Shown here: in pieces, positions 1 through 32,000 of the stretch
How positions within the stretch are numbered: the stretch's first letter is position 1
How the letters are laid out: each line of letters begins with the position of its first letter
NCBI RefSeq assembly: GCF_000011325.1
Contig: NC_003450.3
Location: 90,001-122,000, forward strand
Source of the DNA: Corynebacterium glutamicum ATCC 13032
Lineage (GTDB): Bacteria; Actinomycetota; Actinomycetes; Mycobacteriales; Mycobacteriaceae
Length of the DNA stretch: 32,000 nucleotides
Direction: 5' to 3'
The notes under the pieces: model-generated
Databases searched by the model: none
Seen by the model: only the letters and a program-made list of their open reading frames with translations
What the model was told of the DNA's origin: nothing
Translations under genes and position numbers: made by a program

Positions 1-448
1 GACAGCCCTGGTCACCGCAGATATTGTCCGAAAACTCCGCCACATGGGAGCTGGCCTGAAATACAGAACTGGAGGTGATAGGGAAGAGCTCTTCCCCTCA
101 CCGCAGGACTTGGTCACTGTGCTGCGCACCGCCATCGATGCTGCATTGCCGTTTAAACTCACTGCAGGCCTGCATCGTGCTCTCAGGTATCGTGACGAGA
201 AAACCGGCCGACTTCACTTCGGATTCCTCAACATTGCAGCCGCCGTGGCGACACTTCGTGCTGGAAAAGGCGAGGCAGAGGCACTGAAGATCCTTGAAGG
301 CGATGATGCCGCTCCGCTTATTCACGCACTACAAAGCGGCGAAAACTGGCGGGATTCCTTCCGCAGCTTCAGTACCTGCAATGTTGTTGAACCACTCAAC
401 ACTCTGATTGATCTTGATGTGTTGGCGGAAGGAGACGTACATCCCTAA
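1..448 (+). CDS. 3' end of a conserved hypothetical protein (N-terminus lies upstream of the window)
   Basis: The frame of the 44..448 ORF stays open back to nt 2 (TALVTADIVRKLRH before the first Met), so the gene enters from upstream. I recognised no family motif. Confidence 0.55.
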   Translation, partial: TALVTADIVRKLRHMGAGLKYRTGGDREELFPSPQDLVTVLRTAIDAALPFKLTAGLHRALRYRDEKTGRLHFGFLNIAAAVATLRAGKGEAEALKILEGDDAAPLIHALQSGENWRDSFRSFSTCNVVEPLNTLIDLDVLAEGDVHP

Positions 449-457
449 GGATCGACG

Positions 458-973
458 CTAGTTAGATCGGTTTTTACGAACCTTGGATGCGCGGTTGGAG
501 TCGAGCAGTTTCCTGAGCAACGACTCCAATAAATCCTGCTCGATGTCGGTCAGGGTGCCAAACCACTCGGATTCCAAAGCATTTTGGCGGGTGGCTGTTT
601 TCTGAATGTATGTAGTGCCTTTTTCGCTAAGGCTTAAAACCTTTGAGCGTCGATCATTTTCTGCCGTCACCTGCACAATCAGAGATTCAGCGAGCAATGG
701 CTTTAACAGGTTAGAAATCGCAGACTTTTTCATTCCAGTCTTGTCAGTCACCTGGAGTGGACTCATCGGGCCATCAGTCCACAGTGAAAAGAGAATTCTA
801 TAGGACGCCAGACTTAGCCCATCAGGCCGATGAATTGAAGAGTCCGCATCATAGGCCAACAGATGTGCCACCTGATTTAGAGCGACAGAAAGCTGGTGTG
901 CGTTTTCATTTCCATCCGGTAAAAGCATGTTGAAATGGGAGTCGGCCTGTCGGGGGTGTTCATCTTGAGTCAT
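458..973 (-). CDS. MarR-family winged-helix transcriptional regulator, divergent from ureA (possibly the urease-associated regulator UreR, from memory only)
   Basis: 171 aa. The central segment MSPLQVTDKTGMKKSAISNLLKPLLAESLIVQVTAENDRRSKVLSLSEKG has the MarR wHTH pattern (HTH, then a basic wing DRR-x-K). It is divergently arranged to the urease operon with a 200-bp shared control region. Confidence 0.85.
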   Translation of the reverse strand: MTQDEHPRQADSHFNMLLPDGNENAHQLSVALNQVAHLLAYDADSSIHRPDGLSLASYRILFSLWTDGPMSPLQVTDKTGMKKSAISNLLKPLLAESLIVQVTAENDRRSKVLSLSEKGTTYIQKTATRQNALESEWFGTLTDIEQDLLESLLRKLLDSNRASKVRKNRSN

Positions 974-1056
974 CGGTGCAAGCTTACGTCAAAATCAATA
1001 AAAGGCCGGTACACGGCGGTTTTATGCTTCATTTTTAAGGGGGTAGATATGCAGAT

Positions 1057-1066
1057 GTAGCGCTAC
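1057..1066. promoter_or_regulatory. Perfect 10-bp palindrome GTAGCGCTAC in the MarR/ureA divergent region; candidate operator
   Basis: GTAGCGCTAC is its own reverse complement. It is preceded by GTAGAT..CAGATGTAG half-site-like repeats at 1043-1060. Confidence 0.3.
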
Positions 1067-1173
1067 TTTCCTCTCAAAGGAAAGCAGTATATTGTCGGTT
1101 TTTTAGAGGCTCTCCCAAATATTGCGTTGGGGGAGCTAAACTAATTTCTGTTACCTGACAGAAAGGGGCAAAA

Positions 1174-1476
1174 TTGCATATCACTCCTCGTGAACAAGAA
1201 AAACTGATGATCGTGGTGGCGGCTGACCTTGCACGTCGCCGTAAAGATCGCGGCCTAAAACTTAACCACCCAGAGGCCGTCGCCCTCATCACGTATGAAC
1301 TGATTGAAGGCGCCCGTGACGGACGCACAGTCGCAGACCTTATGAGCTGGGGAAGCACCATTTTGACTAGGGATGATGTCTTAGAAGGCATCCCAGAGAT
1401 GATCCCTGACATCCAGGTTGAAGCAACGTTTGATGACGGCACCAAGCTCGTCACCGTGCACAATCCCATCCGATAA
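1174..1476 (+). CDS. ureA: Urease subunit gamma
   Basis: 100 aa. [39 protein letters not shown] is the canonical UreA N-terminus. TTG start, with GAAAGGGG Shine-Dalgarno 6 nt upstream. Confidence 0.95.
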
Positions 1477-1502
1477 CCCTTGATGTTTTTAGGAGTTTTG
1501 TC

Positions 1503-1991
1503 ATGATCCCAGGCGAGTACATCCTGTCCAGCGAATCACTCACCGGAAATGTTGGGCGCGAGGCCAAAACCATCGAAATCATCAACACCGGTGATAGGCC
1601 TGTGCAGATTGGTTCGCATTTCCACTTCGCTGAAGTAAACCCCAGCATCAGCTTTGATCGCAGTGAAGGTTACGGCTTCCGCCTTGATATTCCATCCGGC
1701 ACCGCGGTGCGCCTCGAGCCAGGCGATGCCCGCACCGTCAACCTTGTTGCCATTGGCGGTGACCGCATTGTTGCAGGTTTCCGAGATCTCGTCGATGGGC
1801 CGTTGGAGGACCTCAAAGTCAACGTGTGGGAGGGACGCGAAGACGGTTGGCGTCGTTCCTCAGCTGCTGGTGATGCTCCACAAGAATTGCCACAGGTCGA
1901 AGCTGCTGAACGTGGCCGGAAACTAGATGACGCCACTGATGTGGACACAAATGTGGGCACAGAAGAAGGCTTTGAAGAAGGTCGAAATTAA
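1503..1991 (+). CDS. ureB: Urease subunit beta with a ~60-aa acidic C-terminal extension
   Basis: MIPGEY...GDRPVQIGSHFHFAEVNP...GTAVRLEPG matches the UreB core (~100 aa). AGGAG RBS upstream. The TAA stop directly abuts the ureC ATG. Confidence 0.95.
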   Translation: MIPGEYILSSESLTGNVGREAKTIEIINTGDRPVQIGSHFHFAEVNPSISFDRSEGYGFRLDIPSGTAVRLEPGDARTVNLVAIGGDRIVAGFRDLVDGPLEDLKVNVWEGREDGWRRSSAAGDAPQELPQVEAAERGRKLDDATDVDTNVGTEEGFEEGRN

Positions 1992-3704
1992 ATGAGTTTT
2001 GAGATTTCCCGCAAGCAGTACACCGACCTTTATGGTCCAACCGTTGGCGATTCAGTACGTCTTGCTGATACTGAGCTTTTTCTCTGTGTGGAAAAAGATT
2101 ACGCAGCAATCGGCGAAGAAGTAGCATTCGGCGGTGGCAAGGTCATTCGTGATGGCATGGGCCAAAATGGCACCTTGGTTCGCGATGTAGATATTCCCGA
2201 TACCGTCATCACCAACGTCATCGTCCTTGACTATACGGGTGTGTACAAAGCTGACGTTGCGCTTCGAGATGGCAAAATCTTCCGAATCGGAAAGGCCGGA
2301 AACCCGAATGTCATGGAAAACGTCGACATCGTCATCGGCGTTGCCACCGACATCATTGCTGGTGAAGGCAAAATCCTTACCGCAGGTGGCATCGACACGC
2401 ACGTGCACTTCTTGGGCACAGACCAGGTCAACACTGCATTAGCATCAGGTATCACCACGATGATCGGTGGAGGCACCGGCCCAAGCCAGGCGTCGATGGC
2501 TACAACTGTCACGCCAGGTCAGTGGAATACCTACAACATGCTTAGTGCTTTTGAAGGCATGCCCATGAACTTTGGCATTTTGGGTAAAGGCCATGGTTCT
2601 TCCAAATCTCCGCTGGCTGAGCAGGTTCGTGCGGGTGCAATCGGTCTGAAAATTCACGAGGACTGGGGTGCCACACCATCGTCGATCAACACTGCCCTAG
2701 AAGTAGCCGATGACATGGACATCCAGGTGGCACTCCACTCCGATACCTTGAATGAGGCCGGTTTTGTGGAAGACACCATTGAAGCCATTGCGGGCCGAGT
2801 CATCCATACCTTCCACACCGAAGGTGCTGGTGGTGGACACGCTCCTGACCTAATCCGAGTGGCTGCTCTGCCAAACGTGTTGCCTGCATCCACCAACCCA
2901 ACGCTCCCATACACCCGAAACACTGTTGAAGAGCACCTGGACATGGTGATGGTTGCCCACCACCTCAACCCAGATATTCCAGAAGACGTGGCTTTTGCGG
3001 ATTCCCGAATTCGTGCCGAAACGATTGCAGCCGAAGATGTGCTTCACGATATGGGTATCTTCTCTATCACCTCTTCGGATTCCCAGGCGATGGGCCGAGT
3101 AGGAGAGACCATCACGCGCACGTGGCAGGTCGCCGACCATATGAAACGCACCCGTGGATCACTAACGGGAGATGCTCCATACAACGACAACAACCGCTTG
3201 CGTCGATTCATCGCAAAATACACCATCAACCCTGCGATTGCGCACGGTGTGGATTATGTTGTCGGTTCAGTGGAGGAAGGCAAGTTCGCTGACCTCGTGC
3301 TGTGGGATCCAAAGTTCTTTGGTGTGAAACCTGATCTGGTGATCAAGGGTGGGTTGATGGTCAATTCCCTCATGGGTGATTCCAACGGTTCCATTCCAAC
3401 TCCGCAGCCCCGCACCCTGCGCAATACTTGGGGTGCGTTTGGCCAGGCAGTTTCCAGAAGCTCCATTACATTCCTATCCCAGGACGCTATCGATGCAAAT
3501 GTTCCTGATCTGCTGAATCTGAGGAAGCAGATCCGGGGCGTTCGAGGTGTAAGGAATCTGACCAAACGAGACATGAAACTCAATGCAGAAATGCCTGATA
3601 TTCGTGTCGATCCAGAGACCTACCAGGTGTTTGTCAACGGTGAGTTGATCACCAGCAAGCCAGCAGAGACAGTGCCAATGGCACGTCGCTACTTCTTGTT
3701 CTAA
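1992..3704 (+). CDS. ureC: Urease subunit alpha
   Basis: 570 aa. Ni-site motifs are present: [18 protein letters not shown] (carbamylated Lys) and [15 protein letters not shown]. Confidence 0.97.
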
Positions 3705-3728
3705 TCCGCCAACAAGGAAGGAAGATCC

Positions 3729-4202
3729 ATGATTATCACTGCGATCGACACCAACATCTACGATCAACCGGAGTTTGTTGAAGGACGCGATGTCATCGGT
3801 GTGCGCTTTGAAGATTTAGTTTTGGATAAGCGCATTCAACGGGTTGCACTCCCCGGAGGAGAAGAACTGGGGTTGCGGTTAAACCACGGGCATCCGATTC
3901 TGCGTGAAGGTGATGTGTTGAAAGCTGATGATAAGACGGTATTTGTGGTGGAGATTATCCCCACGGATGTTTTAGTTATCACGCCAAGCGATATTCACCA
4001 GATGGGATTTGTGGCGCACTCCCTGGGAAACAGGCACCTGCCAGCACAGTTTTCCAAGCCAGGTGAATTGACAGAGAAGGCAGCCATGATCGTGCAATAC
4101 GATCACACGGTGGTCAGCTTCTTGGATGAGCACGGCATCGAGTATCAGCGCACCGAACTTGTTCCGCCAATTCCTTTCAGGCATAGCGGGCACACACATT
4201 GA
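3729..4202 (+). CDS. ureE: Urease accessory protein UreE
   Basis: 157 aa. Position in the operon, AAGGAAGGAAG RBS, UreE-like GNRH motif ([12 protein letters not shown]), and a short His-containing C-terminus (HSGHTH). Confidence 0.9.
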
Positions 4203-4882
4203 TGGATCTTGACGCTGATTTTCTGCTGTTGCATTTATCGGATTCAGCACTTCCAACGGGAGCGTTTGCGCACTCATTTGGATTTGAAACTTATATGGAT
4301 GCAGAGCGAATCACCAATGCAGAGGAGTTCCAAGACTGGCTGAAAGTCCTGCTTAAGGTGCAATTGACCAGCTCTGATGCTTTGGCAATGAGGATGTTTT
4401 ACGCCACCCCGACGGTGTCTGAGCTGAAACGGCTGGATGAGCGCCTTTTTGCTGGAACTCCGGCGAGAGAAATTCGGGAAGCTAATGCTCGAATGGGTAC
4501 GCGCATGGCAGAGATCGTGGCTGAAACCTACTCCGTGCCCCTGATTGTTGAGTATCTCGAATTGATTCAACATCGAGAGCTATCAGGGCACCCGGCTTTG
4601 GCTTTGGCTCTTGCCACCCACAGCGCGGGGATTGATGTGGATCGAGCAATCCACGCTCACCTCACGGCAACGGTGAGTTCGCTGATCCAAAATGCGGTTC
4701 GTGGCATCCCACTGGGGCAAATGGCAGGTCAGCGGGTGATGTTCGCCATGCGTGAGCATATCGGTGCGGCCGTGAAACGTAGCGCGAACTTGGATGAGAT
4801 TGATTTCTGTTCGGGTGATCCAGGCTTGGATATTTCACAAATGGTTCATGAAACCCAACGCGCACGACTATTTATGAGTTAA
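4202..4882 (+). CDS. ureF: Urease accessory protein UreF
   Basis: The ATG at 4202 shares its A with the ureE TGA stop (TGATG coupling); an alternative TTG lies at 4199. [21 protein letters not shown] is the UreF signature. Confidence 0.9.
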
Positions 4883-4898
4883 GAAGGAGAAAAGAAAC

Positions 4899-5516
4899 AT
4901 GGGTCCAATCAGAATCGGCGTAGGCGGGCCGGTCGGCGCCGGAAAAACGCAGCTGGTAGAGCGGATTACGCGAGCGCTTATCGACGAAGTCAGCATGGCT
5001 GCAATCACTAACGATATCTACACCATTGAAGACGCCAAGATTCTTGCCGCCAATGGAGTGCTGCCAGAAGAACGCATTGTTGGCATTGAAACTGGAGGAT
5101 GCCCACACACTGCGATTCGTGAAGACACCTCCATGAATGATGCAGCGATCAAAGACCTTGTGGAACGCTTCCCAGATCTGGAACTCATCTTTGTGGAATC
5201 TGGTGGAGATAATCTCTCTGCAACGTTCTCGCCAGAGCTGGTGGATTTTTCCATCTACATCATCGATGTTGCCCAAGGTGAGAAGATCCCGAGGAAAGCT
5301 GGCCAAGGCATGATTAAGTCGGATTTGTTTATCATTAATAAAACTGACCTTGCCCCATATGTTGGTGCCAACCTAGATGTCATGGTGGAAGATGCCAAAG
5401 CATTCCGCAAGAACAAACCATTCTGCCTGACTAATCTGCGCACCGATGATGGTTTGGATAAGGTCTTGGAATGGATCCGCCATGAGGTGATGATGCAGGA
5501 CTTGCAGGAAGCCTAA
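4899..5516 (+). CDS. ureG: Urease accessory GTPase UreG
   Basis: 205 aa. P-loop GGPVGAGKT, metal-binding GGCPH, NKTDL G4 motif. GAAGGAG RBS. Confidence 0.97.
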
Positions 5517-6368
5517 ATGACACAAACCCAACCAGTGGGAACCCTGCGACTGACCATCGATGATCAAGGACCCCAAGGTCAAAGCCGTGCGGTGGAGCAA
5601 TTTCACCAGGGTGCGCTTCGAGTCATCCGGCCACACTACTTGGATGATTCCGGACAGGTTTGCTACACCATCATTGCCATTGGTGGCGGATACCTGGGCG
5701 GCGATGTGTATGAGCAGCAATTCACGATCAAAGACAACGCAAAAGCTTTGATCACCACGCAATCGGCCACCAAGATTTATCGCACACCGCAAGGACCAGC
5801 CACGCAGCACACCGAAATCAACGTCGGTGAAAATGCTGTGCTGGAATACTTGGCGGATCAAACCATCGCGTACCGGGAGGCCACCTATCATCAATTCACC
5901 AAGGTGGCGCTGCACCCGAGCGCAACGTTTGTGATGAGCGAACAAATCACCCCAGGCTGGCACCCCGACGGCAAACACTTTGCTTACGATGAAATGCGTC
6001 TACACACCGAAATCACGGACTCCACCACAGGGCGACTCGTGCTCTTGGATAATTTACTGCTCCGGCCGGACTCCCGAGAGGGAAGTTTTGGGTGGACGGA
6101 ACAGTACACACATTCAGGGCAGATGATTGTGATGGGGGAAGGCGTCGATAAGCAGCTTGTTGCTGAGCTGAATGAGCAACTTGCCGCGCACCCTGATGTG
6201 TACGGCGCCGTCAATTTCTTAAGCGCGCCGGGCACGTTACTGCGCGGATTTATTGCGCGCACGCTGAGCAACCGCACTGAGGAGTTGATTAACCTGCACG
6301 AACACATTGCGTCGCTGTTGCGCGGGCGGTGGCGCGGGCAGGAACCGGTGAATTTGCGGAAGTACTAG
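5517..6368 (+). CDS. ureD: Urease accessory protein UreD (UreH)
   Basis: 283 aa. It is the last gene of the cluster, and its start abuts the ureG stop (TAAATG). Size and position are typical for UreD. Confidence 0.85.
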   Translation: MTQTQPVGTLRLTIDDQGPQGQSRAVEQFHQGALRVIRPHYLDDSGQVCYTIIAIGGGYLGGDVYEQQFTIKDNAKALITTQSATKIYRTPQGPATQHTEINVGENAVLEYLADQTIAYREATYHQFTKVALHPSATFVMSEQITPGWHPDGKHFAYDEMRLHTEITDSTTGRLVLLDNLLLRPDSREGSFGWTEQYTHSGQMIVMGEGVDKQLVAELNEQLAAHPDVYGAVNFLSAPGTLLRGFIARTLSNRTEELINLHEHIASLLRGRWRGQEPVNLRKY

Positions 6369-7117
6369 ACGGCGTCGAGAAATCGAAGCACCCTGGCGGC
6401 AAGGCCTAAGGGGTGCTCGAAAATTGCGTAGTGTCCGACATCGTGGAGTTCTTCAACGGTCAGATTTTGATAGATCGGGCCGAATGCGGATTCCACGGCA
6501 GTTTTAGTGACCGCGGGGTCGAGATCGCCGGTGAGAATGTACACGGGCAAATCTTGGGTGCCTAAATCCGCTGCGAAATTACAATCAGCCCACGCAAAAA
6601 AGTACTTTTCAACGGCCTCTGGAGTGGAATTCTGCACCGTCGAGTCGGTGAGATCATCCAACCACGCGGCAGGTTGGCGAGATCCTGAGGTGAAATCGAT
6701 GATGGCTCGCCTCGAGTCCGGGTTGTGCCCTGCTGAGGTGAAAAGCTTCCGAGAATCCTCATCGAATGGTGTTCCAGCTGCAGCAACGGCAGAAATTCCA
6801 ACCAGTGAAGCGATGGGGGTGGCGCTGTCTGCAAGGACTTTCTGCATGAACACTCCACCCATGGAATGGCCCAGGATGGAAACCTTTTCTGCCTCAATCG
6901 AGTCGATGTATGCAACGATATCCGCTGAAATTTCCTCCAGAGTAAATTCTCCTGCGTCGTCTTTTCTGTTGCCGTAACCTCGGTAATCCCAAAAGTGCCA
7001 GGTGTAGTTGCCGAGGTCAAGATAGTCAGCGAAAGCTCCCCAGCCCGCAGCATGACCAAACCAACCATTTAAGACAACCACATGATGAGGTCCTGAACCT
7101 TTAATAAGTGCAGACAT
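6365..7117 (-). CDS. Alpha/beta-fold hydrolase
   Basis: GHSMGG nucleophile elbow and an HGWFG-like oxyanion region (VLNGWFGH). The ATG at 7117 has an AGGAG SD 5 nt upstream, so I prefer it to the longer ORF start at 7144. Confidence 0.85.
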   Translation of the reverse strand: MSALIKGSGPHHVVVLNGWFGHAAGWGAFADYLDLGNYTWHFWDYRGYGNRKDDAGEFTLEEISADIVAYIDSIEAEKVSILGHSMGGVFMQKVLADSATPIASLVGISAVAAAGTPFDEDSRKLFTSAGHNPDSRRAIIDFTSGSRQPAAWLDDLTDSTVQNSTPEAVEKYFFAWADCNFAADLGTQDLPVYILTGDLDPAVTKTAVESAFGPIYQNLTVEELHDVGHYAIFEHPLGLAARVLRFLDAV

Positions 7118-7238
7118 GTCAGCTCCTGAGAGTGTGAGAAACATGGGACGTGCTACTAGATTTGCATCCCAAAGTACTTGAACTTTTGCGCTGCTGCAGT
7201 CGGGGTATTCACTTTGGCTGGTAACCTGTAGACAACAT

Positions 7239-7269
7239 GGCCGGCCCTCCCTATTTAGGGATGGGCCGG
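7239..7269 (-). terminator. GC-rich hairpin downstream of the MFS gene (probable intrinsic terminator)
   Basis: CCGGCCC-TCCCTA / TAGGGA-(T)-GGGCCGG forms a ~13-bp stem with a 2-nt loop, ~50 nt after the MFS stop. T-rich flanks on both sides. Confidence 0.55.
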
Positions 7270-7315
7270 TTCTTAATTGGGTTGCTAACTAGAATTTCAG
7301 GTCGTAGGTAGAAAT

Positions 7316-8470
7316 CTAAACCACATACCCGCGCTTGATTTGTACGCCGCGGATTACTGCGGAGCCAAGGGCGAGCGCCGCCAGCGCGTACAGCGGAATG
7401 GAGGCGCCAAGGTGCGGGAGGAGGGCGTCGAGAAGCACTGGCAGCCCGAATCCCAAATACGTGAACACATAATAGATGCCGATGCCGGTGCCACGTCGGT
7501 TGAGTGGCGTGTAAGTTTCGATGCTGAGGAGGCCTTCGCGCAGGCAGAGGCCATATGCGGTGCCGAACAGGATCGAGGCGATAACGAAAAGCCACACTGG
7601 AATGGAGTCGCCACCAAAAGCTGCCAGCGCAAAACCCGCGAGGGCACACAGCGCGCCCACGATTCCGGAGCCACGACCCCACGCGAATTTCCTACCTAAA
7701 AATTGTGCGATCAGGCCTGCGCTGAAGGCGATCGCCGCGCCGATTCCGGGGAGAAGAATGGCGTTGCCGAAGGTGGAGTCGATGCGCGCGGACATCACGA
7801 TCAGGGAGGTGGTGATGCAGCTGAACACCCAAATTGCCATCGGCAAGGACACCGCGAGGGCCTTTTTCATGCTTCGTTCGTGTTTGATTCCGCTGGATGC
7901 GCCAAGTGCGCTCGGGGTGCTGCGGGCATCGCCAAGCGCAAATCCCACAACCACCGCGATCAGCGAGAGGGCAACGCTTATGGCAAAGGGCGTAATAATG
8001 CTTGTCGACGCCATCCCCAACCCACTTGTCACAATCGGCCCCATCATGAAACCGGCGGTCAGAATAATGCCGGCCAATGTCACGCCGCTTGCTCCGCGCA
8101 ATCTGCCCGCCCATGCGGTGCCCGCGCTGACGACTAATCCAACGCCCAGACCAACGATGAATCGTCCTACCAGGAGGGAAGGACCATCATGAAACGCTAA
8201 AAGAGAAAGGTTTCCAAGCGCAGAAAGTACACCTCCGGTGAGTACCACCATGCGGGCACCAAAACGGTCGGCAAGCACACCGCCTGCGAGCAAACTTGGA
8301 AGAAGTCCCAGTGCATAAATACCAAAAGCGCCGTTGACCAGCACGCTTGATACGTCTAATTGTTCACGGATCAACACCAACACTGACGCGAAATGATTGG
8401 CTGCCCATCCTGCAGTAAACAGCAGGATGGTAACACCTATGAAGACGCGATTGGCGTTTCCTGATCTCAT
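7316..8470 (-). CDS. MFS-type transporter
   Basis: 384 aa, hydrophobic throughout (roughly 11-12 TM-length stretches). MFS motif-A-like GGVLADRFGARMV follows the second TM. Confidence 0.85.
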   Translation of the reverse strand: MRSGNANRVFIGVTILLFTAGWAANHFASVLVLIREQLDVSSVLVNGAFGIYALGLLPSLLAGGVLADRFGARMVVLTGGVLSALGNLSLLAFHDGPSLLVGRFIVGLGVGLVVSAGTAWAGRLRGASGVTLAGIILTAGFMMGPIVTSGLGMASTSIITPFAISVALSLIAVVVGFALGDARSTPSALGASSGIKHERSMKKALAVSLPMAIWVFSCITTSLIVMSARIDSTFGNAILLPGIGAAIAFSAGLIAQFLGRKFAWGRGSGIVGALCALAGFALAAFGGDSIPVWLFVIASILFGTAYGLCLREGLLSIETYTPLNRRGTGIGIYYVFTYLGFGLPVLLDALLPHLGASIPLYALAALALGSAVIRGVQIKRGYVV

Positions 8471-8502
8471 GGGTGCTCACTTTAATTCATAAGCAGCATG
8501 TT

Positions 8503-8528
8503 TTCTTGGGATTTCTTGGGTTCTTGGG
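8503..8528. repeat. Three tandem copies of TTCTTGGG (CCCAAGAA on the MFS-coding strand) 33-58 nt upstream of the MFS start
   Basis: Copies at 8503-8510, 8513-8520 and 8521-8528, read directly from the sequence. Confidence 0.7.
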
Positions 8529-8546
8529 CGGTCTGTTTCCCTCAAC

Positions 8547-8672
8547 CAAACCAGGTGACCAAAGGAGTGTATGTCGAGGTTCCCTTGGTCATATGGGCTG
8601 GTTCTGAAGTCTGATAACCGTCCCATATGACCAGTGGCGGGCTAGCCGATGCGTTTTCGGTCACCTGGTTTG
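8547..8672. repeat. 126-bp nested inverted-repeat element (14-bp perfect outer arms, 12-bp perfect inner arms)
   Basis: Outer arms: CAAACCAGGTGACC (8547-8560) / GGTCACCTGGTTTG (8659-8672). Inner arms: TGGTCATATGGG (8586-8597) / CCCATATGACCA (8622-8633). An alternative pairing is GACCAAAGGA (8557-8566) with TCCCTTGGTC (8581-8590). Confidence 0.7.
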
Positions 8673-8804
8673 CTCGGCCCTCAAAGAGGAGAAAAACTGC
8701 CCCTCGGTCTAAAGAAAGTGCCCTTCCAGAATCGCTCTCAAGCGCCTAAAGCAGATCTGCCTAGACCGACACCCATTCTGAAACTTCGACTCTTTAAACG
8801 GCCG

Positions 8805-11582
8805 TTACTCCAGAAGCTGCTGCTTTTCCTGCGCCTGCTGCTCCCAGTACTGCGACTTCGCGGAATCGCCGAAATCTTCATAGATGGAAGACAGTGCATT
8901 TGCGTAGTACAGTGCCTGCTCAGTGGGGATGCCTTCAACCCTGAATGCAGATTCCAGCAGGCTTGCGCCGTCAGTTTCGTGGCCCAATTGGAACAAGTAC
9001 TGTGCACACTGCTCCAACTGGGCAGCTGCATTGGAAGGGTCATCGTTTTGCATGGCCAGGGCAGAAGCGTCGGCTGCTCCGCTGATGCAATCTTCAGGGC
9101 GGGCAAAAGTGAAGTATGCGCGGTTGAGGGATTCCTGCACGTATAGCTTCTGAGCTGTGGTTTCTGCGAGTCCCATTGCGGTGCCCAGGGTTTCCAGCGC
9201 TTCGGTGGAACCGAGGTCTGCCTGGACGATGGCGATGCTGTCCAGCAGTTTCAGTTCAGCTTGGTGTTGATCATCAAGCATTTGAGCATAGGGGAGAGAG
9301 TGGTTGAGCTCCTCCAGCAGTTGCTCGTGCATGTTTTGGGTGTAGAGGACATCCGTGATCATGGTCATCGCTTGGACTGCGAGTTCGAAGTTGCCGAACC
9401 CTGCGGCGTTTTCGCGAGCGTGGCGCAAAATTGCTGCGGCAGCCTGGGGGTCGTGGATAGCAACGGTAGCACCCAAAGGAAGGAGTGCTTCAGTTTCAAG
9501 TTCATCAAGTGTCAGATTCTGCTCGAATTTAGGCAGCAGCAGCTTTTCCAGGATTTCGCGGGCTTCAATTGGTTCAACCTGGGCGAGTTGCATGCCCAAT
9601 CGCAGTTCTTCCTCACGGTGGGGAAGTCCTGCCGCTTGAAGTTCCTCGAAAGCGAGTCGTGCCATTTCAATGGAGCGTTCCTGCCTGCCCACAAATGAGT
9701 AAAGCTGCGCGAACTGGCTGGCGGTGCGGGCAGTGGTTTCACGCATGCCGGCGCCGATCATGTACCCGATAGTTTCATCTAGGATGGCTTCGCCGTTTCC
9801 GGTGTCTTGAACAACGGCATGTTGGCCGAAAATGCTGTCCAAGGCGAGTTCTTGAACAAAGTTTCCCTGTGTACGAAGCTCCTGGTAGCGGGCTACGTCG
9901 AGGTTCTCCGGGCTTTGAGCAAGCAAGATGGTGAACTCGGAGAACTGGGCCTCGAGGTTTTCGAATCTCAGCTCAGGATGGGAAGCGGTTTCCTCGATGA
10001 TCTTGCGGGCGATTGCAAGTGGCTCGTCGTTTTCCTCGCCGTATGGAACAAGATCGATGTTGTCCAATGCCATTTGATTGATGACTGCCCAAGACCTCAA
10101 GTCATCGCGAATCAGTTCCGCTTCGGTGAGGTAAGTCTGGACATCGGGGTTATTCAGCTGGTCAACAGTCTGGGATTCCAAGAAATCGACAGCGCGGTAG
10201 CCCTGGCGGCGAAGCTCCGAAAGGAAAAGTTCGCGTCCTTCTGCTTCTTTTCCAGGCTGATCAAGCAAGGTGATGGCATAAGCCAGACGCTCATAATCAG
10301 AAAGCTCCGCGAGCTCGTCGGCGTTGAGCAGGAATCGCTGCGCATCGGAAAATGCCCTCTTACCATTGGCGATGCAGAAACGGTACAGTTTGTCCTGAGC
10401 ATTCGCAGGCTCAGATGGGGTCGCGGTTTGCGCCTTGAGCAGCAAATTGGAGCCGCCCAATCCCACTGGAATATCCAGGGTGGAATTAGCAATTGAGGCC
10501 TCGAAACGCTTCATGAAATTGTCGTTGCCATTGCGGGCGTCATACTCGCGCGCCAGGTTGCGCGCCAATTCCAGGCAGCGTTCTTTAAGCTTTTCGACGT
10601 TCAGATCCTCATCGTGGCCAAACACCTCTCCAGTACCGGAGACAACAAGATCCCCGAAACCTGCGCGTTCAGTGGAGGACAGCAACGTGTAGGCGCCCAA
10701 GTAAAACTGGAAATGTCCCAGAGTTGCCAAAGGATCCGTGATCAAGCGGTGCTGGTAACGGGTGAGAAAGCCCAAGCCCCTGGAATGGTTTCCAGTGATG
10801 CCGAGGAATTCTAGGTGGCGTCCAACGGAATCAAGGGACTGGAATTCTGGGTTTGCCTTCGCACTGACATCTTGCAGGTAGCGGGCATAATCAGCATCGC
10901 CGGACTTAAGCACACGCAGCATGAACGCAGCGAGGGTGGTCTCTGGTTCCATGACGCAGCCGATGGATCCGTAGCTGATGATTTGGGAGACGAGGTTTTG
11001 GGTTTCGTCGTAATCATCTGCTGCCATTGCGAGTGCCGCTTTTCCTGCAATTTGGCAGGTTGGGCAGTCGTCGAAGGGATCGTCGTGCTGGGAGGCGTCG
11101 ATAAGCTCTTGCAGCTCTAGCGCACGCTCGAGGGAGCCGTTCATCAGGGCGTCGTCGCGGCGCTCAATATTAATCGCGATGCGCGGGATACCCGCGCGCG
11201 TGAAGTGTTCATCCATCTGATCGAGCATGTTGTCCATCTGCTCACGGGTGAACAACACTGAGCTAATGACCAGGTTGAGGGCGTTTTTGTACAGCCAAAA
11301 AAGATCCGGGTAGGAACCGTCGCCCTGGCCTGGGAAGCGAGCCGGATCGCGGTCATGCATGCCGACAGCTGCGGAAAAGTGGGTGAGCATTGAGGTGTGA
11401 TCCTCGTTGATATTGCCCAGCGTGGCCAGAAACAGTCGAGCTTTAAACTCAGTATCTTGATCTTCGGTTTCCTGTGCCACGCTCAATGCAAGTTGAAAAG
11501 CTTCCATCTGCTCATCGTTCATGGGCATATCAATTGCACGATCTAGCAGCGCAGTCGCCGACTGCTCAAAGGCATAATCCAT
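8805..11582 (-). CDS. Large (925 aa) acidic, all-alpha helical-repeat (TPR-like) protein of unknown function, downstream partner of the Hsp90-like ATPase
   Basis: Long uninterrupted ORF whose start lies 26 nt after the upstream gene's stop. Composition is rich in L/A/E/Q/D, with recurring ~34-40 aa amphipathic helix-pair patterns. No Walker, nuclease, kinase or protease motif was seen. There is a single CPTC pair at aa 173-176. Confidence 0.75.
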   Translation of the reverse strand: MDYAFEQSATALLDRAIDMPMNDEQMEAFQLALSVAQETEDQDTEFKARLFLATLGNINEDHTSMLTHFSAAVGMHDRDPARFPGQGDGSYPDLFWLYKNALNLVISSVLFTREQMDNMLDQMDEHFTRAGIPRIAINIERRDDALMNGSLERALELQELIDASQHDDPFDDCPTCQIAGKAALAMAADDYDETQNLVSQIISYGSIGCVMEPETTLAAFMLRVLKSGDADYARYLQDVSAKANPEFQSLDSVGRHLEFLGITGNHSRGLGFLTRYQHRLITDPLATLGHFQFYLGAYTLLSSTERAGFGDLVVSGTGEVFGHDEDLNVEKLKERCLELARNLAREYDARNGNDNFMKRFEASIANSTLDIPVGLGGSNLLLKAQTATPSEPANAQDKLYRFCIANGKRAFSDAQRFLLNADELAELSDYERLAYAITLLDQPGKEAEGRELFLSELRRQGYRAVDFLESQTVDQLNNPDVQTYLTEAELIRDDLRSWAVINQMALDNIDLVPYGEENDEPLAIARKIIEETASHPELRFENLEAQFSEFTILLAQSPENLDVARYQELRTQGNFVQELALDSIFGQHAVVQDTGNGEAILDETIGYMIGAGMRETTARTASQFAQLYSFVGRQERSIEMARLAFEELQAAGLPHREEELRLGMQLAQVEPIEAREILEKLLLPKFEQNLTLDELETEALLPLGATVAIHDPQAAAAILRHARENAAGFGNFELAVQAMTMITDVLYTQNMHEQLLEELNHSLPYAQMLDDQHQAELKLLDSIAIVQADLGSTEALETLGTAMGLAETTAQKLYVQESLNRAYFTFARPEDCISGAADASALAMQNDDPSNAAAQLEQCAQYLFQLGHETDGASLLESAFRVEGIPTEQALYYANALSSIYEDFGDSAKSQYWEQQAQEKQQLLE

Positions 11583-11608
11583 GCCCTCGAGATTAGCGGA
11601 GGATTGTC

Positions 11609-13435
11609 TTAGATATCGGATGACAAAGACAAAGAAACCAGATCTGCCAGCGAATCATTAAGCAGCGCGCGTTCCTTCACCCGCAGTGGCCTCTTGCTGG
11701 ACAACAATGCCTGAACGTAGAGCAAACGCACCGTGCGCGACACCACGGCGGTGTCATCAGTGGACGCCAATTTCCTGACCAGCGAATTGTTCCAATTCAA
11801 GCACAACGCCGACAGTCCCTGATCCTGTGGAATGTTGGCTGTTTGACGGCTCAACGTGTTATCCACCGTTGCCAAAATGTCAGCCCAACGATCAGTGGTT
11901 GCGCTTTGTGTTTCATTGCGATCCCGTGAGGCCTGCGCCTTGGAATCAATGATCACCACGGCAGGAACATCTGCGGGTTCAAAAACCCTCGTTGCGCCCT
12001 TGATCTGAAAATCCTTCAATGATTCCGTGACCTGCGCATCCAGTGCCTTGGCTTTCTCAATGTCCTGCAGCGGCGGAAGCTCCATCAGATCCATGGATTC
12101 GCGCAGGTCAGCAGTAGATACCGTAAGCGGTGGGTAGTGAACGGGAATGAGCCGAGCCAGATCGCTGTCGTGAATGTAGCCGCCATTAATAATCAAGGTG
12201 TCCGGGCGCGCAATGGTGTTGAGCTGCCTGAAATCATCCAACGTGGTAGCCAGCTGCAGCGACACATCCTCGGTGATGGACAACGTGGTGATCTCACCGA
12301 TCGAGATGCGACCACGGGAGGTCTCCAAGGTGAGAAGACCCAACATGGTTTCAGCCAGGTCCGCGTCCGATTGGCACAGCTCGCGCAGGGCAAGATCATG
12401 AATCGCAGTAAATTCCCGCACGCGGTGAGGCTTGGTCATGGCGAGATTAATCAGCCACGATTTAATGCACTCACCGATATGTTCCCTGGTTGCCGCGAAC
12501 GCGGTGTCATCCATGAGCGCTTCACGCGATGCGGTGGGTTCCAAATCGGTTGAATTGATTTCACATTCCACAAAGAACGCCCAGTTGGGCAGCACCGTGG
12601 AAGGCCCATCAGAGACCAACATGCGGTTGACATAAATACTGTGACGCCTGGACATATGCGGAGCCTGGGCCTCCGGCAATACATAAGCCACACCCTCGAT
12701 GCCAGGACCGGTGAGATCGATGACATCAAAAGGAGTTTTACCAAGGCGCTCCCGGCCGGCATACAGCCTGTGCTGCTGATCAGTATCCTTTGCAAACACC
12801 GGCGATGTAGTGATGGTGGTGTTTTTCTCACCCTGCACCACAATAGGAATCGGCAGGTAGCGGCCATAATTACTAGCAATGGTGACCACGGAATTTTCCG
12901 TCAGCAACGTGCGCTCATCAGGGCGCGGAGTCAGGTGCACAGTCGTGCCCACCGGAATGACATCCGTTGCGTCATCCCCAAGAATCTCCAGGTTAAAGGT
13001 GCCATCCGCATGACCAGTCCACCGAATCGCCGACGCACCCTCCGCATGCGACACCATGGTGATCTCATCCGCCACCATGAAACAACTAAGCAGCCCGATG
13101 CCAAATTGCCCCAGGCGACCTTCCCGCTGCAGACCGAATTCATCGCGTTTCGACGTCCGCCCCACCGTCGCCAGCAATTCCCGCGCCTCCTGCGCGGTCA
13201 GGCCCGTACCATTATCAACCAGTGAAAACGTGGCACGATCCTTGGTCACCGGCCGAATACGAATACTCGGCTCGTAGCCCTCCTCACCCTGTTCAGAACG
13301 TGCAGTACAAGCATCAACCGCATTCTGCAGCAACTCACGCACATACACCCTCGGACCGGAATAAATGTGGCGACTCAAAAGATCAACAACGCCGCCGAGG
13401 TCAACTTGGAAATTATCACGTGAGGATTCTTGCAT
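11609..13435 (-). CDS. htpG: Divergent Hsp90/HtpG-family GHKL ATPase (molecular chaperone HtpG-like)
   Basis: N-box YVRELLQNAVDA, G1 DNGTGL and G2 GQFGIGLLS. The middle-domain segment YVNRMLVSDGPSTVLPNWAFFVECEINSTDLEPTASREAL is collinear with E. coli HtpG [40 protein letters not shown], including the catalytic Arg. I prefer the ATG at 13435; an upstream GTG at 13465 is also possible. Confidence 0.85.
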   Translation of the reverse strand: MQESSRDNFQVDLGGVVDLLSRHIYSGPRVYVRELLQNAVDACTARSEQGEEGYEPSIRIRPVTKDRATFSLVDNGTGLTAQEARELLATVGRTSKRDEFGLQREGRLGQFGIGLLSCFMVADEITMVSHAEGASAIRWTGHADGTFNLEILGDDATDVIPVGTTVHLTPRPDERTLLTENSVVTIASNYGRYLPIPIVVQGEKNTTITTSPVFAKDTDQQHRLYAGRERLGKTPFDVIDLTGPGIEGVAYVLPEAQAPHMSRRHSIYVNRMLVSDGPSTVLPNWAFFVECEINSTDLEPTASREALMDDTAFAATREHIGECIKSWLINLAMTKPHRVREFTAIHDLALRELCQSDADLAETMLGLLTLETSRGRISIGEITTLSITEDVSLQLATTLDDFRQLNTIARPDTLIINGGYIHDSDLARLIPVHYPPLTVSTADLRESMDLMELPPLQDIEKAKALDAQVTESLKDFQIKGATRVFEPADVPAVVIIDSKAQASRDRNETQSATTDRWADILATVDNTLSRQTANIPQDQGLSALCLNWNNSLVRKLASTDDTAVVSRTVRLLYVQALLSSKRPLRVKERALLNDSLADLVSLSLSSDI

Positions 13436-13502
13436 ACGCCTATAAAAGCACAGTTTTGAATCCACAGGGCATCAGGGCGTGCAGAAAGATAGTGTGGTGC
13501 GC

Positions 13503-14912
13503 ATGGAAGCAACAACGATCGATGACGCAATCGCGAAGCTCATTGACATCTACGACACCTCGACCAAACTGGCCAAAGAAACCCTCAACAATGAGGACTA
13601 CGCCGCATACGCCGATGTTGTTTACCCCAAACTCACCGTTGACGTGCTGGAATGGAAACCCATCGACCGCACCGAACCCTTCGGCTATGTGGATCGAGCC
13701 GGGCGATACTCCGCCACCTTGTCCAAACCACGCGTGATTGAGCGTTACCTCCGCGAACAACTCGAGCGTCTCACCAGTAATTATCCCTGCAAGATTTACG
13801 TATCTGAGTCAGATATCCGCATCCCACCGGAGTACATTCGCGGCGCACCTTCCGCTACCGAAGCTCGCCGTGCTGGTGATGTTGCAGATATCATCCCACG
13901 CCCCACCCTGGATGAAGTCCACGACGCAATTATCGACGGCGACTGGCACGCCTTCAACGGCCCCGAACTCCCGCTTTTCCACTTCGGGCCGCAACGCTTC
14001 GACATCGCCTGCGCCCGCATCGAGCACTACACCGGCATCAACGTGGAACACGTGCAGAAGTACATTCTGTTCACCAACTACGCCATGCACACCACCGAGT
14101 TCGTGCATTTTGCCATGTCCGAACTCACCTCGGAAGACTCCCGCTACGTGGGTCTATCCTTGCCAAACGGGCAGGTAATTGACCGAGAGACCGCCACCAG
14201 CCTCGGTACGGAAACCCTTGATCTGACTAGCCGTTTCCAAATGCCTCGTTACGATCTCATCACCGAAGCCGGTGACGGTATTACCATTATCAACATCGGT
14301 GTGGGCCCATCCAATGCAAAAACTATCACCGACTGCCTTGCTGTGCTCCGCCCAGAAGCCTGGGTGATGATCGGCCACTGTGCTGGCATGGACGCCCGCA
14401 TGCGCATCGGCGACCTCATCCTTGGCAACGCCTACCAGCGCGAAGACCACATTCTGAATACCCGCATCCCACTTGGTAATCCGATCCCGGCAATACCAGA
14501 AATCCAAAAAGCTCTAGAAGCCAGCGTCGACGAAATCTACGGATCCGACAACAGCCTCATGCGCACCGGTACGGTCTTATCCACCGACGACCGAAACTGG
14601 GAATGGCACACCCCAGAAAACCTCTGGAACTGGCTCAAAGGATCCACCGCCGCAGCTGTTGACATGGAATCTTCCACCTTGGCCACCAACGGATATCGAT
14701 ACCGCATTCCATACGGCACCCTGCTGAGCGTCTCTGACCTGCCACTACACGCAGTGCCGAAACTTCCCGCGCAAGCGCAGGCGTTTTACTCCAACTCCAA
14801 GGAAGCCCACGTCATGTGTGCTGTTCGTGCAATGGAATACCTGGCAGTAGATCCTGAACGGTTGCGTACCCGTAAACTGCGCAGGACCTTGGGTGAGGTG
14901 CCGTTTCGCTAA
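13503..14912 (+). CDS. amn: AMP nucleosidase
   Basis: Collinear with recalled E. coli Amn: ITIINIGVGPSNAKTITDCLAVLRPEAWVMIGHCAGM, TGTVLSTDDRNWE, AVDMES, YGTLLSVSDLPLH, and C-terminal RKLRRTLGEVPFR. An alternative GTG start lies at 13479. Confidence 0.93.
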   Translation: MEATTIDDAIAKLIDIYDTSTKLAKETLNNEDYAAYADVVYPKLTVDVLEWKPIDRTEPFGYVDRAGRYSATLSKPRVIERYLREQLERLTSNYPCKIYVSESDIRIPPEYIRGAPSATEARRAGDVADIIPRPTLDEVHDAIIDGDWHAFNGPELPLFHFGPQRFDIACARIEHYTGINVEHVQKYILFTNYAMHTTEFVHFAMSELTSEDSRYVGLSLPNGQVIDRETATSLGTETLDLTSRFQMPRYDLITEAGDGITIINIGVGPSNAKTITDCLAVLRPEAWVMIGHCAGMDARMRIGDLILGNAYQREDHILNTRIPLGNPIPAIPEIQKALEASVDEIYGSDNSLMRTGTVLSTDDRNWEWHTPENLWNWLKGSTAAAVDMESSTLATNGYRYRIPYGTLLSVSDLPLHAVPKLPAQAQAFYSNSKEAHVMCAVRAMEYLAVDPERLRTRKLRRTLGEVPFR

Positions 14913-14936
14913 AGTCTCGGAGAGTTAGGCCAGTTG

Positions 14937-14957
14937 CGCGGCCATTTTTCAGCCGCG
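14937..14957 (+). terminator. Weak hairpin after amn (CGCGGC-N9-GCCGCG)
   Basis: 6-bp GC stem with a 9-nt T-rich loop, 25 nt after the amn stop. No clear U-tract follows. Confidence 0.25.
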
Positions 14958-15047
14958 TGACGTGTCGCATCGCCGAAACCTTGGCCCACTGACCTGATCA
15001 CTCGGTTGAGAGGCGTGGCAATACAAACAGCACCGAGGATGCGTCCG

Positions 15048-16392
15048 TTAACAATGATGGGTGCACTCGGTGCGAAGGAAGGTGTCGGCGTCGGTAAGCG
15101 CCATCATGTCGCCTCCGTTGCCGGTGACAAGCACGGTGAGGCACTCTTGCCCAGCAGCTGTGGCGACACCTACGGCGGTGGGGAAGCCGAGGCCGATGGA
15201 TTGAAGGCGGTTCCCAAAAGCACGATGCTGTCTCGTGATTCCAGGTCGAAGTAGGTGTTGGCCCCTCCGATGAAGTGTCCGCCATCGGAGGCGACGAACT
15301 TGTTAGCTGGCAAAATACCGTTAAGTTGGCGCATGAGGCTGTGTGGATCGAGTCGGCCGTCGGCTGCAAGGGCGTCGCCGCCAGGGCATGTCAGAGGATT
15401 ATCGTCCAGGTATAGCCGGCGCGGTGCGTGGAAATTTTGTGTACGAAGCTTTAAAAGCACTGCGGCTACAACAGTTGTGTTATCTGCGCTAATGAAATGG
15501 TTAATGCGCGGGTTGGTGGTCTGTGTTTCAAGATCCACTTGGAGCACTTCCGCGAGTTCACCGAAAGCCTCCCCGAATGCCATGGTGAATTGGTTCAAAC
15601 CGGCGCCCAGCACAAGCGCCACGTTGGCTCGGCGTATTTCTGAAGCTGCACCGGTCGCAGCGAAACCTCCACATACGACCAGGTCGCGAGAGTTTCCTGA
15701 GGGATGGAAGAATCCTCGGGCGGGCGCGCTGGTGGCTACATCAGCTGCCAAAAGATCTGCTAATTCCAGGATGCTTTGCTGTGCTTCGCGTGTGCCACGA
15801 CCTGCAAGAGGGAGGGGATTTTGGGCATTGCGTAGAGCTAGGACAAGGTCGGTGACATCGGGAGTTTCTGAAATCCGGGGCGCAGCAGGTATGTAGTCAC
15901 TGTTGGATCGGTGGCTGTGGCAGCTGCTAGGTCATAGGGGATTTCCAGGATCACGTGTGTGTTTTCCGGCGTATTATTCCAAGCCTGAAGAGTTACCGCA
16001 GCAACGTCATCTGCATGCACGGTGAAGGTTTCCACACCTACGGCACGTGCGAGTCCTTGCCGGTCAATGTCGAAACAGCGAGGCCCGGCGCTCGGGGCAG
16101 TGCCCACAACTAAAAGAAGTGGGATACGGGAGAGGGCGACGTCGGCAAGCGTGGTCATGGTGTTGGTGAAACCAGCACCATAGGTGGTGGTAGCGACCGC
16201 CGGGCGGCGGGTGACGCGGTGGTAGGTGTCCGCGGCGGCCACGGTTTCAACTGTGGGGCGGACGGTGATGATGCCTCGCCCGAGGCGTTCTAGGGCATCG
16301 ACGAACCAGGCGTTTCCGTTGCCCATCAGGTCGAAAACGTGATCGGTGCGGGGCATAAGAGTTCGGGCGATAGTTTCTGAAATTGAGTACAC
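15048..16392 (-). pseudogene. Thiamine-diphosphate-dependent enzyme (acetolactate synthase / pyruvate oxidase-like) disrupted by at least two frameshifts and C-terminally shortened
   Basis: The N-terminal TPP_N-like ORF (16392..15838) continues in another frame as the central domain (DLVLALRNAQNPLPLAGRGTRE...VVCGG...). The TPP-binding motif QSIGLGFPTAVGVATAAGQECLTVLVTGNGGDMMAL appears in a third frame after an apparent 1-nt loss near 15203. Confidence 0.75.
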
Positions 16393-16626
16393 AGTGGTCT
16401 CCAGTAAAAGGAAAATTTTGAGGGCCAGATGTGTCTCTGCCCGCTTGAATTCAACTGGGCTCTTGTTACTGGCACTAATGTTCCTTTTTCAAACACTGGA
16501 TCAGAGTACTTCGCCAGAAAACTGGATCAGTTGAACCTGACCGCCGACATGTTCAGATTGGAACGCGACAAAAACTGCACAAGTTCTTAGCCTAGTCATC
16601 GGGCGAGTGGCTTTCCGTGCGCGTGC

Positions 16627-17178
16627 TTAAACTGCTGCGATTTCAACGTCAGCAAGATCATTGCCGGAAGTGTCATCGAGGTCTATTTTCCATTTCAGCT
16701 GGCCGTCGTCTTCGTCTAATTCAACAGAATCAATAATTCCGTCTGGGTATTGATCCAGCGCTAGGCCAATGGCTTGAGCTGCGGTGACTGTGGCTGCGTG
16801 AGCTTCGCGGATGTCGTCATCATCATCGTTGTCGCGGTCGTCGGTATGGATCTGGCCACTGGTGGTGACATCAAGTTCAAGGACTTCTTGGCCAACCACA
16901 ACATCGACTTCGTATTGATCGGAGGAGTCTTCGCGGTCAATGTCGGTGATGATCCTGTCGGGGTATTGGGCAAGGACGATGTCGATGATGTCGAATACCG
17001 GATCGTCATCAATCACGGCAGAGGTGGCGGTACTTGAGGAGGTAGAAGTGGTGGCATCTACTGCAGAAGCAGTTTCGCTGGAAATGGTGGATTCTGCTGT
17101 TCCAGTATCGGTGGAGCTGCAGCCAGCGAGGATAAGAGGAGCGGATATGAGCGCGAGGAAAAGTTTTGCGTTCTTCAT
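16627..17178 (-). CDS. Secreted acidic lipoprotein with two PepSY-like modules
   Basis: The start at MKNAKLFLALISAPLILAGCSS gives a signal peptide plus LAGC lipobox. A Ser/Thr-rich linker follows. Two repeats resemble PepSY (LAQYPDRIITDIDRED...YEVDV and LDQYPDGIIDSVELDEDDGQLKWKIDL). Confidence 0.75.
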   Translation of the reverse strand: MKNAKLFLALISAPLILAGCSSTDTGTAESTISSETASAVDATTSTSSSTATSAVIDDDPVFDIIDIVLAQYPDRIITDIDREDSSDQYEVDVVVGQEVLELDVTTSGQIHTDDRDNDDDDDIREAHAATVTAAQAIGLALDQYPDGIIDSVELDEDDGQLKWKIDLDDTSGNDLADVEIAAV

Positions 17179-17434
17179 GTATTCAACCCTATGAAGTGAA
17201 TATGAAATGAAGATGAGAGGTTGTTTTAGGTGGCAAAACGGGGGTATCAGCAGGCTGAGGGGAAAGCGTGTGCGCTGCGCTTTTAACAATTTCAGCTGCG
17301 TAAAAAGGGGTGCGGTGGTTAAAAATCCATATTTGGGATTATGTTGGGGGCCACATCTGAAAATAGTTGCTGGGATCCATCACACCTACGATGCGAAACG
17401 GCACCCACACCGCTGATCTTGAAGGAGAACCACC

Positions 17435-20400
17435 ATGACGTCGATGAATCTGCCTATTGAGTTGGCTACGCTGTCTGACCAGGCTGTGGACAAGGTGCGC
17501 TCCTGGCTGGAGTACAGCAAAAAGGAAAGCGTGCCCAATGCCGATGCGAAGCGTCTAGCTGCAGTGTTGCAGGATCCTAATGGTTTGGAATTCACGGTTG
17601 GTTTCGTGGATCGAGTGGTTCGAACTGAGGATCGTGAAGCGGCAGCGCATGCGTTGTATGAGTTGGGCAAGATTGCTCCGTCGACGATGTCCTTTTTGGA
17701 TCGGGCGCAGATTCAGGCCGGTTCTTTGGTGGGGCGGGCGTTGCCGCAGGTTGTGGTTCCTGCGGCGCGGGCTCGAATCCGGCAGATGGTTGGGCACATG
17801 ATTGTGGATGCCCGCGACAAGCAGTTCGCCAAGGCTGTCGCTGAGATTCAGTCGGATGGGCACCGCCTGAACATCAATTTGCTAGGTGAAGCGGTGTTGG
17901 GCCGAAAGGAGGCAGCGAAGCATTTGGATGACACGGTGCGGTTGTTGCGCCGTCCGGATGTGGAATATGTGTCCATCAAGGTCTCTTCGGTGGCATCGCA
18001 GATTTCGATGTGGGGTTTCGAAGACACCGTTAATTATGTTGTGGAACAGCTGACACCTTTATATATAGAGGCCGCGCGGGCGCCGAAAGGCACGAAGTTC
18101 ATCAACCTGGACATGGAGGAATACCGCGATCTGCGCCTGACTATGGAGGTGTTCAAGCGGCTGCTCTCCAATCCAGAGCTGCATGAACTAGAAGCCGGAA
18201 TTGTGTTGCAGGCGTACCTTCCCGATGCCCTCGGTGCAATCCAGGACTTGGCGCAGTTCGGCCGCGAGCGCGTCAACACAGGCGGGGCGGGCGTTAAGGT
18301 TCGCCTGGTCAAGGGTGCTAATTTGCCTATGGAGCACGTCCACGCGCAGATCACCGGCTGGCCAGTTGCCACAGAACCTTCCAAACAAGCCACCGATGCC
18401 AATTACAAGCGCGTCCTCTATTGGACGATGCGCAAAGAAAACATGGAGGGCCTGCGCCTGGGCGTTGCCGGCCACAACCTTTTCGACATAGCATTCGCAC
18501 ATTTGCTCTCTGTGGAGCGTGGGGTAGCGGACCGTGTGGAGTTCGAAATGCTGCAGGGCATGGCGTCCGATCAGGCGCGCGCCGTCAGCGTTGACGTCGG
18601 TGAGCTGCTGCTTTACGTACCAGCCGTGCGCCCACAAGAATTCGACGTGGCCATTTCTTACCTCGTGCGCCGCCTCGAGGAAAACGCCGCGAGCGAAAAC
18701 TTCATGTCCGCCATCTTCGACCTCGACGCCGACAACCCGTCCTTCAAGCGAGAGGAGAGCCGCTTCCGCGCCTCCATATCTGACCTCGCCACGCTCATCG
18801 ACGTGCCCGCGCCCGGCCCCAACCACACACAAGACCGCAGCAAAGAGACGCTTCTCGACGCCCCCCTCGTCCCATTTATCAACGAGCCCGACACCAACCC
18901 AGCGCTCATCCAAAACCAACAGTGGGCCACAAAAGCCGTCGCCACCGCAGCAGAGCCCGGTTGGTTGGAAAAACAAACAAAGCCGGAGGTGTTGGAAGAG
19001 GGGGACGTCGACAAGCTAATTAACGATGTGCGCGACGCTGCTGAAGCGTGGGCAGCGCGCCCAGCCCGTGAACGCGCTGAGATTTTGTACAAGACCGCCG
19101 AGATTTTGCGCGTGCGACGCGGACACCTGATCTCAGTGACGGCCGCGGAGGTGGGCAAAGCTGTGGAACAAACCGACCCGGAAATCTCTGAAGCCATTGA
19201 TTTCGCCCGCTACTACGCGCATTTGGCCCTGGAATTGGACGACGTAGACAATGCGGAATTCACCCCAGATCGCGTCGTTGTGGTGACCCCGCCCTGGAAT
19301 TTCCCCATCGCGATCCCCGCTGGATCGACTTTCGCAGCACTCGCGGCGGGCGCTGGCGTGATCCACAAACCCTCAAAGCCTAGCCAACATTGCTCCGCTG
19401 CAGTGGTCGAAGCCCTCTGGGAAGCCGGCGTTCCCCGCGAGGTTCTGCATTGCATTTACCCAGCTAATCGCGATGTTGGATGTGCGTTGATCAGCCATGA
19501 ACACGTCGACCGCGTCATTTTGACCGGCTCCTCCGAGACCGCCGCGATGTTCTCCTCCTGGCGACCAGAACTCACCATCAACGGCGAAACCTCCGGCAAA
19601 AACGCCATCGTGGTCACCCCATCTGCCGACCGCGACCTCGCCGTCGCCGACCTGGTGAAATCCGCCTTCGGCCATGCAGGACAAAAATGTTCCGCAGCCT
19701 CCCTCGGCATCTTGGTAGGCAGCGTCTACGAATCAGAACGCTTCCGGAAACAGCTGGTAGACGCCGCATCCTCACTCATCGTCGACTGGCCTACCAACCC
19801 CTCCGCAACCGTCGGACCACTCACCGAACTCCCCAGCGATAAACTCCACCACGCCCTAACCACCCTCGAAGAAGGAGAAAGCTGGCTGCTGAAACCCCGA
19901 CAACTCGACGACACCGGCCGACTCTGGTCACCCGGCATCAAAGAAGGCGTCAAACCAGGAACCTTCTTCCACCTCACAGAAGTATTCGGACCAGTCCTCG
20001 GCCTGATGAAAGCCACCGACCTCAATGAAGCCATCGAATTCCAAAACGGCAACGACTTCGGACTCACCGGCGGACTCCAATCCCTCGACGCCGACGAAGT
20101 CCGCACCTGGCTTGACCACGTCGATGTCGGAAACGCCTACGTCAACCGCGGCATCACCGGCGCCATTGTCCAACGCCAATCCTTCGGAGGCTGGAAAAAA
20201 TCCTCCGTCGGCCTCGGATCCAAAGCCGGAGGACCCAACTATGTCATGCTCATGGGAACCTGGGCCGACGCGCCAAGCCACCACGCCCCACGCGAAACAA
20301 ACCCGCTGATCAGCAAACTGGATCTCCCCGGAGAAGAGCTCGAATGGCTCGAAAAAGCCAACGCCAGCGATGAAACAGCATGGAACACGGAATTCGGCAG

Positions 20401-20893
20401 CCCACGCGACCCCTCCGGCCTCGATGTAGAAGCCAACATTTTCCGCTACCGACCAGCAGAGGTAGTACTCCGACTCGACGATTCCGCCACACCCCGAGAA
20501 ACTGCCCGCGCATTGTTGGCAGCCCGTCGCGCCGGGGTTACTCCGCGAGTTCTTCAAACACCAGGTGTTTCAGAGCAAGTCCGCGAAGTATTGTCCGCTG
20601 CTGGAGTGAGTGCAGAAACAGTCGATGATTCGGTATTTATTTCCAACGTGTTGCGCGGCGAATACGACGAGAACTCCAGCGTCCGAGTCCGCTACCTGGG
20701 CAAAGTTAGCGACACTGTCCGTGAACGCCTATCTGTACGGCCCGAAGTTGTTCTGCTTGACGATGCAGTAACTGCCTCCGGTCGAGTTGAATTACGTTAC
20801 TGGCTCAAAGAACAAGCAATTTCCATGACGTTGCACCGTTTTGGAAACCCAGTTGCGGCCTTCCACGAGTTGGCGGAGGAACTTAAACGTTGA
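17435..20893 (+). CDS. putA: Bifunctional proline dehydrogenase / 1-pyrroline-5-carboxylate dehydrogenase
   Basis: 1152 aa. The N-terminal PRODH barrel region is followed by an ALDH domain with ETSGKNAIVV, the catalytic GQKCSAAS and EVFGPVL. GAAGGAG RBS 8 nt upstream. Confidence 0.93.
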   Translation: MTSMNLPIELATLSDQAVDKVRSWLEYSKKESVPNADAKRLAAVLQDPNGLEFTVGFVDRVVRTEDREAAAHALYELGKIAPSTMSFLDRAQIQAGSLVGRALPQVVVPAARARIRQMVGHMIVDARDKQFAKAVAEIQSDGHRLNINLLGEAVLGRKEAAKHLDDTVRLLRRPDVEYVSIKVSSVASQISMWGFEDTVNYVVEQLTPLYIEAARAPKGTKFINLDMEEYRDLRLTMEVFKRLLSNPELHELEAGIVLQAYLPDALGAIQDLAQFGRERVNTGGAGVKVRLVKGANLPMEHVHAQITGWPVATEPSKQATDANYKRVLYWTMRKENMEGLRLGVAGHNLFDIAFAHLLSVERGVADRVEFEMLQGMASDQARAVSVDVGELLLYVPAVRPQEFDVAISYLVRRLEENAASENFMSAIFDLDADNPSFKREESRFRASISDLATLIDVPAPGPNHTQDRSKETLLDAPLVPFINEPDTNPALIQNQQWATKAVATAAEPGWLEKQTKPEVLEEGDVDKLINDVRDAAEAWAARPARERAEILYKTAEILRVRRGHLISVTAAEVGKAVEQTDPEISEAIDFARYYAHLALELDDVDNAEFTPDRVVVVTPPWNFPIAIPAGSTFAALAAGAGVIHKPSKPSQHCSAAVVEALWEAGVPREVLHCIYPANRDVGCALISHEHVDRVILTGSSETAAMFSSWRPELTINGETSGKNAIVVTPSADRDLAVADLVKSAFGHAGQKCSAASLGILVGSVYESERFRKQLVDAASSLIVDWPTNPSATVGPLTELPSDKLHHALTTLEEGESWLLKPRQLDDTGRLWSPGIKEGVKPGTFFHLTEVFGPVLGLMKATDLNEAIEFQNGNDFGLTGGLQSLDADEVRTWLDHVDVGNAYVNRGITGAIVQRQSFGGWKKSSVGLGSKAGGPNYVMLMGTWADAPSHHAPRETNPLISKLDLPGEELEWLEKANASDETAWNTEFGSPRDPSGLDVEANIFRYRPAEVVLRLDDSATPRETARALLAARRAGVTPRVLQTPGVSEQVREVLSAAGVSAETVDDSVFISNVLRGEYDENSSVRVRYLGKVSDTVRERLSVRPEVVLLDDAVTASGRVELRYWLKEQAISMTLHRFGNPVAAFHELAEELKR

Positions 20894-20907
20894 TCGTTTT
20901 GCGCATG

Positions 20908-20951
20908 GGTCGCTGCGTGCCGATTTAAGGGCTTCGTCAGTCGCAGCGACC
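20908..20951 (+). terminator. Hairpin after putA (10-bp perfect stem GGTCGCTGCG/CGCAGCGACC, 24-nt loop)
   Basis: Begins 15 nt after the putA stop. The large loop and absence of a clean U-tract keep confidence low. Confidence 0.3.
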
Positions 20952-21054
20952 TGTTGTCCTGATTTCAGTTCTGAAGGCTCTTAGAGGCGATTCTAGAAGG
21001 GGTCGAATTTGGGGCCATTGGGGCTGATGCGATTCCTGGCAGTTTGCAGGGCAA

Positions 21055-21171
21055 GGATCCACCACGTTTGAGCGGAAACCTCGGATCTGTGGTGGATTCG
21101 TGCAAGATTGGCCTCTGAACTTGCAAAAATCCACCACGTTTCGACTGATCAGAGCAATTTGTGGTGGATCC
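21055..21171. repeat. Two tandem ~45-bp hairpin units sharing ATCCACCAC-GTTT-N19-GTGGTGGAT arms, arranged as one 117-bp composite palindrome
   Basis: Unit 1: GGATCCACCAC (21055-65) / GTGGTGGATTC (21089-99). Unit 2: AAATCCACCAC (21127-37) / GTGGTGGATCC (21161-71). Both loops are 23 nt and start with GTTT. A central TGCAAG/CTTGCA inverted repeat lies at 21101-21124. Confidence 0.8.
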
Positions 21172-21230
21172 TAACCAATCTGGCAGTGGGGTCGGTGAAT
21201 TCATTATTGGCGGGCTTTTCAAAGGTCATA

Positions 21231-21256
21231 TGTCGATTTTGGGGCGAAAAATCGAC
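21231..21256. repeat. Third, degenerate hairpin related to the 21055-21171 units
   Basis: TGTCGATTTT-GGGGCG-AAAATCGACA gives a 10-bp perfect stem. Its right arm, AAAAATCGACACGTTTTC, resembles AAAAATCCACCACGTTTC of unit 2. Confidence 0.6.
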
Positions 21257-21373
21257 ACGTTTTCTCGATGTGTTTAAGACATCAACATATGGCTTGTGCT
21301 ACTGAAAGATTTTTCTTCTGAAATTCTGTAGAAACGCTCCTATGCTCGGGGCAGTAAGTTGTGAGCATAGGAA

Positions 21374-22321
21374 ATGGAGCACGGCGTGACCGTTATTAAA
21401 GGCACTGAATTTGATGTTTTCCCACTAAACCTCGGTGGAAATACCTTTGGCTGGACCTCGAATAGGGAACAGACCTTCGCGGTTTTGGATGCATTCGTGG
21501 CAGCGGGAGGAAACTTTGTTGACACCGCCGATTCTTATTCTGCATGGGTTGAAGGCAATGAGGGTGGCGAGTCGGAGCGGGAGCTCGGCGCGTGGATTAA
21601 GGAACGTGGCGCAGACAAGCTGATCATTGCTACCAAGTCTGGTGCGTTGGAGCCTGTTGCTGGTCGTTCCCGTGAGGCAACTTTCAAGGCTGTCGAGGGT
21701 TCCCTGGAGCGTTTGGGCGTGGAATCGATCGATATTTTTTACTACCACTACGACGATGAGGCAGTCAGCATTGATGAGCAGGTTGCTATCGCTAATGATC
21801 TGATTGCACAGGGCAAGATTAAGCACCTCGCATTGTCTAACTACAGCGCGGAGCGTTTAGCTGAGTTCTTTGAGAAGTCTGTAGGCACTCCAGCGCAGCC
21901 GGTTGCTCTGCAACCGCACTACAACCTGGTGTCGAGGAAGGATTATGAGGAGAACGTGCAGCCACTCGCCGAGAAGCATGGCGTTGCAGTCTTCCCTTAT
22001 TTCGCGCTTGCCGCGGGTCTTTTGACCGGAAAGTACACCTCCAAGGAGGATATTTCGGGTAAAGCGCGTGCGGGGCAGTTGGATCGTTACGCCAGCGATG
22101 AGGCGTTTGCCGTGGTGACAGAGTTGCGTGCTGTTGCCGATGAGTTGGGTGTTGCGCCAACGACTGTGGCGCTTGCGTGGTTGGTTGCGCATGGTGTGAC
22201 CGCACCGATTGCGTCCGTGTCCAAGGTAGAGCAGTTGAAGGATTTGATGGCTGTGAAGGATGTGGAGCTGAGCGCTGAGCAGCTTGCACGTTTGGATAAG
22301 GTTTCGGAGCCTTTCGCTTAA
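21374..22321 (+). CDS. Aldo/keto reductase family oxidoreductase
   Basis: 315 aa. LNLGGNTFGW, the FVDTADSY (Asp/Tyr catalytic region) and the overall AKR layout are present. An alternative GTG start at 21389 has a better-spaced GGAG. Confidence 0.88.
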   Translation: MEHGVTVIKGTEFDVFPLNLGGNTFGWTSNREQTFAVLDAFVAAGGNFVDTADSYSAWVEGNEGGESERELGAWIKERGADKLIIATKSGALEPVAGRSREATFKAVEGSLERLGVESIDIFYYHYDDEAVSIDEQVAIANDLIAQGKIKHLALSNYSAERLAEFFEKSVGTPAQPVALQPHYNLVSRKDYEENVQPLAEKHGVAVFPYFALAAGLLTGKYTSKEDISGKARAGQLDRYASDEAFAVVTELRAVADELGVAPTTVALAWLVAHGVTAPIASVSKVEQLKDLMAVKDVELSAEQLARLDKVSEPFA

Positions 22322-22469
22322 GCTCTCCTCAAAAGTAAGTGATGCAAGTCATAACATTTGCATTACGGTTGCCTTATTTACCGATATTTATTCGGTGAGT
22401 TACTTAGTCTGGCTGGCATCGCCGGAAAACCGGACCGAGGTTTTCCGCATGACTGCAAAGGTCTGAGAA

Positions 22470-24086
22470 ATGAGCTCAACAACCTCAAAAACCTCAGAAA
22501 GACAACAGCCAGACGCACCGACGAGCAAGCTCAGTAAATGGAGCGATAAATTTCTCAATGGTGTGGAAACACTTGGAAACAAGCTGCCCACACCATTTAC
22601 GCTTTTCTTGATACTTTTCCTGATCACGGCGCTGGCTTCATCGATCATGGCGTGGATGAACGTATCCGTGATTGTTCCAGGCTCTGATGAGGAACTATTT
22701 GTAAAAGGCCTGTTCACCGGTGAAGGCCTAACCTGGTTGACTACGAATCTCGGGGCAAACTACATCGGGTTCCCGCCGTTGCTCACCGTGTTGCCAATTC
22801 TGTTGGCAGTGGGTGTTGCTGAACGTTCCGGCATGTTGGCTGCGCTGATTAGGAAACTTTTTGGTTCGGCGAAAAAGATCGTTTTGCCATATGCAGTCGG
22901 TGTGATTGGCGTGACCGCGTCGATCATGGCGGACGCTGCCTTCGTGGTGGTGCCACCTTTGGCCGCGATGGTGTTTAAAGCTGCTGGTCGGCACCCTGTG
23001 GCTGGGCTATTGGGTTCGTTTGCAGCTGTGGGTGCAGGATATTCCACAGCGATTGTGCCCACCAGCCTTGATGCACTTTTTGCGGGAATTACCAACGCCG
23101 TGATGGAGACACTTCCAGGCATTGCGACAACTGAAGTCAATCCGGTTTCTAACTATTACTTCAATATTGCATCCTCGATTGTGTTGGGTCTGTTATGTGG
23201 TTTCCTCATTGATAAGGTGCTGGAACCTCGGATGTGGCGTCAGAAAATCGCTACGGAGTATGCAGAAAGCATTGAACCCACCAGCGCAGCAGATGATGAG
23301 GAAATCTCTGCAACCCTAACCGCACAGGAAAACCGCGCGCTGACAATTTCCATGTGGACCACCCTGGCGACGGCCATCATCGTGCTGGTTGTGGTGCTGA
23401 TTCCGGGATCCCCATGGAGAAATGAGGATGGTGGATTCTTGCCTACCTCGCCACTGCTGAGCTCTGTGGTGTTTATTGTATTTTTGTTTTTCATGGTGAT
23501 GGGCCTGGCCTACGGCATGGTGGTGGGCACGATCAAGAACATGGATGATGTCGTGAACATGATGGGCGAAGCAATCAAGGACATGATTGGTTTCTTGGTT
23601 TTGGCCTTCATTTTGGGACAGTTTGTGGCGCTGTTTAACTGGACGGGCATCGGTACCTGGACTGCTGTTCAGGGTGCTGCGGGATTGGAAGCGATCGGGC
23701 TTACCGGATTCCCTGCGATCATTGCATTTATTATTTTGGCGTCATGTTTGAACCTGCTGATTATTTCCGGCTCTGCGATGTGGACGCTGATGGCTGCGGT
23801 GTTCGTCCCGATGTTCGCTCTGCTTGGCTATGAACCATCATTCATTCAGGCAGCATTCCGCGTGGGTGACTCGGCAACTCAGGTGATCACACCGCTGAAT
23901 CCGTACATGATTGTGATCCTCGGTTTGCTCCGTCGATACGAACCGGATGCAGGTTTAGGCACCTTGATGTCAAGGCTTATCCCATTTGTGATCCCTTTCT
24001 GGCTAGCCTGGGCTACATTGTTGGCAATTTGGTTCTACGCCGATTTGCCGCTTGGACCTGGCTCTGCGATCTTCCTCGAAGGATAA
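22470..24086 (+). CDS. abgT: AbgT-family (p-aminobenzoyl-glutamate / dipeptide-type) transporter
   Basis: 538 aa polytopic membrane protein. The N-terminal LNGVETLGNKLPTPFTLFLILFLI region and overall length fit the AbgT/MtrF family. It is followed 6 nt later by an M20 hydrolase, as in abg loci. Confidence 0.8.
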   Translation: MSSTTSKTSERQQPDAPTSKLSKWSDKFLNGVETLGNKLPTPFTLFLILFLITALASSIMAWMNVSVIVPGSDEELFVKGLFTGEGLTWLTTNLGANYIGFPPLLTVLPILLAVGVAERSGMLAALIRKLFGSAKKIVLPYAVGVIGVTASIMADAAFVVVPPLAAMVFKAAGRHPVAGLLGSFAAVGAGYSTAIVPTSLDALFAGITNAVMETLPGIATTEVNPVSNYYFNIASSIVLGLLCGFLIDKVLEPRMWRQKIATEYAESIEPTSAADDEEISATLTAQENRALTISMWTTLATAIIVLVVVLIPGSPWRNEDGGFLPTSPLLSSVVFIVFLFFMVMGLAYGMVVGTIKNMDDVVNMMGEAIKDMIGFLVLAFILGQFVALFNWTGIGTWTAVQGAAGLEAIGLTGFPAIIAFIILASCLNLLIISGSAMWTLMAAVFVPMFALLGYEPSFIQAAFRVGDSATQVITPLNPYMIVILGLLRRYEPDAGLGTLMSRLIPFVIPFWLAWATLLAIWFYADLPLGPGSAIFLEG

Positions 24087-24092
24087 GTTTTC

Positions 24093-25481
24093 ATGAGTAC
24101 TGACAATTTTTCTCCACAAGTTCCGTCGACTGTGTATTTGGATTACATGGAGCAAGGGATTGCCGCGCGCAAAGCGGAGGCAGAATCTAACGCCAGCACG
24201 AAGGGGGAGAGCCCGGATTATCCAGGCCAGCAGGTTATTTGGCGCCTGATCCAGGAAGCAGGGGAGTCGTTGCGTGATGAACTGCGCACACTGGCTTTCA
24301 CGCTGCACGACCATCCGGAAGAAGCGTTCGAGGAGGTGTTCGCCACCGAGGAAATCACAAAACTTCTGCAAAATCATGGTTTTGAGGTTCAGAGTGGAGT
24401 TTATGGTGTTAAAACCGCTCTAGAAACTAGTTTTGAAACCCCTGGTTATGATCCAGCGCAGCACCCAAGCATTGCGATCTTGGCGGAATACGATGCCCTT
24501 CCAGAGATCGGCCATGCATGCGGGCACAATATCATCGCAGCAGCTGGTGTTGGCGCATTTTTAGCTGTCACCAACATGATCAAAACTGCCGAAGTGAAAG
24601 GCGTGGATCACCTCGACTTTGAAGGCCGGATCGTGCTGTTGGGAACACCTGCTGAGGAGGGGCATTCCGGCAAGGAATACATGATCCGAAATGGCGCATT
24701 CGATGGCATTGATGCGTCGATTATGATGCACCCCTTTGGCTTCGATCTGGCGGAGCATGTTTGGGTGGGCAGACGTACCATGACGGCGACGTTCCACGGT
24801 GTCTCTGCACACGCGTCTTCGCAGCCTTTCATGGGTAAAAATGCCCTCGACGCTGCAAGTTTGGCGTACCAGGGCTTCGGAGTTTTGCGTCAGCAAATGC
24901 CACCGAGCGACCGCCTTCACGCCATTATTACGGAAGGCGGAAACCGGCCAAGCATCATTCCAGACACTGCAACGATGTCGCTGTACGTGCGTTCTTTGTT
25001 GCCGGAAGCACTCAAAGACATATCGAAACGCGTGGATGATGTGCTCGATGGGGCGGCCTTGATGGCGGGGGTTGGCGTCGAAAAGCAATGGGATGTGCAC
25101 CCAGCTAGCTTGCCCGTGCGCAACAATCATGTGTTGGCGCGGCGTTGGGCAAAAACGCAGAATCTGCGTGGTCGAACGGCGCTTTCGGAGGGTATTTTGC
25201 CCGACACTCTGGCAGCATCGACTGATTTTGGCAATGTCTCGCACCTGGTTCCGGGCATTCATCCGATGGTGAAAATTTCTCCGGAAAACGTTGCGCTCCA
25301 CACCAAGGAATTCGCCGCTTATGCGCGCACGGAAGAGGCCATCGACGCAGCCGTCGACGCCGCAATCGGGCTGGCGCAAGTCGCCGTTGACGCGCTTGCA
25401 GATCCGCAAATGCTTATCGACGCGACCCTCGAGTTCACCAACTCCGGCGACGTACTTAAAGTAGGGGACTATTTGGCTTAG
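24093..25481 (+). CDS. abgB: M20D-family amidohydrolase (AbgB-like)
   Basis: 462 aa. Metal-binding HACGHN motif and GTPAEEG. Tightly linked to abgT. Confidence 0.8.
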   Translation: MSTDNFSPQVPSTVYLDYMEQGIAARKAEAESNASTKGESPDYPGQQVIWRLIQEAGESLRDELRTLAFTLHDHPEEAFEEVFATEEITKLLQNHGFEVQSGVYGVKTALETSFETPGYDPAQHPSIAILAEYDALPEIGHACGHNIIAAAGVGAFLAVTNMIKTAEVKGVDHLDFEGRIVLLGTPAEEGHSGKEYMIRNGAFDGIDASIMMHPFGFDLAEHVWVGRRTMTATFHGVSAHASSQPFMGKNALDAASLAYQGFGVLRQQMPPSDRLHAIITEGGNRPSIIPDTATMSLYVRSLLPEALKDISKRVDDVLDGAALMAGVGVEKQWDVHPASLPVRNNHVLARRWAKTQNLRGRTALSEGILPDTLAASTDFGNVSHLVPGIHPMVKISPENVALHTKEFAAYARTEEAIDAAVDAAIGLAQVAVDALADPQMLIDATLEFTNSGDVLKVGDYLA

Positions 25482-25577
25482 GCAACGACTCCGAAACCTT
25501 CAAGAACGTGTGGCACTAACAATTGCGGACTATCCTTGGGAACTGTTTTAGATTTTATTCAGGGTAGGGAGATTGTT

Positions 25578-25946
25578 GTGGATGAACGAAGCCGGTTTGC
25601 GCGCAGCGTTTTCCCGGACGGTGAAGAACCAGATCCACGTTTCACTTTGGCCAATGAGCGCACGTTTCTAGCATGGACGCGTACGTCTTTGGCGTTTCTT
25701 GCCGGTGGTATTGCTTTTGAGGCGTTCCAGATCAGTGGACTATCGGATACTGTCCGTACAACAATCGCGGTTTTTATCATTGCGGTTGGCATGATCATTG
25801 CCGCTGGTGCTGCGGTGAGGTGGATGAATGTGGAGCGTGCAATGCGTAAACAGAAGCCACTTCCCGTACCTGCGATTATTCCGTTTCTGTCTATTGCGGC
25901 TTTGGTGGCCTCTGCGGCTGTCTTGGTTCTGATTATTGTTCAGTAG
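25578..25946 (+). CDS. DUF202 (YidH-like) small membrane protein
   Basis: LANERTFLAWTRTSLAFLAGG signature plus three hydrophobic helices. The GTG at 25578 has an AGGGAG SD 6 nt upstream, so I prefer it to the TTG at 25536. Confidence 0.75.
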   Translation: MDERSRFARSVFPDGEEPDPRFTLANERTFLAWTRTSLAFLAGGIAFEAFQISGLSDTVRTTIAVFIIAVGMIIAAGAAVRWMNVERAMRKQKPLPVPAIIPFLSIAALVASAAVLVLIIVQ

Positions 25947-25948
25947 CT

Positions 25949-26266
25949 ATGCGCATTCATGAGGATCCAGGTTTGCAGCCTGAACGGACTGTGTTGGCAT
26001 GGAATCGTACGACGGTGTCCTTGGCTGTGTGTTCGGCAATTTTGCTGAGGTGGACTAATTTCTATGGGATTTTTGCACTGCTGCCGGTGGTGATTCTCAG
26101 CGGAATGGCGATTTTCATCTTGTTTACGCAGCGGGTTCGTTATGAACGTCAGGCTATCGGGCTTGCGGATAATAAATTGCCACCTAATATAGTTGGGGTT
26201 GTTTCTTTAACGGTGACACTTTTGGCGTTCGGGGCCGCTGGAATTGTATTCGTCTTCATTGATTAA
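25949..26266 (+). CDS. Second DUF202-family small membrane protein
   Basis: ERTVLAWNRTTVSLAV signature and three hydrophobic helices. The start lies 2 nt after the preceding stop. Confidence 0.75.
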   Translation: MRIHEDPGLQPERTVLAWNRTTVSLAVCSAILLRWTNFYGIFALLPVVILSGMAIFILFTQRVRYERQAIGLADNKLPPNIVGVVSLTVTLLAFGAAGIVFVFID

Positions 26267-26451
26267 AACGTTTGTGTTGCAAAGTAGTAACAGGTCTATA
26301 ACTTTTGTAATGAGGGGTTTCTTCTTTGCGATATTGATGCGATTATGGCAACTAACGCCCAAGGGATTGGGTTGGTAAGGCTTCTGGTTGGTGTCGCGAT
26401 TCTTGCTAGCGTATTGGATGAGCAATGAGCCCATTGTCCTCCAGTCAGAAG

Positions 26452-26496
26452 AAACCCCTCACCGGGTTACACCTAAACCCGGTGAGGGGTTTTTGC
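26452..26496. terminator. Strong bidirectional intrinsic terminator
   Basis: AACCCCTCACCGGGTT (26453-68) / AACCCGGTGAGGGGTT (26476-91) form a 16-bp perfect stem with a 7-nt loop. An A-run precedes it and a T-run follows. It sits 50 nt downstream of the minus-strand 684-aa ORF. Confidence 0.85.
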
Positions 26497-26544
26497 TGCG
26501 TCAGTTTGGGTCTAGTTTTAAGCCCTCAGCAGTCTATGAGCAGT

Positions 26545-28557
26545 TTAGGACAGTTCCGCTGGAGCTTCCTGTAGCGGCATAGTCGTCCAGGTGCCATTGT
26601 CATAGGTGGCAACGGAAGTCGGGACAATCGACATTGAATTGTTCGGGTTGCGCCGGTAGATAAGCACGATGCTCTCTGAAGAAGTTGCTGACATAACCTC
26701 GCCCTGGTGTCCCTCGGCGATACCCAGGCTGGGAAGCTCGGCCCCGCTGACCTGGTCGAAGAAACATATGTGAGTGTCTTCCGACAGATAAGCAACCGTC
26801 CCCTTGCTCTTCCATCCGGATGCGGAGATATCTAGCTCTTTGGTAGAAATGACCTCCAGTTTGGAGTTGAGCCGGTATTCCTCTACCCACCTGCCCACGA
26901 TGTATTCATCACCGATCTGAACCACAGAACTGATGGTATAGCCGTTGGGCGGGAGTTCACCGATGTCGACGCCACCGGTCGCATTAACTCGACCGAGGGC
27001 GGTGCGTCTACTAGTTTCCACCTGCAGCTCAAACAGACCTTGGCCACGGACAGCGACGATCTCCCAGGGGGAGGGGACCTGAGGCAGATCGGTTGCCCGG
27101 GTGGGAGGAGTCCAATCAGGAGCTTTAGTGGCTACTGCTTGACCAGGTGTGAGAATCCAACCACTCTTCCCACTTGCCGCTACGGCTCCTAATTGTTGGT
27201 CGCTGTGCAGCTCAAGGACGTACGATCGATCTCGCAGTGGTGCTGGGACTAAAGTCTGCCCCAAGTATCGGCCGGTCGTGGTCTCCCAGCAGCGGGCTAC
27301 CGGAAAGTGCACGTCACACAGCCACAATTTGTCACCCGCCACAATAGGATCGACAGCAGTGAAGACGTCACGTCTAAGCGGAGGCGGAACAGCTCCATCC
27401 AACGTGACGTCTAAAACGACATCGCGGATCCACCAATCTTCCGAGTGATAAGCCGAAGAAGTATTGTCTATCTCCTGCCACAAACGCTCGTTGGTGCCAC
27501 TTGTGCCGATACCAGCGAAAATACGCTCTACCCGTAGATCTGTGGGAACATCAACAATTCCGTAGGCGGAATAATAAAACCACCCCTGGATCTCTGCATC
27601 TCCACGTTTTGGGATGGGAGTGTAGGCCAGCGCCGTCCACCCATCACCAGTGAGCAGGATTGGCCACTGGGGCATACCGTCATCGCCTGGACTAGCTTCT
27701 TCCCCAAGGTTGCGTACCCGGCCCCGGCGTCTGGTTGTCATTCCTTCGAGTGGCACAGGGGAGGAGCTAATTCCCAAAGTAAGTCGCACAGATTGTCCTT
27801 GACGGTAGTCAGGGAAATCACCTTCGAGTGCTATCTCATTGACGAAGACTCGTAGTCTGCGAGGATCTTCAGACTGCGGCGGCAGTGACTGAATGTAACC
27901 GGGTATTTCAGCAACATCAGGGGCAGTGTGTGGTGTCGAATCTGGATAATGGAATGGTTCCCAGGCTCCGTCCCAGGAAGGATTAGGAAGAGTGTCAGGA
28001 AAAGAAATCTCCGTGGCTTCGAGTCGTTCTTGTCCAGTCTCCACTGCAAGGATGACACCGTGTTCCTGGTCGATTTCAAGACTGACCAATCGACTTGGGT
28101 CCTGCCCTCCTGAAGTAGGTTCCTCACGGAGGATCCAGGTGGGGCGTCCAGCAATCTCTCCCGCAGTGATCTTATCCGCGTGAAGGTGGTGGGATAAGGA
28201 CCGGGAGATGGAATGCTGTTGAAGAACCCAGGCCAAGGCGCTCGGGCAGATGATATCCCGAGGACCCAATCGAACAGGTGGGTCAATGGGTTTATTGAAA
28301 TTCTCAAATACCCAGCAATGATGCTCGTTGCGGCGCAGAATATCGCTACCGTTACGCAGGACGTGGAGGCTGTTAGGGCTGCGTCGTATCTCGACTTCAT
28401 CGGGATCGACGAGGAAGATCATCGTCTCGCCCACGATATACCCGCCACTAAAAGACATTTTCCCGGCCTCCAAGGAAGAGGCAGTGAGGGTCATGATCAC
28501 TGATTGTCGCTCACCGCGACGAAGCAGAACATGGATGTCGGTGATCGTTGGTGCCAT
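26545..28557 (-). CDS. Hypothetical protein (670 aa from ATG 28557; 684 aa from TTG 28599), no recognisable domain
   Basis: Long uninterrupted ORF ending at a strong terminator. Composition suggests a beta-rich soluble protein. No signal peptide or TM segment was seen. Confidence 0.7.
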   Translation of the reverse strand: MAPTITDIHVLLRRGERQSVIMTLTASSLEAGKMSFSGGYIVGETMIFLVDPDEVEIRRSPNSLHVLRNGSDILRRNEHHCWVFENFNKPIDPPVRLGPRDIICPSALAWVLQQHSISRSLSHHLHADKITAGEIAGRPTWILREEPTSGGQDPSRLVSLEIDQEHGVILAVETGQERLEATEISFPDTLPNPSWDGAWEPFHYPDSTPHTAPDVAEIPGYIQSLPPQSEDPRRLRVFVNEIALEGDFPDYRQGQSVRLTLGISSSPVPLEGMTTRRRGRVRNLGEEASPGDDGMPQWPILLTGDGWTALAYTPIPKRGDAEIQGWFYYSAYGIVDVPTDLRVERIFAGIGTSGTNERLWQEIDNTSSAYHSEDWWIRDVVLDVTLDGAVPPPLRRDVFTAVDPIVAGDKLWLCDVHFPVARCWETTTGRYLGQTLVPAPLRDRSYVLELHSDQQLGAVAASGKSGWILTPGQAVATKAPDWTPPTRATDLPQVPSPWEIVAVRGQGLFELQVETSRRTALGRVNATGGVDIGELPPNGYTISSVVQIGDEYIVGRWVEEYRLNSKLEVISTKELDISASGWKSKGTVAYLSEDTHICFFDQVSGAELPSLGIAEGHQGEVMSATSSESIVLIYRRNPNNSMSIVPTSVATYDNGTWTTMPLQEAPAELS

Positions 28558-28806
28558 GCTGCACAGTATAGAGAGTTTTCTGGCCAGGACTTTTAGCAAT
28601 GGTTGGTCGTGTGACGTGATGGTTTCCCGCAGTGTCAGAGCCTAGCGTGGGCCCAGTGCCTCTAAATTTAAGAAGTAGCCTAGAAGTGCCTGATTATTGA
28701 TGCAGCCTGTTAGGGTCTGCCCCGAGTTGGAGAAATTTTTTTAACAATCCTTTCACTTGGGCAGGCCTTTTGGGGATGTTTAGAACTGCTCAGCAACCAT
28801 GAAGAG

Positions 28807-29589
28807 TTAACTTCGTTGCTCGTCAGGGGCGGGAACAGTAATAACCTGCACGCCGAGATCCCGGATCTCGGCGAGAATCTCCCGTGGCGCATCGGAGGTT
28901 GTGACCAGCTGGTGTAAGTCCGCGACGTCTGCGAAACGGAAAGTGGAAACGTGGTTGAGTTTACGGGCGGACACCACAAGGATTCGTCGGGTGGCAGCAT
29001 GGATGGCTGCGCGCTTGTTTTCCGCATCGTCGTAGGTAGTGGTGGCCAACCCGTGCTCCAGTGATGTAGAGCAGGAACCGAGGATCACGACATCGGCGGA
29101 GAAATCTCGTAACGCGGTGATCACAGCCGGGCCAGATAAGGCGAGTGAGTCGTTTTCCACGGGGCCGCCGGGGATGAAAACGTTGGTGCCAGCTCGGCTT
29201 CCCAGGGCGACCGCCGAATGTAGAGACAGACACAATGCCGTGATGGGACGCCCCGCCAACTCTTGGGCCACTGCCTGGCAGGTGGTGCCGTTGTCGAAAA
29301 TTACTGCTTCATCATCAGCGATTAGTTGGGCGGTGGCCTGGGCCAAAATGCGTTTGGCCTCTCGGTCCTCAGCCTGGCGCACGGCAAACGGTTGGGGAGT
29401 ACCGCGTTTGGGCACACGTTTCGCTCCACCGTGGGTGCGGGCGAGGAAACCTGCTTGCTCTAGCTCGACGAGATCCCGGTGAATGGTCACCGCGGAAACC
29501 CCAGTTAGTTCAGTAAGAGCATCAATGCGTGTGATTCCGGGGCGGTCGATCGTTCGCATGATCACTTTGTGTCGTTGTTCGCGCTCCAT
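28807..29589 (-). CDS. DeoR-family transcriptional regulator
   Basis: 260 aa. N-terminal HTH (ITRIDALTELTGVSAVTIHRDLVELEQAGFLARTHGGA) and a C-terminal DeoR-C sugar-phosphate sensor layout. Confidence 0.88.
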   Translation of the reverse strand: MEREQRHKVIMRTIDRPGITRIDALTELTGVSAVTIHRDLVELEQAGFLARTHGGAKRVPKRGTPQPFAVRQAEDREAKRILAQATAQLIADDEAVIFDNGTTCQAVAQELAGRPITALCLSLHSAVALGSRAGTNVFIPGGPVENDSLALSGPAVITALRDFSADVVILGSCSTSLEHGLATTTYDDAENKRAAIHAATRRILVVSARKLNHVSTFRFADVADLHQLVTTSDAPREILAEIRDLGVQVITVPAPDEQRS

Positions 29590-29595
29590 GTGATC

Positions 29596-29624
29596 AGAAT
29601 TCGCTAATTCCTAAAGAATGTCAA
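29596..29624 (-). promoter_or_regulatory. Candidate promoter of the DeoR gene (perfect TTGACA -35, weak -10 AATTCT, possibly a leaderless transcript)
   Basis: Minus strand reads TTGACA-N17-AATTCT-GATCAC-ATG. Confidence 0.3.
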
Positions 29625-29719
29625 CCCTGACCTAACCGAATGAACACTGGTTAAAATGCCTTTTCGTGCAAATTCTGGGGTCACGGGACAAGTGGGAATA
29701 CCCCGCCGTATAGGGGTTT

Positions 29720-29731
29720 AAATGATCATTT
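29720..29731. promoter_or_regulatory. 12-bp perfect palindrome AAATGATCATTT with a nearby half-copy AATAATCATTT; candidate operator
   Basis: Self-complementary sequence in the 430-bp DeoR/VOC divergent region. The related motif lies at 29742-29752. Confidence 0.3.
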
Positions 29732-30020
29732 TTAGTGACCGAATAATCATTTACACTGTGGCCTATGAACAACCAAGAAGGCATTCAGAAGTCGATGGTG
29801 ACCAGCACAGTTACCAGTGGGAAAGTGGTTCCTACCAGTCAGTCGGATAAACGGTGGGCCCTGAGGTGGGAGTGGTTTCAACGCACCGGCCTGAAGATAA
29901 CTGGCCAGTTTTTGGAGAGATAAAAACGCCACTTTGGTGTCGATAACACCGAACTTCCGAACATAAAAGATGCGTTGGTGCTCTCTGCACAATGTTTCTT
30001 TCGGAACTATTCTGGCGACC

Positions 30021-30413
30021 ATGCGAATTGAAATCACAAGCGTATTTGTTGATGACCAGGCCAAAGCACTCGATTTCTACACCACGAAGCTCGGATTTGA
30101 GCTCAAACACGATGTAACTGCTGGTGACTACCGCTGGTTGACTGTTGTTGATCCAGAAAACCCAGATGGTGTGCAGCTTTTGTTGGAACCAAACCAGCAC
30201 CCAGATGCAGCGACTTACCAAGCTGGAATTAAACGAGACGGTATTCCCGCTACACAGTTTTATGTTGATGATGTGCAGGAAGAATATGACAGCCTCAAGG
30301 ATAAAGGCGTGGATTTCATCATGGAACCAACCGATGTGGGCCCTTCAGTGATTGCCATTCTCGATGACACCGTAGGAAACCTAATTCAGATTGTTCAATT
30401 GAAGCAGAACTAA
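30021..30413 (+). CDS. VOC-family (glyoxalase/bleomycin-resistance/dioxygenase fold) protein
   Basis: 130 aa from MRIEITSVFVDDQAKALDFYTTKLGFELKHD, a typical VOC beta-alpha-beta-beta-beta N-terminus. The longer ORF start at 29970 adds a non-conserved-looking leader. Confidence 0.8.
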   Translation: MRIEITSVFVDDQAKALDFYTTKLGFELKHDVTAGDYRWLTVVDPENPDGVQLLLEPNQHPDAATYQAGIKRDGIPATQFYVDDVQEEYDSLKDKGVDFIMEPTDVGPSVIAILDDTVGNLIQIVQLKQN

Positions 30414-30922
30414 CCCCGTGGAATGACAAAATCTGTCAACCGAGCAGAGTTTCTCTCAAGTTTTGACCAAGGGGTGTTAAATTCCAACACCGCAATGGCG
30501 CTGGTGGGAAACTTTTCTTCCATCTGATCCCAACCGGGATGTTCATCGCGGATGCCAAAATAATGGGCTAGTTCTTCCACGCCTGGCCAGTGCCCGATGA
30601 GTAGGGCGGTACCAACTACATCTGGGAGCCCTGTTATTAAATGTTTAAATTCAGACACTTGGTTTTCATAGATGTCATTGTGGAAGCTAGAGCCTTTGGC
30701 GGTTGCGCCACCAAGCTGGACGCGTTCCCACGTTAATTGTGTGCGGGTGGCATCTGAACACAGCACATGATCAATTTCGCCGATGTTGCCAGCTAGCCAT
30801 TGGCCAGCTGCCACGCCATCGCGAAGCCCACGTTGATTAAGTGGGCGTTTATGGTCGAGTACTCCGGTGGACCAGGAAGATTTGGCGTGTCTAAGGATGA
30901 CGAGGCGATGTGTGGGAGACAT
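30410..30922 (-). CDS. sixA: Histidine-phosphatase-superfamily protein (SixA-like phosphohistidine phosphatase)
   Basis: 170 aa. Catalytic RHAKS motif at the N-terminus (LVILRHAKSSW) and a downstream GHWPG motif. Confidence 0.8.
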   Translation of the reverse strand: MSPTHRLVILRHAKSSWSTGVLDHKRPLNQRGLRDGVAAGQWLAGNIGEIDHVLCSDATRTQLTWERVQLGGATAKGSSFHNDIYENQVSEFKHLITGLPDVVGTALLIGHWPGVEELAHYFGIRDEHPGWDQMEEKFPTSAIAVLEFNTPWSKLERNSARLTDFVIPRG

Positions 30923-30947
30923 GCCTCAACCCTAGCGCGCAACGGAT

Positions 30948-32000
30948 TTAGACAGTTACCTGCGTAAGAAGTGCATCGATGGTTGCTTCCGCGCCACGGT
31001 CATGAAGGGAGGACAGTGTCTCGGAGTATGCCTTGGTGAATGGTTCAGCATCGACCAAGTCTCCGAAGATTCCACGGTCGCGGATGAATGACAAAATATC
31101 GGTGCGATTTCCTGATGCGTTTTCTTGGACGCGCTCACTCAAACGGTCAACAATCTTTATTGGGTTGCCCTGCTCGTCGGTGCCTTCTGCGTAGCGCGCC
31201 CAGGATGCGACGATGGCTGCAGAAAGTGTGACGTCGCGGCCTGCTGCGAGGTTTTCGCGTACGACTGGCAACAGCCACTTTGGAATGCGGTCGGAGGATT
31301 CCGCACACAGGCGCGGTACGGTGTCTTTGACTGCGGCGTTGCCGAATCGCGCGATGAGTTGGCGTCGATAAGCATCTAGATCGACACCTGGAAGTTCCTT
31401 GAGGGTAGGGGTGGCTTCGCGCTCCATGTAAGCCAGGAGGAAATCCTGGAAGCGGGTATCCGCCATGACGTCGTGGACCATGTGGTGGCCAGCCAAGTGG
31501 CCGAAGTAGCAAAGTCCCTGGTGGGAGGCGTTGAGCAGGCGCAGCTTCATTAATTCATAAGGCTCCACGTCGGAGACGACCTGCACGCCAACCTCCTCGT
31601 ACGCGGGGCGGCCCTGGGTGAAGGCATCCTCGAGGACCCATTGGGTGAAATCTTCAGAAACCACTGGCCACGCATCGATGTAGCCGATTTCCTTGATGTC
31701 ATCGCGGTCGCCGTCGGTGGTTTCAGGGGTGATGCGGTCCACCATGGAGTTGGGGAAGGCCACGTTGTTTTCCACCCATTCGCCGAGCTCAGAAGACACG
31801 GAATGTGCGAAGGCGAGGAAGAAACGCTTAGCCAGATCGCCGTTGCCTTGGATGTTATCGCAGCTCATGATGGTAAATGGCGTAGATCCTGATTCTTTTC
31901 GGGAAATCAATGCGGCAGTGATCAACCCAAAGAAGGTCTGCAAAGTGGAAGTATCGCCCGCCTGCAGGGCTTCGCGGTCAGCAACGATTCGAGGGTTGGT
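30948..32000 (-). CDS. mtlD: Mannitol-2-dehydrogenase-family (long-chain polyol dehydrogenase) protein, N-terminus beyond the window
   Basis: The frame stays open to nt 32000. SCDNIQGNG and DRITP motifs of the mannitol dehydrogenase family are present. It is followed 25 nt later by sixA on the same strand. Confidence 0.85.
   Translation of the reverse strand, partial: TNPRIVADREALQAGDTSTLQTFFGLITAALISRKESGSTPFTIMSCDNIQGNGDLAKRFFLAFAHSVSSELGEWVENNVAFPNSMVDRITPETTDGDRDDIKEIGYIDAWPVVSEDFTQWVLEDAFTQGRPAYEEVGVQVVSDVEPYELMKLRLLNASHQGLCYFGHLAGHHMVHDVMADTRFQDFLLAYMEREATPTLKELPGVDLDAYRRQLIARFGNAAVKDTVPRLCAESSDRIPKWLLPVVRENLAAGRDVTLSAAIVASWARYAEGTDEQGNPIKIVDRLSERVQENASGNRTDILSFIRDRGIFGDLVDAEPFTKAYSETLSSLHDRGAEATIDALLTQVTV

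What the first reader, a model, noticed from the sequence alone, without database searches (positions are those of the whole stretch)
8805..13465. Two-gene unit: divergent Hsp90/HtpG-type ATPase coupled to a 925-aa TPR-like helical-repeat protein
The 608-618 aa protein keeps every catalytic hallmark of Hsp90: the E..N N-box, DNGTGL, GQFGIGL and the middle-domain SRE arginine loop. Outside these blocks it is strongly diverged from canonical HtpG. Its stop is 26 nt from the start of a 925-aa acidic all-helical protein on the same strand, with no terminator between them, which implies co-transcription. Canonical bacterial HtpG has no well-established dedicated co-chaperone, whereas eukaryotic Hsp90 is governed by TPR co-chaperones. 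A hard-wired Hsp90-paralogue plus giant helical-repeat partner could therefore be a bacterial Hsp90/co-chaperone or client-scaffold machine. Alternatively it could be a GHKL-ATPase plus repeat-sensor conflict (anti-phage) module. The HtpG-like C-terminus (…LSLSSDI) lacks an MEEVD-type peptide, so any interaction would work differently from the eukaryotic one.
Basis: partly seen in the sequence, partly recalled or inferred. Interest (0 to 1): 0.7.

Follow-up and report, generated by a model that had tools for sequence, protein, structure and literature searches.

The report
Bacterial Hsp90 paralogue with obligate TPR partner
A Corynebacterium operon pairs a divergent Hsp90-type ATPase with an uncharacterised helical-repeat protein carrying three invariant cysteines, and the same pairing recurs in at least seven bacterial phyla, making it a testable candidate for a dedicated bacterial Hsp90 cofactor, which the field says does not exist.

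Summary
On the minus strand, an Hsp90-family gene (11609-13435, 608 aa) lies 26 nt upstream of a 925-aa acidic helical-repeat gene (8805-11582), with no terminator between them.

The ATPase belongs to NCBIfam PRK14083 "HSP90 family protein" (734 bits, cut-off 455). It fails the canonical HtpG model. It keeps all ATPase motifs and models as a three-domain Hsp90.

This is a TPR-like solenoid with no Pfam, NCBIfam, PADLOC or PDB-sequence match. K99, C173-x-x-C176, C209 and P213 are invariant in 257 homologues. The C-terminal TPR array is variable and is absent outside Actinomycetota.

All 82 loci chosen by the ATPase carry this domain immediately downstream, 39 with a 4-nt overlap. Of about 70 informative metagenome partner loci, 64 have the ATPase directly upstream, one more has it at the start of a longer partner ORF, and five are orphans. 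The pair occurs in Listeria monocytogenes (lmo0942-0940), Paenibacillus, Myxococcota, Chloroflexota and Deinococcota. No third conserved gene, effector domain or mobile context was found.

Best reading: an obligate Hsp90-paralogue/cofactor machine. The function is untested. I found no paper describing the pair.

The parts
11609..13435 (-). Hsp90-family paralogue CDS (608 aa from the ATG at 13435; an upstream in-frame GTG at 13465 would give 618 aa). It belongs to NCBIfam NF010683/PRK14083 'HSP90 family protein'.
   Evidence: ORF. (733.6 bits, cut-off 455; HtpG model 161 bits, cut-off 371). (P0018, 99% identical, 608 aa, C. glutamicum). (AF2 pLDDT 84.8; full-length Foldseek alignments to Hsp90/TRAP1/HtpG, TM 0.6-0.67).
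13310..13339 (-). N-terminal ATPase motif RELLQNAVDA (catalytic Glu34, Mg-binding Asn38, Asp41).
   Evidence: translation. E34, N38 and D41 are invariant in 44 homologues. The motif aligns to the HtpG RELISNASDA segment.
13199..13216 (-). DNGTGL adenine-binding motif (Asp74).
13091..13111 (-). GQFGIGL glycine-rich ATP-lid hinge motif.
12521..12535 (-). Middle-domain catalytic loop TASRE (Arg304). It aligns with the HtpG NVSRE segment.
11583..11608 (-). 26-nt intergenic junction with a GAGGG ribosome-binding-like run and no terminator. In 39 of 82 related loci the equivalent junction is a 4-nt start/stop overlap.
8805..11582 (-). Partner CDS, 925 aa, pI 4.41. It consists of a conserved N-terminal domain and a divergent C-terminal TPR array.
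10413..11555 (-). Conserved partner N-domain (residues ~10-390). It is a TPR-like alpha-solenoid of about 18 helices. This is the part that always accompanies the Hsp90 paralogue, and it has no described family.
   Evidence: conservation. (AF2 pLDDT 90.9, pTM 0.88; the best PDB matches are APC5 and generic TPR/PPR proteins, TMq 0.5-0.59). (no family or PDB sequence match). (1,840 50%-identity clusters at E<=1e-30).
11286..11297 (-). W96-L-Y-K99 motif (K99 100% and W96 97% conserved in 257 homologues).
11055..11066 (-). C173-P-T-C176, an invariant CxxC at the N-terminus of helix 174-187.
   Evidence: Helix position.
10944..10958 (-). C209-V-M-E-P213, the invariant third cysteine and proline, in the loop before helix 214-226.
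10530..10541 (-). D348-A-R350-N351 of the FDxRN(G) motif (96%, 99% and 94% conserved).
8808..10397 (-). Variable C-terminal helical-repeat (TPR-derived) region, residues 396-925. It occurs only in the long (actinobacterial) form.
   Evidence: No Pfam hit in this copy. Residues 569-911 are homologous to the C-terminal arrays of 63 other partners (hhalign probability 97.4%, E 1.2e-11), and several of the nine long partners scanned score above Pfam's TPR_12/TPR_2 cut-offs.

Best explanation
This is a conserved two-gene operon. It encodes an ATP-driven Hsp90-family clamp of the PRK14083 clade and an obligate protein cofactor.

Shown:
- The ATPase has every Hsp90 catalytic motif and a full N-terminal, middle and C-terminal architecture.
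- The gene immediately downstream always encodes the same ~380-aa TPR-like solenoid domain, with invariant Lys99, Cys173-x-x-Cys176, Cys209 and Pro213 and a near-invariant FDxRN motif.
- The junction is usually a 4-nt overlap, which points to coupled translation.
- No other gene is conserved around the pair.

Inferred:
- The two proteins form a stoichiometric complex.
- The conserved N-domain docks on the Hsp90 paralogue and regulates its ATPase or conformational cycle, or hands it clients. That would make it a bacterial counterpart of a co-chaperone or adaptor.
- In Actinomycetota, including this Corynebacterium, the fused and fast-evolving C-terminal TPR array adds a client or scaffold-binding platform.
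- The three invariant cysteines most likely hold a metal (Zn or Fe-S) or act as a thiol redox switch that gates the interaction.
- Docking cannot use the eukaryotic MEEVD-TPR clamp, because the paralogue's C-terminal tails are short and unconserved.
For: Family and fold of the ATPase:
- NCBIfam assignment and motif invariance.
- Profile match to HtpG and TRAP1 over the N-terminal and middle domains, E 2e-48.
- Full-length structural matches to closed Hsp90/TRAP1, TM 0.6-0.67.

Obligate pairing:
- 80 loci picked only by similarity to the ATPase from one-genome-per-species GTDB, plus L001 and the window, all carry the partner N-domain directly downstream on the same strand.
- 39 of 82 junctions overlap by 4 nt, 4 overlap by 1 nt, and 79 lie within +/-80 nt.
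- Clustering of all neighbouring ORFs finds no third conserved gene.

Reciprocal test:
- Of 79 metagenome loci picked by the partner, 72 have at least 300 nt upstream, and 64 of those have the ATPase C-terminus immediately upstream.
- Of the 8 exceptions, L099 is split or truncated, L168 is a tandem copy whose upstream region runs off the contig, and L157 does have the ATPase upstream. Five are genuine orphans.

Phyletic breadth:
- Actinomycetota, Planctomycetota, Chloroflexota, Bradymonadales and Deinococcota.
- Myxococcota.
- Bacillota: Listeria lmo0942 with lmo0941 and lmo0940, and Paenibacillus.

Partner fold and novelty:
- AF2 pLDDT 90.9, TPR-like solenoid.
- No Pfam, NCBIfam, PADLOC or PDB sequence hit.
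- Invariant residues in 257 homologues.

Literature context:
- The field states that Hsp90 cochaperones are 'found only in eukaryotes' (PMC9478669).
- lmo0941 is listed as of unknown function (PMC6901971).
Against: - No physical or functional interaction is shown. Conserved operon structure would equally fit a client, a co-subunit or a regulator.
- No Hsp90-partner fusion was seen among the 150 best partner hits or the 120 listed ATPase hits.
- About 7% of partner-family genes, plus one Actinomyces oris copy, are orphans without the ATPase yet keep all invariant residues. The partner therefore has some activity of its own.
- No MEEVD-like docking peptide is present.
- No HAIR, CIRCE or SigR/H-type element lies upstream in 81 loci, so there is no sign of heat-shock regulation.
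- The metal or redox role of the cysteines is untested, and the two candidate His ligands (positions 237 and 256) are not universal.
Confidence: 0.5

Rival explanations
1. The partner is not a regulator. It is the functional core, a Cys3 metal- or redox-centre protein, either an enzyme or a sensor. The Hsp90 paralogue is then its dedicated maturase or conformational motor, so the partner would be a client or co-subunit of a two-component ATP-driven machine whose output is not general protein folding.
For: - The most conserved residues of the pair's accessory protein look like an active or metal site (K99, CxxC, C209, FDxRN), not only a docking surface.
- Orphan partner genes without the ATPase retain all of them, so the domain does something on its own.
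- The partner gene is duplicated in tandem in Listeria, L085 and L157 while the ATPase stays single-copy.
Against: - The fold is a plain TPR-like solenoid whose best structural matches are scaffolds (APC5, LGN, PPR), with no enzyme-like match.
- There is no cofactor-binding family hit.
- Strict 1:1 adjacency with translational coupling is equally typical of chaperone-cofactor pairs.
Confidence: 0.25
2. This is a conflict (anti-phage or abortive-infection) module. A GHKL ATPase switch is coupled to a rapidly evolving TPR sensor that recognises an invader protein.
For: - The GHKL N-domain has weak similarity to TmtA (Tiamat), BbrUII/HgiDII restriction enzymes and MzaB.
- The C-terminal TPR array evolves fast: phmmer with the window's C-terminal half (396-925) found only Corynebacterium and Prescottella partners, whereas the ATPase is 36-47% identical to the non-Corynebacterium relatives.
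- The flanking genes vary between taxa.
- lmo0941 shows selection signals in Listeria (PMC6901971).
- An SMI1/KNR4 gene lies downstream in Listeria.
Against: - The PADLOC and NCBIfam hits cover only the generic ATP-binding fold and score far below cut-offs (33 bits or less). The partner has no PADLOC hit.
- Neither protein has an effector domain such as a nuclease, protease, TIR or pore.
- Neighbourhoods are housekeeping: urease, AMP nucleosidase, ribosomal proteins, def/fmt, Tex, RecA.
- Hits in the plasmid collection lie only in very large records (390 kb to 2.9 Mb; 11 of the 12 listed are typed non-mobilizable, and the one typed mobilizable is not identified in the output). No convincing phage copy was found.
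- lmo0941 was analysed as a core-genome locus.
Confidence: 0.12
3. The two genes merely share an operon and have no joint function.
For: Nothing specific. It is only that no interaction has been measured.
Against: Adjacency in 82 of 82 loci, in the same order and on the same strand, across at least seven phyla, with start/stop overlaps and otherwise unrelated surroundings.
Confidence: 0.03

Closest known systems
Canonical bacterial HtpG (E. coli, PDB 2IOP) and mitochondrial TRAP1
   Same: They share the GHKL N-domain with the E/N box, DxGxG and GxxGxG motifs, the middle-domain catalytic Arg loop and a C-terminal helical dimerisation-type domain. The profile E-value is 2e-48 and full-length structural alignments give TM 0.6-0.67. 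Like them, the paralogue has no charged linker and no MEEVD.
   Different: The paralogue fails the HtpG equivalog model (161 bits against 371) and the Pfam HSP90 gathering score. Identity is only 17-20%. It forms its own NCBIfam family, PRK14083. S. coelicolor has two HTPG copies that fall in different HTPG groups (PMC1525184). Unlike HtpG, for which no cochaperone is known (PMC9478669), it is always followed by a dedicated partner gene.
Eukaryotic Hsp90 with TPR co-chaperones or adaptors (Hop/Sti1, PP5, FKBP51/52, CHIP, Tah1, Sgt1, Unc45, Tom70)
   Same: An Hsp90-family ATPase is combined with a TPR-fold accessory protein. The long form resembles scaffold or adaptor co-chaperones that join an Hsp90-binding module to a client-binding module. 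The comparison with the named proteins rests on general knowledge.
   Different: There is no sequence relationship. The docking peptide that defines the eukaryotic mode (C-terminal MEEVD) is absent and the tails are unconserved. The partner's hallmark is a Cys3/Lys/FDxRN signature that, to my knowledge, is not a feature of eukaryotic TPR co-chaperones. The pairing is hard-wired in an operon.
APC5 (ANAPC5) and generic TPR/PPR/LGN-type superhelices
   Same: These are the nearest structural neighbours of the partner N-domain (Foldseek E 9e-5 to 3e-3, TMq 0.5-0.59). All are right-handed alpha-solenoids of helix-turn-helix repeats.
   Different: Identity is 8-15%. The similarity is generic to the repeat fold. 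No alignment supports common descent or shared function, and these proteins lack the invariant CxxC...C motif.
Cysteine-centred chaperone switches (Hsp33 Zn-thiolate switch, DnaJ zinc centre, ZAS anti-sigma factors such as RsrA)
   Same: This is a lead from general knowledge only. In those proteins, conserved CxxC-type cysteines in proteostasis or stress proteins bind Zn and can act as redox switches. The partner's three invariant cysteines could do the same.
   Different: The folds and motif spacings are unrelated. There is no sequence or structural match. Here there are only three universal Cys and no universal His. Metal binding is untested.
GHKL-ATPase defence proteins (Tiamat TmtA, MORC/paraMORC-type, BbrUII/HgiDII, MzaB)
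   Same: They share the Bergerat ATP-binding fold in the N-terminal ~130 residues.
   Different: Scores lie far below family cut-offs and are confined to the ATP-binding domain. The rest of the protein is Hsp90-like. No effector domain or defence-island context is present.

Membership tests
Hsp90 family (GHKL chaperone ATPases) | Bergerat-fold ATP-binding motifs: catalytic Glu with Asn box, DxGxG, GxxGxG | tested here: met
   RELLQNAVDA, DNGTGL and GQFGIGL are present, invariant in 44 homologues and aligned to the HtpG motifs.
Hsp90 family (GHKL chaperone ATPases) | Middle-domain catalytic loop with the conserved Arg (…SRE…) | tested here: met
   TASRE at residues 301-305 aligns to HtpG NVSRE. 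R304 and E305 are invariant.
Hsp90 family (GHKL chaperone ATPases) | Three-domain N-M-C architecture with a C-terminal dimerisation domain | tested here: met
   The AF2 model (pLDDT 84.8) aligns over about 650 columns to full-length Hsp90/TRAP1/HtpG chains, TM 0.6-0.67. There is a weak profile match of residues 536-586 to HtpG 560-610. Dimerisation itself is not testable here.
Hsp90 family (GHKL chaperone ATPases) | ATP hydrolysis and client remodelling activity | not testable with these tools
   This needs biochemistry.
NCBIfam NF010683 / PRK14083 'HSP90 family protein' | Whole-protein score above the curated cut-off (455 bits) | tested here: met
   733.6 bits over residues 13-616. The Listeria, Paenibacillus, Corallococcus and metagenome partners' neighbours score 666-799 bits.
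Canonical HtpG (NCBIfam NF003555/PRK05218; Pfam PF00183 HSP90) | Score above the curated cut-offs (371 bits; 24.4 bits) | tested here: not met
   161.1 bits and 19.7 bits.
Eukaryote-type TPR co-chaperones of Hsp90 | TPR fold in the accessory protein | tested here: met
   The N-domain model is a TPR-like solenoid. The C-terminal half is homologous to arrays with Pfam TPR_12/TPR_2 hits. The C. glutamicum copy itself passes no Pfam TPR model.
Eukaryote-type TPR co-chaperones of Hsp90 | Docking on a conserved C-terminal MEEVD-type peptide of the Hsp90 | tested here: not met
   The C-terminal tails of 82 paralogues are short, variable and never end in EEVD.
Eukaryote-type TPR co-chaperones of Hsp90 | Two-carboxylate-clamp residues in the TPR groove | not tested
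   There is no reliable residue-level alignment to clamp-type TPR domains.
Eukaryote-type TPR co-chaperones of Hsp90 | Physical binding to the Hsp90 and modulation of its cycle | not testable with these tools
   No multimer prediction or experiment was available.
Known anti-phage defence systems (PADLOC-DB v2) | Significant match of the system's proteins to a defence-system model, and presence of an effector | tested here: not met
   The partner has no hit. The ATPase has only hits of 33 bits or less to TmtA and REase_II, restricted to the ATP-binding domain. No effector domain was found.

The most novel reading that the evidence does not exclude
The partner N-domain defines the first family of dedicated bacterial Hsp90 cofactors. 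It would be a Cys3 metal- or redox-centre TPR solenoid that binds and controls a basal Hsp90 clade (PRK14083) in at least seven phyla, including Listeria monocytogenes (lmo0940-0942), Streptomyces and Corynebacterium glutamicum. Under this reading, the Hsp90 plus TPR-cofactor design is not a eukaryotic invention. It is either ancient or convergently evolved, and it uses a docking mode different from MEEVD-TPR.
Probability: 0.4. Interest if true: 0.85.

Novelty: new variant of a known kind. Interest (0 to 1): 0.7.

Why it matters
Current reviews and primary papers state that Hsp90 cochaperones exist only in eukaryotes, and they use bacteria as the cochaperone-free model (PMC9478669). Here a whole clade of bacterial Hsp90 paralogues, present in genetically tractable organisms (C. 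glutamicum, L. monocytogenes, Streptomyces), is hard-wired to one uncharacterised TPR-like protein family with an invariant three-cysteine signature.

If the two proteins form a complex, three things follow:
- It gives a minimal two-gene system for studying how accessory proteins steer an Hsp90 cycle.
- It assigns a function to a family of at least 1,840 50%-identity clusters that currently has no Pfam or NCBIfam model and is annotated as 'hypothetical' or 'TPR protein'.
- It bears on the origin of Hsp90-TPR partnerships.

It also corrects a likely annotation trap: PRK14083 proteins, some of which sources name 'HtpG', should not be assumed to behave like E. coli HtpG.

Tried and rejected
- **Family scans of the 925-aa protein.** Pfam, NCBIfam and PADLOC gave nothing beyond a chance-level DNA_pol3_chi hit (E 0.06).
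- **PDB sequence search.** A profile of the N-domain found only designed helical proteins or TPRs at E>=0.007.
- **Foldseek with the N-domain model.** Against PDB and BFVD it found only generic TPR, PPR or SNAP-like solenoids. A LanC-like or other all-alpha Zn-enzyme fold was considered and dropped, because no such structure appeared among the matches.
- **Third conserved gene.** All-vs-all clustering of ORFs in 82 loci found only antisense shadow ORFs and genus-level synteny.
- **Heat-shock or thiol-stress control.** No HAIR or CIRCE element lies upstream in 81 loci. The nine GGAAT-N-GTT hits are one identical sequence in Microbacterium loci that looks like a tRNA T-arm on the opposite strand (my reading; find_trnas was not run), not SigR/H promoters. 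Rfam found nothing in 8000-14500.
- **Mobility.** Hits in the plasmid collection are confined to very large records (390 kb to 2.9 Mb, almost all typed non-mobilizable). The 'phage' hits are canonical htpG in large or jumbo-phage records (Lak phages, an Acinetobacter record), short unannotated fragments, or an unverified 6.6-kb scaffold that simply carries the bacterial pair.
- **MEEVD-like docking.** Rejected.
- **Rosetta-stone fusions.** None was seen in the listed hits.
- **Literature searches.** I searched for cg0121-cg0126, lmo0940-0942, PRK14083, HtpG2, and Hsp90 with TPR and anti-phage terms. None returned a study of the pair.
- **Metagenome scan.** The first attempt, with the 21-sequence alignment, failed for lack of a conserved stretch. 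It was repeated with 8 sequences.
- **Group C assignment.** Whether the paralogue is Chen et al.'s 'Group C' could not be verified from the text.


Full report
**What is in the window**

The window is Corynebacterium glutamicum-like. The ATPase is 99% identical to 'HSP90 family protein [Corynebacterium glutamicum]'. Both genes of the finding lie on the minus strand.

- The ATPase gene is ORF 11609..13465 (618 aa from a GTG). The ATG at 13435 gives the 608 aa annotated by NCBI.
- The partner gene is ORF 8805..11582 (925 aa).
- They are separated by 26 nt (GACAATCCTCCGCTAATCTCGAGGGC) that contain a GAGGG ribosome-binding-like run and no terminator-like hairpin. Terminator-like matches in the whole region are at chance level, 8 against 5.5 +/- 2.1.
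- Flanking genes are ureD, an alpha/beta hydrolase and an MFS transporter on one side. On the other side are a divergently transcribed AMP nucleosidase, a split TPP-enzyme gene and a PepSY protein. This is an ordinary chromosomal neighbourhood.
- G+C is flat at 0.53-0.56 across the pair.

**The ATPase**

The ATPase scores 733.6 bits on NCBIfam NF010683/PRK14083 'HSP90 family protein' (cut-off 455). It scores only 161 bits on the HtpG equivalog (cut-off 371) and 19.7 bits on Pfam HSP90 (cut-off 24.4).

- RELLQNAVDA at 33-42
- DNGTGL at 74-79
- GQFGIGL at 109-115
- TASRE at 301-305

Their key residues are invariant in 44 homologues, and they align to the corresponding HtpG motifs.

An AlphaFold2 model (pLDDT 84.8) aligns over about 650 columns to full-length closed-state Hsp90, TRAP1 and HtpG chains, with TM 0.6-0.67 at 17-20% identity. 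It is therefore a genuine three-domain Hsp90-family protein of a distinct, already named clade.

Chen et al. 2006 included C. glutamicum in their HTPG survey. They noted that S. coelicolor has two HTPG copies (638 and 615 aa) belonging to different groups (PMC1525184). I could not verify from the text which group this clade is.

**The partner**

The 925-aa protein has no Pfam, NCBIfam or PADLOC match and is acidic (pI 4.41). A word-indexed homology search found only 17 relatives. These were Corynebacterium species plus roughly 1,000-aa 'tetratricopeptide repeat proteins' of Streptacidiphilus at 25% identity. One of the Streptacidiphilus proteins sits 4 nt overlapped behind a 639-aa HATPase_c_3 protein.

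Comparing the window protein with the downstream ORFs of 81 related loci showed that similarity is concentrated in residues ~10-390. After one HMM iteration this N-domain is found in every locus.

In three non-actinobacterial loci (Chloroflexia, Bradymonadales, Trueperaceae) the downstream gene is only 365-371 aa. It consists of the N-domain alone.

An exhaustive profile search of 1.84 billion representatives gave 1,840 clusters at E<=1e-30. The best 150 split mainly into proteins of ~360-390 aa and ~900-1,000 aa.

In 257 aligned N-domains, K99, C173, C176, C209 and P213 are 100% conserved. R350 is 99% conserved, W96 97%, D348 96% and N351 94%. Two histidines (237 and 256) reach 88%, but they are Q/H in the window and F/L in Listeria.

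The AF2 model of residues 1-395 is confident (pLDDT 90.9, pTM 0.88) and all-helical, with about 18 helices. The CxxC sits at the N-terminus of helix 174-187, and C209 lies in the loop before helix 214-226.

Foldseek finds only generic TPR-type solenoids. The best PDB matches are APC5, then PPR and LGN proteins (E 9e-5 to 3e-3, TMq up to 0.59). The viral library gives nothing specific, and the PDB sequence-profile search gives nothing.

The C-terminal half of the C. glutamicum protein passes no Pfam TPR model. Residues 569-911 are nonetheless homologous to the C-terminal regions of 63 other long partners (hhalign probability 97.4%, E 1.2e-11). Several of the nine long partners scanned score above Pfam's TPR_12/TPR_2 thresholds.

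**Is the pairing conserved?**

Together with L001 and the window, all 82 have the partner N-domain immediately downstream on the same strand. This includes three contig-end-truncated loci, where the visible fragment already matches. Junctions overlap by 4 nt in 39 loci and by 1 nt in 4, and 79 of 82 lie within -80..+80 nt. Clustering of all ORFs in these loci finds no third conserved neighbour.

*Independent examples.*
- Corallococcus: 618 aa plus 371 aa.
- A metagenomic contig: 605 aa plus 375 aa, lying between ribosomal-protein and def/fmt genes.
- A locus with one ATPase followed by two tandem short partners.
- Paenibacillus: 590 aa plus 354 aa.
- Listeria monocytogenes: lmo0942 (799 bits on PRK14083) is followed by lmo0941 and lmo0940, two tandem short partners with the WxxK, DCxxC, CxExP and FDARN motifs.

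*From the partner side.* A metagenome scan with an N-domain alignment gave 79 loci, of which 72 have at least 300 nt upstream. Of these, 64 have the ATPase C-terminus directly upstream. Three of the 8 exceptions are artefacts or variants:
- L099 has a split ORF and too little upstream sequence.
- L157 has the ATPase upstream of a partner ORF with a long N-terminal extension.
- L168 is a tandem partner copy whose upstream region runs off the contig.

The other five are true orphans beside GDSL-lipase, VanZ or acyltransferase genes. An Actinomyces oris copy is also an orphan. The orphans keep all invariant residues.

**What it most likely is**

The facts are these:
- a catalytically intact Hsp90-family clamp;
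- an invariably co-encoded, usually translationally coupled TPR-like protein;
- conservation of this pair, and of nothing else, across Actinomycetota, Bacillota, Myxococcota, Chloroflexota, Deinococcota, Planctomycetota and Bradymonadales.

From them the best inference is a stoichiometric two-protein machine. I favour the reading that the N-domain is a dedicated cofactor of the paralogue, either a regulator of its ATPase or conformational cycle or a client adaptor. The actinobacterial C-terminal TPR array would then be an added client or scaffold platform. The three invariant cysteines would form a metal or redox centre. I give this reading a confidence of 0.5.

None of the interaction, the metal or the activity is shown. 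The eukaryotic MEEVD-TPR docking mode is excluded, because the paralogue tails are short and unconserved.

**Rivals**

- *The partner is the functional core, a Cys3-centre enzyme or sensor, and the Hsp90 paralogue is its dedicated motor or maturase (0.25).* Orphan copies retain the signature, and only the partner is tandemly duplicated. Against it, the fold is purely scaffold-like.
- *An anti-phage GHKL plus TPR-sensor module (0.12).* The only supports are generic GHKL similarities at 33 bits or less, a fast-evolving TPR tail, variable flanks, and a selection signal on lmo0941 (PMC6901971). Against it are the absence of any effector domain, the housekeeping contexts, the lack of small mobile plasmid or genuine phage copies, and the fact that lmo0941 was analysed as a core-genome locus.
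- *Chance co-location (0.03).* This is effectively excluded by the adjacency data.

**Regulation**

No HAIR or CIRCE element lies upstream of the ATPase in 81 loci. The apparent SigR/H-like hits are one identical sequence in Microbacterium that looks like a tRNA T-arm on the opposite strand, though no tRNA scan was run. Rfam finds nothing. Nothing therefore links the operon to the classical heat-shock regulons, so the 'heat-shock protein' label is by homology only.

**Novelty**

The ATPase family is known at the annotation level (PRK14083; HTPG diversity in PMC1525184). The partner family has no model in Pfam-A or NCBIfam, and its members are named 'hypothetical' or 'TPR protein'. lmo0941 is explicitly described as of unknown function.

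Eight literature searches found no description of the pairing. The field's stated position is that Hsp90 cochaperones are 'found only in eukaryotes' and absent from bacteria (PMC9478669).

I therefore classify this as a new variant of a known kind, an Hsp90 ATPase with a TPR-fold cofactor. It is hard-wired in bacteria, it has a different and Cys-bearing partner, and it uses a different docking mode. Interest is 0.7. The system is directly testable in model bacteria, and it would overturn a textbook statement if the complex acts as inferred.

Noticed in passing
window 15170-16392 (minus strand): Two consecutive ORFs (15838-16392 and 15170-15751) look like one thiamine-pyrophosphate enzyme gene, of the acetolactate-synthase type, split by a frameshift or stop. 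Only the first carries a Pfam hit, TPP_enzyme_N. It is probably a pseudogene.
   Followed up: partly
L091 6815-8783 (Listeria monocytogenes lmo0941, lmo0940); L085 5814-8167; L157 3056-7746: The short or long partner gene is tandemly duplicated behind a single Hsp90-paralogue gene in several lineages. In L157 the first copy also has an N-terminal extension of about 235 aa.
   Followed up: partly
L104, L137, L138, L144, L160 (metagenome); L089 4914-7949 (Actinomyces oris 415-kb replicon): These are orphan partner-family genes with no Hsp90 paralogue within the sequenced flanks. They sit next to GDSL-lipase, VanZ or acyltransferase genes, or after a YbjN-domain gene in A. oris. All invariant residues are retained.
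   Followed up: partly
L088 (GenBank MT837560.1, 'UNVERIFIED: Bacteriophage sp.' 6.6-kb scaffold from human faeces): The record carries the bacterial Hsp90-paralogue plus long-partner pair and nothing phage-like was examined. It is probably bacterial DNA binned as phage.
   Followed up: partly
L004, L007-L011, L014, L021, L023, about 220-270 nt upstream of the Hsp90 paralogue: An identical sequence, GGAATCGAACCTGCAACCTGCGGTT, lies upstream of the operon in Microbacterium loci. It looks like a tRNA T-arm on the opposite strand and mimics a SigR/H promoter pattern. It was not checked with the tRNA finder.
   Followed up: no
L091 (Listeria) 3789-4794 and 8879-9625: In Listeria the operon is flanked by fri (a Dps-like ferritin) and a HesB/YadR/YfhF-family gene on one side, and by an SMI1/KNR4-family gene on the other. 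To my knowledge HesB-type proteins act in Fe-S assembly and SMI1/KNR4 (SUKH) proteins often act as toxin-immunity proteins. Given the partner's three invariant cysteines, the iron and Fe-S neighbours may or may not be meaningful. The arrangement is not conserved in other taxa.
   Followed up: no
L029 9719-13008 and L045 9748-12401: The partner N-domain and its C-terminal TPR part lie in different overlapping reading frames. This could be a sequencing frameshift or a genuinely split partner gene.
   Followed up: no
window 13436-13478 (minus strand, upstream of ATG 13435): A TATAGG -10-like hexamer ends 4 nt before the ATG, and the divergent AMP nucleosidase gene starts only about 45-70 nt away. 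The Hsp90-paralogue mRNA may be leaderless and the two genes may share a compact divergent promoter region. The consensus promoter scan reported no site here.
   Followed up: no
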